From Kiritimatiellia bacterium (lineage in GTDB: Bacteria > Verrucomicrobiota > Kiritimatiellia > JAQICX01), in NCBI GenBank assembly GCA_027858345.1, contig JAQICX010000069.1, forward strand, positions 5,222-69,221: DNA of 64,000 nucleotides. Direction: 5' to 3'. A program made the position numbers and the translations under genes. How positions within the stretch are numbered: the stretch's first letter is position 1; each line of letters begins with the position of its first letter. Under the pieces are notes generated by a model. That model saw only the letters and a program-made list of their open reading frames with translations. It made no database searches and was not told where the DNA came from. Positions 1 to 64,000 of the stretch are shown in pieces.

Positions 1-145
1 GAATAAGTTCAGCACCTTGATCTTCCCAAATTTTTGCCTGAACAACTGGATCGTCCCCATATATCTTTGAATCATCAGCCTTACCTTGACGTAGGCGAAC
101 GCATTTGCCACCTTTTAAATCAATTGCTGGTATAATTTTTATCAT
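1..145 (-). CDS. hisA: HisA (ProFAR isomerase), N-terminal 48 codons only; gene runs off the left edge
   Basis: Own minus-strand translation from ATG at 145..143 gives MIKIIPAIDLKGGKCVRLRQGKADDSKIYGDDPVVQAKIWEDQGAELI. This carries the HisA/HisF-type IPAIDLKGGKCVRL N-terminus. It lies directly downstream of hisB. It is truncated, so it is absent from the ORF track. Confidence 0.7.
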   Translation of the reverse strand, partial: MIKIIPAIDLKGGKCVRLRQGKADDSKIYGDDPVVQAKIWEDQGAELI

Positions 146-182
146 TATTTTTCCTGTTCTTTAAACATTATATTATTAGTAT

Positions 183-207
183 GGGCGAGATTCATCTCGC
201 CCCTACA
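183..207 (-). repeat. GC-rich hairpin GGGCGAGA-TTCA-TCTCGCCC followed by CTACA (REP-like, family 1)
   Basis: 8-bp perfect stem read directly. The CTA at 203..205 is the hisB TAG stop. On the transcribed strand it reads TGTAGGGGCGAGA...TCTCGCCC. Related copies sit at 2156..2178 and 38669..38693. Confidence 0.8.
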
Positions 208-793
208 TTGAGCCTTTACTTGATGGGACGCCAGTTTCTCTTGGGTCATTTTCCATTGCCATCCTCAATGCTCTTGCAAAACCTTTAAAAACAGCCTCGT
301 ATGCATGATGAGCTTCGCTACCATATTCCTGATTGATGTGGAGGTTCATTCTCGCCTGCACAATGAATGCCTGGAAGAACTCATGAATCAGCGACAAATC
401 AAAGTCTCTAATCTTCTGTTTTTTGCAAGCATACTTTTCAACCAACCAAGGTCTACCTCCCAAATCAAGAGCAACCCTTGCCAAACATTCATCCATTGGC
501 AGATAAAAGAAACCATATCTTTTGATACCTTTGCGATCGCCAAGAGCTTTATCAAAAGCTTCACCCAGAGCCAGACCAATATCTTCAACAGTGTGATGAT
601 AATCAACGTCAATATCACCAGTAGCTTCAAGGTTCAAATCAATCATTGCATGTTTTGCAAACAGCTCAAGCATGTGATTCATAAATCCAATACCTGTTGA
701 AATTTTATATTTTGCTGATCCATCAATATTCAGTTCAATCTTAATTTGTGTTTCTCTAGTTTTTCTTTTAACTGTTGCTTTTCTATCAGCCAT
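203..793 (-). CDS. hisB: imidazoleglycerol-phosphate dehydratase
   Basis: 196 aa. Contains [48 protein letters not shown] and [17 protein letters not shown], the typical IGPD His-rich metal motifs. Sits in a his gene context. Confidence 0.95.
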
Positions 794-958
794 AACAAAC
801 TCCTATTTTGTTAAAATATTCTGTATTCCATAATGGACTTTAAAAGAACGTCCACAGTGTCCTGCATAGCGAAGCGACGCATGGAACATCGAACGTTCAA
901 CATCCAATAACCAATAAAAGACACTCCGTGGGGAGGTGAAATTTTATTATTATTATTC

Positions 959-1006
959 CCTAGGGCGTTGCCCTAGGCTGTGTTATTAAGGGCTTTCAGC
1001 CCTACA
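959..1006. repeat. two GC hairpins in the 293-bp hisB-hisC spacer
   Basis: CCTAGGGC-GTT-GCCCTAGG at 959..977 and GGGC-TTTCA-GCCC followed by (C)TACA at 990..1006. GC-rich islands in AT-rich spacer. Confidence 0.7.
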
Positions 1007-1086
1007 ACAATAGTTTCTAACGCTAAGCATCTTGTTAATTATTCCTCAACATTTTTCATGTAATGCATGACATAAATGTTAAAAAA

Positions 1087-2133
1087 TTAAGTCTTCAATA
1101 AAACTCGTAATTCTTCGAGGAAACGCTGGATTTCCTCGGGTGTACCAACCGTAATTCGCAGATAATCCTTTATAAGGTCATCATTAAAATATCTTACAAA
1201 GATTCCTTTTGCTTTCAACTGTTCATATAGTTTTTTTGCTGGAACCTTCAAGGATTTTGTCCAAACAAAATTAGTTTCAGACTTACATACTTCAAATCCA
1301 AGTTGAGACAGTTCTTGACTCAACACAGCACGTGTTGCTTTTATCTTCTCAACATTTGCTTTCATATAATCAATATTTTTGAATGCAAGATATCCAAGCT
1401 CCTGCGTGAGAGCATTCACATTATATGAATCTTTGATTGCAATCATTGCTGAAATCAACTTTTCATTTCCAAGCATATACCCTAAACGAATACCTGCCAA
1501 TGAAAATGATTTTGAAAATGTGCGACAAATCACCACGTTATCAAATTTGCTAAGCAAGTCAATGCAATTGTATGATGCAAAATCTGCATATGCTTCATCA
1601 ATCAGCACGACTCCAGGGAAGCTGCCGCAAAATTCAATGATTTGATTTTTATCAAAACACATCCCGGTTGGAGCATTTGGATTTGCCAAATAAAATAGTG
1701 ATGCCTCAAAATTTTCAGGCATTACCCATGTGAAATTTTCATTCAAGCTAACAGGTCGTTGTTCCACATCTCGTATGGCAGTTAAGACAGGATATAATGA
1801 ATACGATGGTTCAAAATAGCCAACGGAGCCATTATCCTCTACAAATGCACGAGTACAAAGTGCAAGTATCTCATCAGATCCATTACCTATAAAAACATTA
1901 TCAACTTCCAAATTATAATAATCGGCAATTTCATTGCGTAGTTTCGATGACACAGGATTTGGATATTTACGCAACTCTGATATATCAAAATTGCTTAATC
2001 CATCTGACAATGCCGGGACTGGAGGATAAGGATTCTCATTAGTATTGAGTTTTATTACATTCTTACTTCCCGGTTGTTCTCCAGGTGTGTATCCTTCCAA
2101 GGAGCTCACTGATTCTTTTATTAAATTTTTCAT
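1087..2133 (-). CDS. hisC: histidinol-phosphate aminotransferase
   Basis: 348 aa. Has IKLNTNENPYPP near the N-terminus and a class-II aminotransferase layout with the PLP-Lys region TFSKSFSLAGIRLGY. Flanked by hisB and hisD. Confidence 0.9.
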   Translation of the reverse strand: MKNLIKESVSSLEGYTPGEQPGSKNVIKLNTNENPYPPVPALSDGLSNFDISELRKYPNPVSSKLRNEIADYYNLEVDNVFIGNGSDEILALCTRAFVEDNGSVGYFEPSYSLYPVLTAIRDVEQRPVSLNENFTWVMPENFEASLFYLANPNAPTGMCFDKNQIIEFCGSFPGVVLIDEAYADFASYNCIDLLSKFDNVVICRTFSKSFSLAGIRLGYMLGNEKLISAMIAIKDSYNVNALTQELGYLAFKNIDYMKANVEKIKATRAVLSQELSQLGFEVCKSETNFVWTKSLKVPAKKLYEQLKAKGIFVRYFNDDLIKDYLRITVGTPEEIQRFLEELRVLLKT

Positions 2134-2155
2134 CTTTTTCTCAACATAAATTTTC

Positions 2156-2178
2156 GGGCAAAAATCTTTCGCCCCTAC
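2156..2178 (-). repeat. degenerate copy of the GGGCGAGA...TCTCGCCC-CTAC hairpin
   Basis: GGGCAAAAATCTTTCGCCCCTAC, 22 nt upstream (in minus sense) of the hisC start. Same orientation relative to transcription as the 183 and 38669 copies. Confidence 0.6.
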
Positions 2179-2194
2179 TTTCTTAAATTAATGT

Positions 2195-2286
2195 GTCAAA
2201 CGTCACATTTTCCAAGTCTTTGGTCAAATGTCACGTTTTTTTGTCTTGGGTCAAGCGTCACGCTTGTGGGTCAAGCGTCACGCTTG
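2195..2286. repeat. four spaced copies of a GTCAA(A/G)(C/T)GTCAC motif; the last two form a perfect 19-nt tandem
   Basis: GTCAAACGTCAC at 2195..2206 and GTCAAATGTCAC at 2223..2234. GGGTCAAGCGTCACGCTTG at 2248..2266 and again at 2268..2286. The last copy contains the final hisD codons and its TGA stop. Confidence 0.85.
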
Positions 2287-3584
2287 AATCTTATTGTTGC
2301 CGAGCGTCCATGCCCATCAAGACCTTCAACTTCACTGAATGCCACAACAGTCGGCAAAACTTCCTGCAAATCTTCTTTGGTATAATGCATGAAGCTTGTT
2401 CTACGTCTAAAGTCATCAACAGTCAACCCCGAGAACATTGATGCAGCTCCACCTGTCGGCAGCACATGGCTAGGTCCTGCAGCAAAATCGCCAACGGATT
2501 CCGGTGTCCATTCCCCAAGGAAAACAGCACCAGCTGACTTAACTTTATCCAGCCATTTTTCAGGCTCATCAACCATAATCTCAAAATGTTCAGGAGCAAA
2601 GCGATTGCACAAATCCATACCGGCATCCAAATCAGAGACAACAACCAGCAGGACACCATTGTCCATCACTTTCTCTAGAGCGAACTGACGTTTCAACAAT
2701 GGCACTTGTTTTGCCAATTCAGCATTCACAGCTTTTGCCATTTTCATTGAGTCTGTAACTAAAAGTGACTGTTCAAAACCTGAACCATGCTCGGCCTGAG
2801 ACAACAAATCGGCAGCAACAAAGGCTGGATTTGCATTATCATCTGCCAGAATTGCAATTTCACTTGGACCAGCAACAAGGTCGAGAGCAACCTGCCCGTA
2901 AACCTGACGCTTTGCTGCAGTAACAAAAGTTCCCCCCGGGCCAACAATTTTTTGCACTTTCTCAACGCCTTCAATTCCGTATGCCATCAGACCAATTGCC
3001 TGAATGCCGCCAACTTTATAAATTTCGGTTACACCAGCCTCTTTCAAACCATATAGCATAATAGGATTCAACTCGCCATTTTTTCCCATAGGAGTGCAGG
3101 CAACAATGTTTTGCACACCAGCCACCTTTGCCATGTAAGCAGTCATCAAAGCAGTTGAAACCAATGGAGCAGCTCCACCAGGAACATATACCCCTACGCG
3201 ATCAAACGGCACAAACTTTTCGCCCAAAGTACCACCCCTAGGAGCATCCATATTCCAATCTCGTTTCATGCCAGCTTCAGCAAATGCCTTTATACGAGTT
3301 TTAGTTTCAGCAACAGCTTTTTTAAATTCATCATCAACCAACGGTAGTGCAGCAGCAATTTCAGCATCGGAAACCCGCAAATTTTCTGCACTTAGTTTTG
3401 CTCCATCAAACTTTTCAACATAAGACAAAACCGCATCTACACCATTGTCTCTAATATCACTCAAGACACCCCTGGCAACATCCTCTGCCTTGTCATCAAA
3501 AGCCGGGCGTTTAAGAAAGTTTTCAACAACAGCATTACCATCTTTTAAAAATTCTACAATTCTAGCAACCATTTCTTTCCTCAC
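2271..3584 (-). CDS. hisD: histidinol dehydrogenase
   Basis: 437 aa. Contains VGVYVPGG, GPGGTFVTAAKRQV, LLSQAEHGSG and the C-terminal HGRSATIRF, a typical HisD signature pattern. Confidence 0.95.
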   Translation of the reverse strand: MRKEMVARIVEFLKDGNAVVENFLKRPAFDDKAEDVARGVLSDIRDNGVDAVLSYVEKFDGAKLSAENLRVSDAEIAAALPLVDDEFKKAVAETKTRIKAFAEAGMKRDWNMDAPRGGTLGEKFVPFDRVGVYVPGGAAPLVSTALMTAYMAKVAGVQNIVACTPMGKNGELNPIMLYGLKEAGVTEIYKVGGIQAIGLMAYGIEGVEKVQKIVGPGGTFVTAAKRQVYGQVALDLVAGPSEIAILADDNANPAFVAADLLSQAEHGSGFEQSLLVTDSMKMAKAVNAELAKQVPLLKRQFALEKVMDNGVLLVVVSDLDAGMDLCNRFAPEHFEIMVDEPEKWLDKVKSAGAVFLGEWTPESVGDFAAGPSHVLPTGGAASMFSGLTVDDFRRRTSFMHYTKEDLQEVLPTVVAFSEVEGLDGHGRSATIRFKRDA

Positions 3585-3907
3585 AATTCTTTATAAACCA
3601 TGTATATTAACAAATTCACAAATTAGTATCAACTTGTAAATATGAAAAACGAGAAATTCCTTAATTTGGGGGTTGAAGTTAATTATGACGATGGGGACAT
3701 CGTCGCTCCCATTCCTACAAGACAATATTAATTTGCAGGTTTGGGAGTCCCGCTTTGCGGGATCCTCGTTGTTATAGCTATACTCAACTGAAAAAATTGA
3801 GGATTGAGGAGATGATTTAAAATATATTCTTGATTTTATTGGGTTATAAGTGTATTATTGCCAGTTCATACTAAAAACAGAATTTACAATGGAGACCCCG
3901 TAATATA

Positions 3908-6178
3908 ATGAACGAACAACATATAGTCACAATCGCAACAGAACTAAAAATTGCACCACAAAAAATTATAGCTACCCTGAAGCTGATGGAAGAAGGCGCA
4001 ACGATTCCATTTATTTCAAGATACAGAAAAGAGGTAACCGGTAATCTTGATGAAGTTCAACTTGCAGACATTCGTCAACGCCATGACCAACTTGAAGCTC
4101 TCGACAGCCGCAAAGATGCAATCATTAAGTCTCTTAATGAACGGGAGCTGCTGACAGACGAACTACGTGTTGCCATTGCGGGCGCAGAAACACTAACATC
4201 TCTTGAGGACATCTACCTTCCATACAGACCTAAACGTCGCACACGTGCAACAATTGCAAAAGAAAAAGGTCTGGAACCACTTGCAAAAATCATTTTAGAA
4301 CAAAGCAATGAAACCATCCCAGAAACTGCTGCTGCAGAATATATCAACACTGAAAAAAAGGTTAACACCATTGAAGAAGCTCTAGCTGGAGCAAGAGATA
4401 TTATTGCAGAGACCATAAATGAAGATAAAGACGTTCGTCAAATTATTAGAGATTTCTTTGCAAAGAACTCTGTGATTAAATCGAAGGTACAAAAAGGTAA
4501 AGAAGATGCTGGTGAAAAATTCAAGGATTACTTTGAATGGTCAGAATCAATTTCAGATGCCCCAAGTCATAGGGCACTTGCAATGTTCAGAGGCGAAAAA
4601 GTGGGTATACTTTCTTTATATATTCGTCCATCCGATGACGAAGCAATTCAATTGATAATCAGAAAAGTTATTACTTCATCAAACAAGACAACAGAACAGA
4701 TGGAACTGGCTGTTAAAGACTGCTACTCTCGCCTGCTTTCAACATCAATGGAAGTTGAAACAAGAATGCACCTCAGGGAACGTGCGGACGATGAAGCAAT
4801 CAAAGTTTTTGTTAAAAACATCAAAGAGCTTCTAATGGAATCAGCACTGGGACAAAAAGCTGTTTTAGCAATTGACCCAGGATTCAGAACCGGTTCAAAG
4901 GTTGTATGTTTGGACAAACAGGGCAAACTACTTTTCAACAACGTCATCTATATCAGCAAGTCACCAAGAGAACTTGCTGAAGCTGTGGAGGTCATACCGA
5001 ATCTTGTTAAGCATTTTAAGATTGAGGCAATTGCAATTGGTAACGGCACCGGCGGCAGAGAAACAGAGAAATTTGTTCGTTCACTTCCGATAGCAAAAGA
5101 GCTTGAAGCAATTGTAATGGTTAATGAAAGCGGTGCTTCAATATACTCAGCATCAAAAGAGGCTAGAGAAGAATTTCCGGATCAAGATGTAACAGTTAGA
5201 GGTGCAGTGTCAATTGGTCGAAGACTGATGGATCCTCTGGCAGAACTTGTTAAAATTGATCCAAAATCAATTGGTGTCGGACAATATCAGCACGATGTTG
5301 ATCAAAACAAACTGAAATCAAGTCTTGATGTATCAGTTATGTCATGTGTTAACAATGTTGGGGTTGAAATCAATACAGCAAGTAAACAACTTCTATCATA
5401 TGTTTCAGGTTTGGGTCCGTCGCTTGCTCTGAACATCGTCAACTACAGAAATGAAAATGGACCTTTTAAATCTCGAAAAGAAATCAAAAAAGTTTCAAAG
5501 CTTGGGGAGAAGACCTTTGAACAATGTGCAGGTTTCCTGCGTATTATAAGTGCAGAAAACCCACTTGATTCCAGCGGTGTGCATCCTGAAAGTTACTCAA
5601 TTGTTCAACAAATGGCAAAAGATAAAGGTGTTGAAATAAAAGATCTAATTGGTGAAAACAATGAGATAACAAAATCTATTGACCTTAAACAATACGTTAC
5701 AGACCAAATTGGTCTGCCAACTCTTAACGATATCATCAAGGAACTTGCAAAACCGGGGCGTGATCCACGTAAGAAATTTGAAGCTTTTGCATATGAAGAA
5801 ACAGTTCAAAAGATGGAAGACCTTACACCAGGAATGAAACTACCAGGTATTGTGACAAACGTAACAAATTTTGGTGCTTTTGTTGATATTGGTGTTCATC
5901 AAGACGGACTGGTTCATATCAGTGAAATCGCAGACCATTATGTTTCGAACCCGGCAGATATTTTGAAGGTTCATCAAAAAGTTGAAGTTACAGTAATGGA
6001 GATTGATCAGAAGCGCAAGAGAATTTCTCTTTCACTAAAGAAGAATCCCGGCGAAAGACCAAGTTCTGCAAGTAAGAACAAGCCAAACGGTGGACAACAG
6101 TCTTCAAAACGTGACAACAAATCCAGAGCATCTAATAAGCCGGCATTTAACTCTAACCCATTTGCTGATTTGCTATAA
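3908..6178 (+). CDS. tex: Tex-family transcription accessory protein (YqgF-like, HhH and S1 RNA-binding domains)
   Basis: 756 aa. N-terminus reads IATELKIAPQKIIATLKLMEEGATIPFISRYRKEVTG. The C-terminal S1 domain reads GMKLPGIVTNVTNFGAFVDIGVHQDGLVHISE. A basic tail follows. Confidence 0.9.
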   Translation: MNEQHIVTIATELKIAPQKIIATLKLMEEGATIPFISRYRKEVTGNLDEVQLADIRQRHDQLEALDSRKDAIIKSLNERELLTDELRVAIAGAETLTSLEDIYLPYRPKRRTRATIAKEKGLEPLAKIILEQSNETIPETAAAEYINTEKKVNTIEEALAGARDIIAETINEDKDVRQIIRDFFAKNSVIKSKVQKGKEDAGEKFKDYFEWSESISDAPSHRALAMFRGEKVGILSLYIRPSDDEAIQLIIRKVITSSNKTTEQMELAVKDCYSRLLSTSMEVETRMHLRERADDEAIKVFVKNIKELLMESALGQKAVLAIDPGFRTGSKVVCLDKQGKLLFNNVIYISKSPRELAEAVEVIPNLVKHFKIEAIAIGNGTGGRETEKFVRSLPIAKELEAIVMVNESGASIYSASKEAREEFPDQDVTVRGAVSIGRRLMDPLAELVKIDPKSIGVGQYQHDVDQNKLKSSLDVSVMSCVNNVGVEINTASKQLLSYVSGLGPSLALNIVNYRNENGPFKSRKEIKKVSKLGEKTFEQCAGFLRIISAENPLDSSGVHPESYSIVQQMAKDKGVEIKDLIGENNEITKSIDLKQYVTDQIGLPTLNDIIKELAKPGRDPRKKFEAFAYEETVQKMEDLTPGMKLPGIVTNVTNFGAFVDIGVHQDGLVHISEIADHYVSNPADILKVHQKVEVTVMEIDQKRKRISLSLKKNPGERPSSASKNKPNGGQQSSKRDNKSRASNKPAFNSNPFADLL

Positions 6179-6266
6179 AGTGATTCTTTTCCGAGTCAGG
6201 GGAAACCAGCAGAGAGCGACAACGGTCACCTGCGTGACGGCATGAGAAACGTTATCATAGCTATAG

Positions 6267-6384
6267 CCAACCGAAAAAAAAGAACTCCCTTAGTTTTTTG
6301 GTTGGAGATAAAACATGCGTTTGAGCTAATGAAATTAGCAGAAAATACATTTTTCACAAATCTATGGGTAATAAATTTGAAAAT
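6267..6384 (+). repeat. ~120-bp intergenic repeat, copy 1 (CCAACCGAAAAA hairpin plus conserved tail)
   Basis: Hairpin CCAACCGAAAAAA...TTTTTTGGTTGG (6267..6305), then ATGCGTTTGAGCTAATGAAATTAGCAGAAAA...TGGGTAATAAATTTGAAAAT. Aligns by eye with 6555..6677. Confidence 0.85.
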
Positions 6385-6554
6385 ATATAATGACAATGAG
6401 GAATAGGCCATTCACTACGTTCATTGCTTCACCCTATTGTTTCTTTTTAGTGGTTAAAGCCTCTCTCGCAAGCTCGAGGGTCGCTCCCGTTTTTCCAAGA
6501 CAACGTGTATTTGCATGCTGGGAGGGTCAGCGTCCCCGCTGACAGAAAAGCTAT

Positions 6555-6677
6555 CCAACCGAAAAATAGAGAACTATAGCCTTGATTTTTCGGTTGGAGT
6601 GGATAATATGCGTTTGAGCTAATAAAATTAGCAGAAAACACATTTTTTATCAGCAAATGGGTGATAAAGTTGAAAAT
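6555..6677 (+). repeat. ~120-bp intergenic repeat, copy 2
   Basis: Perfect 13-bp stem CCAACCGAAAAAT...ATTTTTCGGTTGG, then ATGCGTTTGAGCTAATAAAATTAGCAGAAAA...TGGGTGATAAAGTTGAAAAT. Confidence 0.85.
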
Positions 6678-6688
6678 TTTATTTAAAA

Positions 6689-6789
6689 GGCGGGGTGAAG
6701 CACCCCGACCCTACAAAACACCTGCGAATCAACCTTTTAGCTTTGGTTGCAGCATCCGCACCTGTAGGGTCGGGGTCCGTGACCCCGCC
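6689..6789. repeat. REPIN-like inverted doublet of a GTAG-headed GC hairpin (family 2)
   Basis: 6689..6715 is GGCGGGGTGAAGCACCCCGACCCTACA. 6763..6789 is TGTAGGGTCGGGGTCCGTGACCCCGCC. The heads face inward. Each unit is its own 6-bp hairpin (GGGGTG/CACCCC versus GGGGTC/GACCCC), which amounts to a compensatory change. Confidence 0.85.
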
Positions 6790-6800
6790 GAAAAGGGCAT

Positions 6801-6835
6801 TCAACCGAAAAAATGAGGACATTGGGTGATAAATT
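6801..6835 (+). repeat. ~120-bp intergenic repeat, internally deleted copy 3
   Basis: TCAACCGAAAAAATGAGGACATTGGGTGATAAATT keeps only the two ends of the unit. Confidence 0.6.
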
Positions 6836-6910
6836 ATTTTGTTATTGTGTTTTCATATTTAAAAGTTTATTCTACTCAAATATTATTTTTTTAAACAACT
6901 AGGAACCATA

Positions 6911-8122
6911 ATGAAGAAACATATACTGACTAAAACGATTTTTTTTATACTACTGGTAATTTTCACACTACTTTGGTTGGTTAATCTTGAATTTGCCATT
7001 AAGCTTTTCATTCCAGATTTGGCAATTCTTTTAAAATATATTCCTGCAAACATACACAAACTTTTGGAGACGTTATCATCAGACCTTAGTACAGTAACAA
7101 CACTGATACCAGCTTTAATCTGTCTGTTTCCAATTATTTCATTGAATAAATTACAAAAAAGTAGAGATACAGAGATTTCCGAAACATTCCCCTACCCTGA
7201 AAATTTTCCCTTCTTTTTGGTTATGCTTGGTCTTGCAGGCACACTATATGGACTGTTGATTGGTCTTGACTCAAGCGGGCTTACAACTCTTGGAACAGAT
7301 GCAACCGGTGCACCTGAAATTAGAGAAACAATAGATAGATTACTTGATGGTACAGCCACGGCCCTACTAAGTTCTCTTGTAGGTATTATTGGTGCATTTA
7401 TTGTTGTAAAGCCAATCCCAATGATTTTTCATGGACTTCTTGGAATAAAGGAGAACGACGAAGATGATATTGAACAGGTAATCCACAACCTTACAATACA
7501 ATTCAACAACCTAAATAAAGTTGTCGAAGATTTTTCAACCACAATTGAGAAATATAACGACACGAACATTCCTCAAAGTGTACAAAACATTGAAAAAGCA
7601 TTTTTCAAGCTTTTGGAACAGCAAAGCATTAATACAGAATTTCTCCAGCACATACACAAACAACAGGAGTTAACCAACAAATTGCTTGAACCTCTGGCCA
7701 ACTTGGAAAAGCTTGCCATTCTGTCTCAAATTTATGATAAGATTGGCAAACTAGACAAACTGGATAATATCAATGATAAACTGGACAGACTTGTTACGCT
7801 TGAAAAGATCGACACGAATCAAACAGAACAACTGGAACTTTCAAAACTAAACAACACTCTTGTAACAGAACAAACAGAGTCAGCTCAAGCACTTAAAGCT
7901 TCAGTTGAAAAAATACCTGCTGTTATTACACAAATACTTAAACAAGACAAAGAATTTCATGACAAGACAGAAACCACTAATTCAGAAATTCTCAACAATA
8001 TTATTGATAATGGGAATAAAAACAAAGCAATCATTGATGTACTAAAAGATTCTAATACAGATAAAGAAAAACAGAGAAACAAAATACTTAAGAACATCAA
8101 GACATATATTGACTCATTTTAA
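6911..8122 (+). CDS. membrane protein with a MotA/TolQ/ExbB-like channel domain and a ~215-aa coiled-coil C-terminal tail
   Basis: 403 aa with an AGGAA RBS 8 nt upstream. About 4 TM helices. FLVMLGLAGTLYGLLIGL and RLLDGTATALLSSLVGIIGAFIVVKPIP resemble the two signature helices of MotA/ExbB/TolQ. Residues ~185-403 are charged and helix-prone (KLDKLDNINDKLDRLVTLEKID). Confidence 0.5.
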   Translation: MKKHILTKTIFFILLVIFTLLWLVNLEFAIKLFIPDLAILLKYIPANIHKLLETLSSDLSTVTTLIPALICLFPIISLNKLQKSRDTEISETFPYPENFPFFLVMLGLAGTLYGLLIGLDSSGLTTLGTDATGAPEIRETIDRLLDGTATALLSSLVGIIGAFIVVKPIPMIFHGLLGIKENDEDDIEQVIHNLTIQFNNLNKVVEDFSTTIEKYNDTNIPQSVQNIEKAFFKLLEQQSINTEFLQHIHKQQELTNKLLEPLANLEKLAILSQIYDKIGKLDKLDNINDKLDRLVTLEKIDTNQTEQLELSKLNNTLVTEQTESAQALKASVEKIPAVITQILKQDKEFHDKTETTNSEILNNIIDNGNKNKAIIDVLKDSNTDKEKQRNKILKNIKTYIDSF

Positions 8123-8433
8123 GATTAAGGTAGAGGTTAAGATTGAGAACTCGCTACGCTCGTTGTGATAAGTGATAAGCAGGAAGTTATAAATTTCTTC
8201 CAGCCGTCGCTCTTAGAGCTATTGCGGACAGAACGGAGGACATGTAGCTCATGATGTTATGACAAAAAGGCGAGTGTTTCATGCAAAATTTGTTTTTCCG
8301 TGCCGGGCAATGCGGCTACAGTTAGAAAAAGTGGTTTAATGTTGAGATGCCGAATCGCGTATGTAGCCAAGATTCGTGGGTTCTGACAAATTGTGACAAA
8401 GCAAATAAAAAGATTTAAAGAATAAAAAATAAG

Positions 8434-9189
8434 ATGAGAAAGAAATCAAAACTAAATATACTGCTTGCAGGAAAAAAGAAAAAGCATGGTTTTGCACTTA
8501 ATGCTAATGATGCATTAGTTCAGATATCACTACCACTCGTTCTGATTCTGGCAATAGCAACAAGGCTAATGGTTGTTGGTCAACAGATGGCTGATGAACA
8601 ACAGGGGCCCAAAATTCTTGATATCTGGAAACAGCAACTGATTTTAAGAATTGACTCACTTATGAACGATTGGGAGAAGGAGAGTTTTTATAACAAATTT
8701 AACAATGCAAGCGATATTACATGGCTAGACTCCTTTCCCAACGATAAATATCTGCAAACTCTTTGCAAGAACAGCAAAATATTAGATGACATTCCAAGCG
8801 TTAGCACAAACTTCTACATTGAAGCACTGACCTATCAACCCACATCTCTTGAAACGAATGACACATCTGGCTCTTTAACTGTTTTATACGATTCAGAACT
8901 ATCTGAAATCCCGGAAGATATTGAACAAGAATATATAATCAATCCTAGTCACAGAAAATATGCAATTGAACACATTCAAAAAAGATGCCTAATGTGGAAA
9001 ACAAAAATAGAAAATCTGGAATGGGATATAATTGCTAATATTGCAGCAAAACAGCCAATTGAAGATGTAGAGGTCACAGATCAGGAACTAGCTGCACAAA
9101 TGCAGAAAATTGCATATGCTTTGAGAATCAGGAATTATCCAATCTTAAACAGCATCAAATCAGAATACGGCACCACTGCCGAGAATTAA
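8434..9189 (+). CDS. single-pass membrane protein, candidate MotB/ExbD/TolR-type partner; function unknown
   Basis: 251 aa. A basic N-terminus is followed by NDALVQISLPLVLILAIATRLMVV, one TM helix with an Asp at its cytoplasmic edge. I recognised no OmpA-like motif in the remainder. Confidence 0.35.
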   Translation: MRKKSKLNILLAGKKKKHGFALNANDALVQISLPLVLILAIATRLMVVGQQMADEQQGPKILDIWKQQLILRIDSLMNDWEKESFYNKFNNASDITWLDSFPNDKYLQTLCKNSKILDDIPSVSTNFYIEALTYQPTSLETNDTSGSLTVLYDSELSEIPEDIEQEYIINPSHRKYAIEHIQKRCLMWKTKIENLEWDIIANIAAKQPIEDVEVTDQELAAQMQKIAYALRIRNYPILNSIKSEYGTTAEN

Positions 9190-9484
9190 TCAGGTGACAG
9201 ATTTCATGATTTTCACATGCTGACACTGTGACAATAAATCCATTCTAAGATCATCTGTTTTAATATTTACATTTATAAACAAGACGTTTTTTAATATTAC
9301 AAAACCTCCCAGTTCTATTTTTACATACAGAAACAACAGAAAAAGGTGAAATATAATTAAACTTTTGTCATGAAAAAACAGTTATAAAAGTCATTCTGAT
9401 ATTTTAGTTCACTTATAACTTGCAAATTTTGCTCTTTATATGTATAATTAATTAATTATTTTGAAATAAAAGGAATTGGTATTT

Positions 9485-11395
9485 ATGTTAAAAAGATTTC
9501 GCATAGCACTGTTTGTGATGTTGGACATCCTGATTTTTGCGTTAGCTTTTATATCTGCAATGTTGCTAAGGTTTGAATTTAAGTTAGACAATCAACTTCA
9601 GCAGACTTATGAAGAAGCTATCATGATTGTCGCCATTATGTCTCTATCAATGGTGCTTTTGAAAATATATAAAAGCCTTTGGATTTATACAAGTATCAAT
9701 GAACTCATGCGAATTTTTGTGGCCATAGGTGTTCCATCTTTTATTTTATTTATTGTTAATTCATTTCTTCCCACACGACAGGTTCCCCAAAGTGTAATTA
9801 TTATGATGTTCATCCTATCTTATATGGGAGTTGGAGGGTCTAGAGTACTGTACAGAATTCTTCGAATGAGGAAATCATACATATTTGCAAAAAATAAATG
9901 TCTAAAGAATGTCCTTATAATTGGAGCAGGAGATGCTGGGCGAATGTTGCTCAACGAAATTCGAATGAATAACTCCCTTAGTTACAAAATTGTTGGCTTT
10001 CTCGATGACAACAAAAACAAATTTGGCAGAAACATAAATGGAATAAAAATTGTTGGTGAAAGTAAAGATGTTGTTGAGATTACCAAGAAGCATTCAGTTG
10101 ACCTGATAATTTTTGCCATTCCGAGTATGGATCCAAAAGAGCAGCGTGAAATTTTAAATTTATGTAGTGAGACAAAAGTCGAAGTTAAAACACTTCCACC
10201 TATATCAAACTGGATGACAGATGCATCGGCATTGACTCAAATGAAAGAAGTGGATATCGCTGATCTACTGGGCAGAGAACAAGTTGAGTTAGATAAACAA
10301 GGTGTTAATGATTATTTAAGAGACAAAGTTGTACTTGTTACAGGAGGCGGCGGATCCATCGGTTCAGAGCTTGTAAGGCAACTCGTTGCTTATGATACTA
10401 AGAAGGTTGTCGTGGTTGATATTTATGAGAACACGACATACGAACTGGAAAGAGAAATCAGCCACTTAGCCACTCAAGTTGATCCATCCACAACCGATAT
10501 TGAAGTATATATTTCATCAGTTAGAGATTATGCCCAAATGGAAAAATTATTTAAGAAAATCAAACCAGACATTATTTTTCATGCCGCAGCTCATAAGCAT
10601 GTTCCTTTAATGGAAAGAACGCCTCAGGAAGCTATTAAGAATAATATATTTGGTACATTTAACGTGGCAAAATTGGCAAAGAAATATGAAGCAGAAAGAT
10701 TTATTCTTATATCAACAGACAAAGCTGTGCGTCCAACAAATGTTATGGGTGCAACAAAACGATTTGCTGAAATGATTATTCAAGCACATGGTAATGAACA
10801 AAACTGCAAAACAAAATTTTCCTGTGTTCGTTTTGGCAATGTTTTAGGGTCAAACGGTTCTGTGATTCCACTTTTCAAAGAACAGATTAAAAAAGGTGGT
10901 CCTGTGACAGTAACGGATGCAAACATTATAAGATATTTTATGACGATTCCTGAAGCAGCATCATTGGTTATACAAGCTGGACTTTATGCAAACCAAGGAG
11001 AAATCTTTGTTCTAGACATGGGAGAACCTGTCAAAATCATCAATCTTGCAGAAAAAATCATAAGACTATCCGGCTACACTCCATACGAGGAAATCAAAAT
11101 TGAATTTTTGGGACTTCGTCCAGGAGAAAAAATGTATGAAGAGCTTTTGGTTGACAAGGTTGACCAACAAAAAACTCCTTGTAAGAAAATTTTCATAGAA
11201 GAGAGAGAGAGTCACTCTATGGCAAACATACTATCTTATATTGAAGAATTGAGTGAAATCATACAGAATGATGAGCATATTGACTATAAAGAAATTTTAA
11301 AAAAACATGTCGATACTTACCTGCCTGAAGGACTAAAAAACATTAAATTAGGCAAGGGTGCTGACTATGCTCAACGAACTAAAAGACAAAATTGA
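9485..11395 (+). CDS. membrane-bound polysaccharide biosynthesis protein, CapD/WbpM/PglF-type NDP-sugar 4,6-dehydratase
   Basis: The track ORF begins at TTG 9476. The ATG at 9485 is better placed behind AAAGGAA. Has N-terminal TM helices and two Rossmann regions (VLIIGAGDAG; VLVTGGGGSIGSEL). Also has the ISTDKAVRPTNVMGATKR motif. Confidence 0.85.
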   Translation: MLKRFRIALFVMLDILIFALAFISAMLLRFEFKLDNQLQQTYEEAIMIVAIMSLSMVLLKIYKSLWIYTSINELMRIFVAIGVPSFILFIVNSFLPTRQVPQSVIIMMFILSYMGVGGSRVLYRILRMRKSYIFAKNKCLKNVLIIGAGDAGRMLLNEIRMNNSLSYKIVGFLDDNKNKFGRNINGIKIVGESKDVVEITKKHSVDLIIFAIPSMDPKEQREILNLCSETKVEVKTLPPISNWMTDASALTQMKEVDIADLLGREQVELDKQGVNDYLRDKVVLVTGGGGSIGSELVRQLVAYDTKKVVVVDIYENTTYELEREISHLATQVDPSTTDIEVYISSVRDYAQMEKLFKKIKPDIIFHAAAHKHVPLMERTPQEAIKNNIFGTFNVAKLAKKYEAERFILISTDKAVRPTNVMGATKRFAEMIIQAHGNEQNCKTKFSCVRFGNVLGSNGSVIPLFKEQIKKGGPVTVTDANIIRYFMTIPEAASLVIQAGLYANQGEIFVLDMGEPVKIINLAEKIIRLSGYTPYEEIKIEFLGLRPGEKMYEELLVDKVDQQKTPCKKIFIEERESHSMANILSYIEELSEIIQNDEHIDYKEILKKHVDTYLPEGLKNIKLGKGADYAQRTKRQN

Positions 11396-11447
11396 TATAA
11401 ACTTACAAATATTATTAAAACAAAACAATGTCAATCGGAGATTATAA

Positions 11448-12536
11448 ATGTTAGACAAATGCTATGCAGTAATTATGGCAGGTGGACGCGGAGAGAGATT
11501 CTGGCCGATGAGCACAAGTAAAAAACCCAAACAATTATTATCTTTATTAGGCGAAAAAACATTGCTGGCAATGGCTGTTGACAGATTAGATGGACTCATT
11601 CCTCCTGAGAGAGTTTTTGTCATCACAAATGCAGAAATAGTTGAAGCATCTCAGAAGGCAGCACCAGCCCTTTTGCCGGAAAATATCATTGGTGAACCAT
11701 TTGGTCGTGATACAGCAGCAGTATGTGCTCTTGCCTCTGCAATTGTTCGACGAAAAGATCCTGATGGTGCATTCTGCATCCTTACAGCAGATCAGCTTAT
11801 AGAAAACTTAGAAGTTTTTCAAAACACTCTTAGACAAGGACTTACGAGGGCTTTAAAACAGGATACAATTATCACAATTGGTATAAACCCTGGTTTTCCA
11901 GCCACTGGTTTTGGTTATATTGAAGCTGGCAAATCTACAGGTAATCAAGCTGGAGTTGAGTTCTTCGATGTGGAACGTTTTGTTGAAAAGCCTAACCTCG
12001 AAACTGCGGTAAAATATGTTGCATCTGGAAACTATTTTTGGAATGCGGGCATGTTTATATGGTCTGTTAAAACAGTCAGGACAGCATTAAGTAATTTCGT
12101 TCCCAATCTACTTGAGTTAGCAGACACTATGGAGCAATATGCAACAGGTACTTCTGAATTTGATGCGAAACTTGAAGAGGAATATGGAAAGCTGGAAAAA
12201 ACAAGTATTGACTATGCTATAATGGAAAAAGCTGATAACATCCAGATGATTAAAGGCGTCTTTGAGTGGGATGATGTTGGTTCGTGGCCTGCAATTGAAA
12301 ATCATTTGGATAAAACAGAAGATAACAATGTTGTTATCGGTGAGTGTTTATCAATGGATTCATCCAATAACATCGTTGTTTCTGAAGATGGACTAACTGC
12401 TCTAATAGGTGTTAAAGATTTAGTTGTTGTAAAAGTTGATGGTGTAACTATGGTATGCAACAAATCAAAAGCTCAGGATATCAAAAAAATGGTTGCAATG
12501 GTTAAATCAAATGGCAATTTTGATCAATTAATATAA
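11448..12536 (+). CDS. manC: mannose-1-phosphate guanylyltransferase
   Basis: 362 aa. Starts AVIMAGGRGERFWPMSTSKKPKQLL and has GFGYIE and NAGMFIW motifs of the ManC/CpsB nucleotidyltransferase domain. No PMI cupin domain. Confidence 0.8.
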   Translation: MLDKCYAVIMAGGRGERFWPMSTSKKPKQLLSLLGEKTLLAMAVDRLDGLIPPERVFVITNAEIVEASQKAAPALLPENIIGEPFGRDTAAVCALASAIVRRKDPDGAFCILTADQLIENLEVFQNTLRQGLTRALKQDTIITIGINPGFPATGFGYIEAGKSTGNQAGVEFFDVERFVEKPNLETAVKYVASGNYFWNAGMFIWSVKTVRTALSNFVPNLLELADTMEQYATGTSEFDAKLEEEYGKLEKTSIDYAIMEKADNIQMIKGVFEWDDVGSWPAIENHLDKTEDNNVVIGECLSMDSSNNIVVSEDGLTALIGVKDLVVVKVDGVTMVCNKSKAQDIKKMVAMVKSNGNFDQLI

Positions 12537-12553
12537 AACATCTTAAGGAATTA

Positions 12554-12976
12554 ATGAAATTATTAGGAATAGATTATGGTATTCGTAGACTCGGCATAGC
12601 CATCAGCGATCCATTGGGTATGCTGGCAACACCTTTCAGAACCGTAAACACATTTTCTGATGAGCAATCTTTACAAGAAATATGTAACTTAATTGAAGAA
12701 ACAAAGGCTGAAAAATTGGTTATAGGTCTTCCATTAAACATGGATGGTACTGAAGGACCAATGGTATTAAAGGTTAGGGAATTTATTGAAAAACTAAAAC
12801 TCAAAACAGATTTACCTATTGAATTTTCTGATGAACGCCTAAGCAGCAGTCTTGTTGAAAGAACGCTGATCGAAGCAGATATGAGCAGAGAAAAGCGAAA
12901 AAATGTCAGAGACAAACTTGCTGCACAGGTAATACTACAAGGATATATAGATGCAAATGAAAACGACATACTTTAG
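12554..12976 (+). CDS. ruvX: YqgF/RuvX-family putative pre-16S rRNA nuclease (Holliday junction resolvase-like)
   Basis: 140 aa. Has MKLLGIDYGIRRLGIAISDPLG and LVIGLPLNMDGTEGP. Confidence 0.9.
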   Translation: MKLLGIDYGIRRLGIAISDPLGMLATPFRTVNTFSDEQSLQEICNLIEETKAEKLVIGLPLNMDGTEGPMVLKVREFIEKLKLKTDLPIEFSDERLSSSLVERTLIEADMSREKRKNVRDKLAAQVILQGYIDANENDIL

Positions 12977-13418
12977 CCTAACAGGTCTTACACTCACTCT
13001 TTTGTTTCTGGTTTTTCTTTTTTCAGGTTGTTCAACCATAAAGCCACCAAAAGGCGTTAATGCCCAAACTTATACAATAGAAACAACTGGATATTGTAGT
13101 TGTGGAAAATGTTGTGGCTGGAAAAGGAACTGGATGTTCAGACCAGTATATAGCAGTGGTCCCAATAAAGGTAAACGAAAAGAGGTTGGTATAACAGCTT
13201 CTGGAACAAAAGCCAGACGAGGCATTCTTGCAGCAGACACATCAATTTTCCCGTTCGGTACAATAATGGAAATTCCTGGTTTTGGATACGGAATTGTTGA
13301 AGATCGCGGCGGAGCAATCAAGGGATATAAGGTTGATATTTTCTTTCCAAAACATAAGGAAGCTTTGAATTGGGGAAGACAAAGCCTTAAAGTAAAAGTC
13401 TGGAAACCAAAAAAATAA
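12951..13418 (+). CDS. 3D-domain lipoprotein (MltA/RlpA-like fold)
   Basis: 155 aa. Lipobox LFSGCS. Has TGYCSCGKCCGW...TASGTKARRGILAADTSIFPFGT...VEDRGGAIKGYKVDIFF. Overlaps the ruvX end by 26 nt. Confidence 0.7.
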   Translation: MQMKTTYFSLTGLTLTLLFLVFLFSGCSTIKPPKGVNAQTYTIETTGYCSCGKCCGWKRNWMFRPVYSSGPNKGKRKEVGITASGTKARRGILAADTSIFPFGTIMEIPGFGYGIVEDRGGAIKGYKVDIFFPKHKEALNWGRQSLKVKVWKPKK

Positions 13419-13513
13419 GATTAATTTGTAGATTTATTATTGTAACAACAATCATATTTTATTAAACTTCACTGCTGTTAAGAATTTAAGTAAAGAAAAA
13501 AAGGAAAACATAA

Positions 13514-14371
13514 ATGAAATACGGAATCCAAACAGATCTTACAGGTAAAGTTGCATTTGTAACAGGCGGAGGTGGAGTGCTTTGTGGAACAATGGCAAAA
13601 GCTTTAGCTGATGCAGGTGCAAAGGTTGCAATTGCTGACCTGAGAAAAGAAGCTGCAGACACTGTTGCAAAAGAGATTAATGATGCAGGTGGAATAGCTA
13701 TGGGTGTTGAGTGTAATGTTCTCAACCGTGAAAGCATTGAAGCTGCAAACAAGGAGGTTATTGAAAAATTTGGAGAAACGGACATTTTAATTAATGGCGC
13801 TGGAGGAAATCATCCTAAAGGTACCACCTCAATGGAGTTCATGACAAAAGAAGTTCTTGAGAACACCGATGAGAATGTTAAAACATTTTACGATCTTGAT
13901 CCTGATGGTGTTCAGTTTGTATTCAACTTGAACTTTCTTGGCACCCTACTACCTTCTCAAGTATTAACAAAAGGCATGGTTGCAAAAGGTTCCGGCACAA
14001 TTATTAACATTTCTTCAATGAACGCTTTTACGCCGCTAACCAAGATTCCGGCATATAGTGCAGCAAAAGCGTCAATAAGCAACTTCACACAATGGCTCGC
14101 TGTACATATGTCTAAAGTTGGGATACGTGTTAACGCAATTGCACCAGGATTTTTTCTTACAGATCAAAACCGCAGTCTTCTAACAAACGAAGATGGTTCA
14201 TATACAGCTCGTGCAGATAAAATATTGAACAATACTCCTATGGGTGAGTTTGGAACACCAGAAGACTTAATTGGTGTTTTGCTATGGCTGACATCTGAAG
14301 AAGCAGCACGTTTTGTTACTGGTACAGTAATTCCTGTCGATGGTGGTTTTGCTGCTTACAGTGGTGTCTAA
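13514..14371 (+). CDS. SDR-family oxidoreductase
   Basis: 285 aa. Has VAFVTGGGGVLCG, NGAG and the S...YSAAK catalytic motif. Confidence 0.85.
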   Translation: MKYGIQTDLTGKVAFVTGGGGVLCGTMAKALADAGAKVAIADLRKEAADTVAKEINDAGGIAMGVECNVLNRESIEAANKEVIEKFGETDILINGAGGNHPKGTTSMEFMTKEVLENTDENVKTFYDLDPDGVQFVFNLNFLGTLLPSQVLTKGMVAKGSGTIINISSMNAFTPLTKIPAYSAAKASISNFTQWLAVHMSKVGIRVNAIAPGFFLTDQNRSLLTNEDGSYTARADKILNNTPMGEFGTPEDLIGVLLWLTSEEAARFVTGTVIPVDGGFAAYSGV

Positions 14372-14392
14372 AACACTGTGTGTTATTTCAAA

Positions 14393-14426
14393 AGAGCAAC
14401 AGTTTTACCTGTTGCTCTTTTTTTTT
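14393..14426 (+). terminator. rho-independent terminator after the SDR gene
   Basis: AGAGCAACAG-TTTTAC-CTGTTGCTCT (10-bp stem) followed by T8. Confidence 0.8.
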
Positions 14427-14561
14427 AAGTATGCACTTACAAAAACATACTTAATATTTGCCATATTTTAACCTATTTATATAAAAAAAATCACTTAAAC
14501 GCTTCTTTTACCTCCAAATATATGAAACAAATAAAAAATATTATTTTTTACCTTATTTTAA

Positions 14562-14589
14562 TTGACTTTTTTTAGGGTTTGAACTACTA
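14562..14589 (+). promoter_or_regulatory. candidate sigma70-type promoter for the export locus
   Basis: TTGACT-N16-TACTAT in the 354-bp AT-rich spacer upstream of 14726. Motif match only. Confidence 0.25.
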
Positions 14590-14725
14590 TTGTGCTAACT
14601 TTGAATATAGGTATATTCATTCACAATCGAAACTCAATCAGTTTAAATTGAGGAAAGCTGAATAGGTTGTATTGATACCTAAGGTTTTAAACAGATTTTA
14701 TAGCAATAAAAACAGGGGATAAAAA

Positions 14726-15550
14726 ATGAAAAGAAATAACATACTTGTCATAATGTTTAGCATTATACTTGCTTCTAATGTAGCAAATGCAGCAGATTAT
14801 TTAGCTCGTGCAGTTATAACTGATGTAAGAGGGATTGCAACATATTCCTCAAAAATGCAAAGTGGAACAATAGCAAAAGGTCTTGCCCTTCCCCAAAGTT
14901 ATACAGTTCAAACAAAAAAAGATTCAACAGTTGATATGATTTTGACTTCAGGAGCGGCAGTAAGAGTTATGCCAAATTCAATTGTTGTTATTGACACTCT
15001 TGACATTATTTCTGAAGGACTACCTACAAAAGATTCAATAAACATCCTTAAACGAGTTGTTCTAGACCTTAAAAAGGGTATGATAATGGTTAATATTCCT
15101 ACACAAACCAAAAATATTAATTTTAAAGTTAACACGAAATTTGGAACCGTTATTGCCGACAAGCCAGCTGCATTTGAAGTTATGGCAACAGCAACTACTG
15201 CTGAAGCTAAGTCAGGCATTGGAGAGATTGACGTAACATCAAGAACCAAGACTTCAACCGTTCCTAGTGGTCAATCGGTAATCATGATGGATGGAGATCT
15301 GCAACTAAGAGCTGCTGTTACAACAGGTATAGCAACATTTGCATCCACATCCTCAAAAACTCTTTCAGATGTTTTTGCATCAGTTAACCCAAGTCAGACT
15401 CAGGATGTTATAGATTCTATATCCAGTGTAATTAATACACCGACAGTAGAACCACCAACAGAGAGAAGAAGACCAACTCCAAAGGGTACAGAACAACCAT
15501 TGCCGCCAGATCCAATTAACAATGGCGATCCAAGCCAATCAACTTTGTGA
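14726..15550 (+). CDS. secreted protein of unknown function
   Basis: 274 aa. Signal peptide ILVIMFSIILASNVANA. Beta-rich body and a Pro-rich C-terminal tail. First gene of the export operon. Confidence 0.5.
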   Translation: MKRNNILVIMFSIILASNVANAADYLARAVITDVRGIATYSSKMQSGTIAKGLALPQSYTVQTKKDSTVDMILTSGAAVRVMPNSIVVIDTLDIISEGLPTKDSINILKRVVLDLKKGMIMVNIPTQTKNINFKVNTKFGTVIADKPAAFEVMATATTAEAKSGIGEIDVTSRTKTSTVPSGQSVIMMDGDLQLRAAVTTGIATFASTSSKTLSDVFASVNPSQTQDVIDSISSVINTPTVEPPTERRRPTPKGTEQPLPPDPINNGDPSQSTL

Positions 15551-15580
15551 AATTTAATAACAAATGAGAAAGTTAGAACT

Positions 15581-16735
15581 ATGAAAAAAACAATATTTAC
15601 ATTAGCAGCACTATCAATGCTCAGCACGAATCTTATTGCAGAGCTTGAGCCTATCAAAGTTGAGGCAGGCAAGTTTACTCTTGAACCAAGTTTATATGCA
15701 TCTGTTCAATATGATGACAATGTGTTTTTGGATAAATATAATGAGCAGGATGATATTATATACCGAATCAGACCTGAGCTAGCTCTATTTTACGGCAATC
15801 AGGACGGAAACTACCTTACTATGGCTGCGGCTTTTGAATGGAAACTGTACGATGAGCTTACCGATGAGAACGATGAAAACTGGTATTTTGATGCTGGTCT
15901 ATATTGGATTTTTCCTAAATCAACATTCTTTTTGAAAGGTGACTATACTACAGATACAAGCGGTGACCTGGAGCAAGGTGATTTAACTAGAGAGACAAGA
16001 ATAAATGTTCTGTCTGAGTTTGAAAGAACAGTCAGCAGTAAAACATCCGCATCTGCCTTATTCAGCGTTCGTAGCAAAGATTATCCAAACAACGACACTC
16101 TTATTGGATATATAGACTGGAATCCTGCATTGCGTTTTTACTACAACATGTTCCCTAAATCAGATATTTTTGGTGAATTGGGATACGGTTATGTTGATAG
16201 ATCGGGCAACAAAGGCTATGATTCACAATACACATCTTACAGCATTGGTGTTCGTAGAGAACAGACTGCCAAACTTAACTTAGAAGCTAAAGTTGGTGGA
16301 CAATATCGCACAAATGAAGATGACGCACTTCAAGACACATGGAATCTTATTTTTTACCTTAAAGCACTTGCAAATTTATCTCGATTAACAACCGTAACCA
16401 TTCATGGTGGTCAATATGTTGCACCTGCAGCTAACAATATTACGGCTGACAAAACTGAACTATGGATCGAAGGTCTAATCGTAAAACAGGTAAGTGGCAG
16501 TAACCTATATTTTGACCTTAGTGCTAAATATAGATACCTGTCATGGGACGACCTGATGATTAAAGATGTTTATCGTAAGGATGATGAATATACTTTCCGT
16601 ATTGGTGCAAACTATAAAATAACATCTGAATTTAATACTGGTGTTAAATATGAGTACAGAACCGACACCTCAAATATAGACACTTATGACTTTGATGAAA
16701 ATAAAGTTACTCTGTTTCTAAGATATTCAATGTAA
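15581..16735 (+). CDS. predicted outer-membrane beta-barrel protein
   Basis: 384 aa. Signal peptide MKKTIFTLAALSMLSTNLIA. Y/F/W-rich alternating pattern throughout. C-terminal strand VTLFLRYSM. Located just before the wza-like gene. Confidence 0.5.
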   Translation: MKKTIFTLAALSMLSTNLIAELEPIKVEAGKFTLEPSLYASVQYDDNVFLDKYNEQDDIIYRIRPELALFYGNQDGNYLTMAAAFEWKLYDELTDENDENWYFDAGLYWIFPKSTFFLKGDYTTDTSGDLEQGDLTRETRINVLSEFERTVSSKTSASALFSVRSKDYPNNDTLIGYIDWNPALRFYYNMFPKSDIFGELGYGYVDRSGNKGYDSQYTSYSIGVRREQTAKLNLEAKVGGQYRTNEDDALQDTWNLIFYLKALANLSRLTTVTIHGGQYVAPAANNITADKTELWIEGLIVKQVSGSNLYFDLSAKYRYLSWDDLMIKDVYRKDDEYTFRIGANYKITSEFNTGVKYEYRTDTSNIDTYDFDENKVTLFLRYSM

Positions 16736-16786
16736 TAAGTAATAAATAAACCCCGATATATACATATCAAATTTTAGGAGCCTGAA

Positions 16787-17440
16787 TTGAACAAAGGAAT
16801 ATTCTTCTTATTAACAATTTCATTATTTTTTTTAGCAACAAGCTGCAGAACCTCAAAGCCCGCACGTATTAACAACATGTCAGAAGCAGAACTTCTTGAT
16901 ATTGTTAAACAGGAAGACTTAAAAACAACAGAAGGAAGAACATACAGACTAACATCTCTTGATGTTATTGAAGTTGAAGTCTTTCAGGAACCCGAGTTAT
17001 CTAAAAAATTCAAAATTTCACCATTAGGTACGATCAACTACCCACTATTAGGCGCTGTATCAGTGGAAAATCTTACAGTATCAGAAGCTGAAGCTAAGAT
17101 TACCAAACTTCTGGCCGAGAATTACCTTGTAGATCCTCGTGTCAATGTGATTGTTTCGTCAACAGCAAACCGAAGAGTGAACATATTTGGTGAAGTTAAA
17201 AAACCCGGAACATTTAGCATATCAACAGATGAACCATTCTCTCTTCTTGCTACTCTCTCTAAAGCTGGTGGCTTCACAGATATTGCGGACATTAAAAAAG
17301 TTCGTATTGTTAGACGTCAATCAGGTGAAGAAACAATTATAAAAGTAAATGTAGCTGATTTGATTAATGGAAAAAATGATGAGAAAGATATACCGTTGAT
17401 GAATGGTGATATTATTACAGTACCTGAAACTTGGCTTTAA
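16787..17440 (+). CDS. polysaccharide export protein (Wza-like: Poly_export plus SLBB)
   Basis: 217 aa. TTG start 7 nt after AGGAG. Lipobox-like ATSC. Has YRLTSLDVIEVEVF, GTINYPLLG and NIFGEVKKPGTF motifs. Confidence 0.8.
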   Translation: MNKGIFFLLTISLFFLATSCRTSKPARINNMSEAELLDIVKQEDLKTTEGRTYRLTSLDVIEVEVFQEPELSKKFKISPLGTINYPLLGAVSVENLTVSEAEAKITKLLAENYLVDPRVNVIVSSTANRRVNIFGEVKKPGTFSISTDEPFSLLATLSKAGGFTDIADIKKVRIVRRQSGEETIIKVNVADLINGKNDEKDIPLMNGDIITVPETWL

Positions 17441-17465
17441 GTGATTTATAGGAAAATAAGTAAAT

Positions 17466-19646
17466 ATGAAACAAGCGACCAATGATGTTGAACCACAGAA
17501 CACCCAGAATAAATACCAACAAGACGATAGCCAACTAGACTTACAGGACTGCCTGTTTATTGCCCTTGAACGAATATGGATGATTATAACAATACTGATA
17601 ATCAGCATTGTTGTTGCAGGCGTATGGAGTTTTCAGCAAATTCCACTATACAAGGCAACATCACAAGTACAAATTGAACCTCGAACTCAAAAAGTTATGC
17701 AGACACAAGCAGAGGTTGGACCAATAGCAGATGGAACTGATGAATATTACAATACAATGGTCAAAAATCTTCAAGGTCGTGATATAGCAATAAAAACATC
17801 AAAGAAGCTTAAAGAAAAACACCCAGATAAGTTCGATAAAAACATTAATTACACTGGTTTTGTTATGGGCTCAATAAAAGTGAAACCATACCCAGGCACT
17901 CGACTTGTTGATATTACTGCTATCAGCAAAGATCCAGAAATGGCAGTAACTATTGCCAATATTGTCGCAGAGACTTTTGTTTACAACCAGCTTGACAGAA
18001 AAATGACAGATTCAACTGAAAACGTTCGATGGCTTGAATCTCAGGCAGAAGTGTATAAAGCCAAACTATTTGATGCAGAAGAAAAACTGGCTTCATATAG
18101 AGAAAGAACAGGTCAGGTATCTCTAGAACAACAACAAGATATCACAATCCTAAAAATGAAAGATATCAGTCACAAGCTCACTGAAGCCGAAGCTGAAAGA
18201 ATTTCAACCGAAACAACTCTCAATGAAATGAATGCCATGATCGATAAAGATATTGATTCGGAAGACATATTGCAAATAATTTCAGAGCCTGATGTAGCAA
18301 GACTTTATCAACTGCTTAAAGAAAAAGAGCTTGAAATCTCGGTTCTTAAGGAACGTTATAAAGACGGTTATCCTGCAATGAAACAAGCTGTTAAAGAATA
18401 TGAACAAGTGAGAATTCAGTACGATAATGCATGCGAAGAGGCTGCCTCTAAGGTTAAGGCTCGCTATGATCACGCTCTTGCACAAGAAAGAAACTTGAGA
18501 ACAGAACTTAATAAAAAGACCCAAGATGCTTTAAAGCTTAACAGAGAATCTACCGAATATAATGTTCTCAAAAGAAATGCACAGCAATTTGAATCTTTAT
18601 ATAACAATATTATTGCTCGTATGAATGAGACTGCAATTCAGGGTAAAACAGAAAGCAACAATATTCATATTTCAGAGAAAGCGACACTTCCACAGAAACC
18701 TTTCAAACCAAGACATGCTCAAAACATTTTAATTGGTGCTGTTGTTGGAGTCGGTTTAGGTTTTGCACTTGCCCTACTGCTCTGGATTACTGATAATAGA
18801 ATCAAAAAGATTGTTGATATTGAAAATGAAATGGGTGAGAAAGTTGTTGCTGCTATTCCATTCATAAAGAAAAAATTCTTTAAAGAAAATGGAACTCTAA
18901 AGCCTGACAAACATAACAATTTAGTGGTTGAAGGTTTTCGAACCATGCATGCTGAACTGGCAGATCAGTTAAAAGATGTAAAAAAAATTATTATCCTGAG
19001 TTCAAACCCTGATGAAGGTAAAACGTTTGCAACAACATATTTTGGTGCAGTTGGTGCAGAAAGAAAAAAGAAGATCCTTCTTGTTAATACAGACCTTAGA
19101 CGACCTAGACTAGAACTAATGTTTGGCATTGATAATAAAAAAGGTGGAATCAATGGTATATTGACAAAAAAAACAACTTGGCAAGATGCAATAGTAAAAA
19201 CTCCACTACCTAACTTGGACGTTCTACCAGCAGGTATAAGAACATCTAACCCAACTTCTCTGCTAGAGTCTTCTAGTTTCAATGATATGATTGAAGAACT
19301 AGAGAAGCATTATGATTTGTTAGTATTTGATGCACCTCCAATGCTTGGACTTAGTGACTCTAGAATCTTACTTGGAAAGATGGATGCAGCAATAATGATT
19401 GTAAATCACAACAAATCCAAGAAAAAAGCTACTAATTATGTTATAGAGAAGATAAAAGCTAGCAACACAAAATTACTAGGTGTAATTATTAATAAAATAA
19501 CCTATGGCAATCACGCTTATTACTACTATTATGAGCAATATGGTTACAACTATTACTCTTCATATAACAAGGAATATAAAGATTATTACAGTTCATCTGA
19601 TGACATCGTACCAAATATTGATGTTAATTCTATGAAGAAGGGGTAA
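17466..19646 (+). CDS. Wzc/GumC-type polysaccharide co-polymerase fused to a BY-kinase
   Basis: 726 aa. Two TM helices flank a coiled-coil periplasmic domain. Walker A SSNPDEGKT, A' LLVNTDLRRP and B LLVFDAPP. Tyr-rich C-terminus YGNHAYYYYYEQYGYNYYSSYNKEYKDYY. Confidence 0.85.
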   Translation: MKQATNDVEPQNTQNKYQQDDSQLDLQDCLFIALERIWMIITILIISIVVAGVWSFQQIPLYKATSQVQIEPRTQKVMQTQAEVGPIADGTDEYYNTMVKNLQGRDIAIKTSKKLKEKHPDKFDKNINYTGFVMGSIKVKPYPGTRLVDITAISKDPEMAVTIANIVAETFVYNQLDRKMTDSTENVRWLESQAEVYKAKLFDAEEKLASYRERTGQVSLEQQQDITILKMKDISHKLTEAEAERISTETTLNEMNAMIDKDIDSEDILQIISEPDVARLYQLLKEKELEISVLKERYKDGYPAMKQAVKEYEQVRIQYDNACEEAASKVKARYDHALAQERNLRTELNKKTQDALKLNRESTEYNVLKRNAQQFESLYNNIIARMNETAIQGKTESNNIHISEKATLPQKPFKPRHAQNILIGAVVGVGLGFALALLLWITDNRIKKIVDIENEMGEKVVAAIPFIKKKFFKENGTLKPDKHNNLVVEGFRTMHAELADQLKDVKKIIILSSNPDEGKTFATTYFGAVGAERKKKILLVNTDLRRPRLELMFGIDNKKGGINGILTKKTTWQDAIVKTPLPNLDVLPAGIRTSNPTSLLESSSFNDMIEELEKHYDLLVFDAPPMLGLSDSRILLGKMDAAIMIVNHNKSKKKATNYVIEKIKASNTKLLGVIINKITYGNHAYYYYYEQYGYNYYSSYNKEYKDYYSSSDDIVPNIDVNSMKKG

Positions 19647-19653
19647 CATTATC

Positions 19654-21048
19654 ATGGGTGCCATTCTTTGCTTGACTTTTGTTATACTCTTTTCATCATG
19701 GAAGTATGGTGCAGTAATGCCTAAGGACCTTTTGATTACTCAGATTGTTGGTATAATTGGTTTTGTTTTTGCATTTATCGCTTTGATTGGCAAAGAGAAA
19801 AAAAAGATATTTAAAACATTTATATCACTACCTGGATTTATATTCTTTATTCTCGTAGTTATATATATATTAGTCCAAGCAATTAACAACTCATATATAG
19901 CGAATCCAGCACCTCATTATGGATTAACATGGCAAAATCACATACCATGGTTACCTAACAGTGCTGACACAACTTTATCTCTATCGTCATTATTACTATT
20001 TGTAACATATTACTTTGTTTTCCTTACAACTAAAATTATTATTAATTCTAAAAAGAGAGAAGACTTTCTGTTTTTATTAATCATCTGCAATGGAGGATTA
20101 ATAGCAATACTGGCGATCATGCAGTATTTGGCTCCACAAAAATTTGAATTAGCACTGTCAGGAAGATTTGTTAATATCAATAACTACGTGGCTTATATTA
20201 ATTTATTAATACCTGTGACTCTGGCATATGGTAGAAATAGGCAACTGCATGCACAAAACAAACAGGCAAAGAGTCACCCTGGATATATCTTCTATTTTAT
20301 TGCATCTTTAATGATATACTCAGTGTTTGTTAGTTCATGTCTAACAGGAATAGCTGTATGTTTTGCAATCGTTGTTACAATGCTATTCATAGAACTGTTT
20401 CCATACTTGTTAGAGCAGAGACATCTTCCAGTTACACTGTTAAAAATTCTTGCAGTATCTATCCCTATCTTTATTATTGCGACAATGTTAAGCATAAATG
20501 GACTGGATAAATTAAAAACAAGTATAGAACAACTTGAGAATGCTGATTCTGATCTGAATGGTAGAGCTGTAATTTTTGATGCAACATGGAAAATGTTTAG
20601 TGATGGTCATGAATTATATGGTGTTGGCAGTGGTACATTTAAACCAACATCAATATATTATCTAAGACAGGATACTGACTATAAATGGTATCCTAAATTT
20701 GCCCATTCCGATATATTGCAGTATTTAACAGAGCTAGGTACTGTCGGTTTCACTCTTCTATGTTGCTTTATTTTAGCTATACTGCTTAAAACAAAGTTGT
20801 TAAAAAGTTTTCTTAGGAAAAACAAGCTGGAAGACAAAAGAAAGCATATACATAAAAGACTTCATTACAAAATGCAAATTGCAATAATATTTGGTTTAGG
20901 AGGTCTGTTTGTTCACTCTTTAGTCGACTTTCCATTACATATTCCGGCTATAACAATTTTAGCAGTCATATTAGCTGCTTTACTAAAAAGATACCCGTCA
21001 AGGACAAAACACAAACTGAATAATTATGAACAATCCACCGAAAACTAG
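19654..21048 (+). CDS. O-antigen ligase/polymerase family membrane protein (Wzy_C-like)
   Basis: 464 aa with 10 or more TM helices. Large loop contains AHSDILQYLTELGTVGF, a typical Wzy_C region. Confidence 0.75.
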   Translation: MGAILCLTFVILFSSWKYGAVMPKDLLITQIVGIIGFVFAFIALIGKEKKKIFKTFISLPGFIFFILVVIYILVQAINNSYIANPAPHYGLTWQNHIPWLPNSADTTLSLSSLLLFVTYYFVFLTTKIIINSKKREDFLFLLIICNGGLIAILAIMQYLAPQKFELALSGRFVNINNYVAYINLLIPVTLAYGRNRQLHAQNKQAKSHPGYIFYFIASLMIYSVFVSSCLTGIAVCFAIVVTMLFIELFPYLLEQRHLPVTLLKILAVSIPIFIIATMLSINGLDKLKTSIEQLENADSDLNGRAVIFDATWKMFSDGHELYGVGSGTFKPTSIYYLRQDTDYKWYPKFAHSDILQYLTELGTVGFTLLCCFILAILLKTKLLKSFLRKNKLEDKRKHIHKRLHYKMQIAIIFGLGGLFVHSLVDFPLHIPAITILAVILAALLKRYPSRTKHKLNNYEQSTEN

Positions 21049-21060
21049 TATTACTAGTCA

Positions 21061-21537
21061 TTGAATTTAGAGAACGATAAAGTGATTAAAAAAAACCCAC
21101 AACTTTTTTTTGAGATTGCCAAAGAGATACTATCAAGTGGTAATGAGTTTAGGTTTAAGGCTACAGGCAAGAGTATGCGTCCATTTATAGAAGATGGAGA
21201 TACAATAAAGATAAAACCTATTGGCAACAAGAAATTAAAGAAGGGACAAGTTGCTTTTTATAGTAATGAAGCCAATCACCTGCTAGCGCACAGAATACAT
21301 GCCATTAAAAATGTCGATGATATTACTATTTATACAATTAGAGGTGATGGACTGGTTTATGATATAGAATATATAAATCATGACTCTATACTTGGTATAG
21401 CAGTAGAAGCAGATAGAAATGGCAAAAAAATTAAGCTAAATACAATCTTTACACGCTATTATCCTTTAATGTATTTCAAAACCATAAAATGTAGGACTCG
21501 AATTAAAAGTGCCATCAAGTCACTTGTAAATTCATAG
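21061..21537 (+). CDS. S24/S26-family (signal-peptidase-I-like) serine peptidase
   Basis: 158 aa, TTG start. Has GKSMRPFIEDGDTIKIKP (Ser nucleophile box) and IRGDG (GDN-like box). No TM anchor evident. Confidence 0.5.
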   Translation: MNLENDKVIKKNPQLFFEIAKEILSSGNEFRFKATGKSMRPFIEDGDTIKIKPIGNKKLKKGQVAFYSNEANHLLAHRIHAIKNVDDITIYTIRGDGLVYDIEYINHDSILGIAVEADRNGKKIKLNTIFTRYYPLMYFKTIKCRTRIKSAIKSLVNS

Positions 21538-21553
21538 AAAACAGAAAGCTTTT

Positions 21554-22717
21554 ATGAAACCAAAAATCATATATATATCAGGATTTAGACAACACGCAGG
21601 AAAAACAACAACCAGCTTAGGTCTAATATCTTTATTAAGAAAGATATATAAACCTGAAGATATTGGTTACATAAAGCCGGTTGGGCAAGAACTGTATACT
21701 CTGCCAAATGGCATGAAAACAGATAAAGACACAAAAATACTGCAAAATTTCTTATTACCGGATCTTGATATGAACGCTGCTTCTCCTGTTAAAATTCCAT
21801 CAGGTGTAACTAAGACATTTCTTATATCAAAAAACAGAGATCAAATCACAAAAAATTATATTCATGAAATAAAAAAAGCAATAGACTCCATTTCGGATAA
21901 AAAAATTATAATAGCAGAAGGTACAGGGCATCCAGGTGTTGGTAGCATTGTCGGATTATCGAATGCTGCTGTATGCAAAACCATTGGTGCTGAAATTATA
22001 TACCTTGCTGGCGGAGGACTTGGCAAGTCAATTGATATGCTTACAACAGATTTAACATTTTTTGCGGCGAATAAAGTTCAAGTAAGGGGTATTATCTTCA
22101 ACAAAATTTTTCCTCACAAACTTGACATAATGAAAAAGTATATATCCGAAGACTTTCTTAACATTATGTATAAAGGCTGCTTTAGAAAGCCAATTAAAAT
22201 ATTTGGTTTTCTGCCTGAAATTGAGTACCTCAACAAACCATCAATGAGACAAATTATGAAAGAATTTCCAAATGCAATACCAATTGGAGATTCTAATGAC
22301 AAGAGCTGGGAGTTTCCATGCGGTAATATAAAGATTATATCAGTACCAGATGAGCTTTTTCATCCTGAAGAGTATTTGAAGTCTAGAGATGTAATAATCA
22401 TAAGTGCGGGTTCAGAAAGAAGACTATCAGGTATTATTGAATATAATAAAACATTAACGAGCAAACTTGCCGGCATTATTCTGTCATGTAGACGAACCTC
22501 TGACCTTGACCAAGAGAAACTACAGTCTATTAAAGACCAAGGCATCCCTGCATTCTCTGTTAATACAGATACAGCACTGACAGATGATATACTTCATAAA
22601 TGCATTGATGACACTAAACTACAACCTTATGACTCAGAGAAAATCCATCAAGTCTTCGATCTGTTTGAAAACTATTACGACTTTGATAAATTCAAGAAAG
22701 CATTCAATATAAGGTAG
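21554..22717 (+). CDS. BioD-like P-loop plus DRTGG-type protein (architecture of the Pta N-terminal region, without the PTA catalytic domain)
   Basis: 387 aa. Has YISGFRQHAGKTTTSLGL (P-loop), IIAEGTGHPGVGS and GIIFNK. The C-terminal part resembles a DRTGG domain. Confidence 0.4.
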   Translation: MKPKIIYISGFRQHAGKTTTSLGLISLLRKIYKPEDIGYIKPVGQELYTLPNGMKTDKDTKILQNFLLPDLDMNAASPVKIPSGVTKTFLISKNRDQITKNYIHEIKKAIDSISDKKIIIAEGTGHPGVGSIVGLSNAAVCKTIGAEIIYLAGGGLGKSIDMLTTDLTFFAANKVQVRGIIFNKIFPHKLDIMKKYISEDFLNIMYKGCFRKPIKIFGFLPEIEYLNKPSMRQIMKEFPNAIPIGDSNDKSWEFPCGNIKIISVPDELFHPEEYLKSRDVIIISAGSERRLSGIIEYNKTLTSKLAGIILSCRRTSDLDQEKLQSIKDQGIPAFSVNTDTALTDDILHKCIDDTKLQPYDSEKIHQVFDLFENYYDFDKFKKAFNIR

Positions 22718-22724
22718 GCTTCTT

Positions 22725-23297
22725 TTAAAGTTTATATTTTGGAAGTAGATCCTCTGGAGTTTCTGCCAATGGCAGATATGCTGTTTTATCCTTTTCAGAT
22801 AATATTGGTGTTATATCTCCCCAATCAACACCTAATGCTGGATCACACCAAAGAATTCCTCCATCATCTTCAGGGTGATAAAAGTCTGAACATTTGTATG
22901 AGAATAAAGCAGTATCACTAAGTACACAGAAGCCATGAGCAAAACCTTCCGGCACATAAAGCTGACAATGATTTTCATCAGATAAAACAGCACTTATAGA
23001 GTGACCAAACCATGGAGAGCCTACTCGAATGTCTACTGCAACATCTAAAACAGCTCCTTGAACGACCGATACCAACTTAGCTTGTGGATATTTTAGCTGA
23101 TAATGTAGTCCTCGTAGTGTCCCGATGCGAGAGAAGGATATGTTATCTTGAACAAAGTCATTTGATATGCCATGTTCTCCATGCTTCCATGCGCTGAATG
23201 TTTCGATAAAAAAACCTCTTTGATCTCCAAACTTTTTAGGAGTAAGCAGTTTAACATCTGGTATTGCTAACAATTCACATTCTAAATTATTTTCCAC
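22725..23297 (-). CDS. rmlC: dTDP-4-dehydrorhamnose 3,5-epimerase
   Basis: 190 aa. Has FGDQRGFFIETF, RGLHYQ and GFAHGF. Confidence 0.9.
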   Translation of the reverse strand: MENNLECELLAIPDVKLLTPKKFGDQRGFFIETFSAWKHGEHGISNDFVQDNISFSRIGTLRGLHYQLKYPQAKLVSVVQGAVLDVAVDIRVGSPWFGHSISAVLSDENHCQLYVPEGFAHGFCVLSDTALFSYKCSDFYHPEDDGGILWCDPALGVDWGDITPILSEKDKTAYLPLAETPEDLLPKYKL

Positions 23298-23302
23298 TTT
23301 TC

Positions 23303-24190
23303 TTAATCTCCAATCTTTTGCATATCTTCATTTGCAATTGATATTAAATATTTACCATAATCATTTTTTTTCATTACTTCGGCTTGCTCAAGCAATGCTT
23401 CCACCGTAATATATCCCATTTGATAAGCAATTTCTTCAATGCATGATATTTCTGTTCCTTGGCGTTCCTGAATTGTTTGAACAAAGTTTGAAGCTTGCAG
23501 AAGAGACTCGTGAGTGCCTGTATCCAACCACGCAAATCCTCTACCCAATAATTCGACCTTTAAACTCTCTTCTTTAAGATATAACAAATTCAAGTCAGTA
23601 ATTTCCAACTCACCTCGTGGTGATGGTTGTAAATTTCTTGCTTTCTCAACAACTGAGTTATCATAGAAATACAATCCGGGAACAGCATAGTGAGACTTGG
23701 GTGATTTAGGTTTCTCTTCAATACTTGTAACTAAACCTTCATCATTGAAATCAACAACTCCATAACGCTCTGGATCCTTAACATAATACCCAAAAATCAG
23801 ACTACCCTGTTCAAGCTGCCCTGCTCTCTCAAGCATATCTGACAATCCATGACCATAGAAAATATTATCTCCAAGAATTAAGCAAACAGAATCATCACCA
23901 ATAAAGTCATCGCCAATTACAAAAGCCTGAGCAAGACCATCTGGACTAGGTTGCTCTCTATAATCAAAAGAAAGTCCAAGTTTTGAACCATCCCCAAGCA
24001 GCTTTTTAAAGTATGGAAGATCTTCAGGTGTGCTTATTATTAATATTTCTCTTATTCTCGCCAACATAAGCGTGGATAATGGATAATATATCATTGGTTT
24101 ATCATATACCGGCAAAATTTGTTTGCTAATAACACGAGTTAATGGATATAGACGTGTTCCTGAACCACCTGCAAGAATAATACCTTTCAT
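23303..24190 (-). CDS. rmlA: glucose-1-phosphate thymidylyltransferase
   Basis: 295 aa. Has [35 protein letters not shown] and [13 protein letters not shown]. Confidence 0.95.
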
Positions 24191-24211
24191 TACATAATCT
24201 CCCTATATGTT

Positions 24212-25267
24212 TTACAAATAATTTTCTTTAATCCAGTTTTGATATTCTCCCGTTCTAACTGATTCAGACCAGTCCATATTAGACAAATACCATTTCACTG
24301 TTTTTCTTATGCCCGTTTCAAAAGACTCACTTGGTGTCCATCCAAGTTCTGCATCAATTTTATTACAATCAATTGCATAACGGCGGTCATGTCCCAACCT
24401 ATCTTTCACAAAACTAATAAGAGACTCTCTAGATTCACCAGATGCCAAAGGTTCTGCAACTTCATCAACAAGATTGCAGATAACTTTGACAACATCAAGA
24501 TTCTTCATTTCATTACGTCCACCAACATTATAAGTTTCACCTACAACTCCGCTAAACATAATTTCCCATATAGCGATACAATGGTCTTTCACAAACAACC
24601 AGTCTCTAACATTTTGCCCATCGCCATAAACTGGCAACGCTTTACCTTCCAAAGCATTGAGAATCATCAAAGGAACCAACTTTTCCGGAAATTGATAAGG
24701 ACCATAGTTGTTTGAGCAATTTGACATTGTTACTGGCACACCAAATGTTTCACAGTATGCACGAACCAAATGATCCGATGATGCCTTCGATGCAGAATAT
24801 GGACTATTTGGTGCGTATGGGGTATCTTCTCTAAACAAACCTTCAGCGCCTAAACTTCCAAAAACTTCGTCAGTACTAACGTGATGGAAACGTTTTATTG
24901 TCTCAATTTTCTCGTATGCAACTTTTAAAAGATTGTATGTGCCGATAATATTTGTATTAATAAAATCATCTGGGTGCAAGATTGATCTATCAACGTGTGA
25001 CTCTGCTGCAAAATGGCAGATTGAATCAACATCATATTGTTCAACCACAGACAACATTTCTTTATAATCACAGATATCTGCCTTAACAAAAACATATCTA
25101 TCACCATATTTATCCGCAATATCAGCAAGACTTAATGGATTGCCCGCATAAGTAAGAATATCAACATTTATAATTCTACCTGAGAAATCGGTCTCTTCTA
25201 AAACATATCTTATAAAATTTGTTCCAATAAATCCACAGCCACCTGTGACAATTAAATTTTGATACAT
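24212..25267 (-). CDS. rmlB: dTDP-glucose 4,6-dehydratase
   Basis: 351 aa. Has [21 protein letters not shown] and [15 protein letters not shown]. Confidence 0.95.
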
Positions 25268-25269
25268 AC

Positions 25270-26127
25270 TTATTTACCTTCCATAAGCTTAATAAATTCA
25301 GCAAGATCATCTTGCCAGTTTACCATTACATTGATATTTAAATCTTTAAGTCTCTTGTTTTCCAAAATTGAATTACTTGGACGTTTTGCAGGGGTAGGAT
25401 ACTCTTCTGTTGAGCACGGTTCCATCGAAAAAGGTATATGCGACATTTCTAAAAATGTTTTTGCAAACTCATACCAAGAGCAATATCCTTCACCTGTTGC
25501 ATGAAACAATCCTGTGGCTTCATTTTTCACAACTTCTTTGATCTGTTTTGCCAAAGTTCTTGAAAGTGTTGGACAACCAAATTGATCGCTTACAACCTTA
25601 ATAACACGCTCTGAATCTTCAACAGCCAATCGCTTCATTGTTTTAAGAAAATTATTACCATTAGTTCCATAAAGCCAGGCAGTACGTAAAATTGCATAAT
25701 TTTCAGTGTTTGCTGCAACCCCATGTTCTCCTGCAAGTTTTGTTTTGCCATATACAGAAACAGGACCTGTTGGATCCGATTCAATAGTCTCTTCGGGCAA
25801 TTTTCTGTCTCCAGAAAAAACATAATCAGTAGATATATGTACAAGGAAAACATCCATATCAGAAGAAACCTTTGCTAAATTTTCAGGTCCAGTCGCATTG
25901 ACAGCAGTAGCAATCTCAACATTGCTCTCAGCTGCATCAACACTTGTATATGCGGCACAATTAATTATAATATCAGATTTATACTTTTTGACAGCAGCAT
26001 TAATTGAATCCATACTTGTAATATCAATATCCGGCAAATCTAAACCGATAACATTATAATCTTTAAATACTTCAAGACAATCATAACCAAGTTGACCATT
26101 GGCTCCAACAACAAGAACATTTTCCAT
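25270..26127 (-). CDS. rmlD: dTDP-4-dehydrorhamnose reductase
   Basis: 285 aa. Has [17 protein letters not shown] and YGKTKLAGE. Sits 2 nt after rmlB. Confidence 0.9.
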
Positions 26128-26138
26128 GATAACAATCC

Positions 26139-27026
26139 TTATATTATAGAATTAGCCTGCTTTGCAGACTCTACAGTATTAAAAAGAAGCATTGTTATAG
26201 TCATTGGACCAACCCCACCTGGAACAGGAGTTATTAGTGATGCTTTTTCTTTTAAACCATCAAAGTCAACATCACCAACCAAGCGATATCCGCTTTTCTT
26301 ACTTGCATCTTCTACACGATTGACGCCAACATCAATTACAACAACGCCATCTTTAACCATGTCTGCCGTAACAGTATTAGGACGGCCTGCTGCGGCTATA
26401 ATAATATCGGCCTGTTTAGTGAAATACGCCAAATCTTTTGTTCCTGTATGACACACAGTAACTGTTGCATTAGCATTTTTGTTTTTTTGAAAAAGCATAT
26501 TTGCAACTGGTTTGCCAACAATATTGCTACGTCCTACAACCACAACATGAGAACCTGAGACTTCTGCACCACTACGTCCAAGCAACTGCTGAACACCGTG
26601 AGGAGTACATGGCAAAAAACATTTTTCTCCAATAACCATCTTGCCTATATTAACAGGATGAAAACCATCAACATCTTTGGTTGGATCAATGGTCATGATA
26701 ACTTCAGCTTCATCCAAATGCTCAGGCAAAGGCAACTGAACCAGAATACCATTGATTTTGGGATCATCATTCATTTTCTTTACCATTGAAATCAACTCTT
26801 TCTGAGTTATATCTGCCGGCAATCTATTATCATCAGAGTATATACCAATCTCTTCGCAGGCTCTTTCCTTTGCCTTAACATATGACTTTGATGCAGGATC
26901 TTCCCCCACTAATATAACCCCAAGTCCAGGAACAATCCCCTTTTCCTTTAAAGCCGCAACTTCATCTTTAAGTTCGGAACGAATATCCTTTGCAATTTGT
27001 TTCCCATCAATTATTTTAGCAGTCAT
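26139..27026 (-). CDS. folD: bifunctional methylene-THF dehydrogenase/methenyl-THF cyclohydrolase
   Basis: 295 aa. Has ILVGEDPASKSYV, GILVQLPLP, VVVGRSNIVGKP and TPVPGGVGPMT. Confidence 0.95.
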   Translation of the reverse strand: MTAKIIDGKQIAKDIRSELKDEVAALKEKGIVPGLGVILVGEDPASKSYVKAKERACEEIGIYSDDNRLPADITQKELISMVKKMNDDPKINGILVQLPLPEHLDEAEVIMTIDPTKDVDGFHPVNIGKMVIGEKCFLPCTPHGVQQLLGRSGAEVSGSHVVVVGRSNIVGKPVANMLFQKNKNANATVTVCHTGTKDLAYFTKQADIIIAAAGRPNTVTADMVKDGVVVIDVGVNRVEDASKKSGYRLVGDVDFDGLKEKASLITPVPGGVGPMTITMLLFNTVESAKQANSII

Positions 27027-27036
27027 TTAAAATTCC

Positions 27037-28806
27037 TTAAATTTCTATTACTATTTTCTTATTATCTTTGGATATAATAACATCTTTCACCACTTCTCGT
27101 CCATCATATGAAACAAAAATTTTATATTTTCCATAAAATGCCTTCAAATCTGCTTTTCCATCTTTTGTTGTAGTCAATGTTCTATTTGTCCACCACTTAT
27201 CAAAAACTAACTTCTTATATGTCCTAGCATTCAGTTTCTCACGCCAATCTTTTGTATAAAAGGCGCAATCTCCTCTCCAGTGTGAACCTTCCCAGAAGCC
27301 CCACATCTGAAATTCTTTAACAGCAGGATGACTAAAAATCATCGTCATAAAATCTTCTGTAAACTCTGCCTGACCTTTTTCATCTTTAGTATTCACATCA
27401 AATTCGGTAATTTTTATATCTAACCCCAACTTAGCAAAATCGTCCAGAATAGCTTTAATCGTAGGCATATCCAGATAATTGTTGCCAAAGTGACATTGCA
27501 TACCAATACCATCAACAGGCGCTCCATTATCAATTAAATACTTGATTGTCTCTTTATATTTCTGGTGTTCTTTTGTATTAACTCCCGAAGTTGCAAGAAT
27601 TGAGTATTCATTTATATAAAGCACTGCATCTGGATTGGTTTTCTTAGCAGTTTTATACCAATCAACCATAATATCATCACCACATACCTGCATAAGGTCA
27701 TTATTTGCTCTTGGCTCATTCAATACATCCCACTCATTAAAATATTGTTTAGTGGCAGAAACAATATCTACAATATGTTTTTCACACTCTTCTCTGATTT
27801 TTTCAGGATTATCTTTGTATTGTTGAAGTGCTTTTGAAACATGCTTCCAAGAAGGCCAGACAAGAACATGTCCCCTAAAAAACAGTCCATTATCAACAGC
27901 CCATTTAATTGACTTTAATGTGCCTGCCTGATCTGTATTCCAATTTCCACCTGCCCAACACGGCCACTTAAGCGAATTTTCTGTACCTGTAGCATTAAAC
28001 AACTCTAAAATCTTTTCTTTATATATGATTCCATCTTTTGATTCATCAACAATCCACTTAGTTGAAAAAATAGAACCAAACAGAAATTCATGTTTTTTCA
28101 TATTAAGGACAATCCCCGCACCTTTAACTGGTTTACCTTTTTTGTCAACAACGGAAATTTCAAAATCCCCCATTCGATACTGCTCTATACGTTCTTGAGC
28201 ACTCTTTTTCCAAGGGGCATCTTTTTTATATATATAGCTCATTTTTAATGGTGTTGACTCTAGCTTTTTAATATCAGTTCCTTTTGGATAACGAAGAAGT
28301 TGCACTCCTGCGATATCAACCTGTTGAGTACTAAAACCAAAACCAAAGCATAAACTACCTTTGTTCATTGAATAGTCCTGACTTGCAACAAATGGAAATG
28401 AGTACTCTTTCCAATGCTCACCATCTACGAATGTTGTGTTGCAAATATCTTTACTATAATTTGGATAGTTTTGCTGAAAATATGCGGTGATAGACCCTGG
28501 CATAGCACCTGCATTTCTAACTGCAAATTTAATCATCAGAACATCCCCCTTGCTGATATCTGCAGCAACAGGTTTGATTAGTTGAACCATATAAAAAACA
28601 CCATAATTCTGATCGGTTACAACTCGTATATATTTTTTGTATTTTCCATTGCCGTCTTCATGAAAACTCATATTAGAACCATATGATTCTCTCATAAGAT
28701 AATCATCAGAAGAAACAAGCGTTTCAGGTTTTGCAACTTCAGCCTGCGAATTAGAGATCCCAGCAAATACTATTAGTCCCATTAAAAACTTTCCAAACCA
28801 ATTCAT
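27037..28806 (-). CDS. secreted GH10 endo-1,4-beta-xylanase with an N-terminal CBM-like domain
   Basis: 589 aa with a signal peptide. Has GHVLVWPSW, WDVLNEP (acid/base Glu) and DIKITEFDV (nucleophile Glu). Confidence 0.8.
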   Translation of the reverse strand: MNWFGKFLMGLIVFAGISNSQAEVAKPETLVSSDDYLMRESYGSNMSFHEDGNGKYKKYIRVVTDQNYGVFYMVQLIKPVAADISKGDVLMIKFAVRNAGAMPGSITAYFQQNYPNYSKDICNTTFVDGEHWKEYSFPFVASQDYSMNKGSLCFGFGFSTQQVDIAGVQLLRYPKGTDIKKLESTPLKMSYIYKKDAPWKKSAQERIEQYRMGDFEISVVDKKGKPVKGAGIVLNMKKHEFLFGSIFSTKWIVDESKDGIIYKEKILELFNATGTENSLKWPCWAGGNWNTDQAGTLKSIKWAVDNGLFFRGHVLVWPSWKHVSKALQQYKDNPEKIREECEKHIVDIVSATKQYFNEWDVLNEPRANNDLMQVCGDDIMVDWYKTAKKTNPDAVLYINEYSILATSGVNTKEHQKYKETIKYLIDNGAPVDGIGMQCHFGNNYLDMPTIKAILDDFAKLGLDIKITEFDVNTKDEKGQAEFTEDFMTMIFSHPAVKEFQMWGFWEGSHWRGDCAFYTKDWREKLNARTYKKLVFDKWWTNRTLTTTKDGKADLKAFYGKYKIFVSYDGREVVKDVIISKDNKKIVIEI

Positions 28807-28850
28807 ATACTTAACCTTTTTTATAATATTATAGACAAACCAAACAACAA

Positions 28851-30125
28851 TTAGTCATGATGCAAGGCTGTTATCGGATCCAAATTTGCAGCACGAACAG
28901 CGGGATATATACCAAATACAATACCAATTGTGATACTTATTCCAAATGAAAGTATTACACTTCCCGGTGTAACATCCGTAGGCATTGACGAGAACGTTGT
29001 TATTAAGTATGGAATAAATATTCCGACAACAACACCTATTATTCCTCCAAGACCAGACAAAACAACGGTTTCAATTAAAAACTGTGTAGTTATTTGACGC
29101 TTCTTAGCTCCAATTGCTCGTCGAATCCCAATCTCTTTAGTACGCTCTGTAACCGATGCCAGCATTATATTCATAATACCAATTCCGCCAACAATTAAAC
29201 TGATTCCCGCTATTGAGCCAAGTACAATATTAAACGTTCTCTTTGTGGCCTCTGCCTGCTGCAGTAAAGAAAGCGGAACGCTGATCTCATAATCTTGCTT
29301 CTTATGATACTTTGAAAAAATTGCTTTAATAGCGGCAGCAGATTTTTCAACATTGTCAATACTATTAATTTCCACAATAAGTTGGTGCAAATCAATCTGT
29401 TCAATAGAGCGGGAACCTGCAGTAGACTGAACAATAGTCTTGCCACCTCTATTAATCATGGTATCAATAGGTATGTAAATATCAGTCTTTTTATCTGGTG
29501 CTTGAATAGATGAATCTCCACCAGAAGCCGAATTCTTAACAATTCCGATAACTTTATAAGGAAAATTTGCAACTTTAATATTCTGACCAATAATTTTGCT
29601 GTTTGCCAGCATTTTACGAGCCCCATATTCTGTCAATATACAAACAGCATGATCACCCGATGTATCATCTTCATTAAAAACTCTTCCGCACAGTACAGGT
29701 CTTTTAATTATGCCAAACCAATCTGCAGTGGTTCCTACAACTCTCAACTCCTGTGTTTTTTCAGCTAGACTTGCAGTTTGCTGCATGGTTCGTATTGGAA
29801 CAGTTCGAACCACATCAGGTATTGACGTCATAATTCGTTCGCGGTCTTCATCAGTAATACCATATATACTCATAAAACTGCTTCTCTGCTGACCCTTTTC
29901 GCTATCTGAGACAGGCTTAACAGAAGTTATTATTATATTATTACTACCAAGAGCTTTGATTTGATCCATTGCCTGAATGCTGGCTCCCTCACCAACTGCA
30001 AGCATGGCAATAACACTACCCACGCCAAAAACAACTCCAAGTGTTGTCAAAAAAGATCTCATGAAATGCAATTGCAAACTTTTAAGACCTGACTTTATAT
30101 TACGAACCAATAATAAATTCTTCAT
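28851..30125 (-). CDS. MacB/FtsX-type ABC transporter permease
   Basis: 424 aa. TM1, then a large periplasmic MacB_PCD-like loop, then 3 C-terminal TMs with RTKEIGIRRAIGAKKRQI. No ATPase gene adjacent. Confidence 0.8.
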   Translation of the reverse strand: MKNLLLVRNIKSGLKSLQLHFMRSFLTTLGVVFGVGSVIAMLAVGEGASIQAMDQIKALGSNNIIITSVKPVSDSEKGQQRSSFMSIYGITDEDRERIMTSIPDVVRTVPIRTMQQTASLAEKTQELRVVGTTADWFGIIKRPVLCGRVFNEDDTSGDHAVCILTEYGARKMLANSKIIGQNIKVANFPYKVIGIVKNSASGGDSSIQAPDKKTDIYIPIDTMINRGGKTIVQSTAGSRSIEQIDLHQLIVEINSIDNVEKSAAAIKAIFSKYHKKQDYEISVPLSLLQQAEATKRTFNIVLGSIAGISLIVGGIGIMNIMLASVTERTKEIGIRRAIGAKKRQITTQFLIETVVLSGLGGIIGVVVGIFIPYLITTFSSMPTDVTPGSVILSFGISITIGIVFGIYPAVRAANLDPITALHHD

Positions 30126-30141
30126 ATATTATATATTTACC

Positions 30142-31533
30142 TTAATCATCATTCTCATCATAAACTTCAGGTAGTTTCTTAGATGTAATATCTTTCTGTG
30201 TTCTAGCTTTAAAATCTAAATACACAAAAGCACCTTCCAACCCAAAAGTTTCTCTCAACTGTTTCATCAAATATGATTTATAATTTGGTTTTAAGTATTT
30301 TGGACTATTAACATAAAATCTAAATCTAATTGGCTCTATGCCAGTTTGAGTAACATAATATATTTTAAGTCTCTTACCATTAACACTCTGAGGATTAACT
30401 TTTTTATATGCATTCTGAACAGCTCTATTAAGAATCCCTGTAGGTATCTGTGTAGAGACCTGTGCACCAACATGATCAATAGCATCTAAACTTCTTCTAA
30501 TATTATATCCATCTTTTGATGAAACAAAAACCAAAGGACAATGTGCTAAAAATCCAATTTCCTTTAAAAGCTTTGGACCAAACTGAGTTTGTGTCTCTTC
30601 CTGCAGATCCCATTTGTTAACCAAAACCACACATCCCTTGTAGAACTTTGCAATCATGGCTGCAATTTTCTTATCCTGTACAGTAGGTCCTTGGATAGCA
30701 TCAAGAACAAGGACTGCAACATCACAACGCTTAATACTGTCCTCGGATCTAAATTGACTATACTTCTCAACCGTATCTTTTATTTTGCCCATCTTACGCA
30801 TACCGGCAGTATCCATCAAACTATAATGTCGCGCCTGCTTACCATGACCAAATGTGAATGGAATGTCCACGCTGTCACGTGTGGTTCCTGCAACATCTGA
30901 AACGATTAGTCTATTCTCCTGCAAAATTCTATTGATATATGAAGATTTGCCAACATTTGGTCTGCCAACAACAGCAACTTTCAAAGGATTATCAATGGTC
31001 ACACTTTCTATTTCAGGCAATTCTGCAACAACCGCCTCCAAAAGAGGTTCAAAACCTTTGTTGTTTATTGCTGAAACAGGAAACACAGGAAAACCAAGTT
31101 TAGCAAACTCATCAGTATGTGCAATATATTGGGTGCTATCAACTTTATTCGCTGCAACAAAAGTTTTAATTCCACTGTTTCTAAGAATCTTTGCAACTTC
31201 TTCATCCAGCACCTGAAGACCTGCTTGAACATCAACTACCAAAATTGCAACTTCAGCATCCTGTAAAGCAGCTTCAGCTTGTGCTACAATCCCCGCATCA
31301 ATGTGGTCATTATTTACTGATTTATCAATCATGGCAATACCACCAGTATCAATCAGCTCAAATCTTTCATCTCGCCAATTAACTTCACGCATAACTCTAT
31401 CTCTTGTCACACCACTCTCAGCATGAACAATTGAAACTCTCGTTCCAACCAGTCTGTTAAACATAGCTGATTTACCAACATTTGGTCTACCAACAATGGC
31501 AACGACTCTTGTTTTTTCCACTTCATCTGTCAT
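30142..31533 (-). CDS. der: ribosome-biogenesis GTPase Der (EngA)
   Basis: 463 aa. Two G-domains (GRPNVGKSAMFN and GRPNVGKSSYIN) plus a KH-like C-terminus. Confidence 0.95.
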   Translation of the reverse strand: MTDEVEKTRVVAIVGRPNVGKSAMFNRLVGTRVSIVHAESGVTRDRVMREVNWRDERFELIDTGGIAMIDKSVNNDHIDAGIVAQAEAALQDAEVAILVVDVQAGLQVLDEEVAKILRNSGIKTFVAANKVDSTQYIAHTDEFAKLGFPVFPVSAINNKGFEPLLEAVVAELPEIESVTIDNPLKVAVVGRPNVGKSSYINRILQENRLIVSDVAGTTRDSVDIPFTFGHGKQARHYSLMDTAGMRKMGKIKDTVEKYSQFRSEDSIKRCDVAVLVLDAIQGPTVQDKKIAAMIAKFYKGCVVLVNKWDLQEETQTQFGPKLLKEIGFLAHCPLVFVSSKDGYNIRRSLDAIDHVGAQVSTQIPTGILNRAVQNAYKKVNPQSVNGKRLKIYYVTQTGIEPIRFRFYVNSPKYLKPNYKSYLMKQLRETFGLEGAFVYLDFKARTQKDITSKKLPEVYDENDD

Positions 31534-31553
31534 AATAAATTCCTTAAACTGTA

Positions 31554-31720
31554 TTATCCATAAACTTTGTAGCGAAATAGCGTAGAGTGCTTAAAGTCAA
31601 TGAGATTGTGCTGAATAACAGATGTAGGTTTATAAATATAAATCAAATTTGTTATTCAAACTAACTCTTTGAATTTGAATGCAATACGCTATTGCAGTAG
31701 ATTTTTATGAATAATTCAGA
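31554..31720. repeat. ~170-bp long imperfect palindrome element, copy 1
   Basis: Arms TTATCCATAAA/TTTATGAATAA, AATAGCGTA/TACGCTATT and TGAATAACA/TGTTATTCA. Aligns along its length with 34307..34480. Confidence 0.8.
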
Positions 31721-32524
31721 CTAAACATTAACTTCCGCAAAACCCTCTACAACATTTTGTAGTTTGCCTATATTTTCAATTTCCACCTCAATCTTATCCC
31801 CGTCTTTAAGGAATACAGCTGGGTCACGTGTAAAACCAACTCCACCTGGAGTTCCTGTCAAAATAACTGTACCAGGCAACAATGTTGTTCCTCTTGACAC
31901 ATATGAAATAATTTCCGCAACAGAAAAAAGCATTGAAGCAGTTGTGTCATCCTGCATAACTTTTCCATTCAATCGCTGCGTAATTCTTAAATCTGTTGGA
32001 TCCAGCTCAGTTTCAACCACAGGTCCCAAAGGACAGAAAGTGTCAAATGACTTTCCTCGAACCCATTGTCCTCCATTTGAAAACTGAGCATCCCGGGCAG
32101 AAATGTCCTGAGCACAGGTATATCCCAAAACATACTCCAATGCCTTTTCTTTAGGTATATTTTTGCCTGTCTTTCCAATAATAACTGCAAGTTCAGCCTC
32201 ATAGTCAACCTCATCAGAATTGAATATCGGTATCAAAATCTTTTCATTATGAGCTGTAACGGTATTTGTTGTCTTAATAAAGATAACAGGATTCTCAAGC
32301 TCTTCCTCTAATTGTGTCTCCTTGCAATGCTCACTATAATTCTTACCAACTGCATAAATATTTCCAGGATTTACTGGAGGAAGAAAAGATTCTATATCAT
32401 CCCATTTCATCTTCTCACCAGAATCAACCAGACCATTTGCAGATGCATCCTGCAAATAAACATCGTCGCCATCAACTCTACCACAAACTTCAACTCTATC
32501 TTTTAAAAATCTAACTAATTTCAT
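31721..32524 (-). CDS. fumarylacetoacetate hydrolase (FAH) family protein
   Basis: 267 aa. Has DYEAELAVIIGK, RDAQ, GKSFDTFCPLGP and the GTPGGVG motif. Confidence 0.85.
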   Translation of the reverse strand: MKLVRFLKDRVEVCGRVDGDDVYLQDASANGLVDSGEKMKWDDIESFLPPVNPGNIYAVGKNYSEHCKETQLEEELENPVIFIKTTNTVTAHNEKILIPIFNSDEVDYEAELAVIIGKTGKNIPKEKALEYVLGYTCAQDISARDAQFSNGGQWVRGKSFDTFCPLGPVVETELDPTDLRITQRLNGKVMQDDTTASMLFSVAEIISYVSRGTTLLPGTVILTGTPGGVGFTRDPAVFLKDGDKIEVEIENIGKLQNVVEGFAEVNV

Positions 32525-32711
32525 TGTCTTCCTTCTTCCTAATTCCCATCTTTTTCAAAAGTTTAATACTCTTTTCAGACCTATTTTCTTATAAATCAAC
32601 GGGATACAGACTATTTTGTTCCCGCTTTGCGGGACTAGCAAAGCTAGCACACGTTTTTTCGTCGGTCAACGCCCCACGCTACAGGTGTTTTGTGTCTGCA
32701 AATTAAACCTA

Positions 32712-32802
32712 GTCCGCCCAAGCTCCTCCCCTGGCTATCCACGCATTGCGGGATAGTCCCGCTCTGCGGGATCACCTCGCCTGCGAGGTGGGAGGGGTAT
32801 TC
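32712..32802 (+). repeat. ~95-nt GC-rich intergenic module, copy 1
   Basis: GTCCGCCCAAGCTCCTCCCCTGGCTATCCACGCATTGCGGGATAGTCCCGC...CACCTCGCCTGCGAGGTGGGAGGGGTATTCC. Matches 58660..58755. Confidence 0.8.
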
Positions 32803-32838
32803 CGTTTCATATTTTTTCATACGATTTGTAACAGTACT

Positions 32839-34206
32839 TTAATTACCTGGTTCATTCTCTATTTTCATCATATCATAACAACCTAAATCAACAAAGCCAA
32901 ATGTCGGCAAATGTACAGTTAGGTAATGTAGCTGTTTTGTATGTTTTTGCAAGTCTATAATGGCTTTTTTGCCTCTAGAAATCTCTTTTCCATCCAAAAA
33001 CCACACAGCGCTCTTAAACACACTTGTTTCATCTTCATTCTCAAAGACATATGTGGCTTCACATTCATCACCCTTTTTCTCAAGAACAATTTTAATTCTT
33101 GCCTTTCCTCCCCATGGAGAAACCATTGGATCCCCAACAAAAAGTTGTTGCAAAGGACAATATGTCGCTTGATAAAATGCCTCAATCGACTTACAACCAC
33201 CCTTATAAAAATACCAAAAATAACTTGTTGGAAACTTTTGCCAAATTGCATATGGTTCTGTAACTGTTCCACACGCCAACGTTGCTCCTGCTCTCAACCA
33301 ATCAGATAATTTAGTCTGACCTTTGGTTTGAAAACGTCCACCAAAACTTGTTAGGTTATCCACCATTGAACCAGGAAGATACTTACATCCTGAATCTGTA
33401 TTCATAGATGCCCTGCCAACCCAAATTCCAAGAACATCACCACATGTCTCATTTGGCAGTTCAGCACAAACAACACTTTTCAGTCCAACCTTATCTAAAA
33501 CCTTTGTAGCACCTTCAACCTGCCAAAGTCTGCAAGTAGTCCTAACATCACTATTTGTTACAAAATACACATCACCATTTGGATAGGTCGAATCCCCCTG
33601 AACTCCGCGTTCAAGACTCTCATACACTTCATCAACACTATTTCCTCGTTCACCAATATATCCAAGCATCATTGACAGCAAAGGACGGTCAGAAGCAGAT
33701 TTTCCCTTCATTGAAAATGAAAAACTCTTTGGTTCCAACAACCTGCCGCTTTGCAAAGGTCCTCCATAATATGGAGATCTATATTGCCCTCCTTTAATAA
33801 CATGATCTGCCGGCAGCTCATTTCTAACATATGTTAATCCTGTGATTGATACCTGAGGACTTGTTTTTATAGTTGTAGGCATATCAACCGAATAAATCCA
33901 ACCGTGTAAATTTTTCAATCCTTTTTCAACAATACTCTTATTAACTGCTTTCCAAATCTTTTCCGTGAACACATCCTGAGTGATTTCGACGGGAAATTTA
34001 TCGTCTTCAGCCGGAATAGAGACCTCAATAATATTGACATTTGGAACCTTACGCAATTCACAATACTTTTCTGCAACGGCCTTAGAATCTGACGAATCTC
34101 TGTTCACAATTATAGCCAACTCATCAGGATATAAGGCAAACACAGTCTCAATCATAACACTTAATACTAATATAATAATTTTAAATTTCATAACAATTTC
34201 AACCAT
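32839..34206 (-). CDS. secreted hypothetical protein
   Basis: 455 aa with an N-terminal signal/anchor. No catalytic motif recognised. It recalls conserved hypotheticals of Planctomycetes/Verrucomicrobia, but I cannot verify this. Confidence 0.45.
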   Translation of the reverse strand: MVEIVMKFKIIILVLSVMIETVFALYPDELAIIVNRDSSDSKAVAEKYCELRKVPNVNIIEVSIPAEDDKFPVEITQDVFTEKIWKAVNKSIVEKGLKNLHGWIYSVDMPTTIKTSPQVSITGLTYVRNELPADHVIKGGQYRSPYYGGPLQSGRLLEPKSFSFSMKGKSASDRPLLSMMLGYIGERGNSVDEVYESLERGVQGDSTYPNGDVYFVTNSDVRTTCRLWQVEGATKVLDKVGLKSVVCAELPNETCGDVLGIWVGRASMNTDSGCKYLPGSMVDNLTSFGGRFQTKGQTKLSDWLRAGATLACGTVTEPYAIWQKFPTSYFWYFYKGGCKSIEAFYQATYCPLQQLFVGDPMVSPWGGKARIKIVLEKKGDECEATYVFENEDETSVFKSAVWFLDGKEISRGKKAIIDLQKHTKQLHYLTVHLPTFGFVDLGCYDMMKIENEPGN

Positions 34207-34306
34207 CTTTAAAAAAACTATGGGGATGTCCTAAAACTCACAAAGTGTTATTCCTAATATTCCAGGAAAAACAAAAATTGAGTTATAGGACTCTCCCTAA
34301 CCAGAT

Positions 34307-34480
34307 TTATTCATAAATTTCGTTGCGAGATGGCGTAGAGTGCTTGAGATCAATGAGATAGCGAAAAATAATAGGAGAAGGTTTATAAACATAAATCAAA
34401 ATTATTATTTAAGCTAAATCTTTGATATTAAGTACTATACGTTATCGCAGTAGAAGTTTTATGAATAATTCAGGTTAAAT
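34307..34480. repeat. ~170-bp long imperfect palindrome element, copy 2
   Basis: TTATTCATAAATTTCGTTGCGAGATGGCGTAGAGTGCTTGAGATCAATGAGAT...TACGTTATCGCAGTAGAAGTTTTATGAATAA. Same orientation as copy 1. Confidence 0.8.
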
Positions 34481-34506
34481 AAAATAAAATCGTCTGCAGT
34501 TTTCCC

Positions 34507-36144
34507 TCAACCAGAGATTATACTTTTTGCCTTCTTCCTAACATCTGATATGCGCTTATAACTTACGCTGATGTTTGAAACTCCAATATCAATAAACTTC
34601 TGAGTATACCTTGGATCACCTGCAAGCTCACCACAAACAGATAAATGCTTGCCTGCAGCTTTGGCCTCATCAGAAATACTCTTTATTAAATTCCAGAAAA
34701 CCGGCTTATCAGGACTATAATCATATGCAACTCTCTCATTATTGCGGTCAACAGCAAATAGATGCTGAATCAAATCATTTGTTCCAATACTTGCAAAATC
34801 AACAACTTCAAACAACTCTTTTGCTGCCAGACATGCACATGGAACTTCAAACATAATACCATGATGTATAGTGCCACACTCCAAATCTTTGATAGATTCT
34901 TCAAACAGTGCCTTGACTTCAAGGAACTGAGGAACATCAATAATCATCGGATACATAACATAAACAGGTCCATGAACAGATGCTCGAGCTATTGCTCTGG
35001 CCTGAGTTTTCAATATTTCAGGCCTCTGTAACAACAACCTCGTTCCCCTCCAACCAAGAGCTGGATTACTCTCTTCAGGCATATCGAGAAAAGGCAATGT
35101 TTTATCACTACCAATATCAAACATTCTAAAAATCACTGGTCCATTCTTAACCCTTTGAACCACATCTGAATAACGTTCATAAAGTTCATCCTCTGTCATC
35201 AAACGCCCACGGGCAATCAACTCAAACTCAGTTCTATAAAGTCCAACCCCCTCTGCACAAACTTCCAGAAGTTGATCCAGCTGAGTTGAAAAACTAATAT
35301 TTCCCATAACCCTGTAACCTTCTACAGGCTCACTACAATAATCAGTCACATCTGGCATGCAGTCAAATTCAAGTTTTTCTTCAATGGTTTCCGGTGAAGG
35401 CCATACAATAACTTCCCCATGAGTACCATCAATTATAACCTCTGTGCCGTCCTCCAATGTTGCATATACATTGGGTATACCACTAACTGCTGGAATTCCC
35501 ATTGAACGTGCCAAAATTGCAGCGTGTGAGTTCAATCCACCTTTTTCTGTAATAAATCCTTTAACTTCAGCTGTATCAACCTTCATAGTCAAAGATGGTG
35601 TCAACTCCCTGACAACCACAATCATCGATTTGCCAATTTTCTTATTCTTATCAAATTTGGTTGGATGATACTGGGATATATTCGAATAGTTCGACAATAG
35701 ACGATGTTTAATATCTGAAAAGTCACTTGCTCGTTCACGCATATGCTCATCTTCAAAACTCAGCAACTGGTTTTCAAACGCTTCAAAAACTTGAGAAACG
35801 GCAGCTTCAGCATTCATACGCTTTTCTTCAACCAGCTTAAGAATCTTACCATAGACAAGATCATCTTCCAGCATCAAAATTTGAGCAGTAAAAATTCCCG
35901 CTTCTGTTGCTCCAATTTTTGATCGAACTTCTTCTTCCAAATCAGAAATTTGCTTTTTTGTTTTATCAAACGCTTCAATGGTTCGCTGTAATTCCTGCTC
36001 AACGTCTTTAGACGTTGCAAGCGTATACGATGGAATATCAAGCTTTTGATCCTTGTCCAGCCTACAAACCTTTGCAACTGCACAACCATCACTAAGGCCT
36101 ATACCCTTAAGTCTAGACTCTAATTTTATGCTGTTTTTCTGCAT
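34507..36144 (-). CDS. ptsI: phosphoenolpyruvate-protein phosphotransferase (PTS enzyme I)
   Basis: 545 aa. Has GGLNSHAAILARSMGIPAV (active-site His region), FRMFDIGSDK and SIGTNDLIQ. Confidence 0.9.
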   Translation of the reverse strand: MQKNSIKLESRLKGIGLSDGCAVAKVCRLDKDQKLDIPSYTLATSKDVEQELQRTIEAFDKTKKQISDLEEEVRSKIGATEAGIFTAQILMLEDDLVYGKILKLVEEKRMNAEAAVSQVFEAFENQLLSFEDEHMRERASDFSDIKHRLLSNYSNISQYHPTKFDKNKKIGKSMIVVVRELTPSLTMKVDTAEVKGFITEKGGLNSHAAILARSMGIPAVSGIPNVYATLEDGTEVIIDGTHGEVIVWPSPETIEEKLEFDCMPDVTDYCSEPVEGYRVMGNISFSTQLDQLLEVCAEGVGLYRTEFELIARGRLMTEDELYERYSDVVQRVKNGPVIFRMFDIGSDKTLPFLDMPEESNPALGWRGTRLLLQRPEILKTQARAIARASVHGPVYVMYPMIIDVPQFLEVKALFEESIKDLECGTIHHGIMFEVPCACLAAKELFEVVDFASIGTNDLIQHLFAVDRNNERVAYDYSPDKPVFWNLIKSISDEAKAAGKHLSVCGELAGDPRYTQKFIDIGVSNISVSYKRISDVRKKAKSIISG

Positions 36145-36382
36145 ACCTTTTATATTCCCCTTAAATATTCTTTCTCATCATTACATCAAAAAAAACTTCA
36201 TTGTTTATACCATTTATCCAATGCAAACGCAAGAATAACTTTAACAGATGACTCTTTTCCTTGATTTTTCGGTTGAACGTAGTTATGACAACGAGGATCC
36301 CGCATTCCGGGACTCCCAACATGCAAACAACCGTTGTCTTGGAAAAACGGGAGCGGCAATGTCCTCATTGCCATAAAATAAT

Positions 36383-36476
36383 ATTTTTCACTTTATCACC
36401 CAAAAAAGTAAAAGTTGAAATTTTAATGCTTGATTTTGTTGGCTCAAACAGATGTTTTCTTGTCCAACCGAAAAAC
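36383..36476 (-). repeat. ~120-bp intergenic repeat, copy 4 (inverted)
   Basis: ATTTTTCACTTTATCACCCA...TTGGCTCAAACAGAT...TCCAACCGAAAAAC matches the reverse complement of 6555..6677. A further fragment CTTGATTTTTCGGTTGA lies at 36260..36276. Confidence 0.7.
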
Positions 36477-36517
36477 TGAGGCTCTTTTCCTAACTTTTTA
36501 AGTGAAATGCCCTTTTC

Positions 36518-36652
36518 GGCGGGGTGAAGCACCTGTCCATTCCTCCTTCGCTGTTCCAGACTACGAGCTGACATGAAAGTTGAGAATGCTGAAACAAAAG
36601 CTAAATGTATGGTCTACGGGCGTTTTGTAGGGTCGGGGTGCTTCACCCCTCC
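36518..36652. repeat. second family-2 REP-like pair (left unit truncated)
   Basis: GGCGGGGTGAAGCACC at 36518..36533. TGTAGGGTCGGGGTGCTTCACCCCTCC at 36626..36652. The second is near-identical to the 6.7-kb units. Confidence 0.75.
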
Positions 36653-36834
36653 TTTACCCAACACTATGTCATGCGAAGCTTGCTGTATCCTGCGTAGCTC
36701 TTCGCGAAAATGGTTAAAAAAAAAGAAAACTAACTCCCTAATCTCAGTGCCGTAAAATCAACTTGTTACTGCTGACCAAAAACTAAGGATTAATAAGAAA
36801 AACCAAGAAAAGACGAAAAAAAACATTTTAACAT

Positions 36835-36863
36835 TTGACACAACAGTCAATATTTGTAATAAT
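36835..36863 (+). promoter_or_regulatory. candidate promoter of tRNA-Cys
   Basis: TTGACA-N17-AATAAT (or N16-TAATAA), ending ~28 nt upstream of the tRNA 5' end. Confidence 0.4.
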
Positions 36864-36890
36864 TCCGCCTTCTTATGACAAATAAGAAAT

Positions 36891-36964
36891 GGCGTGATGG
36901 CCGAGAGGTTAGGCACGAGTCTGCAAAACTTGCTACAGCGGTTCAATTCCGCTTCACGCCTCCA
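36891..36964 (+). tRNA. tRNA-Cys (anticodon GCA), CCA encoded
   Basis: Folded by hand. Acceptor GGCGTGA/TCACGCC. 3-bp D stem with a G13/A22-type mismatch. Anticodon stem CGAGT/ACTTG with loop CTGCAAA. 4-nt variable loop. T arm AGCGG-TTCAATT-CCGCT. U73 discriminator (the Cys identity element), then CCA. Confidence 0.9.
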
Positions 36965-36980
36965 TTCTGAAATATACCAT

Positions 36981-37011
36981 CGCACTTGAGCAATCAAGTG
37001 CGGTTTTTTTT
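36981..37011 (+). terminator. rho-independent terminator after tRNA-Cys
   Basis: CGCACTTGA-GCAA-TCAAGTGCG, then G and T8. Overlaps the last codons of the convergent phosphoesterase gene, so it may work in both directions. Confidence 0.8.
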
Positions 37012-37773
37012 GCCCTTTTTTATGTTTTGATATTCAACGTTGGTTCCTTCGATGGAGACCATTAGTGGGGCGGAAAACTTGCGGAATGCTCCTGTGCAGA
37101 TGACTTCTATACCATCAATATTCCAAATGCCTGCCTTATGAAAATGACCGACAACCACATGCTTAACATCTGGATAATAGCATTTAGCAAATTCAGCTGT
37201 TCTTTTAGGAAAAGTCTTCCACACTTTCAGCAAATTAAACCAACTTACAGGATTTATAATCCAAGGAAATCTATAGTATAACTTCTTTTGGAAACTGTCA
37301 TCAAATTCATAAATATTAATAACATGCTTAGATGCTGCAAACTTTAAATCAAGCTCAGAGTCAAACTTGTGAGAATTGTCTTTAAGAAAATCACAATATC
37401 GTTTATTCAAGAGTTTATGTTCTAGACGCCATGGTGAAACCTCTGGGAAAACAACCTCTCCATGAAACACAAAAGTCTGACTATCTTCATGATAAAAAAA
37501 GTGTTCATCGGAAATCAGAAAATCAGCGTTGCCGGCAAGAATTAACGGAGTCACAGAATCTTCTGAACAGATTTTTTGGATATGTTCAACAACTGCTTCA
37601 GTATCATTTTGCTGATAATTAGATGTCCAATTGATTGTGTCGCCATTGAAAATCACCATATCAGTCTCTTGCCAATGAGGTCTAATAAACTTTTCAATTT
37701 TTTCACTCCAACCAATTGGAACAGTTCCATGTATATCACTGAATACAACTATTTTTTCAAGTTTAGTACTCAA
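36994..37773 (-). CDS. metallophosphoesterase (calcineurin-like)
   Basis: 259 aa. Has VVFSDIHG, FNGDT, GNADF and VVVGHFH motifs. Confidence 0.7.
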   Translation of the reverse strand: MSTKLEKIVVFSDIHGTVPIGWSEKIEKFIRPHWQETDMVIFNGDTINWTSNYQQNDTEAVVEHIQKICSEDSVTPLILAGNADFLISDEHFFYHEDSQTFVFHGEVVFPEVSPWRLEHKLLNKRYCDFLKDNSHKFDSELDLKFAASKHVINIYEFDDSFQKKLYYRFPWIINPVSWFNLLKVWKTFPKRTAEFAKCYYPDVKHVVVGHFHKAGIWNIDGIEVICTGAFRKFSAPLMVSIEGTNVEYQNIKKGKKNRT

Positions 37774-37781
37774 ATAAATAC

Positions 37782-38384
37782 CTAGATCTTCTTTATAATC
37801 ATATCTTCAAGAACAAGTTTTGGAACATGATGAACATCTTTATCATCTCTGAAATACAAGAGTCTATCACCAGCTCGTGCATCATCAACAACAACTTCTT
37901 CCCCTGGATACCCAAGGCCAATTAAAAGCTCAATGCCATATTTTTCATCTAAGCCGACAACATTTTGGGCTACCTCTCTTTTCAGTGCACCAAGCATGCA
38001 TGCTCCAATTCCTTGACTCATTGCACCCAAAACAATTGTCTGAGCAGCAATACCAGTATTGATAGTGGCTGGTCTTTCTGAAACTAACATGATATAGGCC
38101 ATAGGACGCTCACCCTCTTCCGGTCCATCCCAGTCTTTCAAAGCCCCTGCCCATGATATACATGGGAAAAGATTGTCTCTAGTGATTTCATCATTACACA
38201 AAACATAACGTAAAGGTTGAGAGTTTGCTCCTGATGGTGCAAACCTTGCCAACTCAACAAGTCTTTCCAATGTCTCCATTGAGATCGGCTCCTGCTTAAA
38301 TCTTCTGTATGTTCTTGCCTTCTTTACTATATCTTTCATATTGTATTCCTTTCCCGCTTTCTGAGGCAGGCTCTTGAGCCGCAC
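37782..38384 (-). CDS. nitroreductase-family protein
   Basis: 200 aa. Has RTYRRFKQEPIS, APSGANSQPLRY and a nitroreductase-fold pattern. The true start is probably the internal MKDIVKK (38342). Confidence 0.8.
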   Translation of the reverse strand: MRLKSLPQKAGKEYNMKDIVKKARTYRRFKQEPISMETLERLVELARFAPSGANSQPLRYVLCNDEITRDNLFPCISWAGALKDWDGPEEGERPMAYIMLVSERPATINTGIAAQTIVLGAMSQGIGACMLGALKREVAQNVVGLDEKYGIELLIGLGYPGEEVVVDDARAGDRLLYFRDDKDVHHVPKLVLEDMIIKKI

Positions 38385-38393
38385 TCGTTAAAA

Positions 38394-38642
38394 TTAAACT
38401 TCATACTCCGAACAGATAATCTCCATTACTTCATTCTGAAACAAACAGATTCCTGTTGGAATTTCAATATCTTTTTCAGTCTTGTTGCTAAAGTCAATAT
38501 GCATAATGCCTGCTTTTAATGCAACAACAATTGGCAGATGTTTTATCATTATAGTTATTCGACCATCCTTACCAGGAAGATCAGCCGAGTATACATCTTC
38601 AAAAGTTTCAACATCTGCACCATTTATTATCTTCAAAATCAT
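38394..38642 (-). CDS. small protein resembling the N-terminal beta-sandwich of the ATP synthase epsilon subunit
   Basis: 82 aa. LPGKDGRITIMIKHLPIVVALKAGIMHI parallels the epsilon motif (p..eGe.GIL.gH.P.it.L..G...i). No other atp genes in the window. Confidence 0.3.
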   Translation of the reverse strand: MILKIINGADVETFEDVYSADLPGKDGRITIMIKHLPIVVALKAGIMHIDFSNKTEKDIEIPTGICLFQNEVMEIICSEYEV

Positions 38643-38668
38643 CTGATAAATCTTTCATCTTAACGTAC

Positions 38669-38693
38669 GGGCGAGACATGTCTCGCCCCTACA
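38669..38693 (-). repeat. REP-like hairpin, family 1 (20-nt perfect palindrome plus CTACA)
   Basis: GGGCGAGACATGTCTCGCCC then CTACA. A second hairpin, GGCTC-AGA-GAGCC, at 38710..38722, followed a few nt later by CTACA. Confidence 0.85.
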
Positions 38694-38771
38694 CCATTTC
38701 ATCTTTATTGGCTCAGAGAGCCAACTCTACAACTTAGTCTGAAAACACGAACCGGCAAGCCCAATCCAACC

Positions 38772-38819
38772 ATCTAACTACCCAACTGTCTAACGGTCTA
38801 ACTACCTAACTGTCTAACG
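38772..38819. repeat. 24-nt tandem repeat x2
   Basis: ATCTAACTACCCAACTGTCTAACG / GTCTAACTACCTAACTGTCTAACG, with 2 mismatches. Confidence 0.8.
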
Positions 38820-38845
38820 AATAAAATTAGCGTAGCGAATTTTAA

Positions 38846-40669
38846 TTATCTATATTGTCTCGCCTGCAATTCAAAAAGCTTTGCATAAATTCCGTCCACC
38901 TCAATAAGCTCATCATGAGTTCCGCATTCCGCCAACTCGCCATCTGAAATAACAAAAACTCTATCAACATTCTTAACAGTTGACAACCGATGACTTATTA
39001 TAATTGCTGACTTACCTTTGGTAAGCTCATCAAATTTGTCAATAATATTTGCTTCAGCTTTTGGATCCAAAGCACTTGTTGGTTCATCAAGAATCAACAA
39101 CTCGGAATCTCGCATAAATGCTCTTGCAATAGCAACCTTTTGCCATTGACCAACAGAAACATCCTGTCCATCTGCAAATCTTTTTCCTAAAATAGTTTCA
39201 TACCCATGCGGCAGTTTCTTGATAACTTCATCAGCGCCAGACTTCTTGGCTGCTTCCTCAATTCTACCAGATGTTATATCAACATCCACATTGCCATACC
39301 AAATGTTTTCCTTTGCTGACACATTAAATTTTGCATAATCCTGAAAAACAACGCTCAACTGCTTTCTATAATCTTCAATAGAATAGTTGCGTATATCCTG
39401 ACCATTAAATTTAATACTACCTTCAACAGGATCATAAAGACGACATAAAAGCTTAATTAAAGTTGTCTTGCCTGCACCATTCTCTCCTACAATAGCAACA
39501 TGTTCACCACTCTTAATTTTAAATGATACATTCTTAAGAACGGTACTTTTTGATGATGGATAGTTAAAACCCAAATTATCAACTTCAATCGAATATTCAT
39601 GTTCTGAAGGAATCTGCAATGGTTCAATGGGATCAATCAACTTTGGTTTAAGAGCAAGAAATTCATAAAAGTTTCTTAAAAAGAGCTGATTCTCATACAA
39701 CCCAGTAAGGCTTGTAAGAATTGTAGACATAAAGCCTTGCCCTCGCTGAAAAGCCTGAAAATACATAACAAGACTGCCAACGGCAATCGCTCCTGTAATA
39801 GTCTGTTTCCCAACATATGCCATACATCCAAACAGAGCAACCGTTGAAAAAATCTGGGCAATCAAATCAGCTATTGTGCGTTTTCTAACAATATCAATCT
39901 GCTCTTCTCTTAGCAGCGTTCTAACATTGTGAAAACGCTCTTTAAACACCTTACCATTGTTAAAAAGACGAATCTCTTTTGCATGTTCATCCCATGTAAG
40001 TATCATATTAAAGTACCAGGAAAGACGATCTTTAGGCGACTGTCTTCTACGCCACCTAAACTGTTTGTTGGAGAATTTTGATTTAACAATAAAACTTGGA
40101 ATCAAAGAAACACAGATTATGATTGCAACCCAATAGTTAAAAACAACCAACATTGCAAAAACACCTGCAGAAGATATGATAGACTGAATAAGGCTTCGAA
40201 TATTTCTAAGAATTCTCATTGGTCTATAAGGAGCTTCTTTTTGAGCCAAATGTAGTTGGTCGTAATACTCTGAATTTTCATAATATTCCAAATCGACTTC
40301 AAGTGACTTGGTATGAAGAATATCATGAACTTCATCAGTAATACATTGCGATTGAGCAGTTTCAATAAACTCTGACAACGAACGACATAATGCAGTAAGA
40401 ATTGTTGCCAGCCCCATGCATCCAATATAAATTGCTGATTTCAGAAAATATGAGTTTTGGTCATCTGGTGTTGCCTTTGCAGCATCAGTAACCGAATCTA
40501 TAACCAGTTTAATCAAATAAATATTTGCCAGCGGCAATACACCATTAATAACCACAAGAAACATACTCGCAATCGTCCAAGACCTACTACTACGCCAGAT
40601 TAATGCCAAAACTCGACATATATCTTTAATAAACATAGTATATTTTTCTTTTTTATCAACTTTCTGCAT
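38846..40669 (-). CDS. ABC exporter, fused permease/ATPase (MsbA/type IV fold)
   Basis: 607 aa. Six TM helices. Walker A GENGAGKTT, signature VSVGQWQ, Walker B LLILDEPTS. Confidence 0.9.
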   Translation of the reverse strand: MQKVDKKEKYTMFIKDICRVLALIWRSSRSWTIASMFLVVINGVLPLANIYLIKLVIDSVTDAAKATPDDQNSYFLKSAIYIGCMGLATILTALCRSLSEFIETAQSQCITDEVHDILHTKSLEVDLEYYENSEYYDQLHLAQKEAPYRPMRILRNIRSLIQSIISSAGVFAMLVVFNYWVAIIICVSLIPSFIVKSKFSNKQFRWRRRQSPKDRLSWYFNMILTWDEHAKEIRLFNNGKVFKERFHNVRTLLREEQIDIVRKRTIADLIAQIFSTVALFGCMAYVGKQTITGAIAVGSLVMYFQAFQRGQGFMSTILTSLTGLYENQLFLRNFYEFLALKPKLIDPIEPLQIPSEHEYSIEVDNLGFNYPSSKSTVLKNVSFKIKSGEHVAIVGENGAGKTTLIKLLCRLYDPVEGSIKFNGQDIRNYSIEDYRKQLSVVFQDYAKFNVSAKENIWYGNVDVDITSGRIEEAAKKSGADEVIKKLPHGYETILGKRFADGQDVSVGQWQKVAIARAFMRDSELLILDEPTSALDPKAEANIIDKFDELTKGKSAIIISHRLSTVKNVDRVFVISDGELAECGTHDELIEVDGIYAKLFELQARQYR

Positions 40670-40710
40670 ATATGTCCTTATGGTTCAAAACAATCAGTAC
40701 AATGGTTAAA

Positions 40711-40882
40711 CTGCAACTTTCACACTGTAGCCGAGGTCAGCAGACCTCGGACAATATTTCCCGACCTCTGCGGAGGTCGGCTACAGGCGTTGTTTCTGCA
40801 ATCCAACCTCAACCTGCAACTTTCACACTGTAGCCGCGTCCCGTGGGCGCGGAAAATGTTTTCCTGACCTCTGTGGAGGTCA
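40711..40882 (+). repeat. cluster of GTAG-headed GC hairpins (family 3) with a duplicated 23-nt leader
   Basis: CTGCAACTTTCACACTGTAGCCG at 40711..40733 and again at 40814..40836. Outward-headed doublet TGTAGCCGAGGTC-AGCA-GACCTCGG...CCGACCTC-TGCG-GAGGTCGGCTACA at 40726..40785. Further hairpins at 40836..40882. Confidence 0.85.
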
Positions 40883-41050
40883 CACCTCGCACTTGTCGCG
40901 CCGTAATGCAAAGAAGGAGGATGCGAGGTGGAAGGGGGTTTCCTTCATCATTAAGTCTTCCGTGTTGGACGTCTTTCCTATAATAAATACCTGCGGCGCT
41001 ATTCCAAAATTTTGAATTCTTAATTCTTAATTTTTAATTGAATGCTCTTT

Positions 41051-41488
41051 TTATTTGTTTTCAAACAGAGAAACGCTGTCAACACCGCTAAGTCCTGCTT
41101 CTTTAAGCAAAGCAAGTGCCTTTTCAGGATCATCAAATCTAAAGACCAAGGCAGCTGTGTGGGTTGTTGGATTTCCAGGAAATGCATACATATACTCAAT
41201 GTTAATACCTGTTCCGGCAATAACATCCAAAACTCCGGATAAACCACCTGCTTCATGAGAAGCTTCTACCGCCAGAACTTCTGTAACATTAACAATATGA
41301 CCTTCTGACTCTAACGAAACCTTTGCCTTTTCCCAATCATCAACAATCAGACGCAAAATTCCAAAATCCTTAGTATCCGCCAAAGATAAAGTAATTATAT
41401 TTATTCCATACTTTTTAAGGTCAGCACATATTCTATCCAAATGCTCTGGCTTATTTTCAATAAACAAAGATAATTGATTCATTTTCAT
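41051..41488 (-). CDS. tandem ACT-domain protein
   Basis: 145 aa. Two ACT-like beta-alpha-beta-beta-alpha-beta halves (QLSLFIENKPEHL; EASHEAGGLSGVL). Sits immediately after paaK. Confidence 0.75.
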   Translation of the reverse strand: MKMNQLSLFIENKPEHLDRICADLKKYGINIITLSLADTKDFGILRLIVDDWEKAKVSLESEGHIVNVTEVLAVEASHEAGGLSGVLDVIAGTGINIEYMYAFPGNPTTHTAALVFRFDDPEKALALLKEAGLSGVDSVSLFENK

Positions 41489-41502
41489 ATCGTGGTCTCC
41501 TA

Positions 41503-42834
41503 TTATTTATTTCTCTGGTCAATAACTCTCTTAGCCTTACCTTGACTTCTTTCAATAGTCTTTGGTTCAACCAACGTCACCTTAACCGAAACTCCAACAA
41601 TGCTCTTAATTGAGTTTGTGATAGCAGCTTTCAACTTTTCAATAGCCGAGACAGTATCACCAAATTGAGCGGAATTAATTTCCACCTTAACTTCAACAGC
41701 ATCCATATCATGTTCTGTTGTAAGATAAATCATGTAATGTGGTAATGTTCCTTCAACTGCCAGTAACGCAGCTTCAATCTGTGATGGGAACACATTAACA
41801 CCACGAATAATTAGCATATCATCACTACGTGTGCTAATCTTCTTTATTCTTCTGATTGTTCTGCCACAATCACACTTTTCTGTCATAATAGTTGTTATGT
41901 CACGTGTGCGATAACGAATCATAGGAATTGCCTGCTTCGTTAGAGTTGTAAGAACAAGTTCACCTTCTGAACCATCAGGAAGAACTTCACCTGTGTCTGG
42001 ATCAATGATTTCCGGATAAAAATGATCTTCAAAGATATGCAGACCATTCTGAGCTGAACACTCTACGCCAACTCCAGGACCAATGATTTCTGACAAACCA
42101 TAAATGTCATATGCCTTGATCCCTGCTTCTTTTTCAATACGTTCCCGCATCTCAAATGTCCAAGGTTCAGCACCAAAAATACCAACTCGTAATGGCAAAT
42201 CTTTAATACTAATGCCCATTTCACTAGCAACTTCAATCACATGTAGAAAATAACTTGGAGTAACCGTAATAACTGTTGAACAAAAATCTTTCAACAACAT
42301 AATCTGCTTGCTGGTGTTGCCACCTGAAATAGGTATAACAGTTGCACCAAGGGCTTCCGCACCACAGTGCACTCCAAGACCACCTGTAAACAATCCATAA
42401 CCATAAGCATTCTGAACAATATCTTCGCTTGAAACTCCACACGCGGCAAGAGAACGAACCATAACATTTGTCCAGACCTTCATATCTTCATCTGTATAAC
42501 CAACAACAATTGGTTTGCCTGTTGTTCCACTGGATGCATGCAAGCGAACAATGTCTTTCAAAGATGATGCAAAAAGTCCATAAGGATAATGGTTTCTCAA
42601 ATCTGTTTTAACAGAAAATGGTAGTTTGGCAATATCGTCAAGCACCTTAATGTCTTCTGGTTTCAAACCTTTTTCATCCAGACGAGTCCTAAATAGTTCA
42701 ACATTATCATAACAATGCTTCACTACACCCTGCAATCTATAAAGTTGCAGTTCTCTCATCTGCTCCATTGGAATAAAATCCGGGGCACTAATTGGGTTCA
42801 TAGGACTATTCTTATCATTCCAGTATGTACTCAT
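41503..42834 (-). CDS. paaK: phenylacetate-CoA ligase family (aryl-acetate-CoA ligase)
   Basis: The track ORF starts at 42840. The ATG at 42834 is 6 nt after GGAG and so more likely. Has [19 protein letters not shown] and the [12 protein letters not shown] motifs of PaaK. Confidence 0.9.
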
Positions 42835-42852
42835 ATGCATCTCCTTTGTATT

Positions 42853-43332
42853 TTACGCTTCTATGCTTTGTCCATATTCAAAAGCAGCCATATTCATTTC
42901 ATGAAGTTTTTCTGCCAAGTTTGCCTTAACTGAATTTTTTAAAATTTCAACATCTAAATCAAGAAAATTACTTAGAACTCCCAACAACGCAATATTCACG
43001 CACTTTGGTGATTGAAGCTTTGAAACATCCAAATGATTAACTGTAATAAGTTTTCCATCTTCAGCTAAACAACCTGCATTAGGTTCAACCTGTGTTTCAT
43101 CAAGAACAACAAGATAATCAGCCTTGCCTTCTGGAACCATTGGACTCAAAACACCCTCGCCAAAGCGTACGTCGCTTGAAACAGAACCACCACGTTGGCT
43201 CATACCATGAACCTCAGCTTTTTTAATTTCAATACCACTTGCAAAAGCTGCATCAGCTAATATATCAGATGCCTTTAGCACACCTTGACCACCAATACCT
43301 GCAAAAACAACATTTGTAACTTTTTTACTCAT
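42853..43332 (-). CDS. iorB: indolepyruvate ferredoxin oxidoreductase, beta subunit
   Basis: 159 aa. Has FAGIGGQGVLKASDILA and HGMSQRGGSV. Confidence 0.85.
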   Translation of the reverse strand: MSKKVTNVVFAGIGGQGVLKASDILADAAFASGIEIKKAEVHGMSQRGGSVSSDVRFGEGVLSPMVPEGKADYLVVLDETQVEPNAGCLAEDGKLITVNHLDVSKLQSPKCVNIALLGVLSNFLDLDVEILKNSVKANLAEKLHEMNMAAFEYGQSIEA

Positions 43333-43351
43333 TCTATCTAATTCCTTATAT

Positions 43352-44929
43352 TTATTTTCGCTGTGAAAGATTTTTTAAAGCAATAATGCAAGCACGTCTG
43401 GCAATAATCACACCAATCTTATCGTTATCAAGATAATCTTTCAGTGTAGCCTTCATCTCTTCCTGTTCCTTCAAAGGATCAAAAACTGCGACATTCTCAA
43501 CGCCAATTCCTTTGCATACATCTTCAACGCTAACTTGATATGCCGGCGAATGGTCAAGAGCTCTACCTGTTCCAGGATGCTCCTGCATGCCTGTCATTGC
43601 AGTAATACTATTATCAAGAATCATCACGACATGGCCTGTCTTTGGTCTATTGTAAACCATGTCTACAATCCCTGTCAAACCACTATGCATAAATGTACTG
43701 TCACCAATAACACTAACAACTTTTCTTGCTTGATCATCCGGCAAAACATGACGCAGACCAAGACCCACGCCAATACTTCCCCCCATACAGACACATGTGT
43801 CAATTTTTTCAAACGGAGGCATAACACCAAGAGTATAGCAACCAATATCCCCAGTAACAACTGCATCAAGATCTTTCAACACCTGGAATGAGTAGCGATG
43901 AGGACAGCCGACACACAATTGTGGAGGACGATCTTTTGGGGTTGGAGCATCAGGTGATCCATCGCCGGCAATTAGCTTCTTAGTTCTGGCAACATTGAGT
44001 TCACCAAAAACAAACTCTTCAGGTTTGCCTACAACTTCAACACCAATCATACGACAATCTTTTTCAATGATTCGGTCACCCTCTTCAACGATAACAACCT
44101 TGTCATATTTAGCAGCAAATTCTTCAACCACTTTGTTTGGGAAAGGATAAGACATGTTAAGTTTCAAAACACCGGCTTCAGGAGCTGCTTCATAAACATG
44201 AACCGCTGCAATACCAGAAGTAATGATACCCATTGACTTATCACCATTTTTTTCTTCTGTCATACCAGAACCAGCTTCACATGCCCAAGCTTCAATTTCA
44301 TGCAATTTGGCAACGATTCTTCTATGTGCGGCTCTTGCCAACGCAGGAACCATAACACGCTCAGGAATGTTCTTCTCATAGTTTGGTTCAAAATCTGCCT
44401 TAGATAATTCTTTCAATTCAACAACTGTCTTTGAATGACAAATCCTTGTTGTAAGTCTCAAAAAAACCGGCACATTCCATCTTTCTGAAATTTCAATTGC
44501 TTTTCCAAGAAAATCATATGCTTCTTGAGAAGTTGAAGGCTCAAGCATAACAACACCAGCAGCTCTAGCATAGTTACGACTATCCTGTTCATTCTGACTG
44601 GATGCCATTCCAGGATCATCTGCAACAACAATTACCAAAGCACCATCAACCTTTTCATAAGCAACCGTAAATAGAGGGTCAGCAGCAACATTAACACCAA
44701 CATGCTTCATTGTAACAATTGTTCTGGCAGCACCAAATGCAGCACCAATGCCAACCTCTAATGCAACCTTTTCATTTGGAGCCCATTGAGCATGACCACC
44801 AATTGCTGAGAATGTTTCTAAAATTTCTGTAGAAGGTGTACCAGGATAACCAACACCAAGTTTTACTCCCGCCGCAAGCGCAGCATGAGCAACCGCCACA
44901 TTACCATTAACCAAAATCTTATCTGCCAT
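43352..44929 (-). CDS. iorA: indolepyruvate ferredoxin oxidoreductase, alpha subunit
   Basis: The track ORF is extended to 44989. MADKILVNGNVAVAHAALAAG at 44929 is the conventional start. Has GYPGTPSTE, the CVGCPHR Cys motif and the TPP region GDSTFMHSG. Confidence 0.9.
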   Translation of the reverse strand: MADKILVNGNVAVAHAALAAGVKLGVGYPGTPSTEILETFSAIGGHAQWAPNEKVALEVGIGAAFGAARTIVTMKHVGVNVAADPLFTVAYEKVDGALVIVVADDPGMASSQNEQDSRNYARAAGVVMLEPSTSQEAYDFLGKAIEISERWNVPVFLRLTTRICHSKTVVELKELSKADFEPNYEKNIPERVMVPALARAAHRRIVAKLHEIEAWACEAGSGMTEEKNGDKSMGIITSGIAAVHVYEAAPEAGVLKLNMSYPFPNKVVEEFAAKYDKVVIVEEGDRIIEKDCRMIGVEVVGKPEEFVFGELNVARTKKLIAGDGSPDAPTPKDRPPQLCVGCPHRYSFQVLKDLDAVVTGDIGCYTLGVMPPFEKIDTCVCMGGSIGVGLGLRHVLPDDQARKVVSVIGDSTFMHSGLTGIVDMVYNRPKTGHVVMILDNSITAMTGMQEHPGTGRALDHSPAYQVSVEDVCKGIGVENVAVFDPLKEQEEMKATLKDYLDNDKIGVIIARRACIIALKNLSQRK

Positions 44930-45006
44930 AACTATATTATTCCTATTAATTTTAAAAAAGTTCTGATATGATACCTTAAAAACAAACAATGGTCAATACT
45001 AGAACA

Positions 45007-45999
45007 CTACAAAAGATCAAAGACCTCTTCATTGGACATTGATATGGACATTTTGCCATCATTCTTTGAGATCACCAGAATGGCAACATCTGGGAACTGA
45101 TATAAAACATCATCAATTTTCTCTTTGCCAAGCACAAAAGTTGCCGTTGAAAGAATATCAGACATAGTTGCATTTGGAGCCACAATTGTTGTTGCTACCG
45201 TCTTTTTTACAGGATATCCCGAACGTGGATCAATTATATGAGGATATTTCACACCATCCAAGATAACGAAGCGCTCATAATCGCCTGATGTAGCAACGGC
45301 TTCCCCTGACTTTAGTTTCAGTGTGCCGATAAGATTTTCTTTATCAAAGGGATCTCGTATACCAATCAAAAGGTGTTCTTTCAAAGTTTGAGCACGAATA
45401 TTACCACCAAGATTTACCATAAACTCCATGCATCCAGCTTTTTCCAACTCATCATAAGCCATATCAACAGCACTACCTTTTGCCACACCACCCATATCAA
45501 GCTGCATATTTTCTCCAATGAAGAATATTGTGTTTGTTTCACATATCACCTTGGAAATGTCAACTCTTTCCATGACCTCATCAATCATCGGCTGCGTTGG
45601 AACAGTTGTGTTGGTTCCCCCATTAAAACCCCATAGTCTAATTAAAGGCAAACATACAGGATTAAATGCTGTTTCTGTTTTCTGTGAGCATGCAAATGAA
45701 TTTGTAATTATACAAAACTCATTATCATTAACTTTAACTGGTGAAAAATGGGCATCTCTATTGATGATTGATATAATTGAATTAGTATTATATATGTTAA
45801 ATGACTTTGATATTTTATCAAATTCATCTTTCACAATCTTAAAATATTTATCAGCCTGCTCAGAATTTTCAGCACTAACAGTGCAGCTTGCAAAAGTTCC
45901 CATGGTTAACCAATCCTGTGTGAATGTCTCAGGCTTTCCCAATTTCTTACATCCACATATACAGAACAATACTAAAATTATTACATCAAATCTTTTCAT
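45007..45999 (-). CDS. apbE: FAD:protein FMN transferase (ApbE family) lipoprotein
   Basis: 330 aa. Lipobox FCICGC. Has MGTFASCTV, DMGGVAKGSAVD and ATSGDYERF. Confidence 0.85.
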   Translation of the reverse strand: MKRFDVIILVLFCICGCKKLGKPETFTQDWLTMGTFASCTVSAENSEQADKYFKIVKDEFDKISKSFNIYNTNSIISIINRDAHFSPVKVNDNEFCIITNSFACSQKTETAFNPVCLPLIRLWGFNGGTNTTVPTQPMIDEVMERVDISKVICETNTIFFIGENMQLDMGGVAKGSAVDMAYDELEKAGCMEFMVNLGGNIRAQTLKEHLLIGIRDPFDKENLIGTLKLKSGEAVATSGDYERFVILDGVKYPHIIDPRSGYPVKKTVATTIVAPNATMSDILSTATFVLGKEKIDDVLYQFPDVAILVISKNDGKMSISMSNEEVFDLL

Positions 46000-46013
46000 T
46001 TTATTTAGTCTTT

Positions 46014-46718
46014 TTATTTCAAAAGTATCTTGATATTATGCTGCCAATTTTCGCCAATTTTTTCTTTAGCCATAAATGCATTATATCTAATATATGGTGG
46101 TGAAGTACGCCAATCCTGGGGTCCATATATATCTTCAAGTTTCTTAATAATATCAAAATTCATCTTAAGTTTTTCAAAGGTTTGCAAGTTATCCATTGCA
46201 TTTTTCTTCAAATCATATTCCTTATTCCATAAGTCAATATAAAATGTTTCTTCAGCAGACACATTAGATAACTTGTTCAAATACAAAGTAGCTAATTCAT
46301 AATGCAGCTCTGCATTTTTTTTACTATTCTCATCTGTCAATCCTGATGTTAAAAGCTCAATTGCACTATTAAGAAAATACCATCTAGTTTCCTGATCGGG
46401 TACAACTATTGTAATGTTATAAGCAAGATTCCATGCATTAAAAATAGTTAATTTTGGTGAGTCAGGATTAAGTTCATTTACCAACTTTGAAAAATACTGA
46501 ACCTCAAGAAAATCATTATCTTCAATCAGGTATTGCAATCTAACCATCATAATATCAGATATAATATTTCTAAATCCCCCCATTGTAAGCAGCAGAGGTG
46601 AAATGTTCATACTACTATTATCTGCAAGCTTTTTAGAGTTAAGCTCAGCAACAATACAAGATAAACCAACAGCAATAACCAACAAGATTAATAGTATAGT
46701 TTTTCTTATATTTCTCAT
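46014..46718 (-). CDS. membrane-anchored hypothetical protein (helical-repeat-like)
   Basis: 234 aa. N-terminal TM helix, then a helical body. Overlaps the upstream gene by 4 nt, which suggests an operon. Confidence 0.5.
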   Translation of the reverse strand: MRNIRKTILLILLVIAVGLSCIVAELNSKKLADNSSMNISPLLLTMGGFRNIISDIMMVRLQYLIEDNDFLEVQYFSKLVNELNPDSPKLTIFNAWNLAYNITIVVPDQETRWYFLNSAIELLTSGLTDENSKKNAELHYELATLYLNKLSNVSAEETFYIDLWNKEYDLKKNAMDNLQTFEKLKMNFDIIKKLEDIYGPQDWRTSPPYIRYNAFMAKEKIGENWQHNIKILLK

Positions 46719-47878
46719 TTCTGCTCCATATAAAAACTATCACTTTGAAACTCATGCTCAGAGACCTTAACGACTAAAAGATTTATAATCATAATTATAA
46801 CAGCATAAAACAAAACTTGCCATCCACTGACATACACAGAGTCAACAACATCACCTATGCCATTTCTAAAGAGTGTTTGCAACAAATAGTTTGAACCGCT
46901 CTTAATATAAAACAATTTATAAAACATACATGCAACAATTGAAAGATAGACAGAGAAAAACACTCCCGGAACAGACATGAAAATGGACATCATAAATGAA
47001 ATACTTATAATAATTGATATATTCATAAGAGTCTTGATGCCGCCCTTTAAAAGATTTATTGGAAAACTACTGACATTAAAAACAAGATTAACCGGATCGT
47101 TAACAAATAACACCGGCACACGATCTGAATTGTTAATAAACTTAACTGTTATGGATTCAGATAATGGTGCATCAAAATTATGTGATATTTGTTCGTCAGA
47201 CTTGTATCCATGCTTAAAAACCTCTTTTTGGTCAACAGAGACCAGCCAAAATGAATTTGTATTAAGTCTATGACTGACATTAAACATATTATTGTAGGAC
47301 AATGAAAATCTCTTATTCCACAAATTTCCTGGAATAACAAATTTCCACTCTCTTGTATTCAATGGCAAAACGGTTGCATCAGCCAAAATAAATTCTTTAT
47401 AAATCTTTTCATATGGAATATCCGGATAATTTTCATGAACCTGCAAGGCATTAGCTTCAATCACACTTCTATCAGGAGACAATACAACCTCTGATCGATA
47501 TTTCTCAAAAGTAGATTGATGAACATTTGCTACCAAAACTGTGCCCATAAAGACCACAAGTGGAATCACCATGACAAGCAAAACAGAAAGCATTGAAACC
47601 ATAGCAAAGTATGCCTTGGATATTGGTTTCATAAAGATAAATGCAAATACATTATTCTGCTTTAATGAAAAAAGAAACTTGGCAGATAGATATGCTGACA
47701 AAAAGTATAGAAGAATTATATTGAATTTGAAAAGATACCCCAACATAAAATGAGGTACTTGATTGAAAATCACAAAGAATGCAAATATTAACTGCACTAT
47801 GGTAAAACACCAAAAAGCAGGAATGCAGATTAAATCATATATATTTTTATTTAATAGTTTCTTTGTCATTAGCTTCAC
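46715..47878 (-). CDS. polytopic membrane protein with a large extracytoplasmic loop (ABC-2/permease-like topology), function unknown
   Basis: 387 aa. 3-4 N-terminal TMs, a ~170-aa loop, then 3 C-terminal TMs. The start is possibly the internal MTKK (47869). Confidence 0.5.
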   Translation of the reverse strand: MKLMTKKLLNKNIYDLICIPAFWCFTIVQLIFAFFVIFNQVPHFMLGYLFKFNIILLYFLSAYLSAKFLFSLKQNNVFAFIFMKPISKAYFAMVSMLSVLLVMVIPLVVFMGTVLVANVHQSTFEKYRSEVVLSPDRSVIEANALQVHENYPDIPYEKIYKEFILADATVLPLNTREWKFVIPGNLWNKRFSLSYNNMFNVSHRLNTNSFWLVSVDQKEVFKHGYKSDEQISHNFDAPLSESITVKFINNSDRVPVLFVNDPVNLVFNVSSFPINLLKGGIKTLMNISIIISISFMMSIFMSVPGVFFSVYLSIVACMFYKLFYIKSGSNYLLQTLFRNGIGDVVDSVYVSGWQVLFYAVIIMIINLLVVKVSEHEFQSDSFYMEQK

Positions 47879-49310
47879 TAATCAACGGTGGTGCCAACAG
47901 AACTTCAACACCAACCTCCAAACCTTCTTCAATAACAACCATAATCTTATTACTTAAACCAGTTTCAACATTTCTTCGCTCCGGACCAGACTTTGTCATA
48001 ACGAACACAATTGGCTGATTCTTGAAAATCTGCACACACTGATCAGGAATATAAATTACATTATCAAATTTATTTAGAACAATCTCAGCATTACAAGAGT
48101 TGCCGGGTCTAATTCCATCAGGTGGATCATTTAGTGTTATCTTACAATCATAAAATTTGAGTTCGGGATTCATCCATGATCGTGAAGTATCTGGCAATAT
48201 TGCAATGGTTTCAACACTTCCATTAAATGTCTGTTCCGGAAAACCTTCGATAGTTATTAATACTGCTTGACCAACTTTAATCTTTGAAATTGAAGCTTCT
48301 GGAATACTAACTTTAATAATCATATTGCTCTGTGCCGGCAACTCCAGCAAATTCTGTCTCTCAGAAACCTCTACTCCAACATCAAGAGGTTCTCTTGTGT
48401 CCCAACGATGGCTACCCTTTGAATAAACAACCATACCATCTGCAGGAGCAATAATCTTGCAAAACACCAGTTGTTCTCGAACATCTTTCAAACGAGAAGT
48501 CTGCTGATTGAACTCTGACTGTCTGGCTCTATAGTTTGCTTCTGTTTTGATTATGTCAGCCCGCCCCTTCTTGGCTGTTCTATCCAAAGCCATTTCAGCC
48601 TGCTTGACATCACTCTTAAGCAATTCAACCTGCTGAGGATGTGTATATTTTTTAAGAACAGCAAGCTTATTTTCTGCAATCTGAAGATTAAGCATACTCT
48701 TCTTTACAGCAAGTTCATCAGCCTGCAACTCTGATCTTGTTATATAACTCTTGTCTGCAAGTTTCTCTGACCAGACAAGCTCATCCTTATTTCTTTCCAG
48801 TTCTTCAGATTGAATTGCAATATCAGCCTCCTGCTGCTGAAGTTGTTGAGGATACTCACCATCAATATATTTTTCTAAATCAAGCTTTGCAAATTTTAGT
48901 GTTAAAATAGCTTTTTCATTGTCTGCTTCGACCTGATTTGTTGTTATTGCAAGAGTCTCACGAGCTGTAATCAGATTAGCATCTGCATTTTCAACTTGAA
49001 TCTGTTGACTAATCTCTTTCTCTTCCAATTCACCTGAATCAAGCTCAACGAGTACATCACCTTTTTTGACTAGTCTACCTTCTTCAACAACTCTGATGAT
49101 ACGATTTCGTCCTCTGACTTGACTCTTCAAAACTATTTTATCTTTACTTTCAACTGTCCCGGATTCATTAATGCTAATCAACAATGGGCCCTCTTTAACA
49201 CTGTAAACAGGTATATTATCAAACTCTTTCTTACTCAACATTGAATTTCTTAGATTAAAAACAATTACTCCTAAAACAACAACACCTATAATTATATAAT
49301 ATTTTTTCAT
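47847..49310 (-). CDS. HlyD/MacA-family periplasmic adaptor protein
   Basis: 487 aa. N-terminal anchor, lipoyl-like halves (KGDVLVELD ... APADGMVVY), a long coiled-coil hairpin and a beta-barrel C-terminus. Confidence 0.8.
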   Translation of the reverse strand: MKKYYIIIGVVVLGVIVFNLRNSMLSKKEFDNIPVYSVKEGPLLISINESGTVESKDKIVLKSQVRGRNRIIRVVEEGRLVKKGDVLVELDSGELEEKEISQQIQVENADANLITARETLAITTNQVEADNEKAILTLKFAKLDLEKYIDGEYPQQLQQQEADIAIQSEELERNKDELVWSEKLADKSYITRSELQADELAVKKSMLNLQIAENKLAVLKKYTHPQQVELLKSDVKQAEMALDRTAKKGRADIIKTEANYRARQSEFNQQTSRLKDVREQLVFCKIIAPADGMVVYSKGSHRWDTREPLDVGVEVSERQNLLELPAQSNMIIKVSIPEASISKIKVGQAVLITIEGFPEQTFNGSVETIAILPDTSRSWMNPELKFYDCKITLNDPPDGIRPGNSCNAEIVLNKFDNVIYIPDQCVQIFKNQPIVFVMTKSGPERRNVETGLSNKIMVVIEEGLEVGVEVLLAPPLISEANDKETIK

Positions 49311-49367
49311 ATTTTCTTTCTTTAATCACCTTTAAACTGATTAACTGATAATTCCATTAGTACTAGC

Positions 49368-49904
49368 TTATAGAACGAATGCGATTCCCACAAGAACAAT
49401 ACCATAGGCAACTAATACCGTACTCAGAATTGTTGTTCGACCAACCTTTTTCCCAATTAAACTTCCAAAATCACGCATCAGATATGGTAAACAGACCAAG
49501 TACATGCCAATGACAATAAGAATATAACATGCCAATGATAACACTGGTGTGAATGTTGAAAAATTCATTCTTGCCAAGTCTAAAACTGGAGCCATTAAAA
49601 TCAAAAATAAACCACCTAATGCCCTGGAAAACAATAGTTCATCCAAATACATATTAACCAAGACAATTGATACAGGCAAAAGAGGTATCAACAACCATTT
49701 GTATTGGTCAATAAATCCCATCGGCATTGCTTTCAGCAAAAAGTATGTAAGAATCAAATCGATAGTAGAAAGAGCCATCCCTGCATACTTATTACGACAA
49801 AATGTCTTTAAAAATGTTGAAAATTTTCCTCGTGCTAAAGTTATCATCCCGCCGGTAATTATAAACAAAAAACCTATAATAAGTGTATAAACTGTTATTA
49901 ACAT
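49368..49904 (-). CDS. hypothetical integral membrane protein
   Basis: 178 aa with 5-6 TM helices. Overlaps the miaB end by 7 nt. Confidence 0.5.
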   Translation of the reverse strand: MLITVYTLIIGFLFIITGGMITLARGKFSTFLKTFCRNKYAGMALSTIDLILTYFLLKAMPMGFIDQYKWLLIPLLPVSIVLVNMYLDELLFSRALGGLFLILMAPVLDLARMNFSTFTPVLSLACYILIVIGMYLVCLPYLMRDFGSLIGKKVGRTTILSTVLVAYGIVLVGIAFVL

Positions 49905-51247
49905 TTTTCAATTTCTCCATAAATTGTTTGAGGCATAGCTGATGAAATTTTAACAATCACTAAGTCCCCTATTTCTAAATTTCCGATTGCATCAAACACA
50001 ACAATCTTATTTGTTCGTGTCCGACCAGACCATTTATCATCATTTCTTTTGCTGACACCTTCAACTAGAACTTCAACACTCGTACCAACCAAATGTTCGT
50101 TAATTCTTTGACCTCTTTCATTCTGATCATCAAGAAGAATCTGGTGCCTTCTAATCTTCTCGTCTTCCGAAACATCATCTTCCCACTCAGCAGCTGGAGT
50201 TCCTGGACGTGTTGAATATTTAAAAATGTAAGCATTATCAAATTTCATCTCTTCCATAAATCGTCTGGTTTCCTGAAACTGCTCTTCTGTCTCTCCAGGA
50301 AATCCAACAATAACATCTGTTGTTATGGCAAATCCTGACATGTATTTTTTCATTGAAGCCAATGCTTCTCTGTAACGTTGAGTATCATACCCACGTCGCA
50401 TTCTCTTAAGAACTTCATCAGATCCTGATTGAAGCGGCAGATGCATATGTTCACAAACAGATGGCAACTCTGACATTGCTCTTGCAAATTCATCAGTACA
50501 TCGCGCTGGATGGCTTGATATAAAACGAAGTCTTTCAATTCCAGGCACAGTGTCAGTAACTTCCATAAGTCTTGGAAATGGTTCCAAATAGCCACGTGGT
50601 GACACGTAATCTTCCGACCATACGTTATTTCTGACACCATATTGCAAAACACTCTGACCAAGAAGCGTTACCTCTTTTGCACCAAGCCTCACAACTCGTT
50701 GGACCTCTTCAACAATCTTTGAAGGCTCCCTACTCCACTCCACTCCTCGAACAGATGGCACAATGCAATAAGCACAGCGTCTTTCGCATCCAAGAATGAT
50801 ATTCACATATGCTGTGATTTCACCTTCTTTGTGCTCACCCCAAGCTTTTTCATTAAACTCAACTTCATTGGCACAATCAACAATCGGCCCACCACCAGAT
50901 TTTATAACCTCAATAATTTCTGGCAGAAAAGCCTTGCTACGTGTGCCAACTGCAAAATCAAGCTTAGGAACAAACTTCAAAATCTCATTTTCTAATCTCT
51001 GCACAACACACCCAACTGCTCCAACAATAAAATTTGGTTCTCTTCTCTTTCTTGCACACAAGTTTCTAAGTTTCCCCAAAGCCTTTGATTCCGCTTTTTC
51101 TCTTATTGTACATGTGTTCACAATTACAAGTTCCGCTTCAGACTCCACATTCGTCTGCTCATGGCCATTTTGAACAAGCAAAGCTGCAATAGCTTCTGAA
51201 TCCCGTTCATTCATCTGACATCCATATGTTCGTATCGAAAATTTCAT
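49898..51247 (-). CDS. miaB: tRNA-i6A37 methylthiotransferase
   Basis: 449 aa. UPF0004 domain (TYGCQMNERDSE), radical-SAM CERRCAYCIVP and a TRAM C-terminus. Confidence 0.95.
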   Translation of the reverse strand: MKFSIRTYGCQMNERDSEAIAALLVQNGHEQTNVESEAELVIVNTCTIREKAESKALGKLRNLCARKRREPNFIVGAVGCVVQRLENEILKFVPKLDFAVGTRSKAFLPEIIEVIKSGGGPIVDCANEVEFNEKAWGEHKEGEITAYVNIILGCERRCAYCIVPSVRGVEWSREPSKIVEEVQRVVRLGAKEVTLLGQSVLQYGVRNNVWSEDYVSPRGYLEPFPRLMEVTDTVPGIERLRFISSHPARCTDEFARAMSELPSVCEHMHLPLQSGSDEVLKRMRRGYDTQRYREALASMKKYMSGFAITTDVIVGFPGETEEQFQETRRFMEEMKFDNAYIFKYSTRPGTPAAEWEDDVSEDEKIRRHQILLDDQNERGQRINEHLVGTSVEVLVEGVSKRNDDKWSGRTRTNKIVVFDAIGNLEIGDLVIVKISSAMPQTIYGEIEKC

Positions 51248-51258
51248 GTCTACCTATA

Positions 51259-53112
51259 TTAAAAATTAACTGCTTTCCAAACTGGATTTTCAAAAGTTCC
51301 AGTCAAACTCATCTCAAAAAATTTACTAAGTGGCCAAACAATTGTATTTATAAACTTAGCCACAAATGTATGTTGTTTCATAAATTTCACTTGAACCTTC
51401 ATGTCATAAGTTCTGGTAATCATATTTGCCTTACCAGTCGCTGACACACTTAAAACATCACCATTAACAACTAATCTTTGTATATCCACTATACCTTTTT
51501 TCATTTCAAAATCTATTGTTGCATCCGACTGACTCATAACAAAATCAAGTCCAGGAATAATCTCTCCAAGAAGCTTTGACAATCCACCAAAAATTTTCAT
51601 TCGGAATAGCCAACCATCTTTGATTGAGAAATAGCCACTAGCGTTCATTTCCGACCAGATAACATCAGACAACACGCCATCTAGTTTAACCTTACCATTA
51701 AATCTGCCGCTCACTGCTTCACTGTTATCCATACCAAGTACAGGAGCAAACAGGCCGTAATTTACACTATCCAGCACAAAATTACCATAATATTCTACAT
51801 TTGTATAAGAATTATCTAAAATGCAGAATGTTAAATCACCGTTGATTTTGCCATCGTAAAAATCACTGTCAAACTCCTTGAATTGATTGGTAATGCCATT
51901 AACAATTACACCACTTTTAAATGTCGTAAAATAAAAATTGCTATACACGAAATTACCAGAATCAATGTTTGCATAAAATGAATTATTTGTGTAGTTACGT
52001 GGCGAAACTTTACCTGTTGCGGTAATTGTTGGTTGCGTAATGAAATCGATTTCTTCAATAAACTCATTCTTAATGTTCATTAACTGTAATAATTCAACAG
52101 GCTCAATTGTGGATTTCCCCTGAAATTTTATCTCTGAATAATCACCCTCTGTAATAAAACTTCCATGAACCAGTCCTTCGTCCCTGACCACATAACTCTT
52201 CTCTCCTTTAATACTTGATCCTTCCTTTGAAGTATAAATTGTCAGTTCTGATTCAGCACTCAAGAAATCAACATTATTATATTTTGATTCATCAACCTCA
52301 AACAGCCCCTTCAGCAACATTGAATCAATACTATTAAAATCTCTCTCAATTGTTCCAACAAAGGTTGTCTCATGCATAGTTTCTTTATCAAATCTATGAA
52401 TAAAATCAACTAATGTTGTGTTTCCCCAGCGGGTAAAAAGCGGAACCAGAAAATATGGATTCAACTTCGCAGATATATCAATGTCTATCAATGCTTTTTC
52501 TGAATCATATACCATTGTTCCCCCTGAAAAAGTACCAGGATTTTCCAAGTTTCCTAATGAACCAGCAATATGTTCCACAAAAAGTTTGCTTCCTCTGCAC
52601 TTGGCATCTGCAGTCATTTCCAAAACCCATACACCATCAAGATATAAATCCTTAAAATACAAACTACTTTCAATAAACAAATTAAAAGGTGGCGGCAATC
52701 CCCCTTCTCCATCTATTGCAGGAACTATTAACTGCCTACTCTTTATTGAAGTATTTAGAAACTTAACTTTCCTTATACGCCGATGACTTTGAAACATGTC
52801 AAACCAATTAATGTCAGTTATCATTGTCTTAATATGAACACCAGCTTCACCTGGTTTTTCTTTTCGGTACACATAAATGTTCTTAAATATAACACCAGAA
52901 AAAAAGTTTAAACGAACCCTTTCTATATCAAAATAAAAACTACTCTTATTAGGAATTGCCAACCCTTTTTTAATCATAAAACGTGGAAAATCATAGAATG
53001 AGAAAAATATAACCAGTACAATTACCACACAAGCAGTAATCGCAATAAAACGAACAAAGAACTTAAACAAACTTAAACAAAAATTATTAAACTTTACTCT
53101 TATCTTATTCAT
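51259..53112 (-). CDS. membrane-anchored beta-rich hypothetical protein (AsmA-like by general appearance only)
   Basis: 617 aa. One N-terminal TM helix, then a long beta-rich periplasmic body. Last gene of the ABC/GldG/DUF4340 string. Confidence 0.4.
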   Translation of the reverse strand: MNKIRVKFNNFCLSLFKFFVRFIAITACVVIVLVIFFSFYDFPRFMIKKGLAIPNKSSFYFDIERVRLNFFSGVIFKNIYVYRKEKPGEAGVHIKTMITDINWFDMFQSHRRIRKVKFLNTSIKSRQLIVPAIDGEGGLPPPFNLFIESSLYFKDLYLDGVWVLEMTADAKCRGSKLFVEHIAGSLGNLENPGTFSGGTMVYDSEKALIDIDISAKLNPYFLVPLFTRWGNTTLVDFIHRFDKETMHETTFVGTIERDFNSIDSMLLKGLFEVDESKYNNVDFLSAESELTIYTSKEGSSIKGEKSYVVRDEGLVHGSFITEGDYSEIKFQGKSTIEPVELLQLMNIKNEFIEEIDFITQPTITATGKVSPRNYTNNSFYANIDSGNFVYSNFYFTTFKSGVIVNGITNQFKEFDSDFYDGKINGDLTFCILDNSYTNVEYYGNFVLDSVNYGLFAPVLGMDNSEAVSGRFNGKVKLDGVLSDVIWSEMNASGYFSIKDGWLFRMKIFGGLSKLLGEIIPGLDFVMSQSDATIDFEMKKGIVDIQRLVVNGDVLSVSATGKANMITRTYDMKVQVKFMKQHTFVAKFINTIVWPLSKFFEMSLTGTFENPVWKAVNF

Positions 53113-53116
53113 GGTT

Positions 53117-54958
53117 TTAGTAAATACCTAATGTTAAATTCGATAACTCAGCAGGCGAAAGAACAAAAATAATATTTTTGCCCTTAACCATTGCATATCT
53201 TGCACCATCATCACCTGCTAAAGCACCTATCAACAAACTCTTCTGTATGCCGGCACCTGTTGAAAAACCAACTTTTAAAATATATTTAGGATTCTCCAAT
53301 CCATATTGTTCCAGATTTTCCGGGTCACTATCCACTATACACTCGGCTCGTAAATTGGCAATGGAAAACAAAATCGAATTCACCGCAACCATATTCACAA
53401 CATTTGTTTGACCATCTGCAACCCAAATACCATCTTCCGATAATTCAACAATCTTTTCTCCTGCATCTGATTTAGTGCTGATAGAACCAATATCTTCTGT
53501 AGCAACATTCAAAATTGTTTTATTATAAAACAAGTAAGGATCAACCAGATCTGGACCAAAAATTAGCTTAGTCTCGTATGGCAATAAGAAAATATCATCG
53601 CGATCTGAGAACTTTCCATAGAATTTGCCTGAATCTTTTTGAGATGTATAAAACTCAAGTTTTTCCACATCATGTTCACCGTTGCCTTTATCAATATTAA
53701 AAGACAAATTTACATAAGGCTCCAACTTTAACGAGTCAACATCCTCGGGCAATACAAAGTCAACTATCCTTGTCTGTTTTGTAAAATAATTAAGAAATGA
53801 TGATATAGTGGCTCGATCTGCAACTGAAAAAACAGGCTCGGTAACAGCCCAAAGCCCATTTGTCCATGTCATAACAAAGCGATTATCATTTTTAGATATA
53901 GCTATTTCTGTTACAAATTCTGGTTCAGTTCGATACAGCCGCTTGCTTCTTAAATCATTTAAGGAAAAATTCAAGACTCTTAAATCATCTTCTTTAAGTA
54001 TAACAGAGAAGATATCAGGCAGATTATTTCTCAAAATATAATGCAAATTTAAATTTTCAGGACTATGTTGTGAAATTTTTAGACCATAGGTGTCACCAAG
54101 TATAGGATCGGTAACATCGATATCAAACAAAACATCTGAGTCTTTAAGTCCATAGCGTTCATACAAAATATTATTTCCATCATAATCAAGAGCACCTTCT
54201 GCACTTGGGGTCTGCTCAATTAAATCCTGCCATACATAATTCTTAATTTTTATCTTAACGAGCTTATCAAAAATGTCAAAAAGAAAACTTGAATCCACTG
54301 GACCAATATCAGGCTGTTCAAAATACCACTCACCTGCAACTTTTTTTAGTTCAACAAAACCAGCTTTTGATGACTTCATTTTAACAACATCCAGAAGCGA
54401 AGAATCAATATTAAACATATCAGGATCTCTCAATTCATCAATGGTCTTTGGCAAAATATCAATAATCTTAGAAGATACTGTATAAATTTTTTCAGATTCA
54501 CTGCTCTTTACATATATATAGTCACCTAATCGTGTACGCTTTCCAAAAACAACTTCAATACTATCGTTATCAAAAAAAAGTGTTATTACAACCGTTGGAT
54601 TATCAAGCCCAAAGGTTTCATATGTCAAATGCCTATCTTTCATATCTTTAGGCGTGACAATTTCTTGATATTTCATATTTTCAACCATCGAGAATACACT
54701 CTCAAAAATGCCTTGCCTTGCCAAATCATAAACAGGTCTCAATAAGTACCAACGCCCTCCAATATTTGAGGCATCAACTTTCCAATCTTCATTCTTAATG
54801 CTGACGGAATTTATATCACTACCTAAAAAAGAAAAAGATAAAACACCTGCCTTACGAGTGTCACCAATTGGCTTATTATCAAATTGAACCAAATAAAAAA
54901 CAATTCCGCCGAAAATTATCGCAACTAAAAACAAAAATATATTAAGCTTAACCTTCAC
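53117..54958 (-). CDS. DUF4340-like protein (typical follower of GldG-type genes)
   Basis: The track ORF is extended to 55048. GTG at 54958..54956 (VKVKLNIFLFLVAIIFGG, signal/anchor) overlaps the upstream TAG by 1 nt. The call rests mainly on synteny. Confidence 0.55.
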   Translation of the reverse strand: MKVKLNIFLFLVAIIFGGIVFYLVQFDNKPIGDTRKAGVLSFSFLGSDINSVSIKNEDWKVDASNIGGRWYLLRPVYDLARQGIFESVFSMVENMKYQEIVTPKDMKDRHLTYETFGLDNPTVVITLFFDNDSIEVVFGKRTRLGDYIYVKSSESEKIYTVSSKIIDILPKTIDELRDPDMFNIDSSLLDVVKMKSSKAGFVELKKVAGEWYFEQPDIGPVDSSFLFDIFDKLVKIKIKNYVWQDLIEQTPSAEGALDYDGNNILYERYGLKDSDVLFDIDVTDPILGDTYGLKISQHSPENLNLHYILRNNLPDIFSVILKEDDLRVLNFSLNDLRSKRLYRTEPEFVTEIAISKNDNRFVMTWTNGLWAVTEPVFSVADRATISSFLNYFTKQTRIVDFVLPEDVDSLKLEPYVNLSFNIDKGNGEHDVEKLEFYTSQKDSGKFYGKFSDRDDIFLLPYETKLIFGPDLVDPYLFYNKTILNVATEDIGSISTKSDAGEKIVELSEDGIWVADGQTNVVNMVAVNSILFSIANLRAECIVDSDPENLEQYGLENPKYILKVGFSTGAGIQKSLLIGALAGDDGARYAMVKGKNIIFVLSPAELSNLTLGIY

Positions 54959-56454
54959 TATTTTCTCCTCGCAAACCAAACAAAAAATCCTAAAAAGGCA
55001 AAACATCCAGGAACAATCAAGCACATCATAAGATATACATATCGCCAAGTCTTCAAATCAAAGTTAATCTCAAGAACAGTAAGATTCTTTGGAGGAATCG
55101 CCAACAATTGTTCTCGCTCTAACAACCAATTTAAAGAACTTAAAAATATTGTTCGGTTTCCACCGACCCCCTGAGTCAAACCGCCATTTGAAACAAAATA
55201 AGAATCTCCAAAAACAACCATTTTACCAGTGCGAAAAAGAGAAGATATATCTGACTTATTAATCTCAATTGCAACCGCTACAGGAAGTGGACCCGGCAAA
55301 TCAATCCCAGCATCATAATGCAGTCTTTTATTATCTGATGATAACTTTTCAGCCCAACTTCTCTCATCTGAAATTGCTAAAGGAAAAACCAAAGGTTTAT
55401 CTGCTTCAGGATTAACTTTGGAATTATCCACAAGCAATGAGGTCGGATTAAAAAACATTGTTGCAACACGAGCCATATTTTCAGTGATAGGATGCCTTAC
55501 ATATGTTGAAACAAGCAACGCATTTCCTTGCAGACTCCCATCAACAACCGTATCATTTCCAACAAGTAAACCATACTTCTTGAAAAAGTCAACCAAGCCT
55601 TGATCAACAGGAGGATCAAGTAAAAATATTGCTCGTCCACCATTCTTAAGATAGTTATCGATTGCCTTATACTCAAAAGTTGCAAAACTTTCAACAGGCG
55701 CAGCAACAATCAAACATGCAGCATCTTCAGGAATGACTCTTGCCGAAGCAAGAAGCAGCTGCTTTATCTCAATATTATCCTGTTCAATCAAAGCTGCAAT
55801 CTTTGAATAACCACGCGTCTTATGAAACTCAGCAGGATTTTTCTCTCGATGACCAGATAAAAAATAAACTATTGGGATATTATCTTTAGCAAGATCAAGA
55901 ATTGCAGAAGAAAAAGCCAACTCTCCTTTAAATGCTATTAATTTGCTCGTTATTCCCTTTGAAGTCACTTCTTTATCAAACAAAACAATATCATCAACGT
56001 AAACAACATTAGACTTGTCATCAAGCTCAAAGACAATAACATTAGGAGTATCAAGGCCAAACTTATTTGCAACCGTTTCAACTCTCGAAATTTCCCTATC
56101 CGGATCAATATATTTTATATCAAAATCTATAGATGTGTTTTTACGCAAATAAAAAGAGTATTCCCCTAAAATATTCCTCACCTCATCATAAAAATTATTT
56201 GACCTCTGAACAAGAACGTAAATTGTCAGATCACCCTTGATATTGTCAAGCAAACGCAAAGTTTTGGGAGACAAATCAAAATCACCAGCATTGTCAAGAC
56301 TGCCACGATAATAAATTTTCATACCAATAAAATTTATAAGACAAAACACAATCAGGGAAAGAAAGCATGCCGTGAATGTACCTAAACCAAAACCTAACTT
56401 CTTGCGCCTCATCTTGCGAATAGCCTTTGAATTCAACTTTTTCTTTAATTTCAT
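54958..56454 (-). CDS. GldG-family ABC-transporter auxiliary protein
   Basis: 498 aa. N- and C-terminal TM anchors with a large periplasmic domain. Has the GldG-type layout (YFLSGHRE, IFLLDPP) and follows an ABC-2 permease. Confidence 0.7.
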   Translation of the reverse strand: MKLKKKLNSKAIRKMRRKKLGFGLGTFTACFLSLIVFCLINFIGMKIYYRGSLDNAGDFDLSPKTLRLLDNIKGDLTIYVLVQRSNNFYDEVRNILGEYSFYLRKNTSIDFDIKYIDPDREISRVETVANKFGLDTPNVIVFELDDKSNVVYVDDIVLFDKEVTSKGITSKLIAFKGELAFSSAILDLAKDNIPIVYFLSGHREKNPAEFHKTRGYSKIAALIEQDNIEIKQLLLASARVIPEDAACLIVAAPVESFATFEYKAIDNYLKNGGRAIFLLDPPVDQGLVDFFKKYGLLVGNDTVVDGSLQGNALLVSTYVRHPITENMARVATMFFNPTSLLVDNSKVNPEADKPLVFPLAISDERSWAEKLSSDNKRLHYDAGIDLPGPLPVAVAIEINKSDISSLFRTGKMVVFGDSYFVSNGGLTQGVGGNRTIFLSSLNWLLEREQLLAIPPKNLTVLEINFDLKTWRYVYLMMCLIVPGCFAFLGFFVWFARRK

Positions 56455-56459
56455 TAATA

Positions 56460-57194
56460 TTACCTATGTTTGGAAACTTCTAAAACTCTTATTGAATAAA
56501 ACAAAAACAAAATTGTTCCTGTAAAACAAAAAACTAAAGGACGACTATCTATAACCCCATCACAAAAATTATTCATAAATATTGGGATATTAAGAAATTC
56601 TTTAACCCAGGTTGGTATCTTTGGAATGAGGTCAATAACATAACCTAGAAAATAAAATGCAAATATAAAAACAAATGTTAATGTAGCGCATACAAGCTGA
56701 TTGGGCGTGCACGTTGAAACAAACATGCCAATTGAAAGAACAAACATACCAAAAAAGAATATAAATAAAATGCCCCCCATTAAATTTGTAATAATTCCGG
56801 CAATATTACCTCCAGCTGTGATTTCAACAAAACAAACATAACTGACCGCTGTTAGAATTATTAACAACAAAAACCATAGTGCTGCTGCAAACTTTGCCGC
56901 AATCAATTGAGAGACTGTAACTGGAAGAGTCAAAATCAACTCCAGTTGCCCACTTTTTCGTTCATCTGAAAAAAACTGCATCGATAAAAATGTTACAATT
57001 ATCGGCAACCAACAGTAAAACAGTAACTTAAACATTATGGTAGAAAGGGTAACACGTGTTCCCATCTCGGCCTGTACCATCTGTAAAAACAAAAATCCAG
57101 TACTTGCCAAAAATACACAAAAAATAGAAAATGCCAGTGTTGAATAAAAATATACACCAACTTCTCTCCTAAAAATCAAAAAAGTCTTACTCAT
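56460..57194 (-). CDS. ABC-2 type transporter permease (GldF-like)
   Basis: 244 aa with 6 TM helices. Overlaps the ATPase gene by 8 nt. Confidence 0.75.
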   Translation of the reverse strand: MSKTFLIFRREVGVYFYSTLAFSIFCVFLASTGFLFLQMVQAEMGTRVTLSTIMFKLLFYCWLPIIVTFLSMQFFSDERKSGQLELILTLPVTVSQLIAAKFAAALWFLLLIILTAVSYVCFVEITAGGNIAGIITNLMGGILFIFFFGMFVLSIGMFVSTCTPNQLVCATLTFVFIFAFYFLGYVIDLIPKIPTWVKEFLNIPIFMNNFCDGVIDSRPLVFCFTGTILFLFYSIRVLEVSKHR

Positions 57195-58134
57195 TATTTT
57201 TTTCCTTTGTCATCTCAAGAAAAAGATTTTCCAATGTATGACGTGAACTTCTCAGCTCTCTCAATATCCACTTATTGGATGTTATCAAACCAAACAGAGC
57301 CTCCCTTGAATCGTCAAAGTGGGCAACCTCACATTCAACAGCTATCCAACCATTACTGAAAAAATCCAAGCTGTTTACTCTGATAATATCCTCAAGAGCT
57401 TCCAACTCGCTTTTAACATCTTCACCATCGGAAATCCTAATTTCCATATAAACAGTACCACCACTATCCATATTGTCAAGCAACTCTGTAGTGTTACCCT
57501 TAACAATCAGCTCCCCATCATTGATTATAACAATTCTGTTACTTATAAGCTCAATCTCTGAAAGAATATGTGAAGAGATCAATATGGCATGCTTCTGAGT
57601 CAAACGCTCAATTATTTTTCTAAACTGAACAACTTGATAAGGATCCAGTCCCGCAGTAGGCTCATCAAGAATAAGCACTTCAGGATCGCCAAGCAACGCA
57701 ACAGCAAGTCCCAGACGTTGACGAAACCCCTTGGAAAGATTCTTGATCACTGCTTTTCGATAGTTGTCCAAATCACAGTGATCAATAATTTCATCAACAT
57801 GTGAACCAACTTTTCGAAAAGGCACACCCTTGAGTTTGGCAATGAACTTCAAATATTCACATACACGCATCGAAGAATATACTGGATTATTCTCAGGCAG
57901 GTAACCCAATGATTTATGAACATCATTCGCTTCTTCACAAACATTATAACCACATATTTTGATTTCACCTGCCGTCGCCGGCAAAAAACCAGTCAACATC
58001 TTAATAGTCGTCGTTTTTCCTGCACCATTTGGACCAAGAAAACCAACCACTTCACCCTTTTGTACATCAAAAGAGAGATTGTTTAGAACAACCTTTCTTC
58101 CATATCTTTTTGTTAAATTTTTAACTTCAATCAT
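57187..58134 (-). CDS. ABC transporter ATP-binding protein (GldA-like)
   Basis: 315 aa. Walker A GPNGAGKTT, signature LSKGFRQR, Walker B LILDEPTAGLD. Confidence 0.9.
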   Translation of the reverse strand: MIEVKNLTKRYGRKVVLNNLSFDVQKGEVVGFLGPNGAGKTTTIKMLTGFLPATAGEIKICGYNVCEEANDVHKSLGYLPENNPVYSSMRVCEYLKFIAKLKGVPFRKVGSHVDEIIDHCDLDNYRKAVIKNLSKGFRQRLGLAVALLGDPEVLILDEPTAGLDPYQVVQFRKIIERLTQKHAILISSHILSEIELISNRIVIINDGELIVKGNTTELLDNMDSGGTVYMEIRISDGEDVKSELEALEDIIRVNSLDFFSNGWIAVECEVAHFDDSREALFGLITSNKWILRELRSSRHTLENLFLEMTKEKNNE

Positions 58135-58140
58135 ATTAAG

Positions 58141-58416
58141 TTACTTTTCATTGTTTAAATGAATCTCTTCAGTGGTTCCATCAGGTGCTGTAACAAGGAC
58201 AACATCATCCTCAATACTTTCCTCTTCGTATTCAGCCTCAATATCCTCTTGACCTCTCCCTGCCTTCCTAAGCATAAAAAACATCCTGATTCGCCAGTAA
58301 ATCATAAACAAAACTGCCAATATTATAAATATTACTGCAGCCCAGAAAAAAATGAAAAACAGAAAAATCGCAACTATTATAGATAAAACACCTAATATTA
58401 TACTTTTTATATTCAT
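58141..58416 (-). CDS. small membrane protein with an acidic C-terminus
   Basis: 91 aa. Two TM helices, then an EDIEAEYEEESIEDD tail. Its start overlaps the stop of the 59-aa ORF (ATGA). Confidence 0.55.
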   Translation of the reverse strand: MNIKSIILGVLSIIVAIFLFFIFFWAAVIFIILAVLFMIYWRIRMFFMLRKAGRGQEDIEAEYEEESIEDDVVLVTAPDGTTEEIHLNNEK

Positions 58417-58592
58417 AATTCTTTAGTCAACTTCTTTGGTTTACATAACAAACTCTTATCATTTGCAATCCTTAAACACTTCTTGCAGATATACTTCGGC
58501 TGCGAAACAATATCAACCACTTCATCAAAATGATCCTTAAGTGTCGACTTCTTCAAATGACACATCTTCAAAACAATTTTGTCTTCACTCAT
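58413..58592 (-). CDS. 59-aa Cys-rich small protein (possible zinc ribbon); below the ORF-track cutoff
   Basis: Own translation gives MSEDKIVLKMCHLKKSTLKDHFDEVVDIVSQPKYICKKCLRIANDKSLLCKPKKLTKEL. Cys at positions 11, 36, 39 and 50 (CxxC plus two). The ATGA overlap with the next gene suggests translational coupling. Confidence 0.5.
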   Translation of the reverse strand: MSEDKIVLKMCHLKKSTLKDHFDEVVDIVSQPKYICKKCLRIANDKSLLCKPKKLTKEL

Positions 58593-58659
58593 CTCTATTC
58601 TCCTCTAATAAATTCGACCCACTTAATTATCCCAACTCCAGCACTTAAAACTTCCGTCT

Positions 58660-58755
58660 TGTCCGCCAAAACTCCTCCCCGGCTGTCCACGCCTTGCGGG
58701 ATAGTCCCGCAAGGCGGGAGGAGGTGGCTAGCAAAGCTAGACGGAGGGGTTATTC
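58660..58755 (+). repeat. ~95-nt GC-rich intergenic module, copy 2
   Basis: GTCCGCCAAAACTCCTCCCCGGCTGTCCACGCCTTGCGGGATAGTCCCGCAAGGCGGGAGGAGGTGGCTAGCAAAGCTAGACGGAGGGGTTATTCC. Contains a perfect 12-bp hairpin CGCCTTGCGGGA-TAG-TCCCGCAAGGCG. Confidence 0.8.
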
Positions 58756-58844
58756 CAAAGTATTCTTTCTATCTGCTTTCCCAACTCTCGCACTTTCGAA
58801 CTTCTTCCCACTTCCTTTTTCTGTTTCCTGATTCTTTTTTCCAA

Positions 58845-58942
58845 GGCAAATCCAGCTATTCCTTCCTCTTTCCTTCTTCCTAGGCGAAGCCTATTCCTTG
58901 CGAAGCTATTCCTTCTTCTTTCCTGCTGGCAAAGCCTACTAC
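58845..58942. repeat. degenerate ~17-nt tandem array in a pyrimidine-rich tract
   Basis: GGCAAATCCAGCTATTCCTTCC, GGCGAAGCCTATTCCTT, GCGAAGCTATTCCTT and GGCAAAGCCTACTAC. The last unit overlaps the stop of the giant ORF. Confidence 0.65.
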
Positions 58943-61900
58943 TGAATCTGATTAGCAATTTCCTTAAAATATTCCCTAACAAGAGCACGATATTCAGGAG
59001 GAACATTATCATAAACACCTTCCGATATTATACCACTCTTCAAACCACCCCTAATCTTTTCCCAATCCTCAAGTGTAAAACCAAGATTCTTCAAAAGTTC
59101 AGGATCAATAACGCCGGTCTCAACTTTCTCAGGCTTGTTCTGAGGATTATTACTGTCAGAACTTTGCTGACTATCGCTCTGTTGTTGAGACTTCTGCTGA
59201 GACGGAGGCTGAGGTTGATTCATACTAGCCATTGACTGCATCTGCTGCTGAGTCATTCCCAACTGCTGTGCCTGTTGCTGCATCATCTGACTCAATGCCT
59301 GTGCTGCTTGTTGAGCAGCCATCATGGCTGCTTGAGCTTCCTGCATTGCTGCTTCCGCTTGAGCCGTCGCCTTTTGAGCTTCCGCTTGTGTCTGCTGAGC
59401 TGATTGCTGTGCCGCTTTTGCCTCGGTTTGTGCCTGTGCCGCTGCTGCCTGAGATGCTTGTGCTGCTGCTGTTGCTTCTTCAGAAGGAGACTCAGCCGCT
59501 GCTTCCATAGCTGCTTGAGATTCGGCTTGTGCTGAAGCTGCTTCGGCTTGTGCCTCATTTGCTGCTGCTTGAGTCTCAGCGGCGGCTGACTGTGCTTCGG
59601 CGGCGGCTTGTGTTTCCGGTTGTCCTTCCAATGTCGCCTGAGCATCAGCCATTGCCCGTGTTGCTTCCGCTTGGGCCGCTGCCGCTTCTTCCTGAGATGC
59701 GGATGCCTCGGCTTGTGCTGTAGCTGCTTCTTCCGGCGATGCACCCATAGCTTCAGCTTGAGCAGCCTGGGCATCAGTCATAGCTTCCAGTGCTTCTGAT
59801 TGAGCTTGCTGGGCTTGAGCCTGAGCCTGTGCTGCCTGTGATGGTTCCATATTTGCCATCTCCATTGCATTCTCAGCTGTCATTGCAGCCTCCATGGCCG
59901 CATCCATAGCTGTCTCCATAGCAGTCTGTTGATCAGCGTTCATTGAACTTTCCTGCTGAGCTGCAATTTGTTTATCCAGCTCTGAAATTTGTTGTTCCAA
60001 AGCACTTTTAGACTCTTCCAAACCTTTGCTTACATCAGATAAAGCATCAGCAGCTTTTTCTTGCTGACCTTGCATAGCAGCCTGTTCTTCAGGAGTAGCT
60101 TCTGAACCTTGTTCTTGAGCCCCCTGCTCTTGCGCAGCAGACTGTTCATCTTGTGCACCCTGTTCACCATTTTCTTGTGCTGAATCAGGTTGTTCTGAAA
60201 TATCTGAAGCCATATCTGTTGCTTTTTCTGTCTCACCTTGAGCTTTATCAGCCAAGTCAGAAACCTTTTCATCAGCATCATTTAAAGCCTGATTATCTGT
60301 GAGTATATCACCAATTGTTTCAAGCTCTTTTGCATCTTTTGCCAATTCTTCTGCTTTTTCTCTAACAGCTTCCTGAGCTTTTGTCATTGCTTCATCAAAA
60401 TCACCTTCTTCAGCAGCTTTTTTAGCTTCTTCAAATTTCTCGGAACCATCATTAGATAAACCATCCTCAATAGCTTCACTTAGAGTTTCCATTTTCTCTT
60501 CTTTTGTGGCTTCCGCAAGTTTATCCTGCAAACCAGAAAGTTCTTCTGCATCTTTTGCCAATTCTTCTGTTGCTTCTTTCACTTCAGCGAGTTTGTCTCT
60601 TATAGCCTCTGGATTTCCACTTTCTAAAACATCGCTTAGCTCTTCTGCAATATCTTTTTGATCTTCTACCCAGTCTTCATCAAACATTTCACCTGATTCC
60701 AATATCTCTTCAGCATCAGCAGCTAAATCTTCTTGCTTATTAGCCAACTCCTCAGCCTTTATCCATTCTTCAACAATTTTATCAAGTTCCTCTAACTCTA
60801 AAAATAAATTTTTGAGCAGCATAATTGAGTCTTCAAGTGATGTACGAAGCTTTCTACCCATAGCCTTCTTATCATCTTTATCAAGCATAACAATCATTTC
60901 TGCACTCTCTTTGGCCACAGCGATTCCTTTAGTCTGAACGTTTTGAACACCTTCAATCAGTTCTTTGTAAGCAGTGTCACCCAACACTGAAACCAAATCA
61001 TCCAACATACCATTTGCAATTGACAACTCACTTGCAACATCTGTTGAATCTTCATCTACCTTTATGTAATCAGGGCGTTCCTCGGACATCTCAACATTAA
61101 TTGCTTTTGTATCCACAACTGCATCCTCTAACCTCTGCAAAACATTCTCCAGAATCTTCGTTATGGCTTCTTGTTGCAGATCATAGGACTGACGAGACAA
61201 AGACTCTGCTGACTTATCAATCGTAATTGTGATAGGCTCACTGGTTCCAATCTGTGGCCCGCCAAGCTCGATTGGCAGTGCATCTGCAACACAAACTTTA
61301 ATAGTTAAACTTGATGTGTTTTTTAAATTGAATTTCAACAAATCAAAACGAACATTTCCACTCCAGATACCTTCCTTATCTTTTTCTTTAACAAGCTTCT
61401 TTAAAGGATGAACAACAGGCTCATTATTGTCTTTTGTAACCTCAAGAAATGCATTTGTTAAACCATAGTCATCAAAACCAAAATAGTTTATAACAAAACG
61501 ACCATTAGGACTTAAAGTCAGATCTTTGTTAATTGGTCTGAAAATGTCAACCGTTGGTGGCAAATCAGGAATACTCACAATAGAATAAACCTTTGGCGTG
61601 TTCTTAAACTTAAAATGATCTTCAATATTAATTTCCCATTTATCATTAATATTATTAGGAACGTCAAAATCAGCTATTAATCTTATTTGACTTGTATAGG
61701 TCAAATTTGTTTCTGGAAGCTGAACTCCTCCAATAACAATTTTTGCAGTATTAATTGGCTTACTAAGTTTTGCATTAATTCTAACTTTAGTGCCGTTTAC
61801 AACACTTATATTACCAGATGAATTAGTATTAATAACGCTTCCCAAACCTGTATATTTAGGATAACTATAAATTAAATCTAATAAATCTATCTGTGGTGGT

Positions 61901-62814
61901 ATTTCAGCAAACACCTCATATTTTTCTGTAACACTATGCCCCGCATGTATACTATATCTAAATCCATCATTAACTTGAGGAATAGATATCTTAAAAACCT
62001 TAACATTCTCATTTTCTTCTGCTTCTGAGTCAACAACTGATTCAACCATTCGCTCTTTCATAAGTTTGCCGTTTTTTGCAAACTTAATCATATATGCCGT
62101 GTTAATCTTGGGACTGGATGTTTTAACAATAATGTTTAAAGGATCTCCAACTATCATTCGTATATTGCCTGGTTCAACATCAATGCTGTCAGAAAAAAAA
62201 CTTCCAACATCTGAAGCAGGTGCCATAACTCTTGTCATCAACCTTAAAGTTCTTAGAGGCCAGATTGCCGTTAAAACAACAATAAACCCCACAACACATC
62301 CAGCTGCAATAAACCATGGCTTAACTGATTTTGTGTTTATCTCTTGGCGTGGTTTAACATTGCTCGCATCAAATGTAGCTTCCTCTGCCAACTGATCAAT
62401 CAAACGCTGTGAACCAAAATCACTTGAACCCTTATCAATCCGACACAACTCAACAATTGAACTCATTCTTTCCTGAAGCTCTGGATGCCTCAATTCAACA
62501 AAACGAGCAACTCTTGTCAGTGTAAACGGCTGTGTAAGAGGCTTATATAGATAAAAATATAGTGCTATTAAAAATGATACTAAAACCAGCGAACTTAACC
62601 CCCACCTGTATATGGGAGAAATAATTATTGTTGCTGCATCAATTCCCATTACAATCAAAATTGAAACAACTACAACTGCAAGAACTGCAAGCGAACCTCG
62701 AATCCATAAAATTAATTTAATTCGTTCAATCAGTTCTGTCAAACTCTTAACAATAGACTCTGGTAACTTAGTATAATCAACATTTGCATTATTTTCTTTT
62801 AGCTTAGCTTTCAT
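58939..62814 (-). CDS. giant membrane protein, DUF4175-like (BatA-cluster type) with an acidic coiled-coil and Ala/Gln/Glu low-complexity tail
   Basis: The track ORF starts at 62850. The MKAKLKE start at 62814 removes the overlap with the upstream gene. Has 3 TM helices and the FVELRHPELQERMSSIVEL motif. A beta-rich middle is followed by several hundred residues of E/D/K coiled coil and AQAEA-type repeats. The conserved end reads NVPPEYRALVREYFKEI. Confidence 0.6.
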   Translation of the reverse strand: MKAKLKENNANVDYTKLPESIVKSLTELIERIKLILWIRGSLAVLAVVVVSILIVMGIDAATIIISPIYRWGLSSLVLVSFLIALYFYLYKPLTQPFTLTRVARFVELRHPELQERMSSIVELCRIDKGSSDFGSQRLIDQLAEEATFDASNVKPRQEINTKSVKPWFIAAGCVVGFIVVLTAIWPLRTLRLMTRVMAPASDVGSFFSDSIDVEPGNIRMIVGDPLNIIVKTSSPKINTAYMIKFAKNGKLMKERMVESVVDSEAEENENVKVFKISIPQVNDGFRYSIHAGHSVTEKYEVFAEIPPQIDLLDLIYSYPKYTGLGSVINTNSSGNISVVNGTKVRINAKLSKPINTAKIVIGGVQLPETNLTYTSQIRLIADFDVPNNINDKWEINIEDHFKFKNTPKVYSIVSIPDLPPTVDIFRPINKDLTLSPNGRFVINYFGFDDYGLTNAFLEVTKDNNEPVVHPLKKLVKEKDKEGIWSGNVRFDLLKFNLKNTSSLTIKVCVADALPIELGGPQIGTSEPITITIDKSAESLSRQSYDLQQEAITKILENVLQRLEDAVVDTKAINVEMSEERPDYIKVDEDSTDVASELSIANGMLDDLVSVLGDTAYKELIEGVQNVQTKGIAVAKESAEMIVMLDKDDKKAMGRKLRTSLEDSIMLLKNLFLELEELDKIVEEWIKAEELANKQEDLAADAEEILESGEMFDEDWVEDQKDIAEELSDVLESGNPEAIRDKLAEVKEATEELAKDAEELSGLQDKLAEATKEEKMETLSEAIEDGLSNDGSEKFEEAKKAAEEGDFDEAMTKAQEAVREKAEELAKDAKELETIGDILTDNQALNDADEKVSDLADKAQGETEKATDMASDISEQPDSAQENGEQGAQDEQSAAQEQGAQEQGSEATPEEQAAMQGQQEKAADALSDVSKGLEESKSALEQQISELDKQIAAQQESSMNADQQTAMETAMDAAMEAAMTAENAMEMANMEPSQAAQAQAQAQQAQSEALEAMTDAQAAQAEAMGASPEEAATAQAEASASQEEAAAAQAEATRAMADAQATLEGQPETQAAAEAQSAAAETQAAANEAQAEAASAQAESQAAMEAAAESPSEEATAAAQASQAAAAQAQTEAKAAQQSAQQTQAEAQKATAQAEAAMQEAQAAMMAAQQAAQALSQMMQQQAQQLGMTQQQMQSMASMNQPQPPSQQKSQQQSDSQQSSDSNNPQNKPEKVETGVIDPELLKNLGFTLEDWEKIRGGLKSGIISEGVYDNVPPEYRALVREYFKEIANQIQ

Positions 62815-62816
62815 AA

Positions 62817-64000
62817 TTATGCCAAACCTCCTTTTTTCCTGTAAAACCATTCAAATCCAATAATAATTCCCATCAAAATAAATAGCGGCCACTTATCCCA
62901 AAGTGTCTTCTCCTGAATCAAAACTTCTTCCCTGTTGCCTTCACCAAAAAGACTATCAGCATTCATAATATCCGTTGGTGTTAAAAGCTTACCTCCTGTG
63001 GTTGCAGCAATCTTTGCAGGCCACGTTGGGTCTGCATTCATAACGGATCTCTCAATAGGGTTGTCCAATGTCTTAACGGCAATAATTGTGTCAATATCTT
63101 TGGCCGAGCCATCTTCTCTTAATTCATCAATAACATCACCAGTCAATGTTATTGTGTAATATCCAGATGCATCTGCTGCCTTAAAATCTAAATCATAATA
63201 TCCATTTGAATCTTCTCGATAATCAAACTCTTTTCGCAGAATTGTCTGTCCGTTAAACTTTACTGTTGCGCCAAACTTTTTCTTATTCACACCGCTAAAT
63301 GATTTATCAATCAGGCGTGAAACAACTTTTACAGTATCTCCAGGAGAATAAACAAGTTTATCAGTGCCAAGTCTTACATGCTCACCACCTGAACGCAAGT
63401 TTTCTCCAGCTCCCCAGCGCATCATCTGTCCCCAGAACTTATGGTGATACACATCTCCAACGCCATAACGCCAACGCCATGTCCGATCAAAAGGCAGCAT
63501 AACAACTGTACCCTGTCCATATCTCTGGACAACAACAAGTGCATTGTGTGTTTCCTGTTCCAATCGTTGTTCCAAATAACGTTCCTGCTCTTCCTGTGTT
63601 GCAGAAAAGTCCATTCCATCGTCTTCTCCAGGCTGCGCATAAGCAAGAACACTAGCACCAGGCTTCAACGACTCAACAGAAAAACGCCAACGCATAACAG
63701 GCAAAGAAGCCCAAATCTCATCATTCTCGGCTGAACTTTCAGACTGCTGCATAATTGGATGTTCACGCCCGGCTGCAGTTAGCTTAATTCTATAATCTTT
63801 CTCAGGTGACTTAAACTGTGGCCTTGATTGATTCTCATATATAATCGGCAACAATGCCTTTAAATCTTCATTCTCATAGTGATGAGGCATATATCTTGGA
63901 CCAGCACTGACCACAAGTAACGCACCTCGTTCCTCAACACACTTCTTGATTTCTGCAATCACTCGATCACTCAAATCTTCTGGGGCAACATCACCAAGAA
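62817..64000 (-). CDS. C-terminal part of an envelope protein with a C-terminal TM anchor (BatA/vWA-cluster neighbour type); 5' end lies beyond the window
   Basis: The reading frame stays open to position 64000 (upstream codons read LGDVAPED before the TTG listed in the track). Ends with WDKWPLFILMGIIIGFEWFYRKKGG. Confidence 0.5.
   Translation of the reverse strand, partial: LGDVAPEDLSDRVIAEIKKCVEERGALLVVSAGPRYMPHHYENEDLKALLPIIYENQSRPQFKSPEKDYRIKLTAAGREHPIMQQSESSAENDEIWASLPVMRWRFSVESLKPGASVLAYAQPGEDDGMDFSATQEEQERYLEQRLEQETHNALVVVQRYGQGTVVMLPFDRTWRWRYGVGDVYHHKFWGQMMRWGAGENLRSGGEHVRLGTDKLVYSPGDTVKVVSRLIDKSFSGVNKKKFGATVKFNGQTILRKEFDYREDSNGYYDLDFKAADASGYYTITLTGDVIDELREDGSAKDIDTIIAVKTLDNPIERSVMNADPTWPAKIAATTGGKLLTPTDIMNADSLFGEGNREEVLIQEKTLWDKWPLFILMGIIIGFEWFYRKKGGLA

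What the first reader, a model, noticed from the sequence alone, without database searches (positions are those of the whole stretch)
6911..9189. Orphan stator-like pair: a MotA/ExbB-type channel with a coiled-coil tail plus a MotB/ExbD-like single-pass partner, without any known cognate machinery
First gene, ORF 6911..8122 (403 aa):
- It has about 4 TM helices.
- The last two read FLVMLGLAGTLYGLLIGL and RLLDGTATALLSSLVGIIGAFIVVKPIPMIF, about 35 aa apart.
- These mirror the signature helices of MotA/TolQ/ExbB proton channels (GLLGTV.G.. and AL.TT..GL..AIP).
- Residues ~185-403 are a Pro/Gly-poor, charged, heptad-like tail (LANLEKLAILSQIYDKIGKLDKLDNINDKLDRLVTLEKID...).

A C-terminal helical tail on a stator-type channel is the architecture described for ZorA of Zorya anti-phage systems. 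Here the tail is much shorter.

Second gene, ORF 8434..9189 (251 aa):
- It begins with a basic segment, then NDALVQISLPLVLILAIATRLMVV.
- That is one TM helix with an Asp at its cytoplasmic entrance, the arrangement of MotB/ExbD/TolR/ZorB.
- The remaining ~190 aa have no OmpA/PG-binding motif that I can see.

Context:
- No TonB, TolA/TolB/Pal, flagellar, GldK-N or ZorC/D/E-type (helicase/nuclease) genes occur anywhere in the 64 kb.
- The pair is bracketed by repeat-laden spacers of 732 bp, 311 bp (between the two genes) and 286 bp.
- It sits next to a polysaccharide-export locus, so it looks like an accessory insertion.

Candidate roles are a minimal ion-driven 5:2 motor used as an envelope sensor or defence trigger, or an energiser for surface polysaccharide or adhesin movement.
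Basis: partly seen in the sequence, partly recalled or inferred. Interest (0 to 1): 0.75.

Follow-up and report, generated by a model that had tools for sequence, protein, structure and literature searches.

The report
New ZorAB-like ion motor pair
Two neighbouring genes encode the membrane core of an undescribed branch of ion-driven rotary motors, closest to the Zorya anti-phage motor ZorAB, found only in Verrucomicrobia/Lentisphaerae-type bacteria; it normally comes with a third, exported protein that this genome segment lacks.

Summary
ORF A (6911-8122, 403 aa) has four hydrophobic helices and a 219-residue heptad-like tail. ORF B (8434-9189, 251 aa) has a basic N-terminus, one TM helix and Asp26 at its entrance. 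Pfam and NCBIfam see nothing. PADLOC's ZorA2 model hits A (E=3e-12). A profile of A's TM core finds only ZorA in the PDB, and Foldseek ranks ZorA, TolQ and ExbB first, at weak E-values. A's invariant Thr111 and Ser155 align with EcZorA Thr147 and Ser184, the residues that contact ZorB Asp26. B's acidic residue is kept in 45 of 46 relatives. B's periplasmic domain is not OmpA-like and matches no known fold.

The pair is "orphan" only here. In 34 PVC-group loci (Kiritimatiellia, Opitutales, Lentisphaerae), A and B are translationally coupled to a third gene, C. C is an exported 750-800 aa protein with no known relatives. The window's closest relatives carry a small ORF and a coiled-coil/TM/OmpA protein instead of C. 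The window keeps only A and B, split by a 311-bp insertion, in a different context and under purifying selection.

Flanking genes show no defence-island signature, no Zor effectors and no consistent polysaccharide link. Verdict: a new variant of 5:2 motor; its function is unknown.

The parts
6838..6910 (+). Conserved promoter-proximal leader of gene A. It is the only upstream DNA shared with relatives.
   Evidence: blastn: window 6838-6905 matches the region just upstream of A in L056 and L005. A promoter-like site lies at 6858-6886 (consensus match only).
6911..8122 (+). Gene A: ZorA-like channel/rotor subunit, 403 aa, with four TM helices and a cytoplasmic coiled-coil tail.
   Evidence: ORF; PADLOC ZorA2 E=2.9e-12; family of 119 clusters, all from PVC bacteria; AF2 model; Foldseek top hits are ZorA, TolQ and ExbB; dN/dS about 0.07-0.13.
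7205..7273 (+). A residues 99-121 (TM3): G107-x-x-G110-T111-x-x-G114 glycine zipper with the filter threonine (T111 codon at 7241-7243).
   Evidence: Aligns to EcZorA 133-162, with T111 matching ZorA Thr147. T111 is kept in 48 of 48 sequences and G107/G114 in 48 of 48. The same motif logic applies to PomA G154-G161/T158.
7310..7408 (+). A residues 134-166 (TM4): GTATALLSSL, with the S154-S155 doublet (codons 7370-7375).
   Evidence: S155 matches EcZorA Ser184. S154 is kept in 48 of 48 sequences; S155 is 46 S plus 2 T; T150 is kept in 48 of 48. hhalign places the TM3-TM4 segment on TolQ TM2-TM3.
7463..8119 (+). A residues 185-403: cytoplasmic helical, heptad-like tail with a conserved C-terminal tip motif (R389 nearly invariant).
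   Evidence: AF2 helices 187-215, 222-285 and 293-402. The tail has 3 Pro, 2 Gly, 29% charged residues and a 3.5-3.6 periodicity. Its length varies across the family through indels, and the tip is conserved.
8123..8433 (.). Lineage-specific 311-bp insertion that separates A from B. Relatives have a 6-bp gap or a 4-bp overlap here.
   Evidence: The DNA alignment to L005, L006 and L009 breaks exactly at A's stop and B's start. The sequence is unique in the window and the loci, has no Rfam hit and no significant fold (z=0.26). L056 carries a different 273-bp insertion at the same junction.
8434..9189 (+). Gene B: MotB/ZorB-like single-pass axle subunit, 251 aa.
   Evidence: ORF; family of 112 clusters in the same taxa; always adjacent to A; synonymous sites saturated against the window, dN about 0.14.
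8503..8580 (+). B residues 24-49: TM helix with N25-D26 at the cytoplasmic entrance (D26 codon at 8509-8511).
   Evidence: D26 is 43 D, 2 E and 1 N in 46 sequences; Q30 is kept in 46 of 46 and P34 in 45 of 46. N-terminal net charge is +8. This matches the position of the essential ZorB Asp26.
8596..9186 (+). B residues 55-251: periplasmic alpha/beta domain of unknown fold. It is not OmpA-like.
   Evidence: AF2 pLDDT is mostly above 90. There is no Foldseek match in the PDB (best E=3.2) or in BFVD (best E=0.53). There is no Pfam, NCBIfam, PADLOC or PDB-profile hit. Invariant residues: W65, K66, Q67, R72, W80, P102, D104, R184, W188, W197.

Best explanation
A and B are the inner-membrane core of an undescribed, PVC-restricted branch of the 5:2 ion-driven rotary motors (MotAB, ExbBD, TolQR, ZorAB). 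The closest relative is type II ZorAB.

Inferred mechanism:
- Five A subunits surround a B dimer. Each A has four TM helices; TM3 and TM4 carry the GxxGTxxG zipper and the LSSL motif.
- Each B TM helix presents Asp26 to a Thr111/Ser154/Ser155 polar ring on A.
- Ion flow through this site turns the A pentamer, with its roughly 220-residue cytoplasmic coiled-coil tail, relative to B2.
- The ion is possibly Na+, because the three-hydroxyl constellation equals PomA T158/T185/T186.

B is not anchored by an OmpA-like peptidoglycan-binding domain. It carries a novel 190-aa periplasmic domain. In almost all relatives B is translationally coupled to an exported 750-800 aa protein, C. I infer that C is B's periplasmic partner or anchor.

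In the window's Victivallales subclade, C is replaced by a small ORF (X) plus a coiled-coil/TM/OmpA protein. That protein is a plausible peptidoglycan anchor acting in trans. In this genome the A-B cassette alone sits next to an EPS locus, and a 311-bp insertion has uncoupled A from B. Both genes are intact and under purifying selection, so the core most likely still works with partners encoded elsewhere.

The output is unknown. My best guess is envelope-linked mechanical work or signalling, not Zorya-type nuclease defence.

Shown here: homology, conserved residues, operon structure, taxonomy and selection. Inferred: 5:2 stoichiometry, rotation, coupling ion, the B-C contact and the function.
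For: Homology of A:
- PADLOC ZorA2 hit, E=2.9e-12. Relatives also hit ZorA models.
- The TM-core profile hits only ZorA in the PDB, at E=1.4e-3 to 1.5e-2.
- hhalign places A on TolQ TM2-TM3, P=1.2e-3.
- Foldseek top hits are ZorA types I and II (probability up to 0.99), then TolQ and ExbB.

Mechanistic residues:
- Thr111 matches ZorA Thr147 and Ser155 matches ZorA Ser184. In EcZorAB these residues contact Asp26.
- Both residues, and Ser154, are essentially invariant in 48 A sequences. The B acidic residue is kept in 45 of 46 sequences.
- PomA's Na+ filter is T158/T185/T186 within a GxxGxxxG zipper.

Topology:
- The charge distribution fits the positive-inside rule.

Operon:
- A, B and C are contiguous in 34 dereplicated loci, and the modal junction is a 4-bp overlap.
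- The same trio occurs in three deep-branching relatives.
- Pairwise distances of A, B and C co-vary, r=0.92-0.95.
- Every C starts with a Sec signal peptide.

Window genes:
- dN/dS is about 0.07-0.13 and all family-invariant residues are retained.

Against a defence or mobile role:
- 138 flanking proteins fall into 118 Pfam families, with only scattered PADLOC singletons.
- Synteny is conserved within Opitutales.
- There are no hits on plasmids, phages or viral contigs.
Against: - No significant sequence or structure link ties B to MotB, TolR, ExbD or ZorB beyond topology, the Asp and adjacency.
- Pfam PF01618 does not detect A.
- Foldseek E-values for A all exceed 1e-3, and the AF2 model is only moderate (mean pLDDT 66).
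- No multimer model could be run, so 5:2 assembly and Asp-Thr/Ser geometry are inferred.
- One deep-branching relative (L062) has Asn at the Asp position, and the alignment of the L060 TM region is uncertain.
- The family is found in only 42 species-representative genomes. This looks patchy and would also fit an accessory or defence role.
- The window lacks C, X and C', so function here depends on unseen partners.
Confidence: 0.6

Rival explanations
1. It is a divergent Zorya-type anti-phage system. A5B2 would sense envelope perturbation and signal through the A tail to an effector that is unrecognised (C) or encoded in trans.
For: - ZorA is the closest known relative of A, and the tail architecture is shared.
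- The conserved tail-tip motif suggests a docking site.
- The distribution looks patchy: 42 species representatives.
- Some loci sit beside toxin-antitoxin or PLD genes.
Against: - B lacks the peptidoglycan-binding domain that is essential in Zorya types I and II.
- No ZorC, D or E effector models hit (ZorF/ZorG were not checked separately); C is exported rather than cytosolic and has no nuclease signature.
- Neighbours are not enriched for defence genes.
- Stable synteny within Opitutales argues for vertical inheritance.
- The family is absent from plasmids, phages and viral contigs.
Confidence: 0.2
2. It energises polysaccharide export or surface adhesin movement, as suggested by the neighbouring EPS locus.
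For: - The window has CapD, ManC, Wza and Wzz genes downstream.
- L001 has exosortase and GT4 genes upstream.
- L008 has NfrA_C-TPR and GT2 genes downstream.
- L005 has formyltransferase and a large multi-TM protein downstream.
Against: - Across about 38 loci, glycan genes are a small minority of neighbours: Polysacc_synt_2 twice and GT1 twice among 138 proteins.
- PVC genomes are generally rich in glycan genes.
- In the window the adjacency results from relocation of the cassette.
Confidence: 0.1
3. In this genome the pair is a decaying remnant. It would be non-functional after loss of C/C' and disruption of the operon by the 311-bp insertion.
For: - C, X and C' are absent from the 64 kb.
- The insertion abolishes the translational coupling seen elsewhere.
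- No clear promoter lies in the spacer.
Against: - Both ORFs are full length and keep every family-invariant residue.
- dN is about 0.14-0.18 with saturated dS.
- The identical arrangement occurs in a second sample.
- L056 tolerates a different insertion at the same junction.
Confidence: 0.1

Closest known systems
ZorAB of Zorya anti-phage systems, especially type II (S. kujiense / E. coli ATCC 8739; PDB 8vvi, 8qyd)
   Same: - A has a compact TM core followed directly by a long C-terminal helical tail.
- A has the filter Thr (T111, matching EcZorA T147) and Ser (S155, matching S184).
- B is a single-pass protein with Asp26 at the TM entrance.
- The two genes are adjacent.

   Different: - A has an extra N-terminal TM helix (4 TM, N-terminus inside, against 3 TM in ZorA).
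- A has no membrane-proximal cytoplasmic domain or Ca2+ site.
- B has a novel periplasmic domain in place of the OmpA-like peptidoglycan-binding domain.
- There are no ZorC, D or E effector matches (ZorF/ZorG not checked separately).
- The conserved third gene encodes an exported 750-800 aa protein.
- The family is restricted to PVC bacteria and its context is not defence-like.

TolQR / ExbBD (Tol-Pal and Ton motors)
   Same: - A's TM3-TM4 hairpin aligns with TolQ TM2-TM3.
- TolQ and ExbB are structural neighbours of A.
- The three-gene logic is similar: a motor plus an elongated periplasmic third protein.
   Different: - C has a cleavable signal peptide, not a TolA/TonB-type N-terminal membrane anchor, and has no TolA/TonB domains.
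- A has a long cytoplasmic tail.
- B shows no detectable similarity to TolR.
- Pfam PF01618 does not match A.
PomAB / MotAB flagellar stators
   Same: - A has a 4-TM, N-in/C-in topology.
- A has a GxxGTxxG zipper on TM3 and two adjacent hydroxyl residues on TM4, as in the Na+-type PomA (T158, T185, T186).
- B has an Asp at the TM entrance.

   Different: - There is no large cytoplasmic torque-generating loop; only about 15 residues separate TM2 from TM3.
- B has no plug and no peptidoglycan-binding domain.
- No MotA or MotB homologue is in the window; other flagellar genes were not queried.
- hhalign against MotA and MotB is not significant.

Membership tests
MotA/ExbB/TolQ superfamily (Pfam PF01618 MotA_ExbB) | Sequence match to the PF01618 profile | tested here: not met
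   None of 20 family TM cores hit PF01618 at E<=1. Full-length A does not hit it either.
MotA/ExbB/TolQ superfamily (Pfam PF01618 MotA_ExbB) | Homologous channel-lining helix hairpin (GxxGT...G on one helix, a small/polar helix on the other) | tested here: met
   hhalign places A 109-176 on TolQ 124-186, P=1.2e-3. The profile hits ZorA 133-188 at E=1.4e-3, and ZorA is the only family hit in the PDB. These residues are invariant.
MotA/ExbB/TolQ superfamily (Pfam PF01618 MotA_ExbB) | Fold similarity of the TM core to solved A subunits | tested here: inconclusive
   ZorA, TolQ and ExbB dominate the Foldseek list (probability up to 0.99; rmsd 3.3 A over 76 columns to 8qyy_A). All E-values exceed 1e-3, and the query is a monomer model with mean pLDDT 66.
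5:2 ion-driven rotary motors | A5B2 stoichiometry with the B TM dimer inside an A pentamer | not testable with these tools
5:2 ion-driven rotary motors | Universally conserved acidic residue on the B-subunit TM helix | tested here: met
   D26 is 43 D, 2 E and 1 N in 46 sequences. It is invariant in the 30-sequence core alignment.
Zorya (ZorAB plus effectors) | ZorA-type subunit with a long C-terminal cytoplasmic helical tail | tested here: met
   PADLOC ZorA2 E=2.9e-12. The tail is 219 aa and heptad-like. Its length is comparable to the type II ZorA rod.
Zorya (ZorAB plus effectors) | ZorB with a C-terminal OmpA-like peptidoglycan-binding domain, essential in types I and II | tested here: not met
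   B has no Pfam OmpA, PADLOC ZorB or PDB-profile hit. A confident model of the domain has no Foldseek match. The requirement is documented in the papers read.
Zorya (ZorAB plus effectors) | Adjacent effector genes (ZorC/ZorD, ZorE or ZorF/ZorG) | tested here: not met
   The third gene, C, has no PADLOC or Pfam match and is exported. No Zor effector was found among 44 window proteins or 138 flanking proteins.
Zorya (ZorAB plus effectors) | Anti-phage activity | not testable with these tools
   This requires an experiment.
Tol-Pal / Ton systems | A membrane-anchored TolA/TonB-type transducer, plus TolB/Pal or TonB-dependent partners in the operon | tested here: not met
   C has a short, cleavable-type signal peptide and no TolA/TonB domain. 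The window has no TolA or TolB (N-terminal part) hit by tblastn; Pal and TonB were not queried. The TonB-dependent receptors near Opitutales loci reflect clade synteny only.
Flagellar stator (MotAB/PomAB) | Large cytoplasmic loop between TM2 and TM3 that contacts FliG; MotB plug and peptidoglycan-binding domain; flagellar genes | tested here: not met
   The TM2-TM3 loop is about 15-20 residues. hhalign against MotA and MotB is not significant. The window has no MotA/MotB hits; other flagellar genes were not searched.

The most novel reading that the evidence does not exclude
A-B-C is a distinct, previously unrecognised class of envelope motor. It would be a probably Na+-driven, ZorA-like 5:2 rotor whose B axle carries a new periplasmic fold and docks a dedicated exported 750-800 aa protein in place of peptidoglycan. 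The motor would link a cytoplasmic pentameric tail to a periplasmic structure for a PVC-specific function that is neither Zorya defence, Tol/Ton, flagellar nor gliding. The window and its relatives would then show that the motor core is modular and can swap periplasmic partners: C, or X plus an OmpA protein, or none encoded nearby.
Probability: 0.35. Interest if true: 0.8.

Novelty: new variant of a known kind. Interest (0 to 1): 0.62.

Why it matters
Each 5:2 motor family found so far (Mot, Exb, Tol, Gld, Zor) revealed a different way of turning ion flow into work or signalling across the envelope. This family is the nearest non-Zorya relative of ZorA found in these searches. It has a different axle head and a dedicated exported partner. 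It could therefore show what the ZorA-type tail does outside defence, and how B subunits are anchored without a peptidoglycan-binding domain. It occurs in abundant marine Opitutales and in two cultured Kiritimatiellota strains, so experiments are feasible. B and C are absent from Pfam, NCBIfam and PADLOC. Defining these families would improve annotation and would avoid false 'partial Zorya' calls by defence finders.

Tried and rejected
- Pfam and NCBIfam scans of A and B gave nothing.
- The full-length A profile against the PDB was swamped by coiled-coil noise. Trimming to the TM core fixed this.
- hhalign of A against MotA, and of B against TolR and MotB, was not significant.
- The B profile against the PDB, and the B model against the PDB and BFVD, gave no match.
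- An apparent B-C fusion in L011 would have been Rosetta-stone evidence. It is an artefact of a masked N run.
- C and C' (the OmpA protein of close relatives) are not detectably homologous by blastp.
- C, C' and X were sought in the window by tblastn and by relaxed HMM searches. None was found.
- Neighbour clustering for a fourth conserved gene returned only antisense shadow ORFs and Opitutales-internal synteny.
- Rfam found nothing in the spacers. The 311-bp insertion has no significant fold.
- Plasmid, phage and viral-contig searches found nothing.
- The profile search for C in the 5.8-billion-protein database returned only 2 hits, because of the candidate cap.
- The metagenome scan for close relatives gave only 3 loci.
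- The promoter and terminator scan was no better than shuffled sequence.
Full report
**1. Observation**

Both ORFs are present as described.

Protein A (6911-8122, 403 aa):
- It has four hydrophobic segments by hydropathy (3-41, 58-81, 98-121, 147-179) and in the AlphaFold2 model (helices 2-31, 61-83, 99-121, 134-166).
- The charge distribution places the N-terminus inside, the 120-146 loop (net charge -4) outside, and the C-terminal tail inside.
- The tail (residues 185-403) has 3 Pro, 2 Gly and 29% charged residues, with hydrophobic periodicity of 3.5-3.6. It is modelled as long helices.

Protein B (8434-9189, 251 aa):
- Its N-terminus has a net charge of +8.
- It has one hydrophobic helix (24-53) with N25-D26 at the cytoplasmic end.

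Spacers:
- Their lengths (732, 311 and 286 bp) are correct.
- Only the upstream spacer holds real repeats.

The arrangement is reproduced on an independent metagenome contig, L054.

**2. What A is**

- Pfam and NCBIfam find nothing. None of 20 family TM cores hits PF01618, even at E<=1.
- PADLOC's ZorA2 model PDLC00635 matches A at E=2.9e-12. Relatives also match ZorA models.
- A profile of the full protein against the PDB returns only coiled-coil noise.
- A profile of the TM core alone returns four significant hits. All are E. coli ZorA constructs (8qyh, 8qyy, 8qyk, 8qyd; E=1.4e-3 to 1.5e-2). They align A 97-159 with ZorA 133-188.
- In that alignment A Thr111 falls on ZorA Thr147 and A Ser155 falls on ZorA Ser184. 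The Zorya structure paper identifies these two residues as the ion-selectivity filter that contacts ZorB Asp26.
- hhalign places the same hairpin on TolQ TM2-TM3 (P=1.2e-3). MotA is not detected.
- Foldseek with the monomer model ranks ZorA types I and II first (probability 0.82-0.99; rmsd 3.3 A over 76 columns to 8qyy_A), then TolQ and ExbB. All E-values exceed 1e-3.
- Type II ZorA is also compact, with its rod starting at about residue 110. PADLOC aligns A from residue 61 onward with the start of the ZorA2 profile.

I read A as a type II ZorA-like body with one extra N-terminal TM helix and no membrane-proximal cytoplasmic domain.

**3. What B is**

No sequence or structure search links B to MotB, TolR, ExbD or ZorB. 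The case for B as the axle subunit rests on four points:
- It is always adjacent to A.
- It has an N-in, single-pass topology.
- It has a conserved acidic residue at the TM entrance: D in 43, E in 2 and N in 1 of 46 sequences. Gln30 (46 of 46) and Pro34 (45 of 46) are also conserved.
- The matching polar ring on A is conserved: Thr111 in 48 of 48, Thr150 in 48 of 48, Ser154 in 48 of 48, and Ser155 as 46 S plus 2 T.

The periplasmic 190 residues are modelled confidently (pLDDT mostly above 90). They have no analogue in the PDB (best E=3.2) or in BFVD. The domain is therefore not an OmpA-like peptidoglycan-binding domain.

**4. Coupling ion (inference)**

- A's TM3 reads G107-x-x-G110-T111-x-x-G114, and TM4 carries an invariant Ser154-Ser155 doublet.
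- In PomA the Na+ site is formed by T158, within a GxxGxxxG zipper, together with T185 and T186.
- EcZorA, assigned as proton-driven, has Gly before Ser184.
- A therefore has the Na+-type three-hydroxyl constellation.
- I have no direct test of this.

**5. The family and its operon**

- A and B each have about 115 clusters at 90% identity. All named members are from Lentisphaerae, Kiritimatiellota or Verrucomicrobia/Opitutales, and all are annotated 'hypothetical'.
- A scan of 185,579 species-representative genomes found 42 loci. All are from PVC bacteria. The closest is an uncultured Victivallales bacterium, at 75% identity.
- An exhaustive HMMER search of 1.84 billion representative proteins with the TM-core profile found only 160 clusters at E<=1e-3.
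- HMM annotation of all loci shows A, B and C contiguous in 34 dereplicated loci. The modal junction is a 4-bp overlap at both A/B and B/C.
- C is 750-800 aa. It always begins with a short Sec-type signal peptide, followed by a conserved DPK..AK..LA.RAAA motif.
- C has no Pfam, PADLOC or PDB relative.
- Pairwise distances of A, B and C co-vary (r=0.92-0.95).
- Three deep-branching relatives (L058, L060, L062) again have A-like, B-like and C-like genes in a row.
- No fourth gene is conserved. The only shared neighbours reflect synteny within Opitutales: an AP_endonuc_2-like gene, a TonB-dependent receptor and an MFS transporter.

**6. The window's own lineage**

- The closest relatives (L005-L007, L009, L055, L057; 70-77% identity) have A, B, X and C' in place of A, B and C.
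- X is 133-143 aa.
- C' is about 775 aa, with a cytoplasmic N-terminal part, a long coiled coil, a TM helix and a C-terminal OmpA domain (PF00691).
- C' is not detectably homologous to C.
- The window has neither C, C' nor X anywhere in its 64 kb.
- DNA homology to relatives runs only from about 70 bp upstream of A to B's stop codon. It is interrupted by a unique 311-bp insertion exactly at the A/B junction.
- L056 carries a different 273-bp insertion at the same junction. That insertion includes the palindrome GGGAGGGTCAGCGTCCCCGCTGACA, which also occurs in the window's upstream spacer at 6518-6550.
- Small REP/MITE-like elements therefore colonise intergenic sites in this clade.
- A and B remain intact and keep every family-invariant residue.
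- dN is about 0.14-0.18 with saturated dS, and dN/dS is about 0.07-0.13 where it can be estimated.

**7. Function**

- Context argues against a classical defence system. There are no Zor effectors.
- The 138 flanking proteins fall into 118 Pfam families, dominated by transport, metabolism and envelope housekeeping. PADLOC hits among them are scattered singletons.
- Nothing was found on plasmids, phages or viral contigs.
- A polysaccharide link is seen in a few loci, including the window, but not in general.
- The rest of the window is housekeeping.
- My best-supported model is an ion-driven, ZorAB-like A5B2 motor whose axle head docks the exported protein C, or a trans-acting OmpA protein in the Victivallales subclade. 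The A tail would provide a cytoplasmic output or input.
- The biological output remains unknown.
- The apparently patchy distribution keeps a Zorya-like defence role alive as a rival.

**8. Comparison and novelty**

- Against Zorya, this family shares the ZorA-type subunit and the Asp. It fails two defining features that were tested here: the ZorB peptidoglycan-binding domain and the effector genes.
- Against Tol/Ton, it shares the channel hairpin and a three-gene logic. C is not a membrane-anchored TolA/TonB-type protein.
- Against PomAB, it shares the 4-TM topology and the Na+-type filter. It lacks the torque loop, the plug and the peptidoglycan-binding domain.
- I found no paper describing this family.
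- I classify it as a new variant of a known kind, the 5:2 ion-driven motors. It has two new protein families: B's periplasmic head and C.

Noticed in passing
window 6179-6910 (also 36313-36655; L005 19303-19386): The 732-bp spacer upstream of A holds a roughly 293-bp tandem duplication. Its 73-nt cores lie at 6312-6384 and 6605-6677 (84% identity), and CCAACCGAAAAA...TTTTTCGGTTGG hairpins are present. Related copies lie in another intergenic region of the window and in a relative's contig. This looks like a clade-specific dispersed intergenic repeat. Rfam finds nothing.
   Followed up: partly
window 6518-6550; L056 4081-4113: The palindromic element GGGAGGGTCAGCGTCCCCGCTGACA occurs in the window's upstream spacer. 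It also occurs inside a different 273-bp insertion at the A/B junction of relative L056. This suggests mobile REP/MITE-like elements that repeatedly target this operon junction.
   Followed up: partly
window 6689-6715 / 6763-6789: A GC-rich inverted repeat with 27-nt arms, 89% complementary and 47 nt apart, lies just upstream of gene A. Its function is unknown; it could be a terminator of the upstream unit or part of the repeat element.
   Followed up: no
window 8123-8433: A unique 311-bp insertion lies between A and B. It is somewhat more GC-rich than its flanks. It has no Rfam hit, no significant RNA fold (z=0.26), no copy elsewhere and no ORF of note. Its origin is unknown.
   Followed up: partly
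L005 12127-14910; L006 2594-5335; L055 2491-5268; L057 2018-4801: In the window's closest relatives, A-B is followed by a conserved 133-143 aa ORF (X) and a roughly 775-aa protein. That protein has an N-terminal cytoplasmic region, a long coiled coil, one TM helix and a C-terminal OmpA domain. It could supply peptidoglycan anchoring in trans. It is not homologous to C.
   Followed up: partly
L058 1991-2788; L060 4532-5470; L062 7512-8444: In deep-branching B-like proteins the Asp position is Glu (L058) or Asn (L062). The TM region of L060 aligns ambiguously. These branches may couple ions differently or not at all. They also have TPR or SH3 proteins nearby.
   Followed up: partly
L011 8044-11241: An apparent 1065-aa B-C fusion is an artefact. 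A run of masked N (translated as X) joins the two ORFs.
   Followed up: yes
window 58939-62850 (-): A 1303-aa membrane protein has a long Ala/Gln/Glu-rich low-complexity region. This region explains the GC spike (0.52) and the strong AT skew at 59-60 kb.
   Followed up: partly
L004, L016, L018, L022, L027, L028, L036, L043: Within Opitutales the A-B-C operon keeps the same neighbours: an AP_endonuc_2-like gene 1 kb upstream, a TonB-dependent receptor 3 kb upstream and an MFS transporter downstream. This indicates long-term vertical inheritance at one chromosomal site.
   Followed up: partly
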